Shown piece after piece: positions 1-64,000 of a stretch of DNA of 64,000 nucleotides. A program made the translations under genes and the position numbers. The stretch spans positions 608,001-672,000 of the forward strand of contig JBEKFP010000001.1 of the NCBI GenBank assembly GCA_050013255.1. Reading direction: 5' to 3'. The notes beneath the pieces were generated by a model. That model was not told where the DNA came from. It was given only the letters and a program-made list of their open reading frames with translations, and did no database searches. Every line of letters starts with the position of its first letter. The stretch's first letter is position 1. This stretch comes from Candidatus Bathyarchaeia archaeon. Lineage in GTDB: Archaea > Thermoproteota > Bathyarchaeia > 40CM-2-53-6.

Positions 1-1
1 T

Positions 2-859
2 CTGATGCGCGAGACCTCAATGCAAAATTCGATTCTGAACGTGCACGCTGAAGACGAGCAAACGGCTAACGAAAACCTTGACAGGCTTACTGCGGAGGGT
101 AGGAAGGACCCAAAGGCGCATACTGAGTGGAAGCCAAATGTGGCCGAGGAGCGAGCGGTTAGGAAGGTTGTTGAATTCTCGCGGACGCTGAAGGCCCGAC
201 TCCACATTTCTCACATGTCCACTCAAGAGGGCGTCGAAATTGTTCGGCAAAATAAGCGCCTGCGGGTCAGATTGACTGCAGAAACCTGTCCCCATTACCT
301 AACCTTCACGCGTGGAGATATGAAGAAACAGGGACCGTACTTGAAGATGAACCCTTCACTGAAGGGGCCGAAAGATGTGCAGGCGCTCTGGGAGGGCCTT
401 CGCGATGGAACCATTGACATGGTTACTTCGGAACATGCGCCCGGGGAACGCGTGGAGAAGGAAGTGGGATGGACCGATATCTGGAGGGCGTGGGGCGGCG
501 TCCCAGCGATCGAAACCATGCTGCCTGTCCTGCTGAGTGAAGGAGTAAACAAAGGCCGAATCGGCCTAACGACTCTTCAGAAAATATGCTGCGAGAACCC
601 GGCAAAGGTATTTGGCCTCTACCCTAGAAAGGGTGTAATTCAGAAGGACGCTGACGCGGACCTAGTTATCGTTGACCTTAAGGCAAAACGGACAGTTCGG
701 GCTGAAGCTTTGCATTACAAGGTTGGATGGACTCCGTATGAAGGCTGGACCTTGAAAGGGTGGCCTATCCTGACTGTGCGTCGAGGAGAAATATTATACG
801 AGGACGAACAAGTGGTAGGTGAACCCGGGGCCGCAGATTTCCTGCCCATGTCACTATAA
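2..859 (+). CDS. Cyclic amidohydrolase (dihydroorotase/allantoinase family), 5'-partial
   Basis: HISH, ETCPHYL, KMNP, SEHAP and DADLV motifs; frame open to the window edge. Confidence 0.85.
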   Translation: MMRETSMQNSILNVHAEDEQTANENLDRLTAEGRKDPKAHTEWKPNVAEERAVRKVVEFSRTLKARLHISHMSTQEGVEIVRQNKRLRVRLTAETCPHYLTFTRGDMKKQGPYLKMNPSLKGPKDVQALWEGLRDGTIDMVTSEHAPGERVEKEVGWTDIWRAWGGVPAIETMLPVLLSEGVNKGRIGLTTLQKICCENPAKVFGLYPRKGVIQKDADADLVIVDLKAKRTVRAEALHYKVGWTPYEGWTLKGWPILTVRRGEILYEDEQVVGEPGAADFLPMSL

Positions 860-874
860 ACTGGTCGAACCTCA

Positions 875-1453
875 ATGCTCTCACTCATTGTTCTGGCAGC
901 GGGCAAATCCACTCGGATGCATGGCAGAAACAAGCTACTCATCAAGGTTGAAGGCCAGCCCATGATCCGCGGAGTGGTTGAAGCAGGACTCAAGTCCAAG
1001 GCGGATGAAGTGATCGTAATTCTCGGCTGGGAAGCCGAAAAAATCAAGAAAGCCCTCGAGGACCTCCCCTGCCGATTCGTTGTGAACAAAGACTACGAGA
1101 AGGGACAGAGTAGCTCCGTGAAAGCGGGACTGAAGGAAGTTGGCGAAACGACGCAGGCCATACTCATTCTACCGGGCGATGTAGCCAGGATAGATGCAAG
1201 CTCAATAAATCTGGTCATCGACGAATATGCTCGTCGAAAGGGCTCAATAATCGTGACGGCCTACAAAAGCAAGCCCGGACATCCGATTCTGTTTGATAGG
1301 CAGCTCTTCAACGAAGTCGAACAGATCGACGAGCAGTCATTCGGGTTGAAAGCAGTAGTTAAGAAACATGAAGAGGCAGTGCGATTCGTTGAGGCCGGCT
1401 CTTCCAATGTTCTGGGAGATGTCGACACGCCAGAAGATTTAAAGAGACTCTGA
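875..1453 (+). CDS. mocA: Molybdenum cofactor cytidylyltransferase-like nucleotidyltransferase
   Basis: LAAGKSTRM, NKLL, GHPILF and DVDTPED motifs. Confidence 0.8.
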   Translation: MLSLIVLAAGKSTRMHGRNKLLIKVEGQPMIRGVVEAGLKSKADEVIVILGWEAEKIKKALEDLPCRFVVNKDYEKGQSSSVKAGLKEVGETTQAILILPGDVARIDASSINLVIDEYARRKGSIIVTAYKSKPGHPILFDRQLFNEVEQIDEQSFGLKAVVKKHEEAVRFVEAGSSNVLGDVDTPEDLKRL

Positions 1454-1479
1454 ATTCGTGGGCAGATCAAGACAACGTT

Positions 1480-4257
1480 CTATGGCATCCTGTTGCCCAG
1501 AACCTTTGACAGTTCACTCGCAACGAAACCCGACGAGCTAAGAGCGAGCACGATTAGCCATTCCACAAGGTTGAGACCTGTAACGCTGAAGATGCCTGCT
1601 AACACTTGAGTCTGGAAGATGAATGGCATGATAATTGCTTCTCCCAGGACGATTGCGACTAGTGGCTTGTTCCCTAGAGGACCAGCGGAGAAAAATGTCC
1701 GGTTGAAGGATCTGCAGCTCAAAGCGAAGAAGATTTCAAAAAACACTATTGTTGCGAAAACCATGCTTCGTGCCTTGAGTTCGGCGAAAGCAACAGGGTG
1801 AGCAAAGGTCCAACCGTAGCTGAACAGCCCATACGCGAAAGCTATCCCTACAAGTATTAGTAGTAGTATGGCTATGCCCGCCAACCAGCCGTGGACTGTT
1901 GCGAAGATACTCTCCTTAGGGTTTCGAGGAGGCTTCTCCATGAGAAGGGGATCGGGTGGGTCCGTGCCCAATGCCAGTGCAGGGAGGCCGTCCGTCGCCA
2001 AGTTGACGAACAGGAGGTGTTTCGCTAAGAGTGGAAGCGGGAGGGCCAATAGCCCTGCTGCGGCCATGACTAGGATCTCGCCGATGTTGGCGGAGAGCAA
2101 GTAGGTCAAATATTTCCTGATGTTCTCGTATATGCCTCGGCCCTCATAGACTGCGGAAACTATTGAAGCAAAATTGTCATCGGTGAGAATCATATCGGAC
2201 GCTTCTTTTGTCACGTCCGTCCCTGTAATTCCCATAGCCACACCAATGTCTGCTTTCTTGAGAGCCGGAGCATCGTTAATTCCATCTCCTGTCATCGCCA
2301 CCACGTTCCCCCTCCTCTTGAGTGCCTCAACGATGCGACTTTTATGTTCGGGCGAGGTGCGGGAATAGGCTCTCACGTTTTCAACAATCGAAGAGAACTC
2401 TTCTTCGCCCATTTTGTCCAGCTCTGCTCCGGTCAAAGCTAGGTCGCCTTCTTTCAAGATCTTCAGTTCTTTGGCGACCCATGTTGCGGTCAATTTTTGA
2501 TCCCCCGTTATCATTACCACGCGTATGCCCGCCTTCTCACAGAGTTTCACTGCCTCTGCTGCCTCGTCCCTCGGGGGGTCAATCATGGCCATCAGTCCGA
2601 GGAATGTCATGTCGCGTTCAATTCTTTCATCTATGATCTCGGGCAGCGCTTCCAAGAATTTGTATGCAACTGAGAGGACTCGAAATCCCTCCGCGGCGAA
2701 GCCATTGTTAGTTTGAAGTATCTTTTGTCTTGAATCTTGGTCTAGAACTACACTCGACGCTGAATGCGCAACTTTGCTGCATTTCTGTAGGATGATTTCT
2801 GGAGCGCCTTTGCTCGTGACTAGGTAATTGCCATGCTTAGTTGTGTGGGCGGTGGTCATCACTTTTCTTTCGGAAGTGAAGGGTACCTCGGCTACACGTG
2901 GAGATTCATTTCGCGCAGCTTCTACGTCTATTCCCGTCTTTGCGGCGGCTACGACCAACGCCCCTTCGGTCGGGTCACCAATTATCTTCCATGCGCCGTT
3001 TTGTTTTGTCAGGTTTGCATCGTTGCAGAGGACCCCGCATAGGCAGGCGAATCTAACGGTATCTTCTTTCGTCTGTGTGAGAGCGGGCTTGAATTCGCCC
3101 CGCGGCTCATACCCTACTCCCGTGACTTCGTATGAGTTGCCCTGAGCGTAGACTTTCTTTACGGTCATTTCCCCTTTAGTTAATGTCCCGGTTTTGTCTG
3201 TGCAGATGACTGTAGTCGAACCGAGCGTTTCGGTGGCTGGCAGATGCCTGACTATAGAGTTCCTGCGCGCCATTCGATAGACTCCTATCGCTAAGGCTCC
3301 TGTTACAACGGCGGGAAGCGCTTCCGGGACGGCTGCCACCGCTAGGCTCACGCCCCATAGAAACATGTCAAGAAGCGCGCGGCCGTGAAGTACGCCGAGT
3401 AGTGAGACTAGTGCAACGGTAACGAGAAGCACCTTAACCATCCAGTTGCCGAGCTCGTCCATTCGCTTCTCGAGCGGAGTTTGTTCTTGCTTGTCGGTTT
3501 CGATTAAGCGGGCTATTTTTCCAAATTCAGTTCCCATGCCCGTGGCGAAAACGACTGCCTTTCCGCGACCATAGGTCACGACAGTCCCTGAGAAGACTAT
3601 GTTCTGCCTTTCAGGTAGAGGAGCGTCGGCATGGAGAGCTTTAGTCAACTTGCTGACCGGCACGGATTCGCCTGTAAGAACCGCCTCGTTAACCTGCAGA
3701 TTCATCGCGTCTACTATTCTCGCATCCACCGGGACCTTATCGCCCGAGCGGAGAATTATGAGATCTCCAGGAACGAGCTCCCTCGCGGGAATAACATTCG
3801 CCTGACCATCCCTTACCACGGTCGCTGTCGGCGCAGCCAACTTCTTGAGAAACGCTAGGGACTGTTCCGCCCTGTACTCCTGGTAGAAACCCAGCCCAGC
3901 TTAGGCAAGAACAATTGCTAAGATTACTGCCGAATCCAGTGCTTCTCCTACTGCAAAGGAGATTACGGCTGCGACTATCAAGATGAGAATGAGAGTTTCC
4001 TTGAACTGAGACAAAAGTAGCTTCCACGAAGATGTATTCTTCGCTTCTGCTATCTCGTTCATACCGTAGAGATTAATGCGGAACCTGGCTTCATCGTCCG
4101 TGAGCCCCTGCTGCAGACTGGAGCCCAAGGTCTCCAAAGCGTCCGCCGCCTCTACAGCATGCCACTTTTCTCCGAAAGCTTCAGGGGTTCCGCTCAATTC
4201 CTGTCCGTCAGCAGTAAGACGTAATTCCTTCCCTTTTTGGTCTTTTACCACGTTCAA
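1480..4257 (-). pseudogene. Ca2+-type P2A P-type ATPase interrupted by one in-frame TAA (3901-3903)
   Basis: TGES, PEAL, DKTGTLT, KGAPE and TGDGIND motifs; the two ORFs share a frame and read IVLA*AGLGFYQEYRAE. Confidence 0.85.
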
Positions 4258-4297
4258 TGGGAGCAGCCGATCAAGGACGTTATATCGGCCACCTCAG

Positions 4298-4606
4298 GTG
4301 ATCGGCAACACCTTCACCCTCAGCGGCCCATCGAACCTGACTGAACTCAGCATAACACTGTCGGATTTGCTTTCCTCCGAGAAAGTGAAGGGCTACGAAG
4401 ACAAGACGGTACTCTTCCTCGACTCCGTATCAACGTTCTTGATCTACAATGACGCCAATATGGTAGCCAAATTTCTTCATGCCATTTCCGGCAAGGTGAG
4501 AACCCACAACATTAGGGGAGTATTTTTTTCATTGCATGAAGATATCACCAAGGGCGCGGTCGCCAGTACAGTTCAATTCCACGATAAAGTATTGGAAATT
4601 GGCTAA
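4298..4606 (+). CDS. Truncated KaiC/RecA-like (DUF835/DUF7504-like) C-terminal domain
   Basis: PSNLTELSI, VLFLDSVSTFLIYN and final DKVLEI; in-frame GTG at 4298; no Walker A half. Confidence 0.55.
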   Translation: MIGNTFTLSGPSNLTELSITLSDLLSSEKVKGYEDKTVLFLDSVSTFLIYNDANMVAKFLHAISGKVRTHNIRGVFFSLHEDITKGAVASTVQFHDKVLEIG

Positions 4607-4634
4607 CCCAACCCCAACGTGTGTTGTGGGGTTA

Positions 4635-5192
4635 CTATCTTAGATGCCACATTGATTGTGATGGGTCATCGTGGCTGGGGTGTTGTCCCTGCTCGAACAT
4701 CTTCATTGCTTCCTGGCGTTTTCGTTCAATTTCCTCGGGGGACATTTGAATTTGCATTGAGAGCGACCAAGCGTTGCCGAACGGGTCTGTCAGTTGGCCA
4801 TAGCGTTCGCCCCAGAACATGTCATCAAGTTGCATATCGACTCGAGCTCCAGCCTCCACAGTCTTCTTCCAAAGAGCGTCTACGGCCTTCGAGTAGATGT
4901 GAAGCGTCACCGATGAAGCTCCAAGCTCGCGTGGGTCCTTGTGCACTGCGCCTGGGAAAATATCGGATAGCATGACGATTGAATCGCCGATTTGAATGCG
5001 CCCATGGATCAATTTTCCGCCCGGCCCCTGCTCCCGCTGCAACTCCTTCGCGCCGAAAGCCTTCGTGTACCATTCAATCGCCTCCGCAGCCCCATTGATC
5101 GCAAGGTAAGGTGTAACTGTATGAAACTCCTTCGGAACTGGGTGAAATTTGCTCGATTTCGAAACTCGTTTCTTGGGTGTCTTCTTAGGCAT
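4635..5192 (-). CDS. VOC/PhnB-like glyoxalase family protein
   Basis: VTPYL, FWGERYGQLTDPFG. Confidence 0.88.
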   Translation of the reverse strand: MPKKTPKKRVSKSSKFHPVPKEFHTVTPYLAINGAAEAIEWYTKAFGAKELQREQGPGGKLIHGRIQIGDSIVMLSDIFPGAVHKDPRELGASSVTLHIYSKAVDALWKKTVEAGARVDMQLDDMFWGERYGQLTDPFGNAWSLSMQIQMSPEEIERKRQEAMKMFEQGQHPSHDDPSQSMWHLR

Positions 5193-5312
5193 CAGCTAAC
5201 CTCGGCTTTTCCGAACATTCAGTTCTAGAAATATAAGCTCAGTAGGGAGCCGCCTGACTCGGTAGGCATATTACATTCAAACCAATGCTCACGTCTGCGA
5301 GTTGTTCGAAGT

Positions 5313-5996
5313 ATGCAGTGCCCATCCTGCGGGAATTCGGTGCCAGATAATGTGAAGTTCTGTCCCAGCTGTGGTAAGAAATTGGACACCGCCAAAACAC
5401 CTGCGCCCGGAAGTGTTGGGTCTAGTTCAGTTTTTTCCGGTAAGGAGTACATAATTGAACAGAAGATTGTGGCACTAAGAGATACCTTCGGCATCAAAGA
5501 TAGAAACGGTAACCTTCTCGCTTACGTGAAAAAGAAAATTGTGAGCTGGGGACCCCAGTTCTACTTTGAAACGCCCGACGGTAACAGGTTAGGTGAGATG
5601 CGAGGAAAGGTGCTGACTGTACGGCCGACGTTTGAAATTTATGCCGCCCAAAGACTCGTCGCGGCCGTGAAGAAGAAAATTCTCAAACTGTTAGGCTCAG
5701 AGTGGTGGCTTGAGGATGGTTCGGGTACAGAGATTGCGCGAATTAAGGGGAACATAACTGAACATAATTTCTCAATTCAATCCCCCTCTGGAACAGAAAT
5801 CGCCCAAATCAACAAGAAGTGGGTTAGCGTTCGAGATTCATACGGCATCGAAATTCTAAGCGAAGAACTCACCCCGTACGTCATCATAGCTTACGCTATT
5901 GCGATGGATCACGCCGAATTCAAAGCCGGGAGAGGATTTGCAGTGGGATTAGCCGGGATTGGCGCAATGACGGATGGTTTCAAGCCCCAGTTTTGA
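5313..5996 (+). CDS. Zinc-ribbon plus LURP-one/scramblase (Tubby C-like) protein
   Basis: CPSCG..FCPSCG followed by LOR-type barrel (KKW..RDSY). Confidence 0.75.
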   Translation: MQCPSCGNSVPDNVKFCPSCGKKLDTAKTPAPGSVGSSSVFSGKEYIIEQKIVALRDTFGIKDRNGNLLAYVKKKIVSWGPQFYFETPDGNRLGEMRGKVLTVRPTFEIYAAQRLVAAVKKKILKLLGSEWWLEDGSGTEIARIKGNITEHNFSIQSPSGTEIAQINKKWVSVRDSYGIEILSEELTPYVIIAYAIAMDHAEFKAGRGFAVGLAGIGAMTDGFKPQF

Positions 5997-6008
5997 GGCG
6001 TGAACTTT

Positions 6009-6878
6009 CTATTTCTTCTCGGTCCAGTCGTAGAACCCCCGCCCGGTCTTCCTTCCGAGCAGGTTTGCTCGCACCATCTGTTTGAGTAGGTTGCTGGGGC
6101 GGAACTTCGGGTCGCCCGTTTCGTTTACCATAACATCCGCAATGAAGAGCGTTGTGTCGATGCCGACGTAGTCAAGCAATTTCAATGGGCCCATGGGCCA
6201 GTTCAGTCCGAGTACGCATGCCTTGTCAATGTCCTCCGGCTCGGCTACGCCTTCAGCTACGAGGAAAGCCGCTTCGTTGAGGGCTGGGACGAGGATGCGG
6301 TTTACAATGAACCCTGGCGTGTCCTTCTTAACAACAACTGGTTCCTTACCCAGCTTTGCGGTGACTTGTTTGATAGTCTCCACGGTCTCGTTTGATGTCT
6401 TCAAACCGCGGACGATCTCAATGAGCTTCATGAGTTGTGGTGGGTTGAAGAAATGCATACCGCAAACTTTCTCAGGCCTCTTCGTCGCGGCCCCGATCTC
6501 AGTAATGCTGATTGAAGACGTGTTTGAGGCGATTATTGCGTGAGCTGGCGCATATTTGTCAGCTTCAGCTAAGACCTGTTTCTTGAGGGCAGGGTTCTCG
6601 GTTACGGCCTCAATGACTAGGTCCGCGTTCTGTACAGTTTCTTTCAGGTCGAGCGTTGGGTGAATTCGATTGAGGATTTCTTTGGATTCATTCTCGCTCA
6701 TTGTACCCTTTTTGACGAACCGTTGGAGGCTGTCTCGAACCATTTTCATTCCGTTGTCGACAAATCGTTGCTCAATATCTCTCATGCTAACGTCAAATTT
6801 GCCGGTCTGTGCACAAACTTGTGCGATACCGTGTCCCATCAGGCCAGCGCCTAACACTCCTACACGCTTTACTTCCAT
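6009..6878 (-). CDS. hbd: 3-hydroxyacyl(butyryl)-CoA dehydrogenase
   Basis: GAGLMG, SNTSS, GMHFFNP, GFIVNR, PMGP; start moved to MEVKRV. Confidence 0.92.
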   Translation of the reverse strand: MEVKRVGVLGAGLMGHGIAQVCAQTGKFDVSMRDIEQRFVDNGMKMVRDSLQRFVKKGTMSENESKEILNRIHPTLDLKETVQNADLVIEAVTENPALKKQVLAEADKYAPAHAIIASNTSSISITEIGAATKRPEKVCGMHFFNPPQLMKLIEIVRGLKTSNETVETIKQVTAKLGKEPVVVKKDTPGFIVNRILVPALNEAAFLVAEGVAEPEDIDKACVLGLNWPMGPLKLLDYVGIDTTLFIADVMVNETGDPKFRPSNLLKQMVRANLLGRKTGRGFYDWTEKK

Positions 6879-7074
6879 TCCAATCACAGCTAATAATCCG
6901 AACAAGAACCAAGATATGTTTTCCCATATGCGAAGCCTGGACATTCTACATAGGGTTCAGCCTGCTGGTCAAACAACAACGATGGCAAATGCATCAGTAT
7001 GTATCCCATCCCTAAGGTGCGAAATTTCAGATTAGCCCACTAACGACAACACTGCAGATTGATTTAGGATCATA

Positions 7075-7794
7075 CTAACTAGTTTGGACTCTGTCTTTTT
7101 TGCTTCGGCATCTTAGAATCATTAACGCCACTATTCCAGTAACCATGCCGACTATTATCGATTCAACTGGGAAGCCTGGAATGCTTGTTGACGGCGTGGT
7201 TGCGCTCGTGAATGTGCTTGTTGGGGTAATTGTACTGAGCAATTGTTGGGTCGACGTATAACTGCCAGCTGCTACGTAAGCCACCATGAATCCGTCCGCA
7301 TCTCGAGCATTGGAAAAGTTAACGAGGACAAGGTCCCACCTCCCAGAGCTGGGGAGAGCCGCATCGAAACTATACGCCATCGTGCTTAGTTGACTTGTGA
7401 TTGCATTTGCCCCATTCCCACAACTTCCTACCTTCAACCAACTTTGGTAGCTTGTGTCTTGTATGACATAGAAGTCAAGTGGGATGTCTGATGTGAAATT
7501 GCCAGCGACATATTGGCCTTGATTGCCCGTGAAAGTAAAATTCCACAACTCGCAGTGCAAATTCGTCCCCGCTGTCGAGATTACCTTGAAGGGACTGTTG
7601 ATCAGTTGTTGCTGTTGTGCCAGAGATGTAGTAACGCTGCTACCTACTGTGATCGTTTTTACTTGATTTACTTGGGTTGCGAACGTGACGTAATTCGCAC
7701 TACCGACAATTGCCAGCAATGATGGAATACATACGATCATGATGGCGATTGCGTATCGTACCTTCAAGAAACACACATTGAACCGAACTTTCAT
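7075..7794 (-). CDS. Secreted membrane-anchored protein with PGF-type C-terminal tail
   Basis: Signal peptide, Thr-rich linker, IPGFP + TM + basic tail. Confidence 0.7.
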   Translation of the reverse strand: MKVRFNVCFLKVRYAIAIMIVCIPSLLAIVGSANYVTFATQVNQVKTITVGSSVTTSLAQQQQLINSPFKVISTAGTNLHCELWNFTFTGNQGQYVAGNFTSDIPLDFYVIQDTSYQSWLKVGSCGNGANAITSQLSTMAYSFDAALPSSGRWDLVLVNFSNARDADGFMVAYVAAGSYTSTQQLLSTITPTSTFTSATTPSTSIPGFPVESIIVGMVTGIVALMILRCRSKKDRVQTS

Positions 7795-7891
7795 TGTTTA
7801 CCCTAAAAACAGTTTGCTTGGCGTTGAGAGCGAGCTTGCGGCACGCATCCACCTTAGTTACGTTTCTGGACTACTGACGCCGTAGGATTTC

Positions 7892-8329
7892 TCAAGTCAA
7901 TTTGGTTTTCGATTTAGCTGGAGGAACTGGCTGCTTGAGGTCGAATTGGTTTCCGTAGGCGTCCGCGAACTCGCAAAGCCATTCTCCCCACTCCATCCTC
8001 CTGGGAGGATACAGAAATCGTACGCCCTTTGACCGTAACCGGTCGTAGTCGGTTCGTATATTGTCGGTGAGAAATGTGATCCCTGTTGGGCCGGGCTCTA
8101 TACTGTTGTCCAACAACTCGCAGATGTGAATCCTTGTTAGTGGTCGACCTGGACCGAGTTCGATCCAATGACCCGGTCTATCGGGTGAACCTTGGACACT
8201 AGCATCCGTGTTAGGCTCGAACGGTCCAACGTAGGCCACCCGGAGGCCGAGAATATCACGATACCATTGAAGTGCCTTCTGCTTATCGGACACTACGACT
8301 GCGACTGTGTCGATGCCTGTGATTGTCAT
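7892..8329 (-). CDS. VOC family protein
   Basis: ALQWYRDILGL, EWG..FADAYGN. Confidence 0.8.
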   Translation of the reverse strand: MTITGIDTVAVVVSDKQKALQWYRDILGLRVAYVGPFEPNTDASVQGSPDRPGHWIELGPGRPLTRIHICELLDNSIEPGPTGITFLTDNIRTDYDRLRSKGVRFLYPPRRMEWGEWLCEFADAYGNQFDLKQPVPPAKSKTKLT

Positions 8330-8407
8330 GAAGGCCTATCGCCAACAGAGTCTGACTGATTCGCGGCTTAAATAACAAATCAGCATTCTTACTTTCGGGA
8401 TCCTGTC

Positions 8408-10024
8408 ATGTCTAAAGACAACTTTTCTCCTCTTGAGGATAAAGTGCTCAAGCATGTTTTTGCGCTTTACCCGCAGTTCGCTGTAGCTCTTGGGCTTCAC
8501 GAATACGACGGACTCTTACCGCGACTTTCGGAAGACTTTGTCAATGGATGGCTTGAGAAAGCGAACGAATTAGTCGGGAGGTTGCCTTCGATAGACCTTT
8601 CGAAACCAGTTAGTCGGAGGCCTCTTGACATGGAGCTCCTGAGAATGCTGCTCGAAGGAGCGCTATTCGACTTGAAGGATCTTCGCGTCTGGAAGGAGGA
8701 GCCCCTTACCTACGTGAGACCGTTGAACATTCAGCCCTATATTATTCGAGAATATGCACCAGTCGAGGCCCGAACCAAAGTCATCATTAAGCATTTCAGA
8801 TCTATACCTGAATTCCTGCGGACTGCGCGCGACAACTTGGAGCCTGTTCTGCCCAAGCCTTCGGTAAAGTTTGCACAAGACATCACGAGCGGTTTACCTT
8901 CGCACTTCAATGAGGCCGATAAGCTCCTGAAAGATGCGCCGGAGCAACTTCGAAGCGACTATAGCATGGCCAAGAGAGGGGCCCTTAAAGCTATACAGGC
9001 GTTCGCAAGGGCTTTGCAGGAAGATTACCTTCCGAAGGCAAAGGAAGAGTTCGCTCTCGGTGAAGTAAAACTCGCCAGACTCATGTGGGTCCTAGATCGT
9101 TTAGATCAGCCCCTGAAAGAACTCCTTAAGACGGGATTAGATGACCTCGCGCAGAACAAAGAAGCCTTCATTGAAACAGCCAGAAGGATAGACCCTTCGA
9201 AGTCGCCGCGAGACGTTATGAAGCAAGTTGGGTTCGACCATTCAAAGGCCGATTCGCTGATTAAGGATACGCAGAACCTGCTGGAGGAAATCCGTTCATT
9301 CACTGTTCAGAAAGACATCGTGACGTATCCCTCAGAAGAGCGATGTGTAGTTGCTGAAACGCCAGGATTCGCGCGTGAACTGTACACGGCCGCGATGGAT
9401 CCACCTGGACCATTCGAGGAAGGCTCAACCCGTGCCATCTACTACGTAACTCCTGTTGACAGCCGTTGGAGTGAAGAACGTAAGGAGGAGTGGCTTCGCC
9501 ACTTAAACACGGCCTCCCTGAAAGAGATCTCAATTCATGAAGCCTATCCCGGACATTACTTGCATTTCCTACACCTTAAGAATCTCAAAACCAAAACATC
9601 GAAGGCTTTCATCTCCTACGCCTTCACTGAGGGTTGGGCCCATTACTGCGAGGAGATGATGATAGAGCAAGGATTTGGAGAAGGCGACCTTAAAGTCAAA
9701 TTAGCCGTCCTCCAGGCAGCGTTACTTCGAGACTGCCGCTACATATGCTCAATAAAGATGCACTCGGGGCAATTCACTCTGAAAGAGGCAACTCAATTTT
9801 TCATCGATAATGCCTTCTTGGATCAACTACCCGCAGAGCGCGAAGCTCAACGCGGCACCATCGACCCAGGATACTATTCGTATACGCTGGGCAAACTCTT
9901 CATCAAGAAAACCTATCGCAGTTATCATTTGGCACACCCGACGCTAACACTGAAGAGTTTCCATGACTCGCTCCTCTCCTGGGGCGCACCACCAGTCGGT
10001 TATCTGGAAAAACTCATCGCATAA
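8408..10024 (+). CDS. DUF885 family metallopeptidase-like protein
   Basis: HEAYPGHY, EGWAHY, YTLGKL. Confidence 0.88.
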   Translation: MSKDNFSPLEDKVLKHVFALYPQFAVALGLHEYDGLLPRLSEDFVNGWLEKANELVGRLPSIDLSKPVSRRPLDMELLRMLLEGALFDLKDLRVWKEEPLTYVRPLNIQPYIIREYAPVEARTKVIIKHFRSIPEFLRTARDNLEPVLPKPSVKFAQDITSGLPSHFNEADKLLKDAPEQLRSDYSMAKRGALKAIQAFARALQEDYLPKAKEEFALGEVKLARLMWVLDRLDQPLKELLKTGLDDLAQNKEAFIETARRIDPSKSPRDVMKQVGFDHSKADSLIKDTQNLLEEIRSFTVQKDIVTYPSEERCVVAETPGFARELYTAAMDPPGPFEEGSTRAIYYVTPVDSRWSEERKEEWLRHLNTASLKEISIHEAYPGHYLHFLHLKNLKTKTSKAFISYAFTEGWAHYCEEMMIEQGFGEGDLKVKLAVLQAALLRDCRYICSIKMHSGQFTLKEATQFFIDNAFLDQLPAEREAQRGTIDPGYYSYTLGKLFIKKTYRSYHLAHPTLTLKSFHDSLLSWGAPPVGYLEKLIA

Positions 10025-10079
10025 CAGTTAAGGCTTAAGCGCAAGCCAGTTGCCTTTCTTGTCGACCCAGAACAGCGGG

Positions 10080-11429
10080 CTACTTGAGTTGCGCAGCTAC
10101 CTCTTTCACAGCGCCCTCGAATACTTCTAGGCCAGCGTCAATTGTTTCATGTGTTATGATGAGGGGGGGAGCGAATCGCATCGTTGACCTACCGGCGGTG
10201 ATGATTGCTAGGCCACGTTTGAAGCATTTGTTCATGATGTCCAGAATTTCTTGAGCGGCGGGTTCCTTTGTTTCCCTGTCCTTAACGAATTCTACACCGA
10301 CCATGAGCCCTTTGCCCCGGATGTCGCCTATGATCGAGTATTTTTGTTGCATCTCTTTCAGGCGTTTCATCAGATAAGCGCCTTGGCGGGTTGCATTTTC
10401 GAGGAGTTTCTCATCCTTTATGATTTCAATTACTTGGAGCCCGGCCGCGCAGGCTATGGGGTTGCCGCCAAAGGTGTTGGCGTGCGAGCCTCCTTCCCAG
10501 TCCATTATTTCCTCTTTGGCTATGGTTGCCCCGATTGGCATGCCTGATGCGAGCGCCTTAGCTGCTGTCACCACATCGGGCGTGACTCCCCAATGTTCGA
10601 TGGCGAACCATTTTCCTGTCCGTCCCATTCCTGACTGGATTTCATCATCCACGAGAAGAATGTCGTATTTGTCGAGGATTTTCTTGAGGCGCTGGAAATA
10701 GTTGTCTGGAGGGACCACGTATCCTCCTTCGCCTTGGATAGATTCGATGAACATAGCGGCTGTGTCTTCGGGGGGATGAAACTTCTTCAGCACTTCCTCT
10801 TCAATGAAGTCGACACACCACATATCACATTCGGGATAAGTGAGCCCGAAGGGACACCGGTAGCAGTACGGGTACGGAACATGGGTAACTTCCTGCCCCA
10901 GCGGGAAGAAGTGTCGCCTCTGCACTGGCTTGCTCGAAGTCAGACTCATTGTTCCGAAGGACCTGCCATGGAATGACCCCGTGTACGCCAAGAAGAGTGG
11001 TTTCCGAGTATGCCACCGCGTCATCTTCATCGCGGCTTCGTTCGCTTCGGCCCCGCTATTAGAGAAGAAAACTTTCTTCCGGAACATCCCCGGCGTAATT
11101 TTGGTAAGCTGTTCCCCGAGGTCAACGATTGGTTTGTAGTAGAAATCGGTCCACGAATAATGGATTAGCTTCTCAGCCTGGTCTTTGATCGCCTTGACGA
11201 CGCGCGGGTGGCAATGGCCGACATTGAGGACCACTAAACCGGAATTGAAGTCCACAAATTCATTACCGTCCACATCCTTAACATAGCATCCGGCCCCTGA
11301 TTCTGCGACGAGAGGATACCACCTAACAACCGAATGCGACAGAATGTTCGTGTCCTTCTCAAGAAGTTCACGTGCCTTCGGGCCAGGCGGCGTCACAAGG
11401 ATTTTCGGTTTTTCGAGTTTAGCTGCCAA
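10080..11429 (-). CDS. Class III PLP aminotransferase (4-aminobutyrate/acetylornithine family)
   Basis: SGAEANE, FHGR, DEIQSGMGRTG, AKALASG; TTG start inferred. Confidence 0.92.
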   Translation of the reverse strand: MAAKLEKPKILVTPPGPKARELLEKDTNILSHSVVRWYPLVAESGAGCYVKDVDGNEFVDFNSGLVVLNVGHCHPRVVKAIKDQAEKLIHYSWTDFYYKPIVDLGEQLTKITPGMFRKKVFFSNSGAEANEAAMKMTRWHTRKPLFLAYTGSFHGRSFGTMSLTSSKPVQRRHFFPLGQEVTHVPYPYCYRCPFGLTYPECDMWCVDFIEEEVLKKFHPPEDTAAMFIESIQGEGGYVVPPDNYFQRLKKILDKYDILLVDDEIQSGMGRTGKWFAIEHWGVTPDVVTAAKALASGMPIGATIAKEEIMDWEGGSHANTFGGNPIACAAGLQVIEIIKDEKLLENATRQGAYLMKRLKEMQQKYSIIGDIRGKGLMVGVEFVKDRETKEPAAQEILDIMNKCFKRGLAIITAGRSTMRFAPPLIITHETIDAGLEVFEGAVKEVAAQLK

Positions 11430-11579
11430 GTTTAGTGCCTCGAACTTGAAGACGCTTGGCCTGAGAATTGTAAAAGCCTTCCGTTCACATGCCGCAGATG
11501 CAAGTGAGGCAACACAACACGCCAAAGTCACGGTTTGTTTTACAATGGTATAATGCTCAGCGCCTTCCGTCCAGACGAG

Positions 11580-12281
11580 TTATTTCTGAAGCAAGACTCT
11601 AGAGTTATCAGACATCGTTAGTTCATGCCATCTTCGGTCAAATTGCATATTTCTCATAGTTCTGATTCGCATGAAGTCACGCGTTTCCTCGCCAACATCC
11701 TCAACCTTGAAATCGACGATTCCATCAACCGCCGCTTCGAGTTGCTTGTAAGCCCAGTTGCTATGAATTCCAGCCATGAAGCCGATTATCTGGGTCATTT
11801 GCCTCGGTTTGGCCATTGGAATGGGTCGGGTTAAGTACAATTCAACCCAGTTCTTCTCATCGTTGAATCTATCAAGAACTGAACTGTTGTCCGCTATAAC
11901 GAGAAATTCAGGTGCGGGTGATTCGACCATCGCCTCCCTTGCTATCCAAATGCTAAGGTCGGCGACTTTCAACGATTCGGGGGCGAACTTTTCCTTGGAT
12001 TTCTGACCCAGCGAGAGTGTGTAGAAGTCAGTAATCCATAGTCTGTCCTTCTGTTCCATATCCTCAACTGGAAGCCCTAACCCCCGAAGTTGAAAGCGGA
12101 CATCATTAGGTGATTGGGAATGTGCAATGTAGCTAACACTACCACCGGTCCTCAGCCATACTGCTGCAATTGTGAGCGACGCGTTGTACCATTGTGATGC
12201 AGGGTCAAATTCGACGAGAATATTGGTTCCTGGAGAGACCGGCCCCGTAGTCAAATCCTCGATCAATTCAAGGCGCGGCAC
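11580..12281 (-). CDS. RAD55/KaiC-like protein with degenerate Walker A
   Basis: KaiC layout; Walker A site reads FDPASQWY; C-terminal DGIVDF..RIRTMR. Confidence 0.75.
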   Translation of the reverse strand: MPRLELIEDLTTGPVSPGTNILVEFDPASQWYNASLTIAAVWLRTGGSVSYIAHSQSPNDVRFQLRGLGLPVEDMEQKDRLWITDFYTLSLGQKSKEKFAPESLKVADLSIWIAREAMVESPAPEFLVIADNSSVLDRFNDEKNWVELYLTRPIPMAKPRQMTQIIGFMAGIHSNWAYKQLEAAVDGIVDFKVEDVGEETRDFMRIRTMRNMQFDRRWHELTMSDNSRVLLQK

Positions 12282-12430
12282 GTCAAGAACACACGCCGAT
12301 CATACTAAGCACGGGAAGTTCTGGTTTTCGGTTCGCCTTGATAAGTTGGCGTGAACACGCACGACAATATTAGACCCCTTAAGGTACGAAGTAGCGAAAA
12401 GTAGAGTTTCCATCTCAGCGAGCTGAATTC

Positions 12431-12874
12431 ATGTTGAAGGGAAAAGCATTCGCATTCTTCACTTCTAGAACAATTATCGTTCACATTGCCACCTACCTAC
12501 TTGCCGGCATGGTGGCCTACTGGATTCAGTGGAGTGGAGTGTATGGGGGGCCTGCGATGCAAACGTACATGAAACCCGCAAGCGAATACGCCGCATGGGT
12601 TATTCCTTCTCAGATTCTGAGAGGTTTCATATTGGCGGTAGCGCTTTACCCGTTTCTCGGCAGAATTCTTGAAATGAAACGCTGGGGTTGGCTGTCCGTT
12701 TCTTCGCTCTATCTCCTAATTGGTACAATAGCGGGAAGCGGAGGTGTTATCGAACACATCGTCTTCACTACCACTCTCGTAACTTTCACTTTGGCAACGC
12801 TCCCAGAGATAACCGTACAAGGATTGCTGTTCGGATACCTGCTAGTGTCTTGGGAACGACGATCTCGTAAATGA
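12431..12874 (+). CDS. Hypothetical 4-TM membrane protein
   Basis: Four hydrophobic segments; coupled to the downstream methyltransferase. Confidence 0.7.
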   Translation: MLKGKAFAFFTSRTIIVHIATYLLAGMVAYWIQWSGVYGGPAMQTYMKPASEYAAWVIPSQILRGFILAVALYPFLGRILEMKRWGWLSVSSLYLLIGTIAGSGGVIEHIVFTTTLVTFTLATLPEITVQGLLFGYLLVSWERRSRK

Positions 12875-12887
12875 AATTCAGTGATCA

Positions 12888-13643
12888 ATGATGGTAGCAA
12901 CCCCAGAATACGGCAACTGGGTTTCAAAGAGATTCATCTATACACCGGGTTTAGTAGGCCTCACGTTTTCCGCGTTCGCTCTTGTTCTCCCCGCCTTGCT
13001 GATCATTGCTGGACTGGTCTTCATAGTTGCGGCCTACTTTGCATACGCTCGATACCTGTTCGCGCGCGATGGAAGAAATATGCAAGACCGGGTCGTTGAA
13101 TTGGTGCTTGCAAATCTGGACTGGAATGGGGAGGGCCAGGCATTGGATATAGGCTGCGGAAGTGCCGCCCTGACAATCAAACTCGTTAAGAAGTATCCCA
13201 AGGCTCGAGTCATAGGGATTGATTATTGGGGCGAGAGATGGGAATTCTCGAAGGAGATGTGTGAGAGGAATGCTGAGATCGAAGGGGTGCGTGATCGTGT
13301 GGCCTTCCAGAAAGCCAGTGCTTCAAGCTTGCCATTTGCCGACGGATATTTCGATGCGGTGATCAGCAATCTCGTATTTCATGAAGTGAGTGACGCTGCG
13401 GATAAGCGAGATGTCATTCGAGAAGCTTTGCGCGTGCTTAAGAAAGGCGGGAAATTCACTTTTCAGGATCTGTTTTTGATGAAGCGAGTATACGGCGACA
13501 TTGGCGACCTGATCGCTACCGTTCGTGGTTGGGGCATAAGAAAGGTGGAATTTGTTCGGACACGAGACTCGGTTTTCATTCCATTGGCCCTAAAATTGCC
13601 GTTCATGGTGGGAGCAATGAGCATTATCACTGGAAAGAAATGA
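12888..13643 (+). CDS. Class I SAM-dependent methyltransferase with N-terminal TM hairpin
   Basis: LDIGCGS, LPF.D..FD.V.SN, LKKGG. Confidence 0.88.
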   Translation: MMVATPEYGNWVSKRFIYTPGLVGLTFSAFALVLPALLIIAGLVFIVAAYFAYARYLFARDGRNMQDRVVELVLANLDWNGEGQALDIGCGSAALTIKLVKKYPKARVIGIDYWGERWEFSKEMCERNAEIEGVRDRVAFQKASASSLPFADGYFDAVISNLVFHEVSDAADKRDVIREALRVLKKGGKFTFQDLFLMKRVYGDIGDLIATVRGWGIRKVEFVRTRDSVFIPLALKLPFMVGAMSIITGKK

Positions 13644-13684
13644 AATGAGGGAACGAGCTGTGATTCAGCCCGAGTCCCGGAGCA

Positions 13685-13752
13685 TCCTCAGTTTGGCTGT
13701 CAGCTGAGAACGTTGGGTCAATTATCAACTCGTCAGGCTTAGCGTCCTTCAC
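13685..13752. repeat. 68-bp exact direct repeat, copy 1 (orphan piece of the LLM gene 3' region)
   Basis: Identical to 14391-14458 base by base. Confidence 0.95.
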
Positions 13753-13755
13753 TAC

Positions 13756-14169
13756 TCATATTCCTAATGCGGCACTCAACGAGAAGGCGCCTGCGCCGAG
13801 AACGATCATGGTCATTGCAAGCAGAATGTATGTCACATCAGTTTCGTATGCTGAAGCATTCTCCCCGATAAGATAAGGTGCTTTCATCTTAGTCTTCTTC
13901 AAGGCGATGTTTCCAATCATCTCTAGGGCGATGAAGAAGGCTACTATTGGGACTAGGAACCCGAGGATGAGTGCTATTCCTCCAAAGAATTCAAGCACGA
14001 TTACAGCAACCGTAGCGGCTGCCGGAACACCGAGACCCCCGGTCCATTTGAGAGTCGCTTGAGGATTCTTCAGCTTCGGGTACCCGTGCATTACGAATGT
14101 TGCTCCTACAACCACTCGGAGTAGTAACGTTAGGTAAGGCGTGTAAAACATTAGCATATCAAGTAACAT
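13756..14169 (-). CDS. DoxX family membrane protein
   Basis: LLRVVVG..F..HG..K, EFFGG. Confidence 0.88.
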   Translation of the reverse strand: MLLDMLMFYTPYLTLLLRVVVGATFVMHGYPKLKNPQATLKWTGGLGVPAAATVAVIVLEFFGGIALILGFLVPIVAFFIALEMIGNIALKKTKMKAPYLIGENASAYETDVTYILLAMTMIVLGAGAFSLSAALGI

Positions 14170-14347
14170 GTACCATCACAAACTGCACAGATTACCACTC
14201 GATTATTAATGCTTATCAGCAGAAGAACGACAACCAACCAAGAGCAAACGCTAAGCGGGGGACGAGGCTCACGAGCAACTCACCCCTACCGGAACCACCA
14301 TAGTTCCAAGTCGTAGGTGTATTGGAAAATGAGGGCGGGTATGAGCA

Positions 14348-15256
14348 TCAGACCATTTTGCGGATTTGCTCAAGATTTCTCAGGAAGCCTTCCTCAGTTT
14401 GGCTGTCAGCTGAGAACGTTGGGTCAATTATCAACTCGTCAGGCTTAGCGTCCTTCACCGCTCGGATGTCTTCTTTGATCTGGTCTAGGTTACCGGAACA
14501 GAAGTTTCTTTCTTTTCCGAGAGGTTGTGGTCTAACGTCAATGTTGTATCGGGCCACGATCTTGAAGGCGGCCGGGTCGCGGCCAGCGCTCTTAACCATA
14601 CCCTTGATTTGGACCGACATCGACGTCAGTTGATCAACAGAAACGCCTACTGGCATCCAACCATCAGCGAAGGTTGCTACACGTTTCATTGCCAAAGGTG
14701 CAAACGCTGCCATGTAGATAGGGGGGTGTGGCTTCTGCACCGGTTTGGGCTGGATAATGGATTTGGGAAGTTGGAAGTATTTTCCGTGAAATTCAACTGG
14801 GTCCGTTGTCCAGATTGCTTTGACGACTTTTAGAAATTCGTCTGCGCGTTTGCCTCGCCCTTTCAGCGACGTGCCGATTGCATCGTATTCGTCCTTGGAC
14901 CAACCTAGCCCGAACCCGACTTTCAGCCTCCCATTCGAGAGTTGGTCTAGTGTGGTTAACCGTCGGGCGAGTAGAACTGGGTTGTAGAATGGTATGTCAA
15001 GGACACTCGTGCCTAAGGAGACTCGGTTTGTGTGCGCAGCGGCAAAGGTCAAAGTTTCAATCGGGTCGAAAACGCGTTTGTAGACGTCTGGAATCGGCCC
15101 ACCATAGTATGATGTCTGAGGATTTACAGGCCATAGGAGGCGCTCGGTCACCCAGAGCCCATCATAACCCAATTCCTCTGCACGCTTCGCAACTTTGATA
15201 ATCGTGCGAGGGTCCGCCACAGGTCCCAACTGAGGAAGAAAGAATCCTGTTTTCAT
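14348..15256 (-). CDS. LLM-class F420-dependent oxidoreductase
   Basis: AEELGYDGLWV, LGTSV, LD.LSNGR, PKPVQKPHPPI. Confidence 0.9.
   Translation of the reverse strand: MKTGFFLPQLGPVADPRTIIKVAKRAEELGYDGLWVTERLLWPVNPQTSYYGGPIPDVYKRVFDPIETLTFAAAHTNRVSLGTSVLDIPFYNPVLLARRLTTLDQLSNGRLKVGFGLGWSKDEYDAIGTSLKGRGKRADEFLKVVKAIWTTDPVEFHGKYFQLPKSIIQPKPVQKPHPPIYMAAFAPLAMKRVATFADGWMPVGVSVDQLTSMSVQIKGMVKSAGRDPAAFKIVARYNIDVRPQPLGKERNFCSGNLDQIKEDIRAVKDAKPDELIIDPTFSADSQTEEGFLRNLEQIRKMV
14391..14458. repeat. 68-bp exact direct repeat, copy 2 (inside the LLM CDS)
   Basis: Identical to 13685-13752. Confidence 0.95.
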
Positions 15257-15452
15257 TGACATCCTTTCCCGCAAAGCTTTCAACCAATCTATAAACTGAT
15301 TGCAGCGAAGGCGATTTCAAGGGAACGACAAACCTAGCTATGTCCTGATCGTGAAGGAACCAAGAGAGAAGGAATTTCTTGCACCTGCAGCAACCTTCGT
15401 GCTGGCTGGGGTTAGACGCGCTGGCTGTCACGTTAGCTGCGTATTGACCGGG

Positions 15453-15812
15453 TCAGATTCTATCCAGTTTTTCTAATGTGCGCTCGTCCCGTAGGTTTCC
15501 TGTATTTAGTGTGGATGCTGGTTCGAATAGGAGAATGTGAGCTTCTTCTTCGGCGACGGGTCGGTGCTCCACTCCTCGCGGCACAACAATGAACTCTCCT
15601 TCCTCAAGCCACACGTGTTTATCGCGGAACTCCATTCGGAACCTGCCCTTTACGACCAGAAACATCTCATCCTCTTTTTCGTGGTGGTGCCAAACGAATT
15701 CACCTTTAAGCTTGTCAAACTTCACACATTGCCCATTCAGCTCAGCGGCAATGTAGGGTTTCCAGTATTCTTTGATCTGCTTAAATTTCTCAGCAAGGTT
15801 TACCTTCTCCAT
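15453..15812 (-). CDS. Cupin domain protein
   Basis: FVWHHH..EDE, PRGVEHRP. Confidence 0.88.
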   Translation of the reverse strand: MEKVNLAEKFKQIKEYWKPYIAAELNGQCVKFDKLKGEFVWHHHEKEDEMFLVVKGRFRMEFRDKHVWLEEGEFIVVPRGVEHRPVAEEEAHILLFEPASTLNTGNLRDERTLEKLDRI

Positions 15813-15900
15813 AAACCCCCCTCCGTTGACTGTATTACTCGCTAGGTACCTTGAAATGGTTTACATATCCCGAAATTATGCAGGGGCAGCTGAGTAAGCG

Positions 15901-16902
15901 TTGACTACGAAGATGCGATTACCACCACGAGAAGCTTTCTTCATCGCTGGCCTCGTGATCATATTGCTTCTGGCAGCCTTCATCATGAACGTTAGCGCCT
16001 CGGCGAAAACTGCCCAAACGACAACTACGAGAAACGTAATCATTGAATGGACGAAAAACCTGAGTGACCAGGATAGGTTCTATCCGGATTTCATAATAGT
16101 AAACCAGGGTGACACAGTTGCCCTCACATTCATCAACAATGATACGGTCGTTCATGATTTTGTAATTGGCCCTCCATACAATATTATGGTGAATGCTTCA
16201 GTCCCCGGCCTGCACGATGACATCACGGGCCAACTAATGACCTCGGCCGCAACACGAAACTCACCCGGGGTCGTCGTTTCAGGTACTCCGGGCAATGTTT
16301 CAGCCACGTATACCTTCATGGCAAAGTATGCTGGTATCTTTGAGTATGTGTGCACGTACCACATTCAGGTCGGCATGATTGGTTACATGGTCGTTCTCGC
16401 ACCAAATACATCCAGTATAACCCAACCCACAAGCCCCAATCAAACGGTGTCCCAAAGCTCAACGGTGATTCAGGTAAGCATCGACCCTGGGTCGGGTACT
16501 AACGTCAACTTGCCGGGCTATACGCCTACGGACCTGACGATTGTCATCGGAGTCAACAACACGGTGAAATGGACCAACAACGACATCATGCCACACACGG
16601 TTACTGCGACGGATGGAAGTTTTGATTCAGGGAACATTAACCCTAGCGGCACATACGTTTACACTTTCACTAAGGTGGGTGTTTACCAGTACACTTGCTC
16701 GTACCATAATTGGATGCATGGTACTCTGAATGTTGTGACTGAAACGATTGGCCAAGAATCCCAAGAACATGGAGAATTCAGCATCGTCCTGACGGCATAT
16801 GAGATCTACGGAATAATCGGATTCGGAATAGTTGCGTTACTAGCAATCATGATGGTAATTGGGAGGACAAAACGCGCAGGCGAGCGAACCACGACCGCGT
16901 AG
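15901..16902 (+). CDS. Membrane-anchored tandem cupredoxin
   Basis: Two type-1 Cu ligand sets (H..CTYHIQVGM and H..CSYHNWM); N- and C-terminal TM. Confidence 0.85.
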   Translation: MTTKMRLPPREAFFIAGLVIILLLAAFIMNVSASAKTAQTTTTRNVIIEWTKNLSDQDRFYPDFIIVNQGDTVALTFINNDTVVHDFVIGPPYNIMVNASVPGLHDDITGQLMTSAATRNSPGVVVSGTPGNVSATYTFMAKYAGIFEYVCTYHIQVGMIGYMVVLAPNTSSITQPTSPNQTVSQSSTVIQVSIDPGSGTNVNLPGYTPTDLTIVIGVNNTVKWTNNDIMPHTVTATDGSFDSGNINPSGTYVYTFTKVGVYQYTCSYHNWMHGTLNVVTETIGQESQEHGEFSIVLTAYEIYGIIGFGIVALLAIMMVIGRTKRAGERTTTA

Positions 16903-16962
16903 AAACTGGCTTCATCCATATCTCAAACGGCTTCGAGCATAGACATCGTTATTCCTTGAAAC

Positions 16963-17496
16963 TCAGACCTGCTTCAGGCTCTTCAGGTAGAGTTCTTGGC
17001 AATGCTCGATGACTTTTCTTGCGGCCTCTGCTTTTTCCCAACCTAACACTTTGACTTGTTTCCCTTCCAAGACCTTGTACGTTTCGAATAGGTACGCGAT
17101 TTCTTTGAGAATGTGCTCTGGCAGACTGTCCAAGTCGTGATATTCAGCGTACCTGGGATCGCCAGTAGGAACAGCCAAGATCTTATCATCCCTTTTGTTG
17201 TCGTCCAGCATCCGAAGCAGTCCCAGAGGCCTCGCTGACATTATGCATCCTGGAAAGGTAGGGCTCGTTACCAGGACGAGAATATCAAGCGGGTCACCAT
17301 CTTCATCGAGAGTCCGCGGGAGAAAACCGTAATCGCCGGGAAAATGCACCGCTGAGAAAAGCACGCGGTCAAGAACTATGGCTTTCTTCTTCACATCGTA
17401 TTCGTATTTGTTTTCAGTTCCTTTCGGGCTCTCAATAACTGCGTACACAACCTCTGGCGAGTTAGGCCCTGTTTCAAGGTCACGCAGGAAATCCAA
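16963..17496 (-). CDS. ppa: Inorganic pyrophosphatase, family I
   Basis: NKYEYD, DGDPLD, DDKILAV. Confidence 0.95.
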   Translation of the reverse strand: MDFLRDLETGPNSPEVVYAVIESPKGTENKYEYDVKKKAIVLDRVLFSAVHFPGDYGFLPRTLDEDGDPLDILVLVTSPTFPGCIMSARPLGLLRMLDDNKRDDKILAVPTGDPRYAEYHDLDSLPEHILKEIAYLFETYKVLEGKQVKVLGWEKAEAARKVIEHCQELYLKSLKQV

Positions 17497-17606
17497 TTGC
17501 GCTCTTCCTCATTTTCTTTGAATATGCGACGCTTCCTTAATGGGGCTTACTCACGTGCGCAAACCTCACAGTTACGACCATGCAAACCAATGATTGTTCT
17601 ACGGCC

Positions 17607-18239
17607 TTAGATACGGAGCCCTAGTAATATGACAACTCCAAATCCAATTATCACGAAATTTCCAACCGTGAATGTTGCTAGTTGTAGCTTCGCGGAAAGA
17701 TGCTTGTGCGCTATACCGCTGATCGATGCTAAGAAACTCTGCCAAGAGAACGAGGCAATGAAGGCCCCGGAGATGAAGAGGATTGCGTTTACGGAGGATG
17801 AGGAAAAACCCTGCATTCCTAGGATTAGAGCTGTGAAGTATGTTACGGTTACAGGGTTCAGAAGCGTTAACCCGAGAACCATTCCGTAGGTCTGTGGGCA
17901 ATTCGTAGTTCTAAGCCTGGGTTTGCGTGTTCGACCTGAGCGATTTCTTCCGTGATACAGCAACCATGCACCCAGCGCGATTAACCCTATTGCGCTTCCC
18001 ACGCGTAGGATAGGCGCGAAGGGTGCGAGAAATGAGACCAGTAGTGTACCTGCGAGAGCTGCGACCGTTGCATAAATCAGGTCCGCTGATGCAGCGCCAG
18101 CCCCCGCGCTTAAGGCAACCCTGAAACCTCGACGGAGGCCTAGCTCAAGGATTAGAATAGCAATTGGGCCAACTGGAATCGCGATACCGTACCCTGCGAA
18201 AACGCCACTCAGAAACGCATCGAAAGAAAAGCTGACCAT
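17607..18239 (-). CDS. LysE family exporter
   Basis: IPVGPI, GA..AD, LTLLNP. Confidence 0.85.
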   Translation of the reverse strand: MVSFSFDAFLSGVFAGYGIAIPVGPIAILILELGLRRGFRVALSAGAGAASADLIYATVAALAGTLLVSFLAPFAPILRVGSAIGLIALGAWLLYHGRNRSGRTRKPRLRTTNCPQTYGMVLGLTLLNPVTVTYFTALILGMQGFSSSSVNAILFISGAFIASFSWQSFLASISGIAHKHLSAKLQLATFTVGNFVIIGFGVVILLGLRI

Positions 18240-18342
18240 TGACTGTGCCCAGAAGCGATGAAAGGACTAAGCGGAGATCGTATGCACTTTCCTAAGCCTG
18301 CGTCTATGGTGCGGGCAACTGAATTTGAATCAGGTAGCTTAC

Positions 18343-18663
18343 TCATTCCGCTTGGACAGTTTCTTCCTCTTCGTAATCTTCTTCGTTCTCGCGGGTGAGA
18401 GTTATCTCTATTATTGAAATGTTTCCTCTAGTACCATCAAAGCGAGTGACATCCTCTGAACCCAAGTTTATGCTAACAATTTGAGCGTCCTTGAGGAAAC
18501 TTCGCTTCAGCATTTGCACCGTATCGATCGCTTTCTCTATCGCCTGCCCCCTCGCCCTAACCATAACTTCCCCATTTCCTGAATTGAAGAGGGTAACGCA
18601 TGCGGTTACGTAGTTCATGATGGGTTTCTTTCCGATTCGGACAAGGTTTGATTGTTCACTCAT
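18343..18663 (-). CDS. albA: Chromatin/RNA-binding protein Alba with acidic tail
   Basis: IGKKPIMNYV, RARGQAI.KAID, ISIIEI. Confidence 0.92.
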   Translation of the reverse strand: MSEQSNLVRIGKKPIMNYVTACVTLFNSGNGEVMVRARGQAIEKAIDTVQMLKRSFLKDAQIVSINLGSEDVTRFDGTRGNISIIEITLTRENEEDYEEEETVQAE

Positions 18664-18795
18664 ATTCTTACCATGGTTTTGTTCTGTTGGGCTAACTGTA
18701 AGGAAGTTGGGTGTTCAGGGATTTTGTAATGGTAAGTTCTTCCATCGGTTATTCGAGATTTAAACGTACTTCCGTACTTCATTCGCGCTGAGCAT

Positions 18796-19794
18796 TTACC
18801 CGCCTATTGTGTGCATGGGCCTAACATGTTCAAGTTTATCGAACTTTTTCAGTAGCGTTTCCACGCCGGGCGCCTTCTGGGAGACAGAGTCGCGCATGAA
18901 ACCTAAAATTGCGTCGTCAGAGCCCCCGTTTCTGAGTAAAGGCCTAAGGTCGAAGCCCGTCTTGTCGAAAAGGCATGGAACAATTTTCCCGTCCGCTGAG
19001 AGCCGTAACCTATCGCAGTCTGAGCAAAACGGCTCAGTTATCGAGGTAATCACCCCAATCTCGCCCTGGCCGTCTTTGAACCGGTAGATTTTCGCGGTGC
19101 TCCCAGTTTCCCTTGTGACGGGTTCAAGTTGGTACTGCTTCTGAATGGTTTGGATAATCTCTTTTCCGCTCACTACCTTCTCCATTCCCCAAAGGCGTTG
19201 CCCGTCGAAGGGCATGTATTCGATAAAGCGAACCGTAATCTCGCCGGCCCTTGCCAACCCAGCTAGATCGCCTATCTCGTCCTCATTGCAACCTCGGATG
19301 ATTACGGCGTTAATTTTGAGCGGTTGGAACCCGTTCTCCTTCGCTGCCCTGATGCCTTCTACGACTTTGTGGAAAACTCCGCCCCCTGTGATTTCGCTGA
19401 ATCGTTCGGGTTTGAGGCTGTGGAGGCTTACGGTTATGCTTTGCAACCCAGCCTTTCTTAGGGCCTCGGCCTTTTCGGCTAGGAGGAACCCGTTAGTGGT
19501 CATGCTCAGCGAGCTGATTCCTGGGACGTGCGCTAGCATTTCAACGAGTTTTTCGATATCCCTACGCATCAGTGGCTCCCCGCCGCTTAGGCGGACCTTT
19601 TCCACTCCTAGTTCTGCGAAGAGTGATACAACTCGCTCGATTTCCTCGTAGCTGAGTATCTCATTCCTGGGCAGCCACACGGGGGTTTTGGGCATGCAGA
19701 ACTGGCAGCGGAAGTTGCAACGGTCCGTAACGGATATGCGAAGCTTGCGCGCAATGCGCCCAAAAGAGTCTGTTAGGGGAACCACGTAACCCAC
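18796..19794 (-). CDS. moaA: GTP 3',8-cyclase
   Basis: CNFRCQFC, CSDCDRLR..CL, C-terminal IGG. Confidence 0.96.
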   Translation of the reverse strand: MGYVVPLTDSFGRIARKLRISVTDRCNFRCQFCMPKTPVWLPRNEILSYEEIERVVSLFAELGVEKVRLSGGEPLMRRDIEKLVEMLAHVPGISSLSMTTNGFLLAEKAEALRKAGLQSITVSLHSLKPERFSEITGGGVFHKVVEGIRAAKENGFQPLKINAVIIRGCNEDEIGDLAGLARAGEITVRFIEYMPFDGQRLWGMEKVVSGKEIIQTIQKQYQLEPVTRETGSTAKIYRFKDGQGEIGVITSITEPFCSDCDRLRLSADGKIVPCLFDKTGFDLRPLLRNGGSDDAILGFMRDSVSQKAPGVETLLKKFDKLEHVRPMHTIGG

Positions 19795-19922
19795 GCCGTC
19801 GTTTGATCAGAATACTCGTAGGGAGTCATTTAAGCGATATCTCGAAGCCCCGTTCAGTTCACGGCTCAAACGGTTAACTTTCTTGAGCCACAACCCGTTG
19901 TGCATATGGCTTCTTGGAACCA

Positions 19923-20603
19923 CTAGTCTTTCTTTCGTCGTCGTATCGAAAGAACGACGAGGGCGACTATGAATAGAACGGCGAGAAAGATGACTGACTC
20001 GTAAAGTACATCGCTGGATACACTGAAAGCAGAAACGTTTTGATTTGAAATCGTCGGTGCAAACGTTGTCGAAGTTGACTCCGTAGATGATAGGTTTGAG
20101 GGCAGGTTACTCGCCATAAAGAATAGCGTCGTTGTAGTCTGCGAACTACTTTGGACAACAGAGGTAGTGCTTATCGTCATTTCATTCGGGAGTACCACGG
20201 ATAGTAGGAACGATGACCTGTAACTTCCTACTACGGACCCGAATAAGATCATGTAGGCGGTGGCGTAAACAGGGTACTGGCCGCTTGTTTGAGGTGCCGT
20301 GAATGTGTTTGTCACATCAACTCTTGCAGAATTTACGTTGTTAGAGCTAGTCGAGATGAGATTCTGATGACTGTCGAACAGGTCGATGCGGGCGCGTAGT
20401 GGGCCGACAGGGCAGGAATACAGGGTAACGGTGGTAGTGACGGTAACTGGCTGGTTGGCTGGGACTGGGTTGGGGTAGTTGAATGTGAGGAAGGCAATCT
20501 CGCATAGGTTTATGGCTTGAGCGTGCACGGCAGCATTGTTCCCAAGCAAGAGCAATAGACCGAGTAGGAACAGAGCGTACCGTGAAGCTGCCAAGTTGAG
20601 CAC
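19923..20603 (-). CDS. Secreted Ig-like protein with Ser/Thr linker and C-terminal TM
   Basis: Signal peptide, beta-rich core, TM + RRRKKD. Confidence 0.7.
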   Translation of the reverse strand: MLNLAASRYALFLLGLLLLLGNNAAVHAQAINLCEIAFLTFNYPNPVPANQPVTVTTTVTLYSCPVGPLRARIDLFDSHQNLISTSSNNVNSARVDVTNTFTAPQTSGQYPVYATAYMILFGSVVGSYRSSFLLSVVLPNEMTISTTSVVQSSSQTTTTLFFMASNLPSNLSSTESTSTTFAPTISNQNVSAFSVSSDVLYESVIFLAVLFIVALVVLSIRRRKKD

Positions 20604-20678
20604 TTTCGACCATCTAGTTTACGATAGTTTACGATAAAACCGTTCTCCCTGTACGCAGTTTTATCTTCCCGAAGCGCA

Positions 20679-21881
20679 GTGGGGTGGGGGACTTTGGATA
20701 AAGGAAAGTCGGCTAAGGAACTCGGGCTTCGCAACGTCATCAGGCTTGGGTACGTAAGTCTCTTCACCGACATCTCTACCGAAATGATACTTGGCGTTCT
20801 GCCGGTTAACTTCATCATCAACCAACTTGGCGCAACCGCTGCCATACTTGGCCTAATCGAGGGGTCCGCTGAGGCTGCCAACAACATATTCCGAATATTC
20901 GCCGGCGTCCTCACGGACAAGATTGCTAAGCGAAAGCCAATCGTTGTGATTGGCTATGGGTTGTCCACTCTTGCCAAACCGCTCTTCGCGGTGGCCAACT
21001 CGTGGGGTCAAGCGTTTGCTGTGCGAGTTGTTGACAGGGCTGGGAAAGGGACGAGAACAACCCCTAGAGACGCACTCATCAGCGACTCGATTCCTAAGTC
21101 GCAGGCTGGGAAAGGCTTCGGCCTGCATAGTTCAATGGATCAGGTGGGAGCAGTCTTGGGTCCCATCTTATCATTCGTGCTGCTTCCTGTGATCGGCCTT
21201 CGAAACTTGTTTTGGATTTCTTTCATCCCTGGGGCTATTTCTCTAATCATCCTTGTGTTCTTCGTGGCCGATGCTCGAGGACGGATGAGACGAAGGACCG
21301 TGTTCGAAAACGCTAAGGCCGTACTGACGAGGGATTTCGTGCTTTTGCTGGTGGTCTTGGGAATCTTCGCGGTAGGTGCCTACAATTTCTCGTTCATTCT
21401 GTTAGAGGCCCAGTCTCTCGGTGTACAAGGGAACTTTATTCCCTTAGTTTACGCTTTGCTGAATTTTGCCACAGTCATAATCGCCTTTCCGGCCGGTATC
21501 ATTGCAGATAGGATTGGAAAGCTGCCCGTCCTCCTCCTAAGCTTTCTAGTCTTCATGGGCACCTCGCTTGCTGGGGTTGTTCTTGTTGGATATTGGGCCT
21601 ACGGACTCCTAATCGCCATTTTCTACGGTGGTTACCTATCCATTTCGGATACTGTGCAGCGGGCCATGGTCCCAGACTTTACCCGGCCGGAACTGAAGGG
21701 CACCGCCTACGCCTTCTATTACACAATAATTGCCATAGGATCCCTCGTTGCGAACTCAGTATTCGGAGCCCTATGGACTAGCCTAGGCGCGGGGGCGGCG
21801 TTCCAGTTCAGCATCGCAACCTCCGCGGTCGCAGTAGTAGCCCTAATCCTCTTTACCGTTCTCCACCAGCGTTCGGGATGA
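20679..21881 (+). CDS. MFS transporter
   Basis: About 12 TM; DR.GKG.R..PRDALI. Confidence 0.9.
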   Translation: MGWGTLDKGKSAKELGLRNVIRLGYVSLFTDISTEMILGVLPVNFIINQLGATAAILGLIEGSAEAANNIFRIFAGVLTDKIAKRKPIVVIGYGLSTLAKPLFAVANSWGQAFAVRVVDRAGKGTRTTPRDALISDSIPKSQAGKGFGLHSSMDQVGAVLGPILSFVLLPVIGLRNLFWISFIPGAISLIILVFFVADARGRMRRRTVFENAKAVLTRDFVLLLVVLGIFAVGAYNFSFILLEAQSLGVQGNFIPLVYALLNFATVIIAFPAGIIADRIGKLPVLLLSFLVFMGTSLAGVVLVGYWAYGLLIAIFYGGYLSISDTVQRAMVPDFTRPELKGTAYAFYYTIIAIGSLVANSVFGALWTSLGAGAAFQFSIATSAVAVVALILFTVLHQRSG

Positions 21882-21946
21882 CTAACATGTTGTCGCCAGA
21901 AAACTACACCACATATTGAAACGACGCGAAAGAAACGTGAACTAAC

Positions 21947-22375
21947 ATGGATCAGCTGAGGGAAGGTATGGTCTTGTTCGTTTGTGTCGAAAACACCTTC
22001 CGCAGCGTCCTAAGCGAAGCCATATTCAACGCACACGCACCCAAAGGATGGCACGCTGAAAGCGCAGGCGTACAGCCCGCCGAAGCCATCAACCCCATTG
22101 CCATAGAACTTCTAAGCGAAGTCGGAATCGGACTTGGCCCTAAGAAACCTAGGCTTGTCTCACGGGAGTTGGTCGCTCGTGCTTGGCGGGTCATCACATT
22201 TGGTTGCGTGGACCGCTGCCCCATAGGGGCGATAGAAAAGTCCGAGGATTGGCCTATTCCCGGAAGTACTGGAAAGAGTCCCCAAGAGCTGCGTGCTATT
22301 CGGGATGAACTACAACGCCGCATTCTCAACCTGATTGAGGAAATTCAACGACACACACCAAATTCAGTTACGTGA
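21947..22375 (+). CDS. arsC: LMW-PTP fold arsenate reductase-like protein
   Basis: CVENTFRS P-loop, SAG, GCVDRCP, DW.IP. Confidence 0.7.
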   Translation: MDQLREGMVLFVCVENTFRSVLSEAIFNAHAPKGWHAESAGVQPAEAINPIAIELLSEVGIGLGPKKPRLVSRELVARAWRVITFGCVDRCPIGAIEKSEDWPIPGSTGKSPQELRAIRDELQRRILNLIEEIQRHTPNSVT

Positions 22376-22425
22376 GGGACGCCCAAACAATATATTGAAC
22401 ACGGATACGGTAGCGGTGTAAACCA

Positions 22426-22677
22426 ATGCCCCGAAAAATACCATCCTCATACCTGCGCAAGTTGAACGAGGAGCAGAAGAAAGCTAAGGAAATCGCAGCC
22501 GAACAGGCAACGAAAAAACCGCGGCCAGTGGACCCAGATTCGGGGAAGCTGAAGGGTTTCACGATGATTTGTCAAACTTGCGGAAGCCGGGCTCGGTTTA
22601 CGGTGGATAAGTTTGGGTATGCGACCTGCGGCAACTGCAGAGCCATAGCAAGCTACAGACTCGGCCACTTAGCATAA
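22426..22677 (+). CDS. Small basic zinc-finger protein
   Basis: CQTC..CGNC; TATA-like element upstream. Confidence 0.55.
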   Translation: MPRKIPSSYLRKLNEEQKKAKEIAAEQATKKPRPVDPDSGKLKGFTMICQTCGSRARFTVDKFGYATCGNCRAIASYRLGHLA

Positions 22678-22713
22678 CGTGATCCGCAAGAAGACGACCG
22701 GGAAGAACTAGCC

Positions 22714-22850
22714 GGTTCAAATTACCCCGTTCGCACCACTCAAGCCACACACACACTTTTTTGACGACGAACGACGACGGTTCAAATTACGGTGCCCGCA
22801 CCAACGGTACCACACACACAACTACGCACGAACCTACGGTTCAAAATTCG
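22714..22850 (+). repeat. Three tandem degenerate units (period 65 and 59 bp) with tRNA T-arm/CCA-like cores
   Basis: GGTTCAAA at 22714, 22779 and 22838; CGCACCA ends at 22738 and 22803; CACACACAC tracts between. Confidence 0.8.
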
Positions 22851-22951
22851 TTTGTTGGTATCGCATGATCGACGGTAACGAATTGACCAGACTATGAGGA
22901 CCATCTAGATACCTTCTTCATCGCAGCATCGCCACCGTACTCTAAGGATTT

Positions 22952-23155
22952 TCACCGCGTCGAGCTTTCGTAGATTTTCTTCTGTAGAGGACAATCGCAA
23001 CGGATGGTCAACTTGTCCTCGTAGAGCTCTAGCTGTCTCTCCTGAATTCCATATTCACGCATGCTCGGGTCCGTCATCTCAAAGCGCTTTCTCAACAGGA
23101 CAAACATGACAAGAGAGCTGGCTAGTATCTCCTCTGGCGTTTCAGCGTCATACAA
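22952..23155 (-). pseudogene. Possible gene remnant
   Basis: Short ORF in an AT-richer decayed region; no recognisable domain. Confidence 0.25.
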
Positions 23156-23451
23156 CAGTCGTAAACTTTCGATTCATTAACTGAAGATGACAGCAATGTT
23201 CTGTCTTGGGTCTAGTCGACGATCTATTTATGAATTCAACGTAGATCTTCTAGACCAATTCACATATGGCTGAACCAAAGAAACTGGAAGTTGCCAGGAT
23301 TATTACAGAGCAATGTTCCTGTAGCCGTTATCGTCTATCACAACATCAACCTTCAATTCATTCTTCGGGAATTGCTTGTAGCGTTGCTTGGATGAAGCGT
23401 ACATGTGCATTTAATTGCACGTAGTGGAACACCAGCAGTTGGGGTAAACGC

Positions 23452-24981
23452 ATGAAGCCAGCTTATGCGATCACTTCACTCGCGGTAATTGTGATGCTTC
23501 TCTGCGGGGTTCTTTTACCTCTGGCACCGACCACCGTTCGAGGGTCAGGGTCGAAAATTCAACACCTCATCTTCATCGTCCAAGAGAATCATTCGTTCGA
23601 TAATTATTTCGGAACTTATCCGGGTGCCAATGGATTCTCGCTTGGTGCAGCTATTCCACTTGATCCAAACCAGACAAGCTTGGGATATGTTCACCCGTTC
23701 CATTTGAACGTGACACAACCGATTATGATTTGGGGAGATGAACTTCCGCCTGGTGTGGCTGATCCAGACGATCTTCAGCCTGCGGCTAATTCATCTGCGC
23801 CGTTCCACCTGAACAGCGAATCAATTGGTGGAGATTTGCCCCATGTATGGTTGGTTGCGCACAGAGCTTACGATAATGGGAAGATGGATGGGTTCATTGC
23901 TGCGGAAGGCAGTATTCTGACGATGGGGTACTATGATAGGAGTGATCTACCCTACTACTGGGATTACGCGAACCAATACGTGTTGGACGACAACTTCTTC
24001 TCTTCCCTGATGGGTCCAAGTTTTCCGAACCATCTCTACATTGCCTCGGGAACAAACGGGCCTCTGAACAACTTACCTCCACTCTGCCTCCAAACTCACT
24101 GCAAGTGGATAGAGAACGGCAGAATACTCGACGATCCTCCGTCGGACTATGATTGGCAAGGCCTCTCTCTGGACTGGTCAACGCTTGCTCAGGAACTTAG
24201 TAGCGCGAACGTGCCTTGGACATGGTATGATGGAGAGGCTATACCAACGAAACCAAACATTTGGGATGTCCTACCCCTCTTCACCTACTTCCAGAACCAT
24301 CCTGATCAGCTAATTGAGCACGTTAAGAATACTCAAGCCTTCGTCAACGATACCCAGAACGGCCAGCTCCCGGCAGTCTCATGGATATTCCCTGGTGGCT
24401 GGGTTCCACCAACCTACCCCGCTGCATGCAAAGGTCAATCCACAAGCGAACATCCACCAGCGAGGAGTGACTGCGGAATGGATTACGTCTCATACTTAGT
24501 GAACCAAGTGATGAAGAGCCAGTTTTGGCAATCGTCTGCGATAATCATTACCTGGGATGATTATGGTGGCTTCTACGACCATGTTCCTCCGCCACAAGTC
24601 GACGCCTACGGCGAAGGCTTCAGAGTGCCAACTCTCGTAATCTCACCGTGGGCGAAACATGGGTTCACTGACCACACGCAATACGAACTTGCATCCCTCC
24701 TGCGGCTGGCTGAAGACAACTTCAACCTCCCAACTCTCGGTGTGAGAGATGTGAAAGCTAACGATATGATGAATTCATTCGACTTCAAGCAAGCCCCCCA
24801 ACCTACACTGATCGAGCCCGCAAACTTTGTAGGCCCAACACCAGAAACAACCACAACAACGCAGACAACCGCAATCCCTGAACCCAACCCGACTCAGACA
24901 TATCTTATTCTAGCCCTTGCAGTAGCGATTGCCGCTATTGTGCCGACCTACATAATACGACGGCGTACTGCAAGAAGTTAA
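23452..24981 (+). CDS. Secreted phosphoesterase (phospholipase C/AcpA family), C-terminally anchored
   Basis: [39 protein letters not shown]. Confidence 0.92.
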
Positions 24982-25203
24982 CATGGTGCCCGCGTCCTGA
25001 AAAGTCGACTACGGATTGTTCCCATATAGCCTTCTGCGTTACTTATGGTCTGCTCGAAATAGCTAGAGTGCGGTGGTTTCCACATGCGTTTGCCAGTGGG
25101 ACGCATTTCAGATCGTACGCGGATTCTGCATCACGTATATGAGAGTTGTATTGTAGCCGCTACCATTCAATTCTGTTTTTGTCGCGGAAGGTGCCGACGT
25201 GCG

Positions 25204-25259
25204 CACACACACGAAAATAGCGACGAAAGACGTCAGTTCAATTTCCATTGCCCGCACCA
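25204..25259 (+). repeat. Dispersed copy of the tRNA-3'-like repeat
   Basis: CACACACAC..CGACGAA..AGTTCAATTTCCATTGCCCGCACCA. Confidence 0.7.
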
Positions 25260-25559
25260 TTGGACCCACACCTATGAAAAGTCTAATCCAGCATGCGATT
25301 CTTAGGTGGTTCTTCTGCGTGGCGTTCAGGCCTCGCTAACTATTCTGTCCGGGAGTTTATCCTTTTCTTCGATCTTTTCCTCCATTTTTTCTTGGTTGGC
25401 CTGAACGCGGCAATCACCTATTCGCGCGCTAGGGCGCATTCAAGGGGCCGCTCCGAAGACTGCCCATTCACACACCCGACCGATTTCGGTCATGTGGTTC
25501 TCGGGCTTACCAACCACGAGAAATACTCACACGCTAGAACTTAGGACTTTTCATCCTTT

Positions 25560-25616
25560 CACACACACTTTTTGACGACGACGGACGTCGATGGTTCATA
25601 TCAACAGCGTTCCACT
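25560..25616 (+). repeat. Dispersed copy of the tRNA-3'-like repeat (more degenerate)
   Basis: CACACACACTTTTTGACGACGA matches 22748-22770 except for one T; followed by GGTTCATAT. Confidence 0.7.
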
Positions 25617-25638
25617 CGGTAGCTCAGGTTCTGGGGGC

Positions 25639-26412
25639 CTAGGTGGAGAACAATTTGTCTCTATCGAGCAAGAGTTCGTTTTCGGAGTATTTCTTGGCGT
25701 ACAATTTCCTTACGAGCAAGAAACGTCGCGGCCTCGCTCTTAGTTCTCTTTCATAGATCTCGATGACGCCGTCAAAGAGGTCGAGTATAGTCTGTGCCTC
25801 TTCTTTTGCTATAAGGGGGTTTAAGCTGGCTATAGTTGTGAATCCCTCGGTCTTCCGTTTGGCTATGAAATCCGATAGCCATTTCCGAGTGGTTAACGCC
25901 TTGTGTCTAAGAAGTATGTCAGAGAGTAAATCGAGGATTATGATTTTGCTGACATCCTTCCTTGCCTGATATTCGACCATCGGGCTTGTTAATGAGAAGG
26001 AGATGTTGAGTTCGCTTAGGTTCTCGACGCCGGGAATCTTGTAAAGATTCTTGCCTGAATGTTCTATTTTGTCGGCCTGTGGAGAAAATGCGTAGAAATC
26101 TTTCCCGTAACTGCGCAAGTAGTCCCCCGTTCTTTCGGTGTCGGATGAAAGATAGAAGACGGGGGTTGACGTTGAAAGTGCTGTGCCGATGATTTTTCTA
26201 AGTAGGAAGTCCCGCTCGTCATAGGCCGGAGAAACGACCACTACTCCGTACCGTTCGGGGATACCGCCGCCGAGCAGGCCATCCAAGTCCGTGTAGCCCG
26301 TTGAAATGATGCCTTCATGTTTCAAGCTTGCTACCGCGGGAGGAGATTTTCTTCTTCTCGCAACAACAAGAACACCGGCCACTATGACAACGGCGACAAC
26401 GAAGAGTTGTAA
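25639..26412 (-). CDS. TM-anchored RAD55/KaiC-like protein, apparently 5'-truncated, degenerate Walker A
   Basis: STGYTDLDGLLGGGIP; Walker A site VSPAYDER; FDGVIEI; TM helix begins right after the upstream stop. Confidence 0.7.
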   Translation of the reverse strand, partial: LQLFVVAVVIVAGVLVVARRRKSPPAVASLKHEGIISTGYTDLDGLLGGGIPERYGVVVVSPAYDERDFLLRKIIGTALSTSTPVFYLSSDTERTGDYLRSYGKDFYAFSPQADKIEHSGKNLYKIPGVENLSELNISFSLTSPMVEYQARKDVSKIIILDLLSDILLRHKALTTRKWLSDFIAKRKTEGFTTIASLNPLIAKEEAQTILDLFDGVIEIYERELRARPRRFLLVRKLYAKKYSENELLLDRDKLFST

Positions 26413-26694
26413 TCAGCCGAAGAATTCCTTTGGGGTCACCGCGACTTCGTATGTATTTGGAACGAACGGTAGCTTCAGCTTCGACACTTCAGCGTAGAAA
26501 ATTCTGCCGGCTTCGTTAAGTCTCTCATATTTGTCAACATGGAATATGTAGAGAAGCGTGCCTGACTGGGGAAAGTATGGGCCGTCTATTTTTCCTCCGA
26601 CCGCCTTCTCAATTTTGGAATGGATCTCGTTCATCTTCGCTAAGTCTTTCTGAAGGTCCTCTCCTTCGTAGTCTAATCTGACGAGAATTATCAA
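26413..26694 (-). CDS. Small hypothetical protein
   Basis: 93-aa ORF in a co-directional run; no family recognised. Confidence 0.6.
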   Translation of the reverse strand: MIILVRLDYEGEDLQKDLAKMNEIHSKIEKAVGGKIDGPYFPQSGTLLYIFHVDKYERLNEAGRIFYAEVSKLKLPFVPNTYEVAVTPKEFFG

Positions 26695-26715
26695 TTCGTT
26701 CTCACTCTTCGTACA

Positions 26716-27087
26716 TCACTGCTTTGTTTGCTTGGCGTAGTCAATCATGCCTTGAAAGTCAACTACAACCGCAGGTTCATTGCCCACGACCCATGCGTCG
26801 TGGCCAGACGGGAGAAGCGAGATGTCTCCTGCCTTACAGTCCTTCTCGGTGCCGTCGTCCATTACTACATGAAGAACGCCGGAAACATGGTACTGGAAGT
26901 GTGGTGCTTCACAACTTTTCGTTTTCGCTATTGGCTTGACGGAGGTTGACCAACGCCATCCGGGCTGGAAAACTCCACGCCCAACGACAGCCCCACCAAT
27001 TTTCACCAATTCAAGCTTGCCCTTTTCGAAATTCCTGGTTTCGTCAGGAGAGTTCAGACTCTTTAGTTCCATTTTCTGCATATGCAT
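26716..27087 (-). CDS. Cupin domain protein
   Basis: PGWRWS..C...H, PSGHDAWVVG. Confidence 0.85.
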   Translation of the reverse strand: MHMQKMELKSLNSPDETRNFEKGKLELVKIGGAVVGRGVFQPGWRWSTSVKPIAKTKSCEAPHFQYHVSGVLHVVMDDGTEKDCKAGDISLLPSGHDAWVVGNEPAVVVDFQGMIDYAKQTKQ

Positions 27088-27247
27088 CACAAATTGACGT
27101 CTACATAGGTATGCGACCACGCATAATTAGCATTTGCATCTAGCAAGTTTCTGTCGATGGGTAGGACGGTCCGATTGCACATGAAATGACTCTTTCTTAA
27201 TCGAATTGCCCTGTTCGCGAGAGATTCTCTCTGTGTTCTAGCTAGTC

Positions 27248-28324
27248 TCACGAAGCCTTAGCCTGCTTCCGTTTTCGCAAAAGACTTGCAGCACAGACCG
27301 CAACTGTGAGTAGGACAAGAAACGAAGGAAGTGGAAACTCAGGAATTGCGAAACCCTGTGGAGCTTGGGCCAATCCTATCTGTGGACCCGTACCAGCACC
27401 TATCCCGTCATAGTAGACCATCAAGCCATCTCCGACAGCTAGGTTGGCTTGCTCCACGCCTGCAAAATCCCAAGTACCTTGCGCTCCAGGGCTTAGAATC
27501 GGATTGGGAGAATACCGCGTCCATGTTGCTCCGTCGGGTGAGGTCGCTAACCCAATCTGGGGGAGTCCATTGTTCGGTCCCAAGCCTGAATACCACAGCC
27601 AAAAGGTGGTTCCGTTAAAGTACACTGACGGTGAATAGACTGAACCAGAGTCCCAAGCGGTAGGATCCGATGAGGGGAAGAAAACAGGGTGAGGCCATTT
27701 GCTCCATTTGAGTCCGTCGAATGATGTTGCGTAGAGAATACTTGTGAACTGGGTCGAATTCGCGTTTTTTCCTGTGTACCACATGTTGTACGTGAGCCCT
27801 AATCTGATCACGTAGGGGCTTGCTATGTATCCTTGGTCAATCGCGGTTGCAGTCAAGACTGGGTTGCGGGAATTCTTGGTCCATGAGACTCCGTCCTTAG
27901 AGGTTGCCAGACCCACAGCACCACTTGCGAAGGCGGTGGGGTTGCTTCCTCTGTACCACATCATGAAGAAGGTCCCGTTCCAGAGAACAGAGCCCAAGGC
28001 AACCGAAGACCTGTCCCAGGCACCGGGTAGACCGGGTTCCAAAACAGGGCCAGCGAGCTGGCTCCATGAAATCCCATCCTTTGAAGTCGCATATCCGACC
28101 CCACTGCTCCCGGACCGACCGCCATTAAACCACATTCGGTAGATCTTGCCGTCATAGATTACCCTGGGAGTAGTTGTATAGTCGGCATCCCACTGATTCG
28201 ACGTAGGGCCAAGCACAGGGTTACTTGGGGATTTCACCCATTGTGCATCACCAAAAGCATTTGGCAGTAGAAGGACGAAGATGAAAAAGAGCGCCACCCC
28301 CAGTAACCTTTTTTTCATATGCAA
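27248..28324 (-). CDS. Secreted five-bladed beta-propeller glycosidase-like protein with PEF-type tail
   Basis: Repeated MWY.G..G.ATS.DG..W.K...PV blades; IPEFP + TM + basic tail. Confidence 0.82.
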   Translation of the reverse strand: MHMKKRLLGVALFFIFVLLLPNAFGDAQWVKSPSNPVLGPTSNQWDADYTTTPRVIYDGKIYRMWFNGGRSGSSGVGYATSKDGISWSQLAGPVLEPGLPGAWDRSSVALGSVLWNGTFFMMWYRGSNPTAFASGAVGLATSKDGVSWTKNSRNPVLTATAIDQGYIASPYVIRLGLTYNMWYTGKNANSTQFTSILYATSFDGLKWSKWPHPVFFPSSDPTAWDSGSVYSPSVYFNGTTFWLWYSGLGPNNGLPQIGLATSPDGATWTRYSPNPILSPGAQGTWDFAGVEQANLAVGDGLMVYYDGIGAGTGPQIGLAQAPQGFAIPEFPLPSFLVLLTVAVCAASLLRKRKQAKAS

Positions 28325-28544
28325 TAACCGTCTGCCTCTAATTGCAAAGAAGTAACTTGAAAATCTTGTACTCAGGGCATTAGCGCCCTTAGCCTGACAC
28401 GTTGAAGACCGTCAAGTTGAGGTTGGCCTCTTTCCCTGACGCTTTTGAACTTGAGATGAGGCACAACTTAGATCGAGCTGCTTTTCCCATATCTATCTCC
28501 AATGGTTCGAACCACGGAATTCGAACGTGTAACTCTGCACTCAG

Positions 28545-29219
28545 TTAGGAAGGGGGAGCCAGTTCTAGGACTTCCAGTTCTGAATTCCTCCTTAGGCGCA
28601 TATCAAAGACTTCTTCGAAATTCCTGTGCACTTCATTCTTGACAAGGCCGAAGTCCATCTCCCTACTAAGTAGAGCTTTCATTGAGGTCATCGTTGAGCC
28701 TGGGAATCCACAAGGGGTTATCATCTGGAAATAATTCAGGTCGGTGTTTACATTGAGTGCGGCTCCATGGAAGGTAACCCAGTTTCGAACTGCCGCTCCG
28801 ATTGAAGCTATCTTCTTTCTGCCAACCCAAACGCCCGTCTGCTCTCCGCGCTCTCCGGCAATTCCGAACTTGGCGAGGGCCCGGATTAGCGTCTCCTCGA
28901 TGTTCCGGAGAAACCCATGGATGTCCCGCTGGCGTGCATTTAGGTCTAGGATCGGGTACCCGACCAACTGGCCCGGGCCATGGTAAGTCCATTGGCCGCC
29001 TCGCTCTATCCTGAAGACCGGGACACCCTCCACGGTTGCTGGGACTTCGCCTGCAATGCCCTTCCCCACTGTGAAAACATGCGGGTGCTCCACCAACACT
29101 AACGTGTCCGGTATGGCTTTCTTAACTCGAAGCTCGAGCAGCTTGCGCTGCAGGTTCCAGACTTCCGCGTAATCCCGCGAGCCTAGGTCTAGGAGATTTC
29201 CTTCGATTGTTGTAGGCAT
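28545..29219 (-). CDS. lipB: Lipoyl(octanoyl) transferase
   Basis: EHPHVFT, RGGQWTYHGPGQLVGYP, KIASIG, PCG. Confidence 0.92.
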   Translation of the reverse strand: MPTTIEGNLLDLGSRDYAEVWNLQRKLLELRVKKAIPDTLVLVEHPHVFTVGKGIAGEVPATVEGVPVFRIERGGQWTYHGPGQLVGYPILDLNARQRDIHGFLRNIEETLIRALAKFGIAGERGEQTGVWVGRKKIASIGAAVRNWVTFHGAALNVNTDLNYFQMITPCGFPGSTMTSMKALLSREMDFGLVKNEVHRNFEEVFDMRLRRNSELEVLELAPPS

Positions 29220-29264
29220 CGAGGCATCTCACAGTGCATTTGGAAGCGCGTGGTGTCGAATCAA

Positions 29265-29813
29265 TTAGAGGTACCCTGCCCTTTCCAGTATGTCGCGATG
29301 CCCCCGCGCAAGCTTCATCTTACGAACCTTCGCGGTTGGAAGGAAGCGCATTTCGGACCACCACGGCCTAATCTTGGGTAGCTGCCGGATTCGCATCTCG
29401 TATACGAAGCAAATGTCCCAGTGCCGGAATTGTCTCCCCGACCGCTTGTACCCGGGATGCCCAGGTGTCTGCGGTCTAACATGAGATTGCACCATGACGA
29501 AGCTAGGGGTTCCCGTAAGGCCGGCCCACTGGTGGGCGATTCGGCGGGCGGCGTGGTCGGGCGGCTCTTCCATCAGAAGATGAGTAGCAGGAAGCAACCA
29601 TGCGCCTTCTTTCCCAATCTCGCCCGCATGGCGTTTTGGAAAGCCGCCTTTCTCAGGCCATGCGTCATGTGCCTTCGGACGGCCGAGGAGTATTGAATCG
29701 CCTTTGCGGGCAACTATGAAAGCTGATAGGCATAAACCAGCTGGAGGCGTGTGGGTCATCCAAGACGGAGTTCGAGGGCCTATTCGCGCCCATCGCACAC
29801 TTACAGGTCGCAT
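29265..29813 (-). CDS. NUDIX-fold protein with degenerate Nudix box
   Basis: SAFIV..ILL and WLLP..EEPP.HAARRI..W.G layout, without the catalytic Glu residues. Confidence 0.6.
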   Translation of the reverse strand: MRPVSVRWARIGPRTPSWMTHTPPAGLCLSAFIVARKGDSILLGRPKAHDAWPEKGGFPKRHAGEIGKEGAWLLPATHLLMEEPPDHAARRIAHQWAGLTGTPSFVMVQSHVRPQTPGHPGYKRSGRQFRHWDICFVYEMRIRQLPKIRPWWSEMRFLPTAKVRKMKLARGHRDILERAGYL

Positions 29814-29830
29814 CTGAATTCCTTCAGTTA

Positions 29831-31222
29831 TTACTTTTGTAGAATATGAATTGCTTTTCCTTTTGCGGCTTCCGCGGCTTCCATGATGCTTTCCGGCAAG
29901 GTTGGGTGTGGGTGTACTGTCAATCCAATGTCCTCCAAGGTCGCGCCCATTTCAATCGCCAGCGCAGCCTCGCTGATCATATCCGACGCTTCGGCGCCAA
30001 CAATGTGAACGCCCAGAACAATGTCTGAACTTTTGTCCGCAACTATTTTCGCGAAGCCCTCGGTTTCTCCGGCGAGCATTGCGCGGCCCAGAGCTGTGAA
30101 AGGAAACTTTCCAACAATTGGATCATAGCCCTTCTCTTTTGCTTGAGCTTCAGTGAGGCCAACCGTTGCAATTTCGGGGTCCGAGAATATTACGCCGGCG
30201 ATCGCGCGGAAGTCTGCTTCACTGTTCATGCCTGCGATGGCTTCGGCTGCTACGATGCCTTGCTTCGAGGCTTTGTGGGCTAGCATTGGTGGGCCGACTA
30301 TGTCGCCTATGGCGTAGATGCCGGGCACGTTGGTTTGCATTTTCTTATCGACCTGAATGAAACCGTGGGCATCTGTCTTCACGCCGGTCGCTTGCAGTCC
30401 AATCTGGTCGCTGTTCGGGCGCCTTCCCACCGTAACCAAGACTTTGTCAGCATCGAACGCCGCTTCCTTGCCGTCTTCCAATTCAGCGTAAACTTTCCCG
30501 CCGCGAAATTCTTTAGCCTTCGATTTTACGTGGTAATCCACGCCAAGTTTGCGGAGGGAACGTTCTACGACTCTCACTAGTTCTATGTCCGTTCCTGGGA
30601 GAAGTTGCTCCAACATTTCGATAATCGTGACCTTGCTTCCGAGTTGGGTGTACATGGTTCCCATTTCTAACCCCGTGACGCCTCCGCCGATTATGACGAG
30701 GTTCTTTGGGATCTCTTGAAGCGCGAGGGCTTCGGTTGAGCTGATTATGCGTGTCCCATCAAACCTGAAGGTGGGAAGGTCGAAGTAGCGTGAGCCAGTA
30801 GCTATCACAACATCCTTTGTCTCTATGCTTTCGATCCCAGCGGTGGTCTTCACTTCAAGTTGCTTTGGGCCTGTGAAGGTGCCTACTCCCTTGATGATTT
30901 TGACATTATTCCCCTTGCACAGGTATTCGACGCCTTGCGTTAGCCGGTCGACTACGCTCTGCTTCCACGCCTGCACCTTAGGAAAATCGACCTTAAGGCC
31001 GGTCACTTCGAGGCCGATCTGTTTGGCGGCTTCGATCCTCTTCTTCAGTTTAGCTACGCGGATGAGCGCTTTGGAGGGGATGCATCCTATATTCAAACAA
31101 ACTCCGCCGAGTTGATCCTTTTCGATTAGAGTTGTTTCTTTCCCAAGCTGGCCTAGCCTGATGGCGGCTACGTACCCGCCCGGTCCTGCTCCGAGAACGA
31201 CAACTTCTGTTTTCTGCGCCAT
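29831..31222 (-). CDS. lpdA: Dihydrolipoyl dehydrogenase (E3)
   Basis: GGVCLNIGCIPSK, HPHPTL.E. Confidence 0.96.
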   Translation of the reverse strand: MAQKTEVVVLGAGPGGYVAAIRLGQLGKETTLIEKDQLGGVCLNIGCIPSKALIRVAKLKKRIEAAKQIGLEVTGLKVDFPKVQAWKQSVVDRLTQGVEYLCKGNNVKIIKGVGTFTGPKQLEVKTTAGIESIETKDVVIATGSRYFDLPTFRFDGTRIISSTEALALQEIPKNLVIIGGGVTGLEMGTMYTQLGSKVTIIEMLEQLLPGTDIELVRVVERSLRKLGVDYHVKSKAKEFRGGKVYAELEDGKEAAFDADKVLVTVGRRPNSDQIGLQATGVKTDAHGFIQVDKKMQTNVPGIYAIGDIVGPPMLAHKASKQGIVAAEAIAGMNSEADFRAIAGVIFSDPEIATVGLTEAQAKEKGYDPIVGKFPFTALGRAMLAGETEGFAKIVADKSSDIVLGVHIVGAEASDMISEAALAIEMGATLEDIGLTVHPHPTLPESIMEAAEAAKGKAIHILQK

Positions 31223-31300
31223 TCTAAACCACGATTCCGTGTTTACTTTGTCGAGTTCGTTATCGTATTGAAGGCTGGTATTTAGCTCGCTTTCCTCACG

Positions 31301-32557
31301 TCAACGCTGGAAGATTTTACTGTAGGTTAGTCCAAGCACAGCGAACACGAGCGTGACCGATAGGAGCACTCCGACGAACGGGAGGATGGCGAGCGAGATG
31401 GCTAGGGAGATCCAGGGCAGAATTCTGCCTCCTCTTCTGCCTTTGAGGAGCTTTATGCCCGCGACTGAACCAATGACGTAGACTATAATCGCAGCTCCGC
31501 TTGGAATCAGAAGAGCAGTCTCTAGGTCAACATTTAGGAAATAGAAGATGCCTATGACCGAGAGTGCGAGCCCCGAGAGGAGAGTGAGCGAGCGGGTGGG
31601 TGCTCCGGTTCTACCGTCCACGTTTGCGAGGTATTTCGGGAACCCACCGTCCCTTGCAACGGAATAGATTACTCTCGACATCCCAGTCATGTAGGCGTTT
31701 ACGGTGCTGAAAATGATGAAGACTGCAAGGATTGCTGTTCCCGGTGCTCCATAAATCCCTAGGACGTTTGAAAGGATAGCCGCGAATGGGGCGACGCTTC
31801 CCCCTGCTTTGTAGGCGAGCGTCCCAACGGTCATGAGAGCGACTGAAACGTATAGTGCGCTGATTATGATTACGCTAAGCATTATGCTCCGGTGGAAGTC
31901 GCGCTTAGGATTCTCAAACTCTTCCGCCACATTGGACACATTTTCGTAACCGAGGTACGACCAGAAAATTAGTGCGGCAGACACTCCAATCGGGATGATG
32001 CCGTTGGGAAGAAATGGGGAGAAGTTTTTCAGGGCCACATTGTGGAATGATGCAACTATTGTGGCGAGCAGCAACGCTACTATCGCGACCACCACAGCCA
32101 GCTGTACTTTATTGCTTACCACTATTCCCTTGTAATTAATCGCGAACGCGGCGAATATTATAGCGCCCGCGACTACGAAAACCTCCGGCCTACTCATTGG
32201 AAACGCGAACGCAAGGTAAGATGCGGCGATCAATGTCACAGCTGGGGCGCCAGTAATGTACCACACTACAAAAAGCCACCCGGTCATGGACGCGACGTTG
32301 TGACCTAGGCTTTCTTTTGCGAATGCATAAACTCCGCCCGACTCGGGCCTGCGAGCTGAGAGGGATGCGAAGGTGTAAGCAAACGCGTAGCTAGCTATGG
32401 AGAGGAGAATCCAGGCAACAAGTGAACCTGGCCCCGCGATTTTGGCTGCAAGGCCCGGAAGGACGAGAACGCCAGAGCCGAGGACCGAGCTTACGTACAA
32501 TGCGACTGCGTAGCGGAGCGTGATCGCCTTCCGCAGGCCCTTACCCGAATTTTGCAT
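31301..32557 (-). CDS. APC-family amino acid permease (YjeH-like)
   Basis: LGSGV, P.SGG.Y, FWSYLGYE; about 12 TM. Confidence 0.85.
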   Translation of the reverse strand: MQNSGKGLRKAITLRYAVALYVSSVLGSGVLVLPGLAAKIAGPGSLVAWILLSIASYAFAYTFASLSARRPESGGVYAFAKESLGHNVASMTGWLFVVWYITGAPAVTLIAASYLAFAFPMSRPEVFVVAGAIIFAAFAINYKGIVVSNKVQLAVVVAIVALLLATIVASFHNVALKNFSPFLPNGIIPIGVSAALIFWSYLGYENVSNVAEEFENPKRDFHRSIMLSVIIISALYVSVALMTVGTLAYKAGGSVAPFAAILSNVLGIYGAPGTAILAVFIIFSTVNAYMTGMSRVIYSVARDGGFPKYLANVDGRTGAPTRSLTLLSGLALSVIGIFYFLNVDLETALLIPSGAAIIVYVIGSVAGIKLLKGRRGGRILPWISLAISLAILPFVGVLLSVTLVFAVLGLTYSKIFQR

Positions 32558-32662
32558 ATTCAAACAATGAGCGAAGAGAAAAATCACTCATTAAAGCCTT
32601 GCAGAGGCGTGCGGCGGCAGCGTATTCCCCGGCCATGGTCCAGAGGTAGTGGTATTGTGACT

Positions 32663-33910
32663 TTAGTCTGTCTCGATAAGAAGCAGTTTCGGGTCTTCCA
32701 AGTACTGTTTGATGGCGTTCATGAATTGGGCGGCCATGGCGCCGTCTAGGACCCGGTGGTCGAATGAGACGGATAGGTATGTCATGTCTCGGATGACAAT
32801 TTGATTGTCCTTTACGACGGCGCGTTTTGTGATTTTGTGGACGCCTAGAATTGCAACTTCGGGGTAGTTGATTATCGGTGTCGCGAAAACTCCTCCGATT
32901 CCACCAACATTCGTTACCGTAAACGTGCTGCCCTGAATCTCATCTAACGTCAACTGTCCAGCACGAGTTTTCTCGCTGAGCTTGGAGATTTCTTCTGCTA
33001 AGTGTGTAATCGATTTGTGTTCGGCTGCTTTCACGACTGGGACGACTAGGCCTTGCTCGGTGTCGGTGGCGATTCCAATGTTGTAGTACTTCTTGAGCAC
33101 AATCTCCTGTTTCTCGTCGTCTAGGCTGGCGTTGAGGTACGGGTACTTCTTCAGGGCCAATACGAGGGCTTTGATGATGAATGGCAGGTAGGTGAGTTTT
33201 ATTCCCTGTTTCTCAGCTGAAGCCTTAGCCTTCTCCCGCAAGTGGACAACCTCAGTCATATCGACCTCGTCCACGTGCGTGACTTGGGCGGTGCTGTCCC
33301 TCGACTTCACCATGTGTTCCGCAACCTTCCGCCGTATCCCCCGCATCGGCACACGCTCCTCGACGCCACGCGGCCCAGTCACCGTGATGGCTACTGCTGC
33401 AGCGCTTCTTCCCACATCCTTGAACCGCCTCACATCGTCGTCTATGATTCTCCCCCCTGGTCCGGTCCCTTGAACCGTTGCAAGGTCAACTCCCATGTCC
33501 CTAGCGAGTTTGCGTGTTGCCGGTGTTGCAAGGATTTCTTGCGGCTTCTTCGGGGCCACTGCAAGGGGAGCGGGTGATGGAGTAGGAGCGGTGGCCTTAG
33601 CAGGGACAACTGCGGGTGTCTTCGCGGTTGTGATGGTTGGTGAAACCGCCGGAGGCGCTGAACCTTGTTCCCCTTTTTCGCCAATTACGAGAAGAACTTG
33701 GCCCACCTTGACCGTGCCACCCTCCTTCGCCATGAGCTTTAGAATCGTTCCTTTCCTCGGCGAAGGGATTTCCACATTGACCTTATCGGTCATTATTTCG
33801 ACGAGCGGTTGGTTCTCCTTAACGTCGGCGCCTTCCTTCACGAGCCATTTCACAACTTCCCCCTCAGCGACTCCTTCGCCGATGTCTGGAAGCCGGAATT
33901 CGAACGCCAT
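32663..33910 (-). CDS. 2-oxoacid dehydrogenase E2 acyltransferase
   Basis: Lipoyl domain TDKV, PSBD GTGPGGRI, DHRVLDG. Confidence 0.95.
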   Translation of the reverse strand: MAFEFRLPDIGEGVAEGEVVKWLVKEGADVKENQPLVEIMTDKVNVEIPSPRKGTILKLMAKEGGTVKVGQVLLVIGEKGEQGSAPPAVSPTITTAKTPAVVPAKATAPTPSPAPLAVAPKKPQEILATPATRKLARDMGVDLATVQGTGPGGRIIDDDVRRFKDVGRSAAAVAITVTGPRGVEERVPMRGIRRKVAEHMVKSRDSTAQVTHVDEVDMTEVVHLREKAKASAEKQGIKLTYLPFIIKALVLALKKYPYLNASLDDEKQEIVLKKYYNIGIATDTEQGLVVPVVKAAEHKSITHLAEEISKLSEKTRAGQLTLDEIQGSTFTVTNVGGIGGVFATPIINYPEVAILGVHKITKRAVVKDNQIVIRDMTYLSVSFDHRVLDGAMAAQFMNAIKQYLEDPKLLLIETD

Positions 33911-33932
33911 CTTACATCAACCCGGAACTCAT

Positions 33933-34907
33933 TCAGAAATTGTGAACTTTCTCAATCGCGTTCAGCACGCGGTTAGCGTTAGGCATGTATTCTTCTTCCA
34001 AAGCGTACGGGAAGGGGACATCGAAACCCGCTACGCGAACGATAGGCGCCTCCAAATGTAGGAGGCATCGCTCAGCAATCTGCGCTGCAATCTCCGCGCC
34101 GAACCCACAGGTCTTGCAAGCCTCGTGCAAAATAACTACCCGGCCAGTTTTCTTAACGGAACTCATGATCGTTTCAATATCGAAGGGCAGCAGGGTTCTG
34201 ATATCGACCACTTCAACGCCGATTCCCTTCGCCGCAGCTAATTCAGCCGCTTCCATAGCAACGTGGAGCATCGCGCCGTAGGCGAAGATTACAACGTCGT
34301 CTCCCTCGCGGGTGACGTTCGCTTTGCCGATGGGTATTGTGTATTCGTCGTCGGGAACTTCGCCGCGGACTGTTCGGTAGATTTTCTTCGGCTCGAGGAA
34401 CATGACGGGGTCGGGGTCGCGCAGGGCTGAGGTGAGAAGTCCTTTCGTGTCGTACGGTGTGGCTGGTATAACGACCTTGAGGCCTGGTGTGTGGATGAAG
34501 AAAGCTTCAGTGCTTTGAGAATGGTAGTGGCTGCCCTTTATGCCGCCTCCGTAAGGCGTTCGAATCACGAGGGGTGTTGTGAAATGGCCTCCGGACCGGT
34601 ACCTGAACTTGGACAATTCGCTTTGAATTTGGTCGAAGGCCGGGTAGATGAAGTCCAAGAATTGAATTTCTGGGACCGGCTTAAGCCCGTAGAGCGCCAT
34701 CCCGATTGAAACGCCGATAATCCCTGATTCTGCGAGCGGTGTGTCTATGACGCGGTTCGGCCCGAATTCTTGGAATAGCCCTTCCGTGGCGCGGAAGACG
34801 CCCCCGTTGATTCCGACATCCTCACCTAGGATCACAATCTTGTCGTTTCGCTTCATCTCATCCCGAAGCGTATGATTGACAGCCTGAACAATGTTGAGAA
34901 GCGCCAT
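33933..34907 (-). CDS. 2-oxoacid dehydrogenase E1 beta
   Basis: GEDVG..GGVFR, DTPLAE, HSQS. Confidence 0.95.
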   Translation of the reverse strand: MALLNIVQAVNHTLRDEMKRNDKIVILGEDVGINGGVFRATEGLFQEFGPNRVIDTPLAESGIIGVSIGMALYGLKPVPEIQFLDFIYPAFDQIQSELSKFRYRSGGHFTTPLVIRTPYGGGIKGSHYHSQSTEAFFIHTPGLKVVIPATPYDTKGLLTSALRDPDPVMFLEPKKIYRTVRGEVPDDEYTIPIGKANVTREGDDVVIFAYGAMLHVAMEAAELAAAKGIGVEVVDIRTLLPFDIETIMSSVKKTGRVVILHEACKTCGFGAEIAAQIAERCLLHLEAPIVRVAGFDVPFPYALEEEYMPNANRVLNAIEKVHNF

Positions 34908-34910
34908 GGG

Positions 34911-35993
34911 TTACGTGCTCTCCCCTTTCTCTTCGCGAAGTTCACGAAGCTGTTCCTCAAGGTGCCACGGCATTTCCTCGTAAACGTCCGTGAAGAGAGT
35001 CTCCAATGCCGGCCGCGGCAATTTCTCGCAGTAAGCGACGGCTTCATCCAATTCCAGGGTAGCTTGTTCCTGCGCCTTCTTCTCGTCTGCCTCGTTCCAG
35101 AGTCTTTTTTTCTCTAGGTACCTTCGGAACCTGACGAGGGGGTCGCGGTTTTGCCATTCCGCCAATTCCGCCTCAGCCCGGTACCGTTTCGGGTCGTCGG
35201 ATGACGAGTGCGGCCCCATACGGTAAGTAACAGCCTCAATCAACGTTGGCCCATCACCCTTACGCGCCTTGTCCACAGCCTCCTTCGTTGTCCTGTAAAC
35301 AGCTAGAATATCATTTCCGTCGACACGCATGCCTTCGAAGCCGTACGCTTGAGCTTTGATGGCTATGGTTTCAGAGGCAGTCTGTTTTTCTACTGGGACG
35401 GAGATTGCCCAATGGTTGTTCTGGCAGAAGAATACCGTCGGCGTTTTGTAAACGCCTGCAAAGTTCATACCGGTGTGGAAATCGTTTGCGGAGGTGGCAC
35501 CGTCGCCGAAGTAAGCCATCGTGACAATCGGGTCGCCTCTAAGCTTCGCAGCGAGCGCCGTACCAACAGCGTGCGGGATCTGCGTGGCGATGGGCGCTGA
35601 GCCGGAAACGTAATTGACGGATTTGAGGCCGAACAAGTTCGTGATCTGGCGCCCTTTCTGAACATCCTCCGCGTTAGCAAAGTACTGGTTCAGAAGCTGC
35701 TTGAGCGTAATCCCCCGAACAAGCATTGAGCCAATTTCCCTGTAAGCGGGGAAAATCCAGTCCTCAGGGTTTAACGCATAGGCGCTTCCAATATGCGCCG
35801 CCTCCTGACCCAAGCCGCCTATGAAGAAGCCGATTCTACCCGACCGCTGCAACTGAAGACCACGTATGTCTAAACACCTGGCGAGAACCATAGTCCGGTA
35901 GAGCCGGCGCAGCTCGTCTTTCGAAATTTCCGGCTCCATCTTCTCAACGTACTCGCCTGTTGGTTTTATGACCTGCAGTAACTCAAGGCTCAA
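34911..35993 (-). CDS. 2-oxoacid dehydrogenase E1 alpha (PDH/branched-chain type)
   Basis: GDGATS..NN TPP motif, GPHSSSDDP. Confidence 0.95.
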   Translation of the reverse strand: MSLELLQVIKPTGEYVEKMEPEISKDELRRLYRTMVLARCLDIRGLQLQRSGRIGFFIGGLGQEAAHIGSAYALNPEDWIFPAYREIGSMLVRGITLKQLLNQYFANAEDVQKGRQITNLFGLKSVNYVSGSAPIATQIPHAVGTALAAKLRGDPIVTMAYFGDGATSANDFHTGMNFAGVYKTPTVFFCQNNHWAISVPVEKQTASETIAIKAQAYGFEGMRVDGNDILAVYRTTKEAVDKARKGDGPTLIEAVTYRMGPHSSSDDPKRYRAEAELAEWQNRDPLVRFRRYLEKKRLWNEADEKKAQEQATLELDEAVAYCEKLPRPALETLFTDVYEEMPWHLEEQLRELREEKGEST

Positions 35994-36111
35994 ACTCTAA
36001 CCCTCTCGTGAGGTTGCCGGAAACGAACTCGAAAGCTGGACTAGCACTAGTAAATCTTTGCCCTTTTGGCGGTGACATTGAGAAGACATGTTGCGTCAGC
36101 GCTGTCAAGAA

Positions 36112-37044
36112 TCAAGCTAGAGCGTGTAGTCTCTTCTTACGTATCAGTGCTTCAACGAAGAATTCACCAGCTCTATACGAGCTGCGAACGAACGGGCCTG
36201 AAGCCACGTACAAGAATCCGAGTTCTTCAGCCAAAGTCTTGTAGTGTTCAAACGTTTCCGGGCTAACGTACTCGGTGACAGGGATATGGCCCCTGGAGGG
36301 TCGAAGGTACTGGCCTAAGGTCAGGATATCCACATCAACATCCCGTAGGTCCTTCATCGCTTTGACGAGATCGCCCTCAGTCTCGCCTAGGCCAAGCATA
36401 ATAGACGATTTCGAATAAACCGTCGGATCCAATTCCTTGATTCCCTTCAGAACCCAGAGGGATTGCTTGTATGTTGCCCTCGGGTCGCGAACCTTTGGCG
36501 ACAGCGGTTCCGTGGTTTCTATGTTGTGGGCTACGACTTCGGGAGCTGCGTCAACAACTTTCTTCACGTCATCAAGATTTCCCTGGAAATCAGGAATCAA
36601 CACTTCCGTAATCACGTTCGGGTCTTGCTGTTTGATGGCCTTGATCGTTGACGCGAAGTGGCCTGCGCCGCCGTCGGGAAGGTCGTCGCGGTCTACGGAC
36701 GTTATCACCACGTACTTCAAGCCCAAATGGGCAATCGTCTTAGCGACGTTCACGGGCTCAAAAATGTCCAGTAACCCGTGCGGGTTTCCGCTCTTAACCA
36801 TGCAAAACCGGCAGCCCCGCGTACAAGTGTCGCCCATTAGCATGAAGGTGGCTGTCCCACCACCCCAGCACTCCGCCACATTGGGGCAGTGCGCTTCCTC
36901 GCAAACCGTGTGAAGGTTGTGGTTTCGAAGGACGTCTTTAATTCTCTCATAATTCTGGCCAGTGGGATACTTCACACGTAGCCACTCAGGCTTCTCGGCA
37001 CCCTGAGTTTCTTGAATTTGCAGGACGTGTGAATAACGGGGCAT
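36112..37044 (-). CDS. lipA: Lipoyl synthase
   Basis: CEEAHCPNVAEC, CTRGCRFC, RSSY. Confidence 0.96.
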   Translation of the reverse strand: MPRYSHVLQIQETQGAEKPEWLRVKYPTGQNYERIKDVLRNHNLHTVCEEAHCPNVAECWGGGTATFMLMGDTCTRGCRFCMVKSGNPHGLLDIFEPVNVAKTIAHLGLKYVVITSVDRDDLPDGGAGHFASTIKAIKQQDPNVITEVLIPDFQGNLDDVKKVVDAAPEVVAHNIETTEPLSPKVRDPRATYKQSLWVLKGIKELDPTVYSKSSIMLGLGETEGDLVKAMKDLRDVDVDILTLGQYLRPSRGHIPVTEYVSPETFEHYKTLAEELGFLYVASGPFVRSSYRAGEFFVEALIRKKRLHALA

Positions 37045-37142
37045 GCGAGACCCAGACAATGAAGCCTAGGCTAATTCGTCCTTTTGACCTTTACCTTGGA
37101 TAACTAATCCTCCCCTTTTCATCGAGTTTTCGAGCAAGATTA

Positions 37143-37541
37143 CTATCGTTTCTTTCCGTTCAGCATCATGTACGCCCCGACGCCGATGAAGACGAGCGAG
37201 GAGAGTAGATTGAACACGAACGTCAGGACAGCGACTGGGATGATTGGATTCGTGCAGTAGTATTCGTATGGTGGCAGCTGTTGAGTAACGCCATTGTTCG
37301 GCATTGTAACGTTTGTGAACGTTGTACTGCTTGTGACGGTTACTGGGTTCGTGACGGGAGTGGGTGGAGGTGATGGTATGCCTAGCATTCCTGAGACGAC
37401 TGGAATGTAACAGTTGTAACTTAGCACGTTGGCTACCAGGCTAGTTATTGAAATGAAGATTGAGACTACTGCGAGGGCTACAACGAACAGGCCGACCCAA
37501 TAGAGTAGAAACTCACGACGGTTTGCTTCACTTTCACTCAT
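37143..37541 (-). CDS. Two-TM protein with Pro/Thr-rich loop
   Basis: Two hydrophobic helices; two Cys flank the loop. Confidence 0.65.
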   Translation of the reverse strand: MSESEANRREFLLYWVGLFVVALAVVSIFISITSLVANVLSYNCYIPVVSGMLGIPSPPPTPVTNPVTVTSSTTFTNVTMPNNGVTQQLPPYEYYCTNPIIPVAVLTFVFNLLSSLVFIGVGAYMMLNGKKR

Positions 37542-37665
37542 AATAGGGGAATCTCCTGTTAGGTCGTAAGAGAGAGCCGTGATAAAAGACCACAGAATAG
37601 AACAGAACTGAACGCTACCGTTTGGACTAAACTATAAATGAAGACCATCTCGGAACCGCAATCTG

Positions 37666-38571
37666 ATGACCATGAAAACCCTGGTACCGTTTTTCTTGAA
37701 CCGGAAACGATTCGTGAGCATTATCATCGTCGTGTTCGTGTTGGCAGGCGCCCTTGTAGGTTACGCATCACAGCCTCAAAACTCATCTATGCCGATTCTA
37801 GGCGGCTACGCTGTAGTGAATGGGCCCGCTGTTCCTGGAGTTAATCAGCAGGTTACTTACTTGACTACGACGGCTGCAACTAGAACCGGCTCTCCAGGCG
37901 CTTATTCAACATCGTTCGGCGGACGCATGGTTGAACTGGACGGCGGCCTGACGATTCAAGTAAGCGATGTGAAGGCAGCTTCTGATCAAACTGCCCGCTT
38001 GGCCGCGTTGCTCAATGGTTATGTCGCATCTTCATCCTTTGACGACAGCGGGTCGGGTGCAAGTATCGTCCTGCGTATACCCGAAGCCAATTTCTCCTCA
38101 GCAATGCGCAGCCTCTCTAGCCTCGGCATAGTGAAAGCCCAAACTGTCTCAAGCAACGACATCACGGAACAATACGTAAACCTTCAAGCCCAGCTTGATT
38201 CGTACACAACCGAAGACGCGGCATTGCTTCGGATATTGAATTCATCAAAAACTGTTACTGATGCGTTGAGCACGGAGGACGCGATCCAGAACACGCAAGC
38301 TCAGATTAATGACCTCGAAGGCCAACTGCAAGTAATGCAACGCCTAGTAACTTTCGGAACCATCAACATTCAACTCATACAGCCTGCGACGAATCCAACA
38401 TTGGATTTCGGTGATGCATTGAACTCAGCTCTCCTGGCATTCTACACCGTTGCGAAAGGCATGCTGATACTTGGGGCGTCGCTTGTTCCAATAGCCATGA
38501 TCGGTGGGATAGCCTACGTTCCCTACCGCCATTTTTCCCGGAAAAAACAGAAGCCCATTGAGGCTCAATGA
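37666..38571 (+). CDS. DUF4349 domain membrane protein
   Basis: GYV.SS, LRIP, DITEQYV.L coiled coil, C-terminal TM. Confidence 0.8.
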   Translation: MTMKTLVPFFLNRKRFVSIIIVVFVLAGALVGYASQPQNSSMPILGGYAVVNGPAVPGVNQQVTYLTTTAATRTGSPGAYSTSFGGRMVELDGGLTIQVSDVKAASDQTARLAALLNGYVASSSFDDSGSGASIVLRIPEANFSSAMRSLSSLGIVKAQTVSSNDITEQYVNLQAQLDSYTTEDAALLRILNSSKTVTDALSTEDAIQNTQAQINDLEGQLQVMQRLVTFGTINIQLIQPATNPTLDFGDALNSALLAFYTVAKGMLILGASLVPIAMIGGIAYVPYRHFSRKKQKPIEAQ

Positions 38572-39234
38572 TTGCCATCCGAAAGCGACGAGATTAGAAG
38601 ATTACTCAAACAACTCTACACGCTAAGGTTAATCCTGAGTCTAAGCTTCGTAATCGCCGTAGGAACTACGGCCCTCATCGTCGCCCCCGCATTCTTCCAA
38701 CCTGCAGGATATGGGCCTACAGTGCCTGTTCCGGTTGCTCAGACAACGTTCGCGAGCACAACAACCTTCGCAAGCACGACAGCTACGACGCTGCTTACGA
38801 GTGCCTCTTCGACTCCTGGAGGGTATGGCGTCGCAGGACCGACCACGCTAGGCCTAGTCAGCTATTACGGCTTAACCGCGCTACTCTCTTGGACAGTTTT
38901 TGGGGCGGCTCTAATCTGGCGCGGCCACGTGCGTTCCGTCTGGGGTCAAAGCCGCTTCAGCTACGACACCTTCAGGCTTCTTGTGAAAATGCGCGGGGCA
39001 CAAACACGCCTCAAGCTCATGCATTCCCTTAACGCACCCAAGAACAAGCTACAGATCGCAACAGCCCTAGGCATAGACTGGAAAGCCGTAGACAAACATG
39101 TACACGTCCTCGAGAAGAACGGCCTAATCCACGCGACGTCAACCAGTGGAACCGCAACCTTCTACGAGGTCACAGGGAAAGGCAGAGACCTGATTCAAGT
39201 GCTCGAACAACTGGGCGCTGAAAATCCCGCATAA
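38572..39234 (+). CDS. Membrane-tethered ArsR-like winged-helix regulator
   Basis: Two TM with Thr-rich loop, then MRG..TR..L, LGIDWKAVDKH..VLE. Confidence 0.78.
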   Translation: MPSESDEIRRLLKQLYTLRLILSLSFVIAVGTTALIVAPAFFQPAGYGPTVPVPVAQTTFASTTTFASTTATTLLTSASSTPGGYGVAGPTTLGLVSYYGLTALLSWTVFGAALIWRGHVRSVWGQSRFSYDTFRLLVKMRGAQTRLKLMHSLNAPKNKLQIATALGIDWKAVDKHVHVLEKNGLIHATSTSGTATFYEVTGKGRDLIQVLEQLGAENPA

Positions 39235-39350
39235 CGCGAATTCGACATAATTTCAAGTCCGCAATGGTAAATGTTGGTGGAAATCTGGCATAATTTCATA
39301 TAACCATTAATCCAGCGAAGCCCCGCAGACCTGAGTTGGATGAATTGCTA

Positions 39351-40976
39351 ATGGGCAAGGATTTTGAGAAATTGAGGTTGAGAAGGTTCTTTGTTGGAGG
39401 ATTGTTTGGCGGTATTCTTGCCACAGTCATATTGTTTGTTGGTACTGAGTTTCTTGGGTTCCCCTTCCCGCCCTTAGCAATCTTTCAAGCGCTAATCGCT
39501 CCGGTTCCGGGGTCGATTCAATCGGTCATGGTTGACACGTTTCGTGAATATGCCAAGTATTCGGCCTTCGTAGCCTCCTCCGCCATCTACGCCATAATAT
39601 ACGGCCTCATCGCTGTTGGCTTAGCGTTTGTGTTCAAGGGAGACTTGCACGGTAAAGTGAAGGAAGCAACGCTTGTTGGCGTCGGCGTGCCAACGGTGAT
39701 TGGCCTCGGCCTTCAGTTAGAGTTAGCGAACGCATTCCCAGCCATATCGTCCTTGTACGGTTGGGTTCTTGCCGGCATCCTCGTCATCGCAGTGAACCTC
39801 ATCTACGCTAAAACGGTCATCAACTACACGACAACTGTCCCAGCCGCCGTAACCGCGAAGCAAACGCCTATGACGGCCATTCCATCCGTGCGGCGTGGTT
39901 TCTTGAAGAAGGCTGTGGTCGCGGCGGCCGTTCTTGTGTTCGCTGGTGTTGCAGCTAAGATTGGACTGTCCATACTCTCAAACCAACCAGTCGTGACAAG
40001 CGGGTCAGCTGTGCCAATCAACCCTAGCGGGCCAATAATACCCACACTTCCTAGCGGTGCCCCGGATATTTTCAGTGACCCAAGAATCAGCAACTTAGTA
40101 GCCTCCGAGGTAACCGATAACCGGGTGTTCTACCGGGTAGACATTAACCCGATTCCCCCGCAACTGGACTTCGACAAATGGATGCTGAATGTTCACGGGA
40201 AAATGAACAACGCCCAGACGCTCGACAAGAACTCGTTGCTGCAACTGGCCACCGTTGACCAGTACGCTACGCTTGAATGCGTTAGCAACTCGACCTATCC
40301 GCCGGGTGGCCTTATCAGTAACGCCAAGTGGACCGGCGTCCCGCTCGCCACGCTACTCAAACAAGCGGGGCTACTCGCAAATTCAAATTATGTCGTGTTT
40401 CGGTGCGCAGACGGTTACACGGTCGGCATACCAATCGCACGTGCATTAGAGCCAGGGGCTCTCTTGGCGTACAAGATGAATGATACCATGCTTCCCAACG
40501 AGCATGGGTTCCCTCTACGTGCGATCGTTCCAGGGATTTATGGGATGATGAATGCGAAGTGGATTACGGAAATCGAAGTCACAGACCAAGTGTACTTGGG
40601 GTACTGGCAGGAACGCGGCTGGTCCAACGACGCCCGTATCAAAACAACCTCCATCATCTACTACCCCACAGGCAACGTGCAAATGAATGGCTCCACGCCG
40701 ATCGCAGGCGTCGCCTTCGCCGGCGACCGCGGCATCAGCAAAGTTGAGGCCAGCGTTGATGGCGGGAACACTTGGAATGAGGCCACTTTGAAGCCCCCGC
40801 GCTCACCCTACTCCTGGGTGCTATGGGCTTATGCGTGGAAACCTACGGCAACTGGCACCGCTAACATCATTGTGAGAGCCACCGATGGGAAAGGCCAACT
40901 ACAAGACCCAACCGTCACACAATCCTTCCCCGACGGAGCCTCAGGATACTCGTCCGTCCAAGTCACGGTTGCATGA
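39351..40976 (+). CDS. Polytopic sulfite-oxidase-family molybdoenzyme with internal twin-arginine motif
   Basis: TLECVSN, W.GVPL, HGFPLR..PG.YG..AKW, Ig-like dimerisation domain; VRRGFLKK before TM5. Confidence 0.9.
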   Translation: MGKDFEKLRLRRFFVGGLFGGILATVILFVGTEFLGFPFPPLAIFQALIAPVPGSIQSVMVDTFREYAKYSAFVASSAIYAIIYGLIAVGLAFVFKGDLHGKVKEATLVGVGVPTVIGLGLQLELANAFPAISSLYGWVLAGILVIAVNLIYAKTVINYTTTVPAAVTAKQTPMTAIPSVRRGFLKKAVVAAAVLVFAGVAAKIGLSILSNQPVVTSGSAVPINPSGPIIPTLPSGAPDIFSDPRISNLVASEVTDNRVFYRVDINPIPPQLDFDKWMLNVHGKMNNAQTLDKNSLLQLATVDQYATLECVSNSTYPPGGLISNAKWTGVPLATLLKQAGLLANSNYVVFRCADGYTVGIPIARALEPGALLAYKMNDTMLPNEHGFPLRAIVPGIYGMMNAKWITEIEVTDQVYLGYWQERGWSNDARIKTTSIIYYPTGNVQMNGSTPIAGVAFAGDRGISKVEASVDGGNTWNEATLKPPRSPYSWVLWAYAWKPTATGTANIIVRATDGKGQLQDPTVTQSFPDGASGYSSVQVTVA

Positions 40977-41101
40977 TTCTTCAACCAGCACGCGCCCGGG
41001 CCCACTCCCTCGCAGTCAGAACTTCAAGGAGAAAATTCGCGAATATCCCGTACCAAGGAACGCTGCCGTTAAAGGAGGCTGAATCGTCCAGCAAAATAAA
41101 G

Positions 41102-41236
41102 ATCGCTGGTAACTACGACGCTAGCAACGTTTGGGTGTACACCGGTTCATGGGTGAGGGCTACGGGTTCAACGAGCCTCACGCCAGGCGAAGCCATGTGG
41201 ATCCTAATCACCACACCCGCAACACTGAGGCCATAA
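41102..41236 (+). pseudogene. Orphan C-terminal domain remnant (IAGNYD..VWVY..GEAMW..TPATLRP)
   Basis: Homologous to the minus-strand remnant at 42249-42404. Confidence 0.65.
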
Positions 41237-41365
41237 CACCATCAGCGAGCCGTAACCTTAGCCACGCTCATTGTCAGCCTGACCCTATGAATGAAAGCGA
41301 ACAACCATCGGCGCCGGTTTGTTTCCCCAGCTGAAACGTCTACTGTGAGTGCACGTTCGACGATT

Positions 41366-41393
41366 GTGGGAAATACTCTTAATACGTGGGAAA
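41366..41393 (+). promoter_or_regulatory. GTGGGAAA direct repeat flanking the TATA-like box of the vapBC promoter
   Basis: Copies at 41366 and 41386 around CTTAATA. Confidence 0.45.
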
Positions 41394-41417
41394 AACGATT
41401 TCTAGGGCAGATCGGCA

Positions 41418-41642
41418 TTGGGTGAAGTTGCGTTAGACGACAAGTACAGAGTCGCGCTTGATCGAAGGATAAGGGAAGTCGCGGGGATAAAAAAAGGCGA
41501 CCGGCTCGTTGCGATTCCCTTCAAAGGAGGAGTTATCTTGGTGGCGGCTGGCGACCGCAAATTTGCTGGTAGCCTGACAGGGTTTGGTTTCGCAGAGGAA
41601 CGGCATGAAGCATCACGTTTCATATTTCGTAGGAAAAAGTAA
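41418..41642 (+). CDS. vapB: AbrB/MazE-type antitoxin
   Basis: LDDKYRV.L...IR...GIKKGD; abuts the PIN gene. Confidence 0.82.
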   Translation: MGEVALDDKYRVALDRRIREVAGIKKGDRLVAIPFKGGVILVAAGDRKFAGSLTGFGFAEERHEASRFIFRRKK

Positions 41643-42041
41643 TTGCCCGTATTGGACACTGTAGTCATTTTTGGTGCAGCGGATTCCAACGATAGGCATC
41701 ATGATCGCGCCAAGCGGCACCTTCAACGCATCGCCAACTCTGAAGTCTATCTGGGGACTTTCGCACTTTTAGAGTTCGACATCGTAATGAAGAGCAGGGG
41801 ACTCTCCTTTCAGGAGAGAATGGAGAAGCATGTCTCGCTTCTGAGAGACTACCCTGAGTTGAGCGAAAAGATGGTTGGCGTGAGCCCCGCCACCCTTTAC
41901 CTTGCTTCTAGGCTCGAGGGGGAAGCGGAATTGGAGTATTTTGACGCGGGCGTTGCTGCCGAAGCCCTTCAACTTGATGGAACCGTCGTATCCACCGACC
42001 GAGCATTCGACCGGGTCGAGGGGCTAAAGAGAATATGGTAG
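41643..42041 (+). CDS. vapC: PIN-domain toxin
   Basis: LDT, E, YFDA, STDRAFD acidic tetrad. Confidence 0.88.
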   Translation: MPVLDTVVIFGAADSNDRHHDRAKRHLQRIANSEVYLGTFALLEFDIVMKSRGLSFQERMEKHVSLLRDYPELSEKMVGVSPATLYLASRLEGEAELEYFDAGVAAEALQLDGTVVSTDRAFDRVEGLKRIW

Positions 42042-42206
42042 CGACACGGTGCACACACCCCGCCACACTGAGGTCGTAAGACTCAACAGCCAAGTCACAG
42101 TCACATAATTGCTCCAACAGAAATTATCTTGCACACTTCATCCGCTACAGAACACATGGCGTAAACGTTTTGTGAGAACTTAAAGTGTGATTCGAATAAA
42201 ACGAGC

Positions 42207-42441
42207 TGGTATCAGTTGGAGTAGAGTTTCATTTCGGCTCGGGGAACTTCATGGTCTGATGGTGGCGGGGGTCGTCACGTAAACCCAGAGCGCCTCCCCA
42301 ACAGGAATTAGAGTTGAACCGCTAGCTCGAATCCAGGCGCCCGTTGGGTTATCGTAAATCCAAACCGAATTCGTATTGTAATCGCCGCTTATGCTTGTAA
42401 GGTAAAGTCGGTTGGTATCAGTCGGGGTAGAGTTTCATTTC
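42207..42441. repeat. 29-bp direct repeat (42207-42235 / 42413-42441, 27/29 identical) containing the msrB stop
   Basis: TGGTATCAGTyGGrGTAGAGTTTCATTTC twice, 177 bp apart. Confidence 0.88.
42249..42404 (-). pseudogene. Orphan C-terminal domain remnant (YLTSISGDY..VWIY..GEALW..TPATIRP)
   Basis: Manual translation; no start codon; homologous to 41102-41236. Confidence 0.65.
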
Positions 42442-42830
42442 CTGGCGAATTTGAGGGAGGCGGAGTTTATGCAGTAGCGGAGGCCGGTTGGTGCGGGGCC
42501 GTCGTTGAAGACGTGACCGAGGTGGGCTTCGCATTGGCTGCATTGGACTTCGGTCCGCCTCATGAATAAGCTGTTGTCAGCCTCGGTATTGATGTTGTTC
42601 TGGTCTATGGGTACGCTGAAGCTTGGCCACCCAGTTCCAGAATCAAACTTAGCCTCGGAGCTGAACACGTTGTTGCCGCAACAGACGCATTTGTAGACTC
42701 CGGGCTCATGGTTGTCCCAGTACGCGCCCGTGTAGGCTCGCTCGGTCCCCTTTTTTCTAGCTACGTGAAATTGTTCTGGGGTTAGCTGCCGCTTCCACTC
42801 CTCCTCGCTCCTAACAACCTTCTGCGCCAT
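42435..42830 (-). CDS. msrB: Peptide-methionine (R)-S-oxide reductase
   Basis: [28 protein letters not shown]; two CxxC. Confidence 0.96.
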
Positions 42831-42870
42831 CTATCTCAACCCAGTAGACTCGATCATAAGGCTGCGCACG

Positions 42871-43164
42871 CTAGCGAAGGCTCAACCATAGAAGAACCGC
42901 CAACCCCGCAGTCTGCACAACCGTAATCACCATCACAAGCATCTCCACATCCGCCGCATAGTACATGAACATTGCAACGTACGAATAGAAGGCTAACAAG
43001 TTCTGGAGCAGAAAGATCCCAGCGAAAAAGAGTAACCCTGCCGTAAAGGCGGCTTTAATTTTTCTGAAGCCATTAGCGTACACAGCAATCAGGCCGATTA
43101 GAAGTAAGATATTGACTAAGGAAAACACTGCCGCCGCCTGAAGCATCATCTCCGCCATGCTCAA
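42871..43164 (-). CDS. Small 3-TM protein partnered with the ArsR-like regulator
   Basis: Hydrophobic; directly downstream of the HTH gene. Confidence 0.7.
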   Translation of the reverse strand: MSMAEMMLQAAAVFSLVNILLLIGLIAVYANGFRKIKAAFTAGLLFFAGIFLLQNLLAFYSYVAMFMYYAADVEMLVMVITVVQTAGLAVLLWLSLR

Positions 43165-43195
43165 CCACCTCCCCTTTCAACGCTCAAAACATTAT

Positions 43196-43489
43196 CTACT
43201 TTGGCCCAATTCTCTCCCAAATCTTGACGAACTCTTCATAATTCTGCTCTAGTTCAGGGGAGAGAAAATACAATGAACCATAACCCTCGCCCACCTCAAG
43301 GATTAGCCTATTCTTCAACAACACGCTCAGATGGTGCCGCACGGTCTTGTAATCCATTCCTAACCTCTGAGCAAGTTGATTCGCATTTAGTGGCTGGTTC
43401 TTGATAGTCAGTATGATTCGTGCGCGGTTCGCTCCGCCTCGGTTCCCTGTGATCACCCACCAGAGGATCCGGCGGACGGCGCTTGACAT
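43196..43489 (-). CDS. ArsR-like winged-helix regulator
   Basis: LWW..G.RGG.NR.RI, NANQLA..L.MDYKTVRHHL. Confidence 0.88.
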   Translation of the reverse strand: MSSAVRRILWWVITGNRGGANRARIILTIKNQPLNANQLAQRLGMDYKTVRHHLSVLLKNRLILEVGEGYGSLYFLSPELEQNYEEFVKIWERIGPK

Positions 43490-43636
43490 TCCGTATTTGG
43501 CCTCAGTAAGGCTTTCTGTTTTTCGATACATAAGTTGTGAATTGGCCAGAACATTTGGGTGAGACTATGGCAAGTCTAGGGCGTTAACCTGGCGTACTCA
43601 TAAATTGACTCCGACCTCCAGTCCCACCGATTTAAA

Positions 43637-44143
43637 ATGTCAACAAACACGAAAAGTAAAACAGTTCTAATCGCCGCAGTTCTCGTAGCCTTAATCGTTG
43701 GCGGCGCGGTCGGATACTTTGCAAGAGCAGGCGAGGTATCATCGTTGATGAACGAAAACACGATGATACAGCAAGAGATGCATTCAATGACAGCCGCGGT
43801 CTCGTTAACTCCAACCAGCGGGCCAATGCCCCCACATGACGTATGGTTCATCGTAGCACCCACCGGGGGCGGGGACTTCGCAATAGTTCTGAACGCGCAA
43901 GGGCTTGAACAGAACGGTTCCTACCTAATCGAAGGCGTCACGAGGGGCGGAAGCATGAATACCGTTCCCATCACAGGCAATGCCGCGGACTCAGAATTTG
44001 TGCCAGACATGCACGGTACCGGCGTATACTGGCATATACTGATGAGCGACCCACGCGTGAGTTACGAAGAAGTGGTGCTTCTTTACCTTCCTAACATGCA
44101 GATGTCCGCAGCACAACAAGTTGCTACCGCCAAACTAGGTTAG
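43637..44143 (+). CDS. N-terminally anchored Met/His-rich extracellular protein
   Basis: Signal-anchor; many Met and His; divergent from the ArsR gene. Confidence 0.65.
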   Translation: MSTNTKSKTVLIAAVLVALIVGGAVGYFARAGEVSSLMNENTMIQQEMHSMTAAVSLTPTSGPMPPHDVWFIVAPTGGGDFAIVLNAQGLEQNGSYLIEGVTRGGSMNTVPITGNAADSEFVPDMHGTGVYWHILMSDPRVSYEEVVLLYLPNMQMSAAQQVATAKLG

Positions 44144-44333
44144 CCCCCGAACTTGCCAAACCCATCTTTCCCTTCCCTTTTTTTCCCATTCCTAGCGCCA
44201 AACTAGGACCAGGGACGCCCCTTCCTCGCCAAACTGTCCCTACCTTGCAAAGAAACGACGCAAGTCAACACAGATGGTTGAACCTCCTTCAAGCTTCTTA
44301 TGGAACTGGTGTGCAGGGAAGGGGAAGTTGGCC

Positions 44334-44936
44334 TTGACCGCCCCCATCGATGCAGGCACCGCCAACCTGCGGTGTCCTAGCTGTGACACTGAATCTATGC
44401 TAACGAGTCAGACGGAGTATGAGGTTGAGCATTTTGGTTCTGTCCTGTTGAGTGTCGTCACCTGCTGGAAGTGTGGTTACCGGCATACTGACGTTATGAC
44501 GTTGAGGGAACGTGAACCCATGGCCCTAACCGCCAAGATCAGTTCCCTCGAGGACCTGAACATGCGGGTCATAAAGTCTGGAACGGCTACGGTGAGCATA
44601 CCGGAATTCGGGGCAACTATCACTCCCGGCCCGTATAGTGAGGGTTACATTTCGAACGTTGAAGGCATCCTGGACAGAATTCGGGATGCGCTAATCTTCA
44701 TGCTCTCCACGGCGGATGGGAAACGGCTCGCGAAGGGCGAGAAGATGCTCAAACAATTCCGGTCCGCTAAGGAGTCTAAGCCCCGTTTCACCCTCACCCT
44801 TAAGGACCCCTTCGGCAACAGCGCAATCGTCTCACCAAGTCCCCGGAAAGTGAACAAACGGCGCCTCACAAAACGGGAACTTCTAACCGTTAAGTATGGA
44901 CAATTTGCATTAGCACAGGCACCAAGACATCGTTGA
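44334..44936 (+). CDS. ZPR1 zinc-finger protein
   Basis: CPSC..C.KCGYR, IPE.G..I.PG..SEG.ISNVEG, DPFGNS. Confidence 0.9.
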   Translation: MTAPIDAGTANLRCPSCDTESMLTSQTEYEVEHFGSVLLSVVTCWKCGYRHTDVMTLREREPMALTAKISSLEDLNMRVIKSGTATVSIPEFGATITPGPYSEGYISNVEGILDRIRDALIFMLSTADGKRLAKGEKMLKQFRSAKESKPRFTLTLKDPFGNSAIVSPSPRKVNKRRLTKRELLTVKYGQFALAQAPRHR

Positions 44937-44955
44937 GTTAAGAGCGAGCGGTTCC

Positions 44956-45978
44956 TTGCGGCAAGAAACAATCGGATGGGCCAACGGAATATCCTTTGAT
45001 ACTGGAACCTCACGTTTAATCTTCGACCCCACCAGCGGCAGGCCATTAGGCGAAACTTGGAACGTTTTCGTAACCCACGCACACTCCGACCATACCTACG
45101 GCTTTACCACGCACGCGAAGAAACATTCTACGCCTGAGACACTTCGAATCTACGAATCACTCCAAAACCGCCAAGTCAAGAACAGCCACACCCTCAAGTT
45201 GGGCGACGCGATTCGAATCGATGATGTTGAAGTCAGGGTCATTGACGCCGGCCACATGTTGGGCTCCTGCCAATTCGAAGTTGTGACTCCCGAATTTACG
45301 GGTGTATACACGGGGGACATCAATTGCGTGGAGACGCTGACCACACAGGCGGCGCAGGTTAAGCAATGCGATTACCTAATCATCGAAGCAACATACGGCC
45401 ACCCCTCCTATGTCTTCCCACAACGGAGCACAATCTACGCCGACATCATCAGATGGACTACGACCGAGCTGAAGGAGGGAAAAATTCCAACATTCCAAGT
45501 ATATTCCTCCGGGAAACCCCAAGACTTAGTTCGGTTGTTCAACGTGTACACGAAGGTTCCCGTCGTCTGCAGCCCAGGTATAGCCCGCGCCAACAACGCT
45601 CATGCCGAGAACGGCGTCCCATTAGACTTCTTGGACTCGTCTACGGGCGAAGGCAAACAGGCGTTGAAAGCTGGTGGCTGCATTTATGTTACCACGGGGT
45701 CGGAGCATATGCCGCGTAATGCTTCTCGCGCTGTAGCCACCGGTTGGGCGCTGCGCATGGCGTTCCGCCATTACGCCGCCTTCCCACTGAGCAGCCACGC
45801 GGATTACAGCCAACTATTGCAGTTCGTGAGCAGCGTGAACCCGAAGAGGGTGTACGTTTTCACCGGGTACACGGACCTGCTACCAACCGTAATAGAGCGT
45901 AAGCTGGGCATCAAAGCGAGCCCACTCCCCGTCGTAGCTCAAACGAAACTCTTGGACTTTAAAGAAGTCGTTACTTGA
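44956..45978 (+). CDS. MBL-fold beta-CASP nuclease
   Basis: THAHSDH, AGHMLGS, YTGD, EATYG, SSHAD. Confidence 0.88.
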   Translation: MRQETIGWANGISFDTGTSRLIFDPTSGRPLGETWNVFVTHAHSDHTYGFTTHAKKHSTPETLRIYESLQNRQVKNSHTLKLGDAIRIDDVEVRVIDAGHMLGSCQFEVVTPEFTGVYTGDINCVETLTTQAAQVKQCDYLIIEATYGHPSYVFPQRSTIYADIIRWTTTELKEGKIPTFQVYSSGKPQDLVRLFNVYTKVPVVCSPGIARANNAHAENGVPLDFLDSSTGEGKQALKAGGCIYVTTGSEHMPRNASRAVATGWALRMAFRHYAAFPLSSHADYSQLLQFVSSVNPKRVYVFTGYTDLLPTVIERKLGIKASPLPVVAQTKLLDFKEVVT

Positions 45979-46150
45979 AGGTGATGTACATGAAGAGGCT
46001 TACCGCGACGAGGCCGATTGAGAACATTACCACAACCTCCGGCCTAATCTTAATCCCCGGAGTCTCTTCCTCGAAGAATCGGAGCAACCCGGCGCTTGCC
46101 GCAGGCATCGGAGCCTCACGTTTCCGCCTCTTCTCACGCGCGCTAGACAA
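45971..46150 (-). CDS. secG: Preprotein translocase subunit Sec61beta (59 aa; absent from the ORF track)
   Basis: Manual translation MSSAREKRRKREAPMPAASAGLLRFFEEETPGIKIRPEVVV + TM. Confidence 0.92.
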   Translation of the reverse strand: MSSAREKRRKREAPMPAASAGLLRFFEEETPGIKIRPEVVVMFSIGLVAVSLFMYITFK

Positions 46151-46212
46151 TCTACAAGCCTTCTAGACGCGACTGAGCTTGATACGGGCAATTAAACTTT
46201 AATTCCCAAGCC

Positions 46213-46593
46213 TCAAGTGTCGTTCTGCGTTTTCTGTCTGAGTCGCTGATCAAATCGGGCCGCATCTAAGACCGCTCGAACGTGTAACCCTTCGCCAATC
46301 TTCTCTTTGTCGTCCCAAGCCTCCACCTGGAACTTAAGCCGATCCCCATTAATCTCGAGCAGCGAGGCGCGAGCCCTCACGCGCATGCCAACAGGCGTCG
46401 GGGCAAGATGCTTTACGGCAACCTCAATTCCCACGGAGGTTTGTCCATCGAGCAGGTGCGCTTGAATCGCAGCAACACTCGCATTCTCCATCAGGGCAAC
46501 CATCGAAGGCGTCGAGTAAGCCTCTACAAGGCCACTGCCCAGCCTCGCGGCCATATCTTGATCAGTGACAACGCGGCTCACTTCACCGCTCAT
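46213..46593 (-). CDS. FlK-like hotdog thioesterase
   Basis: STP.M.ALME, SVG....HLAPTPVG, IGEG.H.R. Confidence 0.88.
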   Translation of the reverse strand: MSGEVSRVVTDQDMAARLGSGLVEAYSTPSMVALMENASVAAIQAHLLDGQTSVGIEVAVKHLAPTPVGMRVRARASLLEINGDRLKFQVEAWDDKEKIGEGLHVRAVLDAARFDQRLRQKTQNDT

Positions 46594-46748
46594 TCCTAAT
46601 TCTAATCCTCCCATCGCATAGCACAACCACACGTACGAAACGTAATCGCGCAGCGACGGGTATCTGCTTTTTGATGCAAGCCTGGTTTGAGGGTAACGTC
46701 AAGTTCTCGACTGCTGAGTTGCCTTGTAACAAATCGTCTGTTACGAAC

Positions 46749-47132
46749 TTACTTGTAACCGAACCTTTGATTGTAAACCTTATGCGTCATTACTTCTATG
46801 ATCCACACAAACAAGGGCTCCGTGGGAGTCTTGATTAGAGAATATGCCATCCTGTAGTTGTCGTCCAAATCGATTCTGAAAAGACAGGGGATCGGCTCAT
46901 GAAATTTCAGGTATTTCTTGGGCCATCGATCGCGAGACACTGAGTCGCCTAATGTTCGACCTTGACTGAGTAGGTCTATGGCATCATCAATTAGCTTAAC
47001 TAGGTACTTGTCTTGACTACGTGTTGAGTTTCTTAATCCGTTGAGGTATTGCGCGAAGTCGGGGTGCCCTTTGACAAGACGGGACTTTCCTCCAATAGCC
47101 TGAGGAGCTTTGGATTGTCCGTGAACACCCAA
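46749..47132 (-). CDS. RelE-like toxin (start uncertain or damaged)
   Basis: WPKKY, LFRIDL...YRMAY, H..YN.RFGY. Confidence 0.65.
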   Translation of the reverse strand: MGVHGQSKAPQAIGGKSRLVKGHPDFAQYLNGLRNSTRSQDKYLVKLIDDAIDLLSQGRTLGDSVSRDRWPKKYLKFHEPIPCLFRIDLDDNYRMAYSLIKTPTEPLFVWIIEVMTHKVYNQRFGYK

Positions 47133-47368
47133 ACGATAGACCCGTCCTCGGCGAAAACAATCTTCTGAGACGCTTCTAAGTATTGTAAAATCCTTACCAA
47201 TGTTCTGTATTCAATCTTATGAGGTAATTCCCGCATCAAAGCGCGGCGTGAGGGAAAACTTGCTTTATTTCGAATACAACGTTCGACCATTATCTGTGTG
47301 GTCAGCGTTGGGCTGTGGCCTCTGGACAGAATGGTCTCTGTCGCCGATCTTTGGGAAAACGCCTGCAA
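47033..47368 (-). CDS. Winged-helix putative antitoxin
   Basis: HSPTL.T..MVE..I, LP.KI.Y.TL..IL.YLE.S.KI. Confidence 0.7.
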   Translation of the reverse strand: MQAFSQRSATETILSRGHSPTLTTQIMVERCIRNKASFPSRRALMRELPHKIEYRTLVRILQYLEASQKIVFAEDGSIVWVFTDNPKLLRLLEESPVLSKGTPTSRNTSTD

Positions 47369-47388
47369 CTCTCACACCGTCAATATAC

Positions 47389-47404
47389 TTATACACGTGT
47401 ATAA
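47389..47404. promoter_or_regulatory. Perfect 16-bp palindrome TTATACACGTGTATAA, probable antitoxin operator
   Basis: Extends to 47383-47410 with one mismatched pair; about 20 bp upstream of the antitoxin start. Confidence 0.65.
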
Positions 47405-47463
47405 CTATATACACATTGCTAACCGTAACTCTGTCGGGTAGCTTCCAAGTCGTTCCGGTGGCG

Positions 47464-47737
47464 TCACTCGTACCCTCTTCCTCTGTGGAAGAGATCTGTT
47501 ACATACACTACGTTGCGTTCGACCGCGTGTATCGCACGAAAGTCGCCTATCCTTAGGCGAAAGAGATCATGTCGTTCCCTAGTTCCCCTCAATCTGGCTA
47601 TGTCGGCGCTCGGTCTCGGTTCGCATGGGTTTTCTTCTAATGCACGCACCCCATGTATGATTCGTGCTCTCACTTTAGATTCCATTCTTTGTAGAGCCTT
47701 TGCAACTTCTCTATGAAGCCGGATTTCGTAGCGCCAT
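47464..47737 (-). pseudogene. relE: RelE/ParE toxin with out-of-frame start codon
   Basis: YEIRLHREVAKAL..FRLRIGDFR..HRGRGY; the ATG at 47737 is one base out of frame. Confidence 0.72.
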
Positions 47738-47925
47738 CAAAGCTCGTCCAAGGAGACAAACGCTTTTTTGTCCTTCAGACGCTCGTACTGCCTACCCATG
47801 AACTCTTCGTAAACGGCGAGTGACATCAATCGTTTAAGGATCTCATCGTAAGTCTCTCCTTTCTTTCCCAACGAGCGAAGACGGTCCCTAGTTTCCCTCT
47901 CAACAGGGATAGTAGTAGTCGCCAT
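47737..47925 (-). CDS. Ribbon-helix-helix type antitoxin
   Basis: TTIPV..ETRDRL..LG.KGETYDEIL.RL, final SLDEL. Confidence 0.8.
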   Translation of the reverse strand: MATTTIPVERETRDRLRSLGKKGETYDEILKRLMSLAVYEEFMGRQYERLKDKKAFVSLDEL

Positions 47926-48020
47926 TTCCCTTACCCGAACTGACGTACTCAATAACGGACAACTATCAAGAACATAAGCTACTCTGTTAAGCATATAACG
48001 AAACATGAACAGCCGGCGTC

Positions 48021-48040
48021 TGGTAGCGGGGCGCGGTTTC
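48021..48040 (-). other. tRNA 3'-end-like fragment (att-like scar)
   Basis: Minus strand GAAACCGCGCCCCGCTACCA resembles the archaeal initiator tRNA-Met 3' end. Confidence 0.45.
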
Positions 48041-48145
48041 CATGGAAAGATCCCAACTCAAATGAAAAACCGTTGCCAGAGATTGATTACGTTACCAAAC
48101 AAGCCAGGGGTTAAGTAAACGAAATCTCGTAGCTTGTTCGTAATC

Positions 48146-49342
48146 TTAGGTTGTATTCGTAGGGGTGTTCTGTTCTGTTTTGCGAAACAACGCGTAGAAG
48201 AGAGTTATGGATGCAACGTATAGGATTGTGCAAAGATAGAACGGCAAGCTGAGGTTCCCCGAGTTCAGTAGGGAGGCGCCGACAACAGTGCTCGCGGCGT
48301 TAGGGAGCCGCCAGATTACGACGTTAAAAGAGGAAGCGGTTGCCCGTTCGTCTTCCGCGATCTTGTTCATCAGAAACGTATCACCTAGCGGGCTAGACAT
48401 GTTCATCAGGACCGCCCGAACCACGTAAAGTGGTCCCGCCACGATCGGACTTGGGCTGAAGGGAATCGATAGTAGGAAGATGGTTGAAAGCGCTTGGGTC
48501 ATGACTATTCCCCTCACCAAGCCCACTCGTTTCGCGATGCTGGGTGCGACGAGGGCTGTTAGCCCCATTATTATGTTCGATGCGGCGACGAGGGGGCCGC
48601 TGAACACGTCGGTCACATTGAAGCGTAAGTAAAACCAGGTCGGTATGAGCGGAATGATAAGGCCCGCCCCCAAGCCGATCATAAGGTTCGCCGTTGAGAA
48701 CTTCGCAATTATTCCGAGTGATTTGCGTGGGAGAATTCCTTCGCGTGAGTTTTTCGGCTTGATGTTGACCGCCCAGCGTGAAACTGAGAATGGGGTTGCC
48801 AGGCATGCGAGACCAAGGATGATGAAAGTAAGTCGGTGGGCTGCTAACAAATCCATGGGTAGCAGAGGAAATAGGCCGGGGATGAATGTGCCTATGCCGA
48901 AGGCGATCGTGAAAGTCATGAAGGACATGCTGAAAGTAGCTGCCCTAGCGCCAGAGGTCGTTGTGTCTGCTAGGTATGCGTTCCAAGTGGACAAATACAT
49001 GGCCTCACCTATGCCACCGGCTACCGCTGACAGTTCTATCAGAAAAATGTCAGCTGTAACGCCCGGAATGAAAATGATGAAGCTTGCGATAAGCGCACCT
49101 ACTAGCATTATGTGTTTGCGGCCATAGCGGTCCGATAGCACCGCGAATGGAATGCTGAAGATTACGGTGGTCAGCCCGAAAATTGTGAGGAGGGCTCCTA
49201 CGTTTGTAACGGATATGCCTTCGAGGGGAAGAAAGACGGTTATTGCCACTTCGTAGAAGCCTAGGCCTAAAGCTAAGGGGCTAGCGCCGAGAACCACGTT
49301 AGCCGTGTTCCTTGGGACTTCTCCGAAAGGATGCAATCGCAA
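48146..49342 (-). CDS. MFS transporter
   Basis: LSDRYGRK motif A; about 12 TM. Confidence 0.9.
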   Translation of the reverse strand: MRLHPFGEVPRNTANVVLGASPLALGLGFYEVAITVFLPLEGISVTNVGALLTIFGLTTVIFSIPFAVLSDRYGRKHIMLVGALIASFIIFIPGVTADIFLIELSAVAGGIGEAMYLSTWNAYLADTTTSGARAATFSMSFMTFTIAFGIGTFIPGLFPLLPMDLLAAHRLTFIILGLACLATPFSVSRWAVNIKPKNSREGILPRKSLGIIAKFSTANLMIGLGAGLIIPLIPTWFYLRFNVTDVFSGPLVAASNIIMGLTALVAPSIAKRVGLVRGIVMTQALSTIFLLSIPFSPSPIVAGPLYVVRAVLMNMSSPLGDTFLMNKIAEDERATASSFNVVIWRLPNAASTVVGASLLNSGNLSLPFYLCTILYVASITLFYALFRKTEQNTPTNTT

Positions 49343-49435
49343 TAACCACTTGCACGGGGTTTGGTTACGATGCGCACGCTAATCGAAAAACACTCCGCCT
49401 TGTTTTCAATAGCTCACAACATAAAATTGGTGCAG

Positions 49436-49747
49436 CTACATTCTGAAGCCGAATGCGGATGCGAAGGATTCGACTTTCCTGAAATTGTTGAGGAACTCGA
49501 CGCCCTTCTGGGTTAAGCTGTAAGTCTTGTCGTCGATCCCGTTCTCCTGAATTACACCTAAGTTCTTGAGTTCGTCCAAATATTTGGTTAATCTGTCGTG
49601 GGACAGGTTTGCACCGTACAATATCCGCGTGGGTTTAGCTTCGTTGTTTTCGCGTTGGATGACGTGCATTATGTCGACGTAGATTCGAAACTGGGAACGA
49701 TATTTCGAGACGGGCTTGGCTGCTTGGCCCTGTTCGCTGGGGATCAT
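49436..49747 (-). CDS. Archaeal winged-helix regulator
   Basis: YRS..IY.DI, PTRILYGANLS, Y.LT.KG.EFL. Confidence 0.85.
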   Translation of the reverse strand: MIPSEQGQAAKPVSKYRSQFRIYVDIMHVIQRENNEAKPTRILYGANLSHDRLTKYLDELKNLGVIQENGIDDKTYSLTQKGVEFLNNFRKVESFASAFGFRM

Positions 49748-50370
49748 GTGGAATGGTTCACCCTCAGCAGCATCGCTAGCAGTAGCAGGAAACCGAACAG
49801 TTGTGCGATGTGAGCGAACGGGAAGAAGACGGGGGCGAGCGTGAAGAGTAGGAAGAATAGGTGTGCGACTGAGAGCGAAGCGAAGGCGCCGAAAACGAGC
49901 AGCGCACTCGCAGACTTATTCATGCTGTAATTCATTGCGGTATGAGTTGCAATGTAAACGAGCAGGAAGATCAAGATGAGTTCGGTTACGAGGTTGTGTT
50001 CGAAGAAGAGGACGGGTACCGCGGCCGCCGCGATCGGAACCTGTGCGCCGACATTCCTCGTTTGCTGCATGTACGCGAAAACCAGGAGGCCATAAGCCAA
50101 GAACTGCGCAACGAAATCAATCGTATAGCCAAACGCGGAGAGAAAGAGAAAGGCTCTGTGGAAGCGAACTAGGAGAACGACCAAGTTCGCAAGGCCGTCG
50201 ATGAGCAACCCTGCCCCCAGCAAGCCGAAGCTCAGGTTCAGGTAGAGAAGAGTTCGTTCCTTCGAAAGCCTGTAACCTTTCAACGCCTGGTATGCGACTG
50301 CGCTCGCGATTGCAAAGCCGATGAACTCCATTAACGAGTCAAAGCCGAAGAACCAGAGAGGAGCAAGCAT
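49744..50370 (-). CDS. Six- to seven-TM membrane protein coupled to the wHTH gene
   Basis: Hydrophobic helices; ATGA overlap with the regulator. Confidence 0.75.
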   Translation of the reverse strand: MLAPLWFFGFDSLMEFIGFAIASAVAYQALKGYRLSKERTLLYLNLSFGLLGAGLLIDGLANLVVLLVRFHRAFLFLSAFGYTIDFVAQFLAYGLLVFAYMQQTRNVGAQVPIAAAAVPVLFFEHNLVTELILIFLLVYIATHTAMNYSMNKSASALLVFGAFASLSVAHLFFLLFTLAPVFFPFAHIAQLFGFLLLLAMLLRVNHST

Positions 50371-50469
50371 CAGCCTTCAACACAGTCGCCTAGAGCCCGT
50401 AAGGCGCACTTTTCAGGATTATGCATCCATCATTCAACGGAATTTGAGTTGTGAAAAACAGTATGGGGT

Positions 50470-50631
50470 TTAGGTTGCAGCTAACTGGACGAGTTTTCCG
50501 TTCATGAAGAACCCCTTAAGGCCGCACACTCCGCAGAGCGCTCCAAGCTGCAGGTCCGAGCCCTCTTCATAGTACACATCGAGGGTTTTCTGCCCGCATC
50601 TTGGGCAAGTGCCGCCTTCGGTTTTATCCAT
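50470..50631 (-). CDS. Small zinc-ribbon protein
   Basis: CPRCG..CGVCG. Confidence 0.6.
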   Translation of the reverse strand: MDKTEGGTCPRCGQKTLDVYYEEGSDLQLGALCGVCGLKGFFMNGKLVQLAAT

Positions 50632-50791
50632 TCCTAACCATGCAATATACACACATGCATCCATATAGACCTGACAGATTAGTGAAACTAACAGAAATCA
50701 GTCTAGGGTTATGGGTACCGGCCAGAGGCAGGCCTATCCATTTTTCGGTTCAAAAATGCGTTTTTAACCACTCCAAATGAAGGCGCCCAAC

Positions 50792-51679
50792 ATGGACAAC
50801 GTCTCCCTAATCGGCCTTCCACTCTATAGCCTCTCGAAATACCGTGGCATGGCCAAGGCCGTAACGGCCCTCCGCTCAGCTGGAATTGCCGAAACGCTGA
50901 GGAAATCTACTAAGCACTTTACCGATATGGGCGACTGCCATCTATCCGAGATCACCGAGGATTCAGGCCCACCCAACCTCAGAAACTTTCCGCAGTTCCT
51001 ACACGATACGGAAGTTGTGCAAGAAATCGCGGGCAGGGTTGGCGGCAATGATTTCGTCTTCTGCCTCGGCGGGGAATGCACTCTCATTACTGGCACGTTA
51101 GCGGGGTTCAAGAATAGGTTCAAAGGGAAACCTGGAATGCTCTGGGTGGACGCCCACGGCGACTTCAACACACCCGAAACAACTAGCTCAGGGTTCCTCG
51201 GTGGGATGCCTCTCGCGTTCGCCTGCGGCCGCGGCCCCAAACTTACCCAGAGCGTGGAACACGCACGGCCGTTGCTTGAAGAGGAGAACGTTGTGCACTT
51301 GGCGAGCAGGTCCGTTGACCCTCTCGAATTCGAAGCCATGTCATCCTCACCAATGAAAGTCTACTCCGACTCAACCGCACACAAGGAAGGTGTACCGAAA
51401 GTAGCCGCGGAGGCAGCAGCTTACCTCGCGGATCACTCCGACTGGATAACCTGCCACCTAGACGTGGATTCAATCGACCCCACAATCATCCCCGCAGTAA
51501 ACTACCCCGAACCGGGCGGCCTAAGCCTCGAAGAAGTCAAAACGGTTGTAAGGGCACTGCGGGGAACTGGTAAATTGAAAGTCTTCAACCTCACAGCCTA
51601 CAACCCAACATTAGACCAAAACCAAGCCTCAGCCCAGAAGCTTCTAACACTGGTCGCGGAACTGATGAGCAATCCATAG
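50792..51679 (+). CDS. Arginase/ureohydrolase family
   Basis: GGEC (His to Cys variant), DAHGDFNTP, HLDVD, PGGL. Confidence 0.88.
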   Translation: MDNVSLIGLPLYSLSKYRGMAKAVTALRSAGIAETLRKSTKHFTDMGDCHLSEITEDSGPPNLRNFPQFLHDTEVVQEIAGRVGGNDFVFCLGGECTLITGTLAGFKNRFKGKPGMLWVDAHGDFNTPETTSSGFLGGMPLAFACGRGPKLTQSVEHARPLLEEENVVHLASRSVDPLEFEAMSSSPMKVYSDSTAHKEGVPKVAAEAAAYLADHSDWITCHLDVDSIDPTIIPAVNYPEPGGLSLEEVKTVVRALRGTGKLKVFNLTAYNPTLDQNQASAQKLLTLVAELMSNP

Positions 51680-51705
51680 AACAGGGCGAAAGTTAGGAAT
51701 CGTCT

Positions 51706-52260
51706 ATGTTCATTGGGCGAGTTGTATCCGTTAACGTTGGGTTAGCCAGGGATGTGGTTTGGAACGACCACAGCGTGAGTACTGGGATATTCAAAGAGCC
51801 GGTAGCGGGACGGGTGAGAGTTCGTACGTTAGGGTTGGAGGGCGACCGGCAGGCTGACCTCACGGTTCACGGGGGGCCCGAGAAAGCTGTGTACGCATAC
51901 CCATCAGAGCACTATGAGTTCTGGAAGAAAGAATTGGGCCGAACATCAATGATGTGGGGGATGTTTGGTGAGAACTTGACGACGCAAGGACTCCTCGAAG
52001 ACACAGCCCGCCTGGGGGATGAGTATCGTGTCGGTTCTGCGACTGTTGTGGTGACGCGCCCACGCTTCCCATGCTATAAACTCGGCATCAAATTCGGAAC
52101 GATGGAGATGGTAAAATGGTTTCAGGGAAGCGGCCGGAGCGGCTTCTACCTTTCCGTTAGGCAAGAAGGAGACGTAGGGGTAGGGGATAGGATTGAGCTA
52201 ATCTCCAGTAACAAATCGAAACCGAGAATCTCAGAGGTCTTCTTGGAGCGAGTGGAATAA
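51706..52260 (+). CDS. MOSC domain protein (YiiM-like)
   Basis: HGG..KAV, FGENL, PRFPCYKL, SGFY. Confidence 0.88.
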   Translation: MFIGRVVSVNVGLARDVVWNDHSVSTGIFKEPVAGRVRVRTLGLEGDRQADLTVHGGPEKAVYAYPSEHYEFWKKELGRTSMMWGMFGENLTTQGLLEDTARLGDEYRVGSATVVVTRPRFPCYKLGIKFGTMEMVKWFQGSGRSGFYLSVRQEGDVGVGDRIELISSNKSKPRISEVFLERVE

Positions 52261-52297
52261 GATAATGCGCGCGGCAAAGGATCGTAGCGACCCGCCG

Positions 52298-53062
52298 TCA
52301 AGCGTAACGGTTTAGGAATGGGATCGTGGCTAGCCCGGATTCGCCTGCGATTATTCTCTTGAAGTCTAGCTTTGGGCCGTTCACGATCTTCAGCCACGCG
52401 CGATACTGTCCCTTGTTGATTTCGACCATGTTGTATGAGTTGGAGAAAAAGCCGCGGAGGCGTTCGGATGATAGGCTGCCGGCGTGAATTATGGGGATGC
52501 GGTTTAGAGCCCATTTCCACGGCCTGTGCCTGTGGCCGCAGAGAACCAAGCCTATCCCAGACCGGTCCAAGGCGCGAAGAACATCCCCCGCGTCCAAGAT
52601 CGGAATCGTGTTCGGCCCCGTATCCGGGACGGGGACTAAGTGGTGGTGCATCATCACGAGCTTGAATCTTCTTCTCTCCCGCCGTAGAAGGTTTTCAAGC
52701 CAAACGATTTGCCTGTGCCCCGCTTCACCATCATTTCGTTCTGGTCGGGCTGTACCTAAGGTCGCGACCAAGAGATCCCTTGTTTTTAACACTGGTTTTG
52801 AAGGGAAGAATCGCCGAAATAGCAAGTATCCCGTGCTGCGGTAGTCGTGGTTGCCGCTCGTGTAAAGCCGACGTCTGCAAGTGAACTGCTTCATCAACTC
52901 AGCGGCGCCCTCGTACTGTGACAGTAAACCGTTCTCGGTGAGGTCGCCAGTCACCAAAAGAAGGTCGGGGTCGAGTTCATTGATCTCATCAACCGCACGG
53001 TGGAAGACGTCGTCCCGAAACTCGGGACCAACGTGTATGTCGGAAATTTGGATAATGAGCAA
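52298..53062 (-). CDS. Calcineurin-like metallophosphoesterase
   Basis: SDIH, TGDLT, GNHD, HH, GHRH. Confidence 0.9.
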   Translation of the reverse strand: MLIIQISDIHVGPEFRDDVFHRAVDEINELDPDLLLVTGDLTENGLLSQYEGAAELMKQFTCRRRLYTSGNHDYRSTGYLLFRRFFPSKPVLKTRDLLVATLGTARPERNDGEAGHRQIVWLENLLRRERRRFKLVMMHHHLVPVPDTGPNTIPILDAGDVLRALDRSGIGLVLCGHRHRPWKWALNRIPIIHAGSLSSERLRGFFSNSYNMVEINKGQYRAWLKIVNGPKLDFKRIIAGESGLATIPFLNRYA

Positions 53063-53160
53063 ATCAAGCCCACCTGCTTACCATGCGCCAGTTTAGTCCT
53101 CTTCCCGACTAGCTCTCTTAAGAGCATGTGTAGAAACATAGTTTTTGCCGGCGGTAAGAG

Positions 53161-53514
53161 ATGGCGCGAGAGTCGGACCAGGCCTTTGGGTTTCAGATTT
53201 GCCGGGAATGTGGATCCCGTATCAGGCAAGAATACAACTACTGCGAAAAATGCGGAACCCCGATAGACATGCCCCAAACGGGCGAATCGTGTGGCAACTG
53301 CGGCGCCACCCCCTACCCTGAAGATAGGTTCTGCACGAAATGCGGGTCGCCCCTACACAAACAGCCAACCAAAACGCCCTTGCCGAACGCCGCGAAAGCT
53401 GTACTAGCAATCGCTCTCCTGATTCCAGTCGCCGCGCTTGCCTACTACCAATTGTGGGGTTGGGTGTCGGTTGGCGTTGGATTGTGGGTTCTAGGCTTAC
53501 TAACCATCACATGA
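53161..53514 (+). CDS. Double zinc-ribbon membrane protein
   Basis: Four CxxCG plus C-terminal TMs. Confidence 0.72.
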   Translation: MARESDQAFGFQICRECGSRIRQEYNYCEKCGTPIDMPQTGESCGNCGATPYPEDRFCTKCGSPLHKQPTKTPLPNAAKAVLAIALLIPVAALAYYQLWGWVSVGVGLWVLGLLTIT

Positions 53515-53614
53515 CCAGGCAGCCTTGCTGCGCGAGTTTACTGTGCGGGTTGGGCGATAGCTCGGAGCATTTAAGAAGATGGCCCAGCCGACCTAGCCGA
53601 GTCGAGGCCACAGT

Positions 53615-53896
53615 TTGATTACCGCTTTCGTTATGATGAACGCTGAACGGGACCGCATAGCAGTAGTCCCCGACGAACTTCTAAAAATCAGTGGAGTCAC
53701 AGAGGTTTACTCCGTTGCGGGCGACTATGACCTCGTAGCCATAGTTCGCGTCAAGGAAGCTGAAGACTTAGCTAAGGTGGTAACCGAAGGGTTCGTGAAA
53801 GTCCGCGGCATAACACGGACGATGACGCTCATAGCCTTCCGCTGCTACAGCAACTACGACCTAGACCACATGTTCCAGATAGGATTCAAAGGCTAA
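53615..53896 (+). CDS. Stand-alone Lrp/AsnC ligand-binding domain
   Basis: EVYSVAGDYDLVA, GITRT.TLI. Confidence 0.85.
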   Translation: MITAFVMMNAERDRIAVVPDELLKISGVTEVYSVAGDYDLVAIVRVKEAEDLAKVVTEGFVKVRGITRTMTLIAFRCYSNYDLDHMFQIGFKG

Positions 53897-54864
53897 CCGT
53901 ACTTCGCTAGGACTGAGGCCAGAGTTTTCAGTGAAACGTTCCCCCCACTCACAACCAAAACAACGTTCTCCCCGGCCTTAGGATGGACTTTCTCGAGTAG
54001 TGCCGCTATAACCGCGGCCGCTGAAGGTTCAATTGCCAAGTGACAATCATTCAGCGCGGTGAAAACTGCTTTCTCTATCTGTTCTTCGCTTACTAAGATT
54101 ATGTCGTCGACGTATCGTTTGACTATTTCGTAAGTTAGCGAACCGGGCTCGCGTGTGGCAAGCCCGTCGGCGATCGAAGTTGTGTCGGAGAGGCGTGTGA
54201 TTTTGCCGCTTCTAATGGATTGATACATGGAGGATGCCTTCTCCGGTTCAACGCCCAGCACCTTCACACTCGGTTTGAGGCTTTTGACTGCAGTGGCAAT
54301 TCCTGAGATGAGGCCACCCCCACCGATGGGTACGATCACCATGTTGACGTCGGGTAAGTCTTCGCAAATTTCCAGGCCGGCCGTTCCTTGCCCAGCGATA
54401 ATGTCTGGGTCGTCGAAGGGCGGAATTAGGATGGCTCCGGTGGCCTTCTGAATTTCCAACGCCTTCTCGAAGCGTTCATCGTGGAAGAGCCCGTGCTTGA
54501 CGACCGTAGCCCCGTATTCCTCGATCGCCTTAACCTTCTCCACCACCGCGTTCGTTGGAACCACAATGGTCGCGTGGGTGCCGGTCAATTTCGCGAGGTA
54601 TGATACGGCTAAGCCGTGGTTGCCTGAGGATGCGGCGATTAAGCCGCGTTTGAGCTCCTCGGGGTTGAGTTTGAGGATTTTGTTGGCTGCGCCGCGGATT
54701 TTGAAGACTCGGATGGGTTGGTAGGATTCGAGTTTCAGGTAAACGTTCGCGTTTGTCAGCGCGCTCAGCCGGGGCGAGAGGTATAGTGGCGTGCGGTATG
54801 CGACGTTTACGATGCGGGCTTTTGCTTCTTGAATTTCTTTGAGAGTAACTGGTGGGTTGTTCAT
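53893..54864 (-). CDS. Threonine/serine dehydratase, short form
   Basis: FKIRGA, SSGNH, GGGGL, SGGN. Confidence 0.9.
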   Translation of the reverse strand: MNNPPVTLKEIQEAKARIVNVAYRTPLYLSPRLSALTNANVYLKLESYQPIRVFKIRGAANKILKLNPEELKRGLIAASSGNHGLAVSYLAKLTGTHATIVVPTNAVVEKVKAIEEYGATVVKHGLFHDERFEKALEIQKATGAILIPPFDDPDIIAGQGTAGLEICEDLPDVNMVIVPIGGGGLISGIATAVKSLKPSVKVLGVEPEKASSMYQSIRSGKITRLSDTTSIADGLATREPGSLTYEIVKRYVDDIILVSEEQIEKAVFTALNDCHLAIEPSAAAVIAALLEKVHPKAGENVVLVVSGGNVSLKTLASVLAKYG

Positions 54865-55310
54865 GGCCCCGCGGACCTTGTGCTGCTCGTGGACGCGGCG
54901 ACCGAGAGTTTCCCCTTACCTAAGTAGCTTTGAACGCGGGGCTGCATAAGGTAATACATTATCACCAAGTTCAGAACCAGCGCTATAGCCTCGCCCACAC
55001 GAGGCCTCATGAATAGTGTAAAGGCTGAAAAAACAAGGCCAATCACAGCGAAGATCAGGGATCCAATCCACGCCCAACCCTTCCCCTTCCACAACCCATA
55101 AGCAAGAATGAACTCAACGAAAGCGAAAACAAACAACGCCAACCCGGAACCCATTGACCTTGGTGCAAAGAACCTCACATGCGGAAACATTTCCGGGAGA
55201 ACGAAACTAACGAAGGCCACGGCAACTGCACCTAGGAGTTCAAGAATTCCTAGGATAATTTGCAGAACGGCTAAGAGTGTGATGCCAAATGGGCGGGTTG
55301 TGTGTGGCAA
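54861..55310 (-). CDS. Four-TM membrane protein
   Basis: RPFGITLLA, GLWKGK.WAW, YYL.QP.V. Confidence 0.72.
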   Translation of the reverse strand: MPHTTRPFGITLLAVLQIILGILELLGAVAVAFVSFVLPEMFPHVRFFAPRSMGSGLALFVFAFVEFILAYGLWKGKGWAWIGSLIFAVIGLVFSAFTLFMRPRVGEAIALVLNLVIMYYLMQPRVQSYLGKGKLSVAASTSSTRSAGP

Positions 55311-55321
55311 TGCGAACTAGC

Positions 55322-55453
55322 CTATTTGCCTGTTTTGCCTTGCAGGGACAAAAGCTGCCTTATCTGTTCAGCAAGCTTCTTCCGTTCAGCTTCGTCCTTC
55401 GAAGACATCCACTGCAACTTCAGGTAGAAGACATCTTTGTCCTTTGAAGGCAT
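55322..55453 (-). CDS. 43-aa helical microprotein (absent from the ORF track)
   Basis: MPSKDKDVFYLKLQWMSSKDEAERKKLAEQIRQLLSLQGKTGK; fills the gap 11 bp before the next gene. Confidence 0.45.
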   Translation of the reverse strand: MPSKDKDVFYLKLQWMSSKDEAERKKLAEQIRQLLSLQGKTGK

Positions 55454-55626
55454 TAGCGTCGCCTGAAACTAGATGCATTTTGAGTGGCGCAACAGTTCGA
55501 GAATGCGAAATATAACCTTAGACCGACGGCGCCACGCTTGCCTTCAAACAGAAACGCTTGAACAATTTCCGGTACGTCCCGTAACTGAGCGGCTTTATTC
55601 CGGCCTCGACGTGTTGGAATCCCGTG

Positions 55627-55914
55627 CTAACCTTTCACTGTGGCGGCGAATTCGTTCAACGTCATTGCTGGAAGCGTAGTAATCTCTACGGTTCCCCTTG
55701 AGCCAAGTTCCACTGAAACCTTGACCACCGTTTTGTTGTCTGGTGCGTCAACGATGTTAACGAAATCGTAGGCACCGAGCGTAGCGTATTGTGAGAGAAC
55801 TTTTGCTCCGAATTTTTCGATTTCTTTGTTGACTTCTTGGATGCGCCCTGGGTTCTCGCGTACTGTCTTCCGGCCTTCGGCTGTCAACTTCGAGAGCAGA
55901 ATGTAAACTGCCAA
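55627..55914 (-). CDS. GYD domain protein
   Basis: LT.EG, LGAYDFV, T.TLPA. Confidence 0.85.
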   Translation of the reverse strand: MAVYILLSKLTAEGRKTVRENPGRIQEVNKEIEKFGAKVLSQYATLGAYDFVNIVDAPDNKTVVKVSVELGSRGTVEITTLPAMTLNEFAATVKG

Positions 55915-55978
55915 GCTGTCTCCCTGCCTACAAGCTGGGCTCAACGCATTTGGAACTTTCTGTCCCCGACTCAAGTCT

Positions 55979-56422
55979 CTACTTCAAGGTTCTCCGCATT
56001 GCAACCGCAGACGCACACATCTCTCCAAACTCAACCGAGGCCTTAACACCCTCGTCAACGTCTTTTCGGTCAACGACTTCGAAACCGAAGCCGCCAAAAT
56101 AAGACTCAGCGTTATCGGTTAGCAAGTAGACCGTTTCGACGCCTTTCGACTTGGCATTCCTGAGCACCGCGTTTACTAAGGCTCGGCCCTGGCCCATGCC
56201 CCTAAACCGCCCATCAACTGCAACGGACCTCAATAGCCCGCCCTTACCGTAAACCTCAAGCCCAGCAATGCCAACCCAAGAACCGTTCTTGTCTTGAGCG
56301 ATGACGAAATTCTCAACACATTTGTCGACCCCAGATGTCGGCAACCCGTTCTCCTCAAGGAAACGGGAAATTTCTGCCAGGTCGCCCTTCATGGCATGCC
56401 TAATGCGGACGTCGGCCAACAT
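55979..56422 (-). CDS. GNAT acetyltransferase (ArsN2-like)
   Basis: GLLRSVAV...RGMGQG, YLLT..A..YF, S.EF..C.SA..M. Confidence 0.8.
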   Translation of the reverse strand: MLADVRIRHAMKGDLAEISRFLEENGLPTSGVDKCVENFVIAQDKNGSWVGIAGLEVYGKGGLLRSVAVDGRFRGMGQGRALVNAVLRNAKSKGVETVYLLTDNAESYFGGFGFEVVDRKDVDEGVKASVEFGEMCASAVAMRRTLK

Positions 56423-56492
56423 GGCTAAGTCAGGCGTTTGTTCTCTTCACTGGAATGAAAATCATTCGAAGGGACAACGCAAGGCGTTCAAT

Positions 56493-57038
56493 GTGCCACA
56501 CAAGAATCTTCCCCGTCCAGTGATCATAGTGTACCGGCGGCTTCCCAACGGTATACGGCAGTTGCCAGGGGTTCTCCGGCAAGTTTCTGCCGCAAGGTTG
56601 GTGATTGAAAGCCCGATAGTAGTTGAACGGCCGCAGCGAGTATTGGGCCGCGTCATAGCAGATTCAGGGTTCTTGGCGATCTGGTTCCTTTACAGGAATA
56701 CGTGGTATGATGTGGGCAAATTCTACGACCGGCAGCGCAACCTAGTTGGATACTACTGCGACATCATCAAACCACTAAACAAACTTCTACGAACGCCGGA
56801 GAAGACTAGCAGGATCACCGACCTCTTCCTCGACCTCTGGATAACGCCGGAAGAGGACTACGTTGTCCTCGATGAAGACGAATTCGAAGAGGCCTTAGAG
56901 CATGGACACCTGCCCAAGAACATCGCAGACCAAGCAAGGAAGCAAATGGATTCGCTAATTCAAAAGGTCAAAGCGAGACGTTTTCCCCTACTCTCTACTC
57001 AAAAAGTGGAACCGTCCACGGAACGGACTTCAAAATGA
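56493..57038 (+). CDS. DUF402 family protein
   Basis: GYYCDI, DLFLDLW, LDEDEF. Confidence 0.8.
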   Translation: MPHKNLPRPVIIVYRRLPNGIRQLPGVLRQVSAARLVIESPIVVERPQRVLGRVIADSGFLAIWFLYRNTWYDVGKFYDRQRNLVGYYCDIIKPLNKLLRTPEKTSRITDLFLDLWITPEEDYVVLDEDEFEEALEHGHLPKNIADQARKQMDSLIQKVKARRFPLLSTQKVEPSTERTSK

Positions 57039-57106
57039 CCCCAAGACCAAGACAGTTATCAGATCCAAGGGAAGCATAGCTCTCCCTGAATGAAGAAGAT
57101 CGATTT

Positions 57107-59068
57107 ATGCCCCAACAAATAGTTGCGCCTTATGGCTCTTGGAAATCACCCATCACACCAGACCTGATAGTTGCAGAAACTATCTCGCTTGGAATCCCGC
57201 CAATCATACTTGACAGGGATGATGTATACTGGACAGAGTCTCGGCCAGCCGATGCTGGAAGATACGTCATCGTCAGACATTCTGCGAAGGGGAAAACCAC
57301 TGACATCACACCGAAAACATTCAACGCACGCACCACAGTCCACGAATATGGCGGCGGTTCTTACACCGTCGCAAATGGTGTGGTCTACTTTACGAATTTC
57401 GAGGATCAACGCGTGTACAAACAAGAACCTAACACCAATCCTACACCAATTACACCCGAGGTTCATTATCGATACGCGGATTTTGCCTTTGACCGGCATC
57501 GCGGATTGTTAGTTTGTGTGCGCGAAGATCACACTGCTGCTGGCCAGGCTGTCAACACGTTGGTGAGCCTCGACCCCGCTCGACATGATGGCGGGCGAGT
57601 GCTGATCTCAGGCAACGACTTCTATTCGTCACCTCGCATCAGCCCGGATCGGACGCGGCTCGCTTGGCTCACGTGGAACCATCCGAACATGCCTTGGGAC
57701 GCAACGGAACTTTGGGTAGGTGAACTCAAGGATAACGGAACTTTGGGCAATACAGAACGAGTGGCAGGCGGTGTCAGTGAATCTATCTTCCAGCCAGAAT
57801 GGTCACCAGCCGGCGTCCTTCACTTTGTTTCGGACCGAACTGGATGGTGGAACATATACCGCTGGCGCGAGGACCCTCCGCCCTCACGAATTGAGCAACT
57901 CTGCGAGATGGCTGCCGAGTTTGGAGTTCCTCAATGGGTCTTTGGAAGGTCCACCTACGGATTCGAATCAGCGGACCGCATTATTTGCACGTACATCAAG
58001 CAAGCGACTTCCCACCTAGCCAGTCTGAACGCTGTCACTGGAAAACTGGATACGATTGAAACGCCCTATTGGGGAATACGAAATCTTCTGGTTTCACCTG
58101 GGCGTGCGACATTTGTGGCTGACTCGCCCACCGAACCAACAGCAATAGTTCAGTTAGATCTTGACGGAGGTAGGCTGGAGGTCTTGCGCCGGTCAAGCGA
58201 TATTTCCATTGATCCAGGTTACCTTTCGGCTCCACAGGAGGTCGAATTCCCAACTGAGAATGGACTAACGGCATTTGGACTCTTCTACCCGCCTAAGAAT
58301 CGCGACTACACCGCGCCAGACACCAAGCCCCCCCTGCTCGTCGAAAGCCACGGGGGACCAACGAGTGCCGTTTGGACTGGTCTGGACTTAGAGGGGATCC
58401 AATATTGGACCAGTCGAGGATTTGCGGTACTTGACGTGAATTATGGTGGCAGTACCGGTTATGGTCGAGCATATCGGGAGCGGTTGAAGGGCAAGTGGGG
58501 AGTTGTGGACGTCGACGACTGCGTGAACGGAGCACTCTATCTCGTACGGCAGGGCGAAGCAGATGGGAATCGGCTCATCATTCGTGGAGGAAGCGCCGGC
58601 GGTTACACCACGCTTGCCGCGCTCACGTTCCGGAGTGTCTTCAAAGCCGGCGCCAGCTACTTTGGTGTCAGCGACTTGGAAGCATTGGAAAAGGATACTC
58701 ACAAATTCGAATCGCGTTACAGCGACAGCCTCGTTGGCCCATATCCGGAAAGGCGCGACCTCTACATGGAACGTTCGCCCATTCATTTCACTGATCGAAT
58801 ATCATGTCCAATCATATTCTTTCAAGGACTTGAGGACAAGGTTGTTCCCCCAGCGCAGTCTGTGAAGATGTTCGAGGCCCTCCGCTCGAAAGGCCTGCCG
58901 ACCGCATACGTTCCATTCGAAGGGGAACAGCATGGCTTCCGTAAAGGCGAAACTATCAAACGCGCGCTTGAGGCTGAACTCTACTTCTACTCAAAGGTAT
59001 TGGGTTTCGAGCTAGCAGAACGAGTGGAACCAGTGCACATTGAAAACTTACCAGCACACACCACATAA
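57107..59068 (+). CDS. S9 family peptidase (acylaminoacyl-peptidase-like)
   Basis: HGGPT, GGSAGG, D.VV, EQHGF. Confidence 0.93.
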
Positions 59069-59134
59069 GTTGAAGGCGAGCAATACTGGGAAAACTATTA
59101 CGTGCGGAAGGGCAATGCCTGCGGGTGAAGAGGA

Positions 59135-59542
59135 ATGATAGATTTCACCACGAAGCTCGGTGTCAGTGCAGCTAAACGTCTCCAGACCGAACATCTCATT
59201 TGGCTAACAACCACATCATCAAATGGAACGCCTCAACCCAACCCCGTCTGGTTCTACTGGGACGGAGAAAGTATTCTGATATACAGCCAACCTGCCTCTT
59301 TCAAGTTAGGGAACATTCGCCGTAACCCAAAGGTGTCATTAAACTTCAACGCGGACGAAGAAGGAGGCAACATCATCGTCCTAACAGGCGTTGCGTCCAT
59401 AGACGAGAACCCCAAGCATGATTCAAGATTCATAGAGAAGTACCGTGAAGCAATCCCCAAAATCGAACATACAGCGGAGAGCCTTGCTGCCGCCTACAGC
59501 GTTCAGATCCGAATCATACCAAGCAACCTACGCGGCTTCTGA
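59135..59542 (+). CDS. PPOX-class F420-dependent oxidoreductase
   Basis: WLTT...GTPQP.PVWF, K..NI..NPKV. Confidence 0.85.
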   Translation: MIDFTTKLGVSAAKRLQTEHLIWLTTTSSNGTPQPNPVWFYWDGESILIYSQPASFKLGNIRRNPKVSLNFNADEEGGNIIVLTGVASIDENPKHDSRFIEKYREAIPKIEHTAESLAAAYSVQIRIIPSNLRGF

Positions 59543-59615
59543 GCCGACCTCCTTCCATTGATTGATTCCTTCGCAGATCCGGAATACGAACCTGCCCACG
59601 ATCTTGACTGCCCTT

Positions 59616-60545
59616 TCACGCATTGAACGTTTTAGTTTCCGTTGACGCTATCGCCGCCAAACTGTCGCTCTTCCACGCCCATGCCACATCGCTAAAGAAA
59701 AAATCTGGAGCACTGAAGATCGAGTTCAGAGATTTGCCGTTCCAGAAGAAGACCATTCCCTTAGCCATTCCAACCTGCGCGGTTGCCGTCACAATTGCCG
59801 CGATGTCGGCCGAGGGCTTCCAAGCGACGGCGACTGGGTAGACGTGCTTATTCTCGAACGGGACGGGTGAAACGGTCGTCCCGTTGAAATCGCCAATAAA
59901 CCCAGTATGCCAAACAACATCATACCCCACAACCAACGCCGACTCTCCAGTCCGCATCCAATCTACGCCGATAAGGTCCAGGCGTCCCTCGTTCAATGGT
60001 CTTACGATGCCCGTTTCAGCCTCGTAACTGAAGAGGTTAGGTGATGGGATGAATTCCTCGGCAAAGCAGTTGGATGAAATTAATGCGCTGCCGGATTTTG
60101 GCCGCCACGAAATATCCCGCAGATTCGCCCTTCCCGCGTCCACCATCACAACCTGTCCGTTTGTGAACTTGAACAAGGTCCCGTTATTACCGGCAAGAAG
60201 GGCCACGGAGCCATCATGGTTCCACGCCACCGTGCGGAGGTTTTCGAAGGTGGGCACCGTTATCTTCGTAAACCGTTCTCCGTCGAGAAGCAAAACTGTC
60301 CCAGCGTTACCAACAATTAACGCCGTTCCATCCGTGGGATTCACGGATACAGCCCTGAGGTTATGCCGCGTCCCAGAATCAATAGAAATAGGCCTGTCGC
60401 CCTGAACCTTTAGAACTCGGCCACCGTTGCCCACAATGATCGGAAACCGGTCCTGTCGGTCCCAAGCGAGCCCTCGAAGATGGCCCTGCAGGTTTACGGT
60501 ATGCAGGTCTTTCCCGTCGTAATAGAGCAGCTTCGAGGCCAACAA
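59616..60545 (-). CDS. Beta-propeller repeat protein
   Basis: Repeated NLR.V.W...ALI.GN.G blades. Confidence 0.75.
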   Translation of the reverse strand: MLASKLLYYDGKDLHTVNLQGHLRGLAWDRQDRFPIIVGNGGRVLKVQGDRPISIDSGTRHNLRAVSVNPTDGTALIVGNAGTVLLLDGERFTKITVPTFENLRTVAWNHDGSVALLAGNNGTLFKFTNGQVVMVDAGRANLRDISWRPKSGSALISSNCFAEEFIPSPNLFSYEAETGIVRPLNEGRLDLIGVDWMRTGESALVVGYDVVWHTGFIGDFNGTTVSPVPFENKHVYPVAVAWKPSADIAAIVTATAQVGMAKGMVFFWNGKSLNSIFSAPDFFFSDVAWAWKSDSLAAIASTETKTFNA

Positions 60546-60603
60546 ATCACAACCAAGGTGCGCTGCTTCTCTCGCTCAGCCCAAGAGTAGATTTGAAAGC
60601 AAT

Positions 60604-60959
60604 AGTTCTGTTAACTTGCCGGCCCATTGGTTTCACCAATCTCTCATCCCTAAAGGTTAGAGGTGCCGGTAAGGAGCCTTGTCATCAGTTGATGAAGACT
60701 GCTCATTAGGTGATATGTGGGTTCTAAACCCGAAAGCTGAGCGGTCCGATGTTGGGTAAAGGTTGCTCCGACCAAGCGTAAAACCCTGACTTGCGAAGGG
60801 TCTAGCTGGCTTCGTGAATGCGAAGCGAGAGCCGTGAGGTTCGCGGCCGTCGCGTCTGCAACTGAAGCGATGGTACAGGAACCGCTGACTGAGCGCAATC
60901 CTGAAAGTCGATGCAGATGAGTTGACTCGGAAGCCAAGAGCCGAAGAGTTAACAGAACC
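60604..60959. mobile_element. 356-bp non-autonomous MITE-like element with IS6-like ends and 8-bp TSD AAAGCAAT
   Basis: GTTCTGTTAACT (60605-60616) / AGTTAACAGAAC (60947-60958) perfect IR, extending imperfectly to about 30 bp; DR at 60596-60603 and 60960-60967. Confidence 0.8.
60615..60945 (+). ncRNA. Candidate large structured RNA inside the MITE
   Basis: More than ten helices found by eye, G-U wobbles that favour the + strand, a GUGA tetraloop, loop-loop complementarity. Confidence 0.55.
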
Positions 60960-60995
60960 AAAGCAATATTAAGAATGGGACAAGTGCCCCGCAAC

Positions 60996-61337
60996 ATGCC
61001 CAGGATCAAAACTCGGAGTTCACGAACCGTTCAATTGTATTCTGAACGGCACATCAACAATGAACGGGACCTCCTAGACTTCATAGAAGCGCTGGACGAG
61101 GATGAAGGGGTTAGAATCGAAGGAAACATCAAGAACCATGAAAACGGCGGCTTCGTATTCGTCGGAACCTACAGGGGCAGCTACTGCGTCAACATATGCG
61201 ACAAGGTGTGGGCCCCAAAGCTGAGACAGTACGTACCCGGCGGAAGAGATGAGTGGTACTACTTCGACAAGGGCAAAGAAGCATTCCGCTTCGTCTTGAA
61301 AGAAGCAAAAAGGCCCCTACGAGCTTGGCTATACTAG
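60996..61337 (+). CDS. Hypothetical protein
   Basis: Protein-like composition; TATA-like TATTAA at 60967-60972. Confidence 0.65.
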   Translation: MPRIKTRSSRTVQLYSERHINNERDLLDFIEALDEDEGVRIEGNIKNHENGGFVFVGTYRGSYCVNICDKVWAPKLRQYVPGGRDEWYYFDKGKEAFRFVLKEAKRPLRAWLY

Positions 61338-61462
61338 TGCGGGAAGAGTTCCCGCGCTCATGGCGGACATACAATGGCTTGCTGCAAAGGCATCGGCCAT
61401 TAGGCTTCGCCCAGCATTCTCAACGCAAACGAACAATATTTTCTTGTTTTTGACGTCGGATT

Positions 61463-62281
61463 TCATGTTTCCTTCACCTTAATGCTGCTTCCTTGCTCTG
61501 AGGTCTTCCCGTATCTGTGGGCAGTGATCTCTGCCATTATGCTGAGGGCTATTTCGGCAGGCGTTCGGGCTCCTATGTCCAGACCTATGGGCGCCTTGAC
61601 TCTTGCCAGTAGCTCGTTTGATACGCCCTGCTGTTTCAGGTGAGAGAAGGTCGCTGCGACCTTTTCTTTGCTTCCTATCATGCCAATATATCCCGGAAGC
61701 AATTTCTTTGAGAGGCATTCCTTCAAGACAACCTCGTCATGCTGATGCCCACGAGTGACCATGACAACGCAGTCTTCCGCATGAAAATCCATTGACTTGG
61801 CCGCTCCAACGAAATCGCCCAACTTCACCTCATCAGCTAGAGGAAAACGCTTCCTGTCGGCGAAATCCTCTCGATCGTCAACAACGATTACAGCGAAATC
61901 AAGTGCCTTAGCGAACTCGACAAGAGGAACAGCAATATGTCCTCCGCCGAAAACATACATTGTCGAGGTACCCAAGATTGGTTCCACAAAGACCTTCACC
62001 TTCCCACCGCAAAGTACACCAATGCCATCAGCGCTTTGATCATCAAGCGTTAACTCCAGCAACCTTGGCGTCCTATCATGTAGGCACCGCAAACCTTCTT
62101 CTCGAATCTTCGCTTCAAGCAATCCCCCTCCAACCGTGCCCAGGATCGTGCCGTCAGCATAGACGAGCATACGGAACCCGGTCTTCCCCGGAGCCCCTCT
62201 TTCACCACCCACCACTGTTGCAAGAGAAGCTTTGGAACGTTCTCGCCTTATCCGTGCAATCTCTTCGAAAATATCAGGCAC
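61463..62281 (-). CDS. xdhC: XdhC/CoxF molybdoenzyme maturation factor
   Basis: GTVGGG..E, CGG, FGGGH, TRGH..D, GMIGS, PIGLDIGA.TP.EIA. Confidence 0.92.
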   Translation of the reverse strand: MPDIFEEIARIRRERSKASLATVVGGERGAPGKTGFRMLVYADGTILGTVGGGLLEAKIREEGLRCLHDRTPRLLELTLDDQSADGIGVLCGGKVKVFVEPILGTSTMYVFGGGHIAVPLVEFAKALDFAVIVVDDREDFADRKRFPLADEVKLGDFVGAAKSMDFHAEDCVVMVTRGHQHDEVVLKECLSKKLLPGYIGMIGSKEKVAATFSHLKQQGVSNELLARVKAPIGLDIGARTPAEIALSIMAEITAHRYGKTSEQGSSIKVKET

Positions 62282-62300
62282 TTTGACCCATCAACTTCAG

Positions 62301-62726
62301 TCATGGTTCGCTCTCAATGGTTGGTTCGATTAGGACTGGTGGCTTTATCGAATTTGCAATCAAGCTGTACTTGCGAGCCCAATCAAGCGCCTTTCCCACT
62401 CGCTCAACGGATTCTGTCTTGACTTTAATTTTGGGTTTGAGAATGGTCTGGGTGAATGTGGAAGTCCGGTCTAGCAGATCCACTACGTGGCCTTCAGCTT
62501 CGCATTCATAAGAAACGAGTTGAATCTTCAACCGTTCAGCAGCCCAGATGAACATCATGTGAAAGCATGTGTTCAATGCCGCGACGTAAGCATCTTCGGG
62601 CGTCATGACTCCATAACGACCTTGAAGGGCTGGAGGTGCAGAGAAGCTCATGTTTGTGCCATTGCCGCAAGCTAGCTCTCCGTCGTGGCCTCCTGTCCAG
62701 ACTACCTTCGTTTTGTATACTGGCAA
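62301..62726 (-). CDS. OsmC/Ohr family protein lacking the second conserved Cys
   Basis: TPED...AL.TC; YSLIANSI where YC.I.NS is usual. Confidence 0.8.
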   Translation of the reverse strand: MPVYKTKVVWTGGHDGELACGNGTNMSFSAPPALQGRYGVMTPEDAYVAALNTCFHMMFIWAAERLKIQLVSYECEAEGHVVDLLDRTSTFTQTILKPKIKVKTESVERVGKALDWARKYSLIANSIKPPVLIEPTIESEP

Positions 62727-62730
62727 CCAT

Positions 62731-63147
62731 CTACACCCAGTGTCTTAGAACTTCGTCGACTTCTTCAGCGATCCTGTCAGCAACTTTTCGTGTAACCGTT
62801 AGGGTCTCATCGTTCAGTTTGCGACGAGTACCGAGCCTTGGACACTGCCAGTTCTTCAATATGTCAGTGACGACGATTGATGACGCCGGTTTTCCACTGT
62901 AGCGCTCCGTAGCGGTCTTGGCGCACATCCTGTCGCATCCGTCAACCGTAATTGTTGGGTAGTCTCGTGCGAAGTCTCTCTCTTCTCTACCTCCTGCGAG
63001 GAACAATGGAAGACAGATCGTCACAGTTTCATTTGGTTTCAGCTTTCCTAAGACTAAGCGTGTAGCTACTCGTGACATTGTACCTTCAACGCACTCTTCT
63101 CCGCTGCAGGATATGATGCCAACTTTCTTCTCTTGCACTTCAACCAT
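62731..63147 (-). CDS. DGC domain putative zinc-binding protein
   Basis: CSG, TICL, VDGCDRMCA. Confidence 0.85.
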   Translation of the reverse strand: MVEVQEKKVGIISCSGEECVEGTMSRVATRLVLGKLKPNETVTICLPLFLAGGREERDFARDYPTITVDGCDRMCAKTATERYSGKPASSIVVTDILKNWQCPRLGTRRKLNDETLTVTRKVADRIAEEVDEVLRHWV

Positions 63148-63566
63148 TATTGTCCCACCACCAAGTTGTCCACCTGTTTGGCAATTTTCTCAGCAAGCGC
63201 CAACGCCATCTGCTGACCGTCGGGATCGAGGAAGGTAACACCTCTCGGTTTCAGATGCCTGTTTTCCTTGTAAACGTCAACCACTCGGACACTTCCGGCT
63301 AGATCACCGCCAGCGAGCTTGACGTTTTTCTCAGCGCACTGAAGTGGGCATCCGTCAACCGTAATGCACTTGTGGTTACGCACAAGCTGCAGAGATTCCT
63401 CGTCCCCACTCACAAGCAATGCGAGACATAGGGTCTGCGTGCCGTCTCTGCGAAGGTTTTCAGTGACCTCGTAAGTTGCGTCTCGGGCTATGCTTCCGAA
63501 TGCCTTACCGATTCCGCTGCATGGTATTACAATCACTTTCTTCTGATTTGGACTGTCCATTTTCAT
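63147..63566 (-). CDS. DGC domain putative zinc-binding protein
   Basis: PCSG, TLCL, VDGCPLQCA. Confidence 0.85.
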   Translation of the reverse strand: MKMDSPNQKKVIVIPCSGIGKAFGSIARDATYEVTENLRRDGTQTLCLALLVSGDEESLQLVRNHKCITVDGCPLQCAEKNVKLAGGDLAGSVRVVDVYKENRHLKPRGVTFLDPDGQQMALALAEKIAKQVDNLVVGQ

Positions 63567-64000
63567 CTGGACTCCAGTTTGTCATGTCCGCTTTGCAGCT
63601 TTTCGAGCATCAACTTGTAATAATCGTCGGCACTCAACAGTGATGTACGGTCATCATCGAGGTTGCGTGGGGCGATGACAACCAGCCAGCCCTCTCCATA
63701 AGGATCGGAATTAACCAGCTCAGGCTTTCCAATGAGCTTGCTGTTCGTATCCTCAAGTTCTCCTGACATTGGGGAGAGTAATGCTACAGTCGTTTTTGCG
63801 CTCTCCATGGTCCCAAGCTCTTGGCCTTTCTCAACTGTCGAACCTGGTTTTGCTACTTCAACAAATGCTACATCGCCCGATGTCTTCTGAAGGTAGTCGC
63901 TCACTCCAACCTTCGCTTTGCCATTCTCGACACTGACCCAGAGGTCATCTTTTGTGTAGTAGAACCCTTTGCGCACCCGCAGCTCGAACTTGTCGTAGGT
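63563..64000 (-). CDS. gcvH: Glycine cleavage H-like lipoyl carrier, 5'-partial
   Basis: GVSDY, ESAK lipoyl-Lys, SP.SG, N.DPYGEGW; frame open to the window end. Confidence 0.88.
   Translation of the reverse strand, partial: TYDKFELRVRKGFYYTKDDLWVSVENGKAKVGVSDYLQKTSGDVAFVEVAKPGSTVEKGQELGTMESAKTTVALLSPMSGELEDTNSKLIGKPELVNSDPYGEGWLVVIAPRNLDDDRTSLLSADDYYKLMLEKLQSGHDKLESR

Follow-up and report, generated by a model that had tools for sequence, protein, structure and literature searches.

A probable TnpB guide-RNA gene with an added 5' domain as the cargo of an IS6-type MITE in a Bathyarchaeia archaeon

The Element and Its Insertion Site

The window analysed here is a stretch of 64,000 nucleotides, C1:608001-672000, from the genome of a Bathyarchaeia archaeon of a peat or wetland setting. 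The genome comprises 2.46 Mb in three contigs (C1 to C3). Positions without a contig name are those of the window.

A unit of 356 bp that carries no gene, a MITE, occupies positions 60604-60959. It is bounded by inverted ends of 12 bp, and outside them stands an 8-bp direct repeat, the target-site duplication. The left copy of this repeat, AAAGCAAT (60596-60603), is identical to positions 60960-60967. The left terminal inverted repeat, AGTTCTGTTAAC (60604-60615, + strand), belongs to a family with the consensus GGTTCTGTTAAC, whose first G is replaced by A in the window copy. The right terminal inverted repeat, GTTAACAGAACC (60948-60959, + strand), also provides the 3' strand of an RNA helix, P11, and the tail before the predicted guide. 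In this right end ACAGAACC is almost invariant among copies, and GTTAAC covaries with its partner (GTCAAG/CTTGAC, GTTACC/GGTAAC). Next to the left end lies a left arm (60616-60680, + strand) with a TATA-like TAAA at 60651-60654. Its homologue in longer sister elements is the region that precedes tnpB.

Elements of the IS6 family are recognized by GG tips, a cTGTt motif in the ends, and an 8-bp direct target repeat (PMC7986276). The same features are found here, in the ends GGTTCTGTTAAC / GTTAACAGAACC with their GG tip and CTGTT motif, and in the 8-bp duplications of 20 copies. The unoccupied site can also be observed. A DNA contig from a peat metagenome, representing a strain about 90% identical, joins position 60573 to position 60963 across a single 8-bp site. 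Thus, the unit at 60604-60959 is an insertion. A first-pass annotation of this DNA had proposed a MITE with a DDE transposon shell, and the ends, the duplication, and the empty site agree with that proposal.

The sole open reading frame in the unit is a minus-strand frame of 119 amino acids (60650-61009). Since it matches no Pfam family and overlaps the RNA described below, it is treated as spurious. The MITE ends 15 nt upstream of the ATG (60975) of an open reading frame at 60975-61337, into which it would transcribe.

Sister Copies With and Without tnpB

BLAST and nucleotide profiles recover five further gene-less copies in the genome, at C2:477462-477819, C2:82803-83527 (with a 375-bp insertion), C1:~262180-262529, C3:~219767-220037, and C2:~426183-426560. 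Two longer sister elements of 1.26-1.28 kb carry tnpB as their only gene. One lies at C2:62149-63427, with tnpB at C2:62206-63420, and the other at C1:854024-855281, with tnpB at C1:854101-855252. The genome therefore holds six gene-less copies and two with tnpB, and every sister copy of either kind has a duplication of its own. The copies at C1:262k, C3:219k, and C2:426k were considered as solo modules without a left end, a reading that was dropped because a left arm, though diverged, is present in each, along with inverted ends and an 8-bp duplication.

The proteins of the long copies have 404 and 383 amino acids and match Pfam PF07282 (Cas12f1-like TNB; 2.5e-24 and 9.6e-22), as well as solved chains of Cas12f and of ISDra2 TnpB. 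In both, the RuvC motifs IDRN, ME(R/Q)LTG, and VDRDVNAA and a zinc ribbon can be read. These are the only two tnpB genes of the family in the genome, and both look intact.

The gene-less and the long copies are homologous at both sides. The left 75 nt or so of the MITE align with the stretch of the long copies from the left end to the tnpB start codon. The right 130 nt or so align, at 76-81% identity, with the final ~100 nt of the coding sequence of tnpB and the right end. A nucleotide profile of this right part, called the core below, recovers all six MITEs and both tnpB elements. Of the two tnpB copies, that at C2:62206-63420 is closer to the window MITE in core sequence than that at C1:854101-855252. 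The core has the orientation of tnpB and, when read in frame, still spells RAVRFAAVASATEAMVQEP, compared with RALRFGAVAPASEAMVQEP in TnpB.

The first-pass annotation had taken the interior for an undescribed noncoding RNA that should not align with a transposase coding sequence. The 3' part does align with coding sequence, namely with the C-terminal codons of TnpB.

A Selected RNA Structure on the + Strand

The sequence is as the first-pass annotation described it, and its claim of a strong fold agrees with the folding statistics. Compared with dinucleotide shuffles, the + strand has a z-score of -6.25 and the - strand one of -5.5.

Comparison among copies gives further evidence. An alignment, A2, was made of 19 homologous gene-less copies from 11 genomes, and a second set contains 48 distinct cores. 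In A2, conservation starts abruptly at G60681 (GTCATCAG...) and stops abruptly at 60959 (...ACAGAACC). RNAalifold finds compensatory changes in 26 of 71 pairs. A curated structure of 72 pairs, which includes a candidate pseudoknot, has 96.2% of its alignment cells paired, compared with 89.0% in shuffles. Changes on both sides are seen in 26 of the 72 pairs, compared with 14.8±1.8 in shuffled alignments (0/500) and at most 15 when the partners are slid. The covariation score is 0.278, and with slid partners it is 0.03-0.06.

The structure can be divided into a 5' domain (60681-60831) and a core of 128 nt (60832-60959), both on the + strand. The 5' domain contains helices P1 (60682-86/60691-95), P2 (60697-704/60739-46), P3 (60749-53/60775-79), P4 (60788-91/60799-802), and P5 (60806-15/60820-29). 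P2 and P5 have six and five pairs with compensatory changes, respectively. The core, identified by its homology to the tnpB 3' end and right end and by covariation in 19 and 48 copies, begins with P6 (60832-35/60843-46), whose loop is GAGGTTC. It continues with P7 (60853-60/60912-19), which encloses P8 (60863-65/60908-10), P9 (60877-80/60899-902), and P10 (60883-85/60893-95), and it ends with P11 (60921-24/60950-53). The core is the best-conserved and most strongly covarying part of the RNA. In P7, for instance, nearly every position shows two to four standard pair types among the 48 cores, with variants such as GTCTGCA/TGCAGAC, CTTCCA/TGGAAG, CTCGCA/TGCGAG, TCCGCA/TGCGGA, CCGCAA/TTGCGG, CTCCCA/TGGGAG, and GTTGGA/TCCAAC.

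Several pairings had been proposed from the single sequence, and many of them are supported by covariation in the 19 copies. These are TCATC/GATGA (P1), GACTGCTC/GAGCGGTC (P2), GCTTCGT/GCGAAGC (P5, now extended to 9 pairs), and CAGGA/TCCTG (P9). Of the pairing GGGTT/AACCC inside P2, the GGG/CCC part is retained. The kissing loop formed by GTCTGCA and TGCAGAT is correct as a pairing, which covaries, but not as a kissing interaction. Since the two hairpins that would present these loops are unsupported, an ordinary long-range helix is the better reading, namely the 8-bp P7, which encloses a hairpin domain.

Other pairings were not confirmed by the comparison. The hairpin GAGCC-GTGA-GGTTC is contradicted by covariation, which supports CCG/CGG with GAGGTTC as the loop. 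The pairings GTCGA/TTGAC, ACCCT/AGGGT, and GTTGGG/TCCGAC do not exceed shuffles in score. The helix CTTGCCGGC/GCCGGTAAG in the left arm precedes the predicted transcription start, and the subfamilies do not share it. CCGTCGC/GCGATGG is ambiguous, being 91% paired but having one compensatory change only. The motifs TGATGA and CTGA, in which the first-pass annotation saw hints of K-turns, were also considered as parts of a hammerhead-like or C/D-box structure. This reading was rejected, as TGATGA forms part of P1, a Watson-Crick hairpin, and there is no match to any ribozyme or snoRNA model.

The strand on which the structure acts can be read from its imperfect pairs. There are 175 G·U cells in A2 compared with 19 A·C cells, and several G·U pairs are invariant. 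The excess of G·U, which the first-pass annotation had already taken as a sign of selection at the RNA level, assigns the RNA to the + strand, the strand of tnpB. Alternatively, the structure could act as single-stranded DNA hairpins during transposition, or as an RNA on the - strand. The - strand does fold well, and the ends of IS200/IS605 elements do act as DNA hairpins (PMC13565253). However, on the - strand the frequent G·U pairs would become A·C mismatches, and in DNA they would become weaker G·T pairs. The shell, moreover, is of the DDE IS6 type with inverted ends and an 8-bp duplication, not of the hairpin-dependent HUH type. There is thus hardly any probability left for either version. 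The unit contains a structured, selected, multi-domain RNA on the + strand.

Comparison With the ISDra2 Omega RNA

The sequences that encode the guide RNAs of TnpB (omega RNAs) cover both the 3' end of tnpB and the right transposon end, and the guide follows the right end (PMC10097598, PMC10055086). Because omega RNAs are encoded there, a core that aligns with the C-terminal codons of TnpB fits an omega RNA.

An example with a solved structure is the omega RNA of ISDra2. It has a scaffold of 116 nt in which stem 1 is followed by stem 2, a long-range helix around stem 3, and by stem 4 beside the guide. A pseudoknot is formed between a 5' strand in the loop of stem 1 and a 3' strand at positions -5 to -3 before the guide (PMC10097598). 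The window RNA has its elements in the same order: P6 with the loop GAGGTTC, P7 enclosing P8-P10, P11, and a tail AGAACC. When compared with the description in PMC10097598, the four-stem architecture is present, and P6, P7 (with the enclosed P8-P10), and P11 all carry compensatory changes.

The likeness extends to the gene arrangement. Both RNAs overlap the 3' end of tnpB, stop at the right transposon end, and take the guide from flanking DNA. Both have a core of about 120-130 nt and nucleotides before the guide that are complementary to the loop of stem 1. In both, the codons that are overlapped encode the dispensable C-terminal tail of TnpB. There are also differences. The window RNA has no sequence similarity to the ISDra2 omega RNA and no Rfam model. 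Its carrier is a DDE element of the IS6 type with inverted ends and an 8-bp duplication, unlike ISDra2 (Y1/HUH) and unlike serine-recombinase carriers. Finally, the 5' half of the ISDra2 RNA is disordered, whereas the window family has a conserved, covarying 5' domain of 150 nt, which the solved omega RNA does not need.

The complementarity between the P6 loop and the tail is the basis of the candidate pseudoknot (+ strand). The loop sequence GGTTC (60838-42) is complementary to GAACC (60955-59), at positions -5 to -1 before the predicted guide, in 46-48 of the 48 copies. GGTTC is also invariant in gene-less copies, where Arg-Phe is no longer encoded. As neither strand varies, and the 3' strand doubles as a transposase-binding end, this pairing lies beyond the reach of covariation; by its complementarity and by analogy with ISDra2, it may form a pseudoknot. 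The P6 loop has a second complementary sequence, an internal GGAACC (in ACAGGAACC), but this one lies within P9.

Taken with its anatomy and its homology to the tnpB 3' end, the cargo of the MITE is probably the gene of a TnpB omega RNA that has a putative promoter of its own and an extra 5' domain of 150 nt. Of the three guesses made from the sequence alone (ribozyme, guide scaffold, or regulator), guide scaffold was therefore the right one. The RNA is not of an undescribed kind, since homology links its last 128 nt to the tnpB 3' end and right end, and these nucleotides have the topology of an omega RNA (PMC10097598).

Putative Promoter, 5' Domain, and Expression

Among the 19 copies, an A/T box (TAAA, AAAT, or TTAA; 84-95% A/T) is located at -30 to -27 from G60681, and T-A directly precedes the start of the RNA. 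The spacing between box and start is kept in all subfamilies. An alignment of the left ends of gene-less and tnpB-bearing copies shows the same box about 27 nt before the ATG of tnpB, which is the spacing expected for a leaderless archaeal mRNA. By the standard of known archaeal promoters, TAAA at 60651-54 is a putative promoter box, which precedes the conserved start of the RNA by 27-30 nt. The shared spacing suggests that the gene-less element keeps the promoter of tnpB, with a structured domain of 150 nt in the place of the open reading frame.

This domain is not a diverged stretch of tnpB. The matches to a nucleotide profile of it are confined to the six MITEs, with none in the tnpB genes, so that an origin from tnpB coding sequence was rejected. 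Its helices have been kept through compensatory changes across three genera.

Sequences from RNA samples give a weak hint of transcription. A 243-nt contig from a nanopore metatranscriptome (X23) covers positions 60761-60989, starting in P3 and reaching 30 nt beyond the right end, at a depth of 2.1 and 94% identity; this metatranscriptome may contain DNA. A second run, X24, is probably DNA and covers only 60761-60873.

Since the 5' domain has no known relative, it could be argued that the RNA works without TnpB. It might cleave or splice itself to remove the MITE, or regulate the adjacent gene while borrowing a transposon end. IStrons are reported to combine introns and omega RNAs in one element (bioRxiv 10.1101/2023.11.20.567912, PMC13521648), and the MITE does lie directly upstream of the ATG of the open reading frame at 60975-61337. 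However, in line with the first-pass annotation, which recognized no known RNA core, no Rfam model matches at its gathering score anywhere in the window. When the region is searched at E up to 10, the only match is to group II D1-D4 (RF02005), with 11.1 bits compared with a gathering score of 49 bits (E = 1.2), and seven homologous loci do not show it. Across eight homologous loci, ribozyme and intron models give no match even at E up to 5-10, and a ribozyme or intron reading was rejected. The RNA is also predicted to start inside the element, which leaves the left end outside it; the copies lie in unrelated contexts; and the strongest conservation and covariation are in the omega-RNA core. 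A role independent of TnpB is therefore quite improbable.

The omega-RNA gene could also have been inherited without being used. MITEs commonly arise by internal deletion, and the window copy could be an inert relic, a deletion derivative of a tnpB element that is moved passively and retains omega-RNA sequence without function. Pairs are broken in some copies, for example those of P7 in the G006a copy. In addition, although four of five other tested genomes with the gene-less form have TnpB relatives, no TnpB relative was found in the fifth, a genome that is 89% complete. Passive inheritance does not explain why a 5' domain that is not derived from tnpB has its helices maintained by compensatory changes in three genera. 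Nor does it explain the sharp borders of conservation at the predicted start and the right end, the constant spacing of the promoter box in all subfamilies, a GGTTC that is invariant without any coding constraint, or gene-less copies that outnumber tnpB copies by 6 to 2. An inert relic is thus unlikely, and the reading of the cargo as a working omega-RNA gene is preferred.

Predicted Guide and Target Site

In an omega RNA the guide is taken from the DNA beyond the right end. Here the scaffold conservation ends at ...ACAGAACC in both the 19 and the 48 copies, and the flanks that follow are unrelated. The predicted guide, at 60960-60979 on the + strand, starts with the right duplication copy (60960-60967) and overlaps the ATG at 60975. 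Because a DDE shell makes a target duplication, the guide would begin with duplicated target sequence.

On the other side of the element, directly 5' of the left duplication copy, stands a TAM-like TTTG (60592-60595, + strand). Its generality was examined in 20 independent insertions with 8-bp duplications, both gene-less and tnpB-bearing, from several genomes. Upstream of the left duplication, position -3 is A/T in 18/20, position -2 is T in 19/20, and position -1 is a purine in 20/20, compared with 11/20 each at the mirror positions after the right duplication. The bias is thus tied to the orientation of the RNA. This is predicted if the motif is a TAM, since TAM, duplication, and right flank together make up the target at an empty site, and the motif may accordingly be read as a TAM (..TTR) for TnpB. 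A target preference of the transposase could have a partial share in the bias, the mirror side being mildly enriched at 11/20.

For the window, the target at the empty site is TTTG + AAAGCAAT + ATTAAG.... The empty site of the related strain reads TTTG AAGGCAAT ATTAAG, which is one mismatch from the predicted guide.

Transposase Partners

Partners for the shell were sought by scanning the genomes of the archaeal family for the pattern of the ends. Autonomous elements were found in two relatives. In genome G028, an element of 3151 bp with ends GGTTCTGTTAAGTTGTCGG and an 8-bp duplication, TTTCTTGA, encodes a protein of 372 amino acids with SWIM and PF13610 (DDE_Tnp_IS240) domains. In genome G051, an element of 2272 bp has like ends and no duplication. 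The two proteins, of 372-381 amino acids, share a SWIM zinc finger and the PF13610 DDE_Tnp_IS240 domain. The genome of the window has two SWIM-DDE (PF13610) genes, and no matching ends were found around either of them. As these transposase genes have no recognizable ends, the tnpB elements and the MITEs are both taken to be non-autonomous.

MITEs of the IS6/IS26 family have been listed before, with lengths of 227 and 336 bp (PMC7986276). The window element (356 bp) resembles them in its GG tips, CTGTT motif, 8-bp duplication, and lack of an open reading frame. It differs in that its interior is a selected RNA gene instead of filler, and its partner transposases differ from those of the IS6/IS26 family in having an N-terminal SWIM zinc finger. 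Movement in the IS6 family is thought to proceed through copy-in cointegrates, with no excision step (PMC7986276). Because of this, the rationale that TnpB restores an element after excision is not obviously applicable here.

Distribution and Related Elements

A family-wide search finds the module in 22/59 genomes of the archaeal family. At the sensitivity of BLAST, the 5' domain is present in 10/58 other genomes of the family, and is missing from all of the roughly 340 genomes that were sampled elsewhere in the class. Another genus has MITEs of about 360 bp with the same ends and a different 5' region. Their core is still recognizable by a GAGGTTCG loop, a CTCTCA/TGAGAG helix, and the terminal stem.

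Gene-less derivatives of IS200/IS605 elements that keep their omega RNAs, with TnpB supplied in trans, have been described (PMC10055086). A close parallel is provided by PATEs (PMC10055086; in Haloquadratum, PMC3119063). Like the window element, they are derivatives of tnpB elements without any protein gene, which keep both ends and a guide-RNA gene. They need both transposase and TnpB in trans, as is predicted for the window element. Unlike it, they have subterminal palindromes and lack both inverted ends and a duplication, whereas the window element is a MITE with ends of the IS6 type and an added RNA domain.

The association of TnpB with DDE elements that have inverted ends is described as rare. 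In the available parts of PMC10691335 and PMC13565253, partners of the IS630, ISL2, and IS1031 kinds are named. The branches described there are alike in having TnpB within symmetric inverted-repeat transposons, including 'solo' tnpB genes between the ends of DDE elements, with the 3' end of tnpB less than 250 bp from the end. The same parts name neither IS6-type (SWIM + DDE_Tnp_IS240) partners, nor Bathyarchaeia hosts, nor MITEs with an omega RNA only. In the literature, as far as its text was accessible, no description was found that unites a shell of the IS6 type, a MITE whose cargo is just an omega RNA with a putative promoter of its own and an added covarying domain, and a TAM-like motif preserved next to the duplicated target. 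The window element is a new form of the known TnpB omega-RNA system, not a new class of RNA.

Possible Mechanism and Significance

The following sequence of events is proposed. Transcription would start at about 60680-60681, from a promoter shared with the tnpB-bearing sisters. The transcript would consist of the 5' domain (60681-60831), in place of the tnpB open reading frame, followed by the omega-RNA core of 128 nt. It would then cross the right end into flanking DNA, which would serve as the guide (AAAGCAATATTAAG...). TnpB from C2:62206-63420 or from C1:854101-855252 may load the RNA of the MITE in trans. The resulting RNA-protein complex would cut unoccupied alleles that present the TAM (..TTR) and the target; for the window, the predicted site is TTTG + AAAGCAATATTAAGAATG, with the target sequence AAAGCAATATTAAGAATGGG. 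Recombinational repair from the occupied copy would then copy the MITE in. Moves to new sites would be carried out in trans by an IS6-like SWIM-DDE transposase.

Cas12 descends from TnpB. What is known of TnpB biology comes almost entirely from the IS200/IS605 and IS607 elements, whose excision leaves no scar. An IS6-type shell offers a natural test case of what a copy-in transposon gains from an RNA-guided nuclease. The element also presents a guide-RNA gene that stands alone in a MITE, where it has a putative promoter and a further structured domain.

Tentatively, and with less confidence than the identity of the RNA, these omega-RNA-only MITEs may be viewed as hyperparasites that home without excision and have acquired a new 5' RNA module. 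If so, both the copy-in DDE transposase and TnpB would be borrowed in trans. The 5' domain could, for instance, load TnpB, protect the 5' end of the RNA, or be cleaved off in processing. It would let the MITEs out-compete their tnpB-bearing parents, as in the ratio of 6 to 2 copies.

The system may also have practical uses. It would provide a compact archaeal TnpB (383-404 amino acids), a scaffold that is already defined and has about 48 natural variants, and a predicted TAM (..TTR). Under the hyperparasite reading, the strict TAM beside the duplication would indicate that RNA-guided homing also takes place in a transposon family that does not excise, for example between copies of the chromosome or after an exchange of DNA.

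Variant copies of the element

A sister copy of the window MITE on contig C2 of the same genome (82803-83527; L014:204-928), flanked by the duplication GGGCTAGG, carries an insertion of 375 bp that interrupts its RNA between helices P3 and P4. On the strand opposite to the RNA, this insertion contains an open reading frame of 109 amino acids (L014:381-710, minus strand). The encoded protein has a CxxC...HN...CxxC motif pattern and weak matches to HNH endonucleases (phrog_4234, E = 0.001); it has no match in Pfam. The insertion resembles a small homing-type nuclease gene that sits within the guide-RNA gene.

Two other copies, one at C2:~426183-426560 and one in another genome (L033, G043:C4:899-1206), gain a hairpin of about 34 nt in the P6 loop, formed by GCGCTGG...CCAGCGC and a T-rich run. 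The hairpin lies immediately 5' of GGTTC, and this strand of the candidate pseudoknot is unbroken.

The "ornate RNA" at C1:~262180-262529 is a 350-bp copy of the window MITE family. It is intergenic, with the duplication CTTAATGC, and has an acyl-CoA-dehydrogenase-like gene on one side and Rieske/suf genes on the other.

MITEs of about 360 bp can also be found in a different genus (L083, G024:C42:61643-62005; L084, G024:C62:83389-83746). Their inverted ends are the same as those of the window family and the omega-RNA core is recognisable; the 5' region is unrelated. One genome holds at least six copies of this type with paired ends.

Transposase genes and orphan ends

The window's genome encodes two SWIM + DDE_Tnp_IS240 (IS6-like) transposases, both on the minus strand: C1:183284-184594 (437 codons, stop to stop) and C2:560133-561269 (379 codons, stop to stop). 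Around these genes, neither GGTTCTGTTAAC-type ends nor duplications were found. Both may be domesticated, may have lost their ends by decay, or may serve as a trans-acting source for the MITEs.

Orphan end-like fragments occur at C2:479453-479494 and C1:844049-844099. One is of the left-end type (GGTTCTGTTAACTTGTCGG), with no partner end within 2 kb; the other weakly matches the 3' end of the omega-RNA core (E = 0.015).

Neighbouring genes

A tRNA-like match of 135 nt (L013:1529-1663; C1:855328-855462) starts 47 nt past the right end of a tnpB element. It scores 26.8 bits, just below the 29-bit gathering score, and is possibly an intron-containing tRNA.

Downstream of the window MITE lies an open reading frame of 120 amino acids (60975-61337) with no family match. 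Its ATG (60975) is 15 nt from the element and is overlapped by the predicted guide, and its own upstream region has been pushed away 356 bp by the MITE. An outward transcript of the MITE would run into this reading frame.

Follow-up and report, generated by a model that had tools for sequence, protein, structure and literature searches.

A GcvH-like/DGC/DGC/OsmC-like gene block in an arsenic-resistance operon of a Bathyarchaeia archaeon: a putative lipoyl-based thiol relay

Outside glycine cleavage, an H-protein takes part in the hydrogenosomal L-protein/H-protein/OsmC peroxide reductase of Trichomonas vaginalis (Nyvltova et al. 2016, Mol Biochem Parasitol 206:29; summary in PMC7946386). As summarised, that system uses a canonical two-Cys OsmC with peroxide as the shown substrate, and the summary describes neither a DGC protein nor regulation by arsenic. 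The locus studied here is similar in that it has an orphan H-protein and is predicted, from its genes, to carry electrons from dihydrolipoyl dehydrogenase (E3) to an OsmC-fold protein. It differs in the insertion of two DGC genes, in an OsmC-like protein with a His for the Arg and a relocated second Cys, and in its setting, an ars operon. Lipoyl-dependent Ohr, reportedly described by Cussiol and colleagues in 2010, offers a further precedent for a lipoyl relay, and the relay of Mycobacterium tuberculosis runs from Lpd through the lipoyl-E2 DlaT (SucB) and AhpD to the peroxidase AhpC. The locus would share with these the same four tiers, which begin with NADH and E3, continue through a lipoyl protein and then a small adaptor with Cys, and end in a thiol enzyme. 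However, the adaptor in M. tuberculosis is AhpD, an all-helical protein with a CxxC motif, whereas here a flavodoxin-like DGC pair bearing Cys3 and Cys4 sites would take its place; the lipoyl group of the M. tuberculosis relay belongs to a metabolic E2 rather than to a dedicated carrier, and that relay has no known arsenic link.

A stress-linked lipoyl carrier, GcvH-L, has been described in Staphylococcus aureus (PMC12440151). Like the carrier considered here, it is a second GcvH paralogue outside glycine cleavage, and its lipoyl group takes part in stress resistance. Its partners are LplA2, SirTM, and Macro, it is controlled by ADP-ribosylation, and the stress is oxidative; our locus has none of those partners and has an arsenic context instead. 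ArsR-controlled ars operons with accessory thiol proteins (the ArsD chaperone; the ArsE-family thioredoxin and ArsG permease; thioredoxin-coupled ArsC) resemble our locus in possessing ArsR with a CxC site, Acr3, ArsM, and ArsC, and in other genomes ArsE- and ArsG-family genes adjoin the block. In Pseudodesulfovibrio mercurii ND132, a DGC gene is an unexplained member of an ars operon (bioRxiv 10.1101/2022.10.17.512643).

Few detoxification systems have been mapped as well as arsenic resistance, yet our searches of the literature (DGC with arsenic, gcvH with acr3, a lipoyl carrier in an ars operon, and OsmC with arsR and an H protein) yielded no description of this widespread four-gene block. 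None of the papers searched assigns a lipoyl carrier or a protein of the OsmC fold to an ars operon, and a DGC protein appeared there once, in P. mercurii ND132. We read this module as a putative arsenic-induced, lipoyl-based thiol relay, with a probability of roughly 45%.

The module and its arsenic-resistance setting

The window, the 64,000-nucleotide stretch of a Bathyarchaeia genome that was analyzed, closes with five co-directional genes on the minus strand (Table 1). An earlier sequence-only reading had recognized these as GcvH-like, DGC, DGC, OsmC-like, and XdhC-like genes, with overlaps of 4 and 1 bp at the first two junctions and gaps of 4 and 19 bp at the next two. Gene calls and coordinates agree with this in every particular, and Pfam confirms all five family assignments.

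Table 1. Features of the module and of lipoate metabolism within the window
Feature	Coordinates	Strand	Match or remark
GcvH-like lipoyl-carrier paralogue	63563..64000; called ORF 63563-63976, open at window's end	-	PF01597, 5e-34
DGC1, DGC-domain protein, 139 aa	63147..63566	-	PF08859, 7e-16
DGC2, DGC-domain protein, 138 aa	62731..63147	-	PF08859, 1.5e-16; 1 bp overlap with DGC1
Atypical OsmC-like protein, 141 aa	62301..62726	-	PF02566, 1.5e-11
XdhC-family protein, 272 aa	61463..62281	-	PF02625, 1.6e-16, and PF13478, 1.2e-44 (XdhC_CoxI + XdhC_C)
Truncated arsC remnant, 45 codons	61329..61466	-	tblastn against the intact ArsC of the same locus
E3-type flavoprotein disulfide reductase, dimerisation domain (open frame 489 aa)	29873..30202	-	PF02852, 1e-41; E3-type by Pfam
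Lipoyl synthase LipA	36136..37008	-	TIGR00510, 404.8 bits, above the 310.25 cut-off
LplA/LipB-type lipoyl(octanoyl) transferase, catalytic domain	28617..29174	-	PF21948, 7.8e-47

Past position 64000, the minus strand carries a 49-codon zinc-ribbon ORF, Acr3, and ArsM, beyond which lie a divergent ArsR and ArsC. The predicted operon order is ArsM, Acr3, zinc-ribbon micro-protein, GcvH-like, DGC1, DGC2, OsmC-like, XdhC, and arsC remnant. The exporter is an SBF-family transporter whose top NCBIfam match is acr3 (TIGR00832, 259.1 bits, slightly below the 282.8 cut-off); the ArsM-like neighbor scores 252 bits on the arsenite methyltransferase model NF008823, and the ArsC neighbor matches the low-molecular-weight phosphatase fold. 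ArsR has an HTH_5 domain and the As(III)-site motif ELCSCE, so that a repressor with the Cys motif stands beside an exporter, with ArsM-like and ArsC-like genes adjoining. Within the 69-bp divergent promoter region, the palindrome ACATAT-N12-ATATGT is a candidate operator. Acr3 and the carrier gene are 220 bp apart, and we assume their co-transcription because the zinc-ribbon micro-ORF fills that spacing. Only one Acr3 occurs in the 2.46-Mb genome, and the chance of meeting an Acr3 in any 16 kb is below 1%. We take the five genes for the tail of an arsenic-resistance operon that would be inducible by arsenite and read from a promoter shared with the divergent ArsR-ArsC pair; to this proposal as a whole, including the relay described below, we give not quite even odds. 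Counting against the arsenic reading, repressors of the ArsR family respond to redox signals and to further metals as well.

The sequence-only reading had left the linkage of gcvH, DGC, and osmC genes to be checked in other genomes. Among 80 species-level loci gathered with a DGC1-type alignment, a sample biased towards DGC1-like modules, the GcvH-like/DGC1/DGC2/OsmC-like order recurs in 61. The loci span Bathyarchaeia and Chloroflexota, with single loci in Nitrososphaeria, Thermodesulfobacteriota, Pseudomonadota, and Myxococcota. Species-representative genomes, those of uncultured archaea and bacteria among them, contain the four-gene block in no fewer than 590 stretches. ArsR occurs in 62 of the 80 loci, and Acr3, ArsC, or ArsM in 48 (37/52 among loci of at least 10 kb); about 40% have none of the latter three within reach, many of these being on short contigs. 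An ArsE-family thioredoxin (TIGR00412, 111.8 bits versus 62) occurs in about 20 loci, often right after the OsmC-like gene, and an ArsG-family permease occurs in 12. The linkage of the module to ars genes is conserved across lineages. DGC genes outside the module are also found within ArsR/ArsP/thioredoxin clusters, P. mercurii ND132 being an example, and a variant of the module consists of three to five DGC genes and a carrier, with no OsmC.

The lipoyl carrier and its reduction

The most likely start of the GcvH-like gene is a TTG at the window-equivalent position 64021 (L001 4021), 21 bases past the window's end, where it overlaps the stop codon of the upstream micro-ORF and gives a protein of 152 aa. 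The lipoyl Lys that the sequence-only reading had noted is indeed kept (K61 in 137-aa numbering) and is conserved in 59/59 orthologues. On the TIGR00527 equivalog model, the protein scores 106.8, under the 115.85 cut-off, and it is 41% identical to the canonical GcvH of the same genome. Neither gcvT nor gcvP was in view in the window, as that reading had remarked, and neither lies directly upstream of the carrier gene; the sole GcvT match in the genome is 208 kb away, beside the other GcvH. We rejected a canonical glycine cleavage role because gcvT is distant and next to a better-scoring GcvH. The GcvH-like protein is a paralogue rather than the subunit that serves glycine cleavage.

The genome has the means for lipoylation, with LipA and two LplA/LipB-type genes, the second of these on contig 3. 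The expectation that LipA, LipB-type, and E3-type genes are encoded in the window holds, on the basis of the TIGR00510 match, the PF21948 catalytic domain, and the PF02852 domain. Across the class, canonical LipA is rare, being present in only 36 of 301 Bathyarchaeia genomes, and it occurs in 0/71 sampled genomes of one family where the module is common. Lipoylation in that family must therefore go by another route; LplA-type domains are found in 284/301 Bathyarchaeia genomes. A dihydrolipoyl dehydrogenase (TIGR01350, 502 bits versus a 408.8 cut-off) adjoins the module in 10/80 related loci, mostly directly before the carrier gene, as would an E3 dedicated to an orphan H protein of the Trichomonas type. 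In the genome studied here, the two E3-type genes are 33 kb and 383 kb from the module, and neither is linked to it; the nearer one, which lies in the window, is a candidate for reducing the lipoyl arm.

A GcvH-like carrier may also serve sulfur chemistry. The carrier could act as in sHdr/LbpA and accept sulfane sulfur, for example from thioarsenates, so that arsenite becomes exportable. Thioarsenates dominate in sulfidic peat and sediment, and the host habitats, judged from record titles, are anoxic and often sulfidic; a DsrE-like gene lies near one locus. The precedent is the LbpA proteins, which are GcvH-like and are described as functioning in sulfur oxidation (bioRxiv 10.64898/2026.10.01.755906). 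However, sHdr, TusA, and rhodanese genes are not recurrent in the loci examined, and the carrier scores 45 bits on the GcvH_rel_desulf model against a 150-bit cut-off. The support is wholly inferential, and we consider this explanation very improbable.

Cysteine sites and the putative relay

Both DGC proteins have the domain match, the motif, and the Cys residues of their family and score above the PF08859 cut-off. As the family has no assigned function, this membership gives no explanation. Here, both carry the family's four Cys, as the sequence-only reading had stated, but the fourth Cys of DGC1 is not invariant across orthologues: C16, C73, and C77 are present in 59/59 sequences of the orthologue alignment, and C47 is present in 32/59. 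In DGC2, C14, C45, C71, and C75 are all invariant (59/59). The AF2 model of DGC1 (pLDDT 93) has a flavodoxin-like alpha/beta fold in which the conserved Cys come after strands 1 to 3, opening the next helix; from the usual geometry of the fold, they would share one edge of the sheet. No informative relative of DGC1 was found in the PDB, where a profile search was empty, and Foldseek was empty at E<=0.001. VIA-align of the DGC model returned generic alpha/beta matches only (3pu6, Z 8.8; HybD protease, about 7), so the fold does not reveal a function. Likewise, NCBIfam has no model matching either DGC protein or the recurrent small neighbors of the module.

In a rival explanation, the carrier, the DGC proteins, and the OsmC-like protein simply bind As(III) or MAs(III), thereby shielding essential dithiol cofactors, and perhaps hand the arsenic over to Acr3 or ArsM, with no redox turnover. 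The vicinal dithiols of lipoate are the classic target of arsenite, and ArsD, which hands metalloid to ArsA, would be the model for the hand-over. DGC1 has exactly three invariant Cys, and As(III) is usually three-coordinate in ArsR, ArsD, and ArsM; in the AF2 model, the Cys of DGC1 each lie at the C-terminal end of one of three parallel strands. Acr3 is upstream of the module in many loci. However, the dedicated E3 and the ArsE-type thioredoxins found in many loci speak for redox cycling, binding does not require an OsmC-fold enzyme with kept active-site Cys and Glu, and stoichiometric binding would afford little protection under sustained exposure. We regard sequestration of this kind as quite unlikely.

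The OsmC-like protein is unusual within its fold. It has the first Cys (C54) and a Ser (Ser121) at the usual position of the second Cys of Ohr/OsmC, just as the sequence-only reading had found. C54 and C75 are invariant in 59/59 orthologues, C75 being a new invariant Cys, and Ser121, likewise invariant, occupies the place that the resolving Cys has in 2onf, 2d7v, and Ohr. The Glu44 of the P-E motif, ten residues before C54, is also invariant, and in the GGHDG motif His14 (conserved at >=90%) takes the position of the catalytic Arg of Ohr (GGRDG). The AF2 model (pLDDT 94.9) includes C54 in a helix spanning residues 43 to 65, and the closest solved sequence is 2onf (Ta0195; 4e-8). Hence the protein retains the OsmC/Ohr fold and, within it, the helix-1 peroxidatic Cys together with the Glu that precedes this Cys by ten residues, whereas the catalytic Arg of the N-terminal loop and the resolving Cys of the C-terminal helix have both been replaced.

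These residues bear directly on whether the module is an arsenic-induced peroxide defence, that is, a lipoyl-dependent hydroperoxide reductase of the OsmC/Ohr type with DGC adaptors that clears the peroxides of arsenical stress and leaves arsenic itself untouched. The retained Cys and Glu speak for such an enzyme, an E3/H-protein/OsmC peroxidase relay is described from Trichomonas, mycobacteria have the Lpd/lipoyl-E2/AhpD/AhpC relay, and E3 adjoins the module in 10/80 loci. On the other hand, conserved His and invariant Ser stand in place of the catalytic Arg and the resolving Cys, and C75 has been added. Most of the hosts are anaerobes, the module is linked to ArsR and Acr3 rather than to oxidative-stress regulators, and the carrier variant with three to five DGC genes dispenses with OsmC altogether. 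To our knowledge, the known lipoyl peroxidase relays need no DGC pair. Peroxide clearance is thus, in our judgment, an unlikely function.

We return to the preferred reading, an arsenic-induced thiol relay. The sequence-only reading had proposed a path from E3 to the lipoyl-H protein, the DGC pair, and OsmC. This path agrees with the gene order in 61/80 loci and with the E3 genes in 10/80, but the general redox or sulfur-transfer setting that had been suggested with it does not stand, as the locus is an ars locus: the Acr3, ArsM, ArsR, and ArsC genes beyond position 64000 lead us to assign the module to arsenic resistance. From the observed gene content, gene order, residues, and linkage to ars and E3 genes, we predict that the dedicated carrier is lipoylated and that its lipoyl group would be reduced by dihydrolipoyl dehydrogenase, whose gene adjoins the module in some bacteria and lies elsewhere in the genome here. 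The dihydrolipoyl arm would then exchange with the DGC pair at its Cys3 and Cys4 clusters, and these in turn with C54 and C75 of the OsmC-like protein. What the relay delivers to arsenic defence may be reducing power or As(III)-carrying thiols for ArsC, ArsM, and Acr3; alternatively, As(III) may be stripped from dithiol targets.

If such a relay is real, it would provide roles for the DGC domain and for an odd OsmC subfamily, as well as a new use of protein-bound lipoate. It would also explain arsenic movement or reduction in glutathione-free anaerobes. Among these are Bathyarchaeia and Anaerolineae, abundant groups in those peats, sediments, and aquifers for which the mobilisation of arsenic is of concern. 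A bolder form of the idea, which we hold to be rather doubtful, is that lipoate itself has been recruited as a defence, such that the E3-reduced carrier either takes up As(III) or its methylated form, methyl-As(III), or acts as a reductant of As(V) species, and passes arsenic or electrons to the DGC proteins, as a new As(III)-binding family (Cys3/Cys4), and to a re-tooled OsmC-fold enzyme. If true, this would constitute a protein-borne dithiol pathway feeding Acr3, ArsM, and ArsC in glutathione-free anaerobes, a first function for the DGC domain, and a new branch of arsenic resistance.

XdhC and the archaeal additions

The sequence-only reading had allowed that the relay might serve molybdoenzyme maturation, and in that case XdhC would be the link to the maturation or repair of a Mo or W cofactor enzyme. 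XdhC is co-directional with the module, 19 bp after the OsmC-like gene. XdhC-family genes occur within about 8 kb in 5/80 species loci, and radical-SAM genes resembling a tungsten-cofactor maturase occur in 8. Arsenite is, moreover, a classic inhibitor of molybdenum hydroxylases. However, XdhC follows the OsmC-like gene only within the genus of the archaeon studied here (L037 and L077) and in one sister genus (L041), and the core module is equally conserved where XdhC is missing. No molybdo- or tungsto-enzyme gene was identified among the scanned neighbors at the locus. With both curated XdhC models, the protein falls short of the cut-off (NF045664 XdhC_rel_AOR, 259.7 versus 350; TIGR02964, 102.9 versus 161.6). 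The proposed maturation role is therefore not supported, and we consider it most improbable. XdhC is a lineage-specific addition to the operon; a second paralogue, 35% identical, is located at C1:979366.

The last gene of the operon is the arsC remnant, whose ATG overlaps the XdhC stop codon (ATGA). It has 67% identity to residues 3 to 38 of the intact ArsC of the locus and keeps the CVENAGRS phosphatase loop before it reaches a stop. The archaeal copy of the module thus comes with three additions, namely, a translationally coupled zinc-ribbon micro-protein, the XdhC add-on, and a decayed arsC.

Genomic setting of the module

Five co-directional minus-strand ORFs fill the last 2.5 kb of the window, and ORF calling recovers the junctions described in the sequence-only reading (overlaps of 4 bp and 1 bp, then gaps of 4 bp and 19 bp). 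Their Pfam families are, in order, GCV_H, DGC, DGC, OsmC, and XdhC_CoxI with XdhC_C. The GcvH-like carrier scores 106.8 against the NCBIfam gcvH equivalog, below the cutoff of 115.85; the OsmC-like and XdhC-like proteins fall far under every curated NCBIfam cutoff, and no NCBIfam model was found for DGC1 or DGC2. The suggested look beyond base 64000, made in a 16-kb region fetched around the window end (L001), reveals that the five genes do not stand alone, as ars genes lie upstream (table). We conclude that they are the tail of an ars operon, given the ACR3, ArsM-like, ArsR, and ArsC genes upstream, a coupled zinc-ribbon ORF, and an arsC remnant downstream.

Features flanking the module (L001 coordinate = window coordinate minus 60000)
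Feature	Location	Strand	Remarks
Divergent ArsR, then low-molecular-weight-phosphatase ArsC	Across 69-bp divergent region	Opposite	
Arsenite-methyltransferase-like gene	L001, true ATG at 6181	-	Cysteines CC...CC, NCVLN, ACISG
SBF-family transporter	L001 4241-5314	-	Top curated match by model score: ACR3 arsenite exporter
Unannotated 49-codon zinc-ribbon ORF	L001 4018-4167 (18-167 bases past window end)	-	Core LRKxTCxxCGKxYWTNxExxxCxDCE
Truncated arsC remnant, 45 codons	Window 61329-61466	-	CVENAGRS loop (CX5R) intact, then terminates
120-aa ORF without assignment	Window 60975-61337	+	Beside arsC remnant

In the ArsR of the locus, the CxC arsenite site of type-1 ArsR proteins reads ELCSCE, and the palindrome ACATAT-N12-ATATGT lies inside the divergent region. 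The 2.46-Mb source genome has one Acr3. The 220 bp separating it from the carrier gene codes for the zinc-ribbon protein, which has the motif CPRC...CMDC. The TGA of this ORF overlaps a TTG start of the carrier; based on this overlap and the agreement in length with orthologues, the carrier is probably 152 aa long. The micro-ORF has a tblastn match in 42 of 120 fetched loci (some of them duplicates), both archaeal and bacterial, and is usually the first gene of the module, before the dihydrolipoyl dehydrogenase (E3) or carrier gene. At the other end, the ATG of the arsC remnant overlaps the XdhC stop, the remnant is translationally coupled to XdhC, and the remaining arsC sequence is gone. Peculiar to this Bathyarchaeia copy are its host, an archaeon, the added XdhC gene, the remnant of arsC, and the zinc-ribbon ORF coupled to the carrier.

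Distribution and variants of the module

Of 301 sampled Bathyarchaeia genomes, 72 carry DGC genes, chiefly as adjacent pairs; just one of the other 13 genomes in the source genus does, so the module is accessory. Among forty loci fetched around Bathyarchaeia DGC genes, the GcvH-like/DGC/DGC/OsmC-like block appears in several families, almost always beside Acr3, ArsR, ArsC, or ArsM. A wider scan with a DGC1-type alignment against one genome per species confirmed at least 590 stretches, the best 80 of which come from Bathyarchaeia, Nitrososphaeria, one Sifarchaeum, many Chloroflexota, Bacillota, and one each of Desulfaltia, Myxococcota, and Pseudomonadota. In the suggested check of neighborhood conservation, 61 of these best 80 loci keep the gene order GcvH-like/DGC/DGC/OsmC-like. 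ArsR is present in 62 of the 80, and Acr3, ArsC, or ArsM in 48 (37 of 52 among loci of at least 10 kb). No description of the module was found in the literature searched.

In a concatenated tree, the Chloroflexota form a clade apart from the Bathyarchaeia, and a Desulfaltia locus is nested inside the Bathyarchaeia clade, with a Pseudomonadota locus as its sister. This topology argues for mostly vertical inheritance within phyla, plus some transfer or possibly binning error. The nesting of the Desulfaltia locus (L086; Candidatus Desulfaltia contig DATKWY010000027.1, 4.9 kb) has strong local support and reflects either interdomain transfer or a misbinned contig.

About 20 of the best 80 loci also carry an ArsE-family thioredoxin, often immediately after the OsmC-like gene, and 12 carry an ArsG-family permease. 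In a second layout, which lacks OsmC (loci L046, L047, L057-L061, L093, L103, L104, L107, L117, L119, L130, L136, and L137), the carrier gene comes after three to five DGC genes in tandem; a small 4Fe-4S ferredoxin precedes this array, and a Redoxin-like gene, an ArsG-family permease, and small ORFs without known family follow. Outside the module, DGC genes of a more distant type, single or paired (L052-L054, L066, L067, L070-L072, and L074), have as neighbors ArsR, a permease of the ArsP_1 type, a small thioredoxin, and a PF04060 Fe-S protein of the RnfB/CdhC type. The DGC family as a whole tracks ArsR-type clusters. A preprint on P. mercurii ND132 gives a DGC gene in the same ars-type arrangement, without explanation (bioRxiv 10.1101/2022.10.17.512643).

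Conserved residues and lipoylation capacity

Residue conservation was scored over 59 orthologue sets. The lipoyl Lys of the carrier, noted earlier in the single sequence, is invariant in all 59, as are C16, C73, and C77 of DGC1 (C47 is kept in 32), four Cys of DGC2, and C54 and C75 of the OsmC-like protein. As in Ohr, C54 is part of helix 1 and comes ten residues past an invariant Glu, but the loop that holds the arginine in Ohr is GGHDG here. The Ser previously noticed at the second Cys position proves to be invariant at the resolving position, whereas the nearest solved relatives (2onf and 2d7v) have Cys there. DGC1 is modeled (pLDDT 93) as a small alpha/beta domain of flavodoxin-like fold, with conserved Cys after strands 1, 2, and 3, at the start of the next helix; the geometry usual for such folds suggests that they share one sheet edge. 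Comparison with solved structures gave no functional lead for DGC1. Chloroflexota DGC2 proteins are longer, at ~240 to 260 aa (L106, L109, L112, L113, L129, L146, and L155), and their C-terminal extension of ~100 residues has no Pfam match.

Lipoylation of the carrier is plausible from the gene inventory. The source genome encodes LipA, two LplA/LipB-type proteins, and two E3-type proteins; LipA and one of each of the others lie in the window, as first reported, 25 to 35 kb from the module. Across the 301 sampled Bathyarchaeia genomes, canonical LipA was detected in just 36 (including all 13 others of the genus) and in 0 of 71 from one family where the module is common, whereas an LplA/LipB catalytic domain was detected in 284. 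Many module hosts therefore need a LipA-independent lipoylation route, and in most of the class lipoate has to come from some other synthesis or salvage pathway.

Possible function

The module could have a role in arsenic chemistry, in which it would provide ArsC, ArsM, or Acr3 with reductant or with thiols that carry As(III), or, alternatively, release As(III) from dithiols. That it acts as a plain peroxidase is less likely than this, judging from the consistent ArsR/Acr3 setting, the changes in the OsmC active site, the Cys3 site in DGC1, and the variant without OsmC.

The mycobacterial peroxidase relay runs Lpd/lipoyl-E2/AhpD/AhpC, an order like that of the E3/lipoyl-H/DGC/OsmC relay proposed in the sequence-only reading. 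The L/H/OsmC relay of Trichomonas, described in review PMC7946386, has a similar order. The proposed relay agrees with these known ones and draws further support from other genomes, where a protein above the dihydrolipoyl dehydrogenase cutoff adjoins the module in 10 of the best 80 loci, mostly directly before the carrier. The accompanying suggestion of molybdenum-cofactor maturation fares less well and is weak, because XdhC directly follows the module only in the source genus and one sister genus and lies near it in a few other loci.
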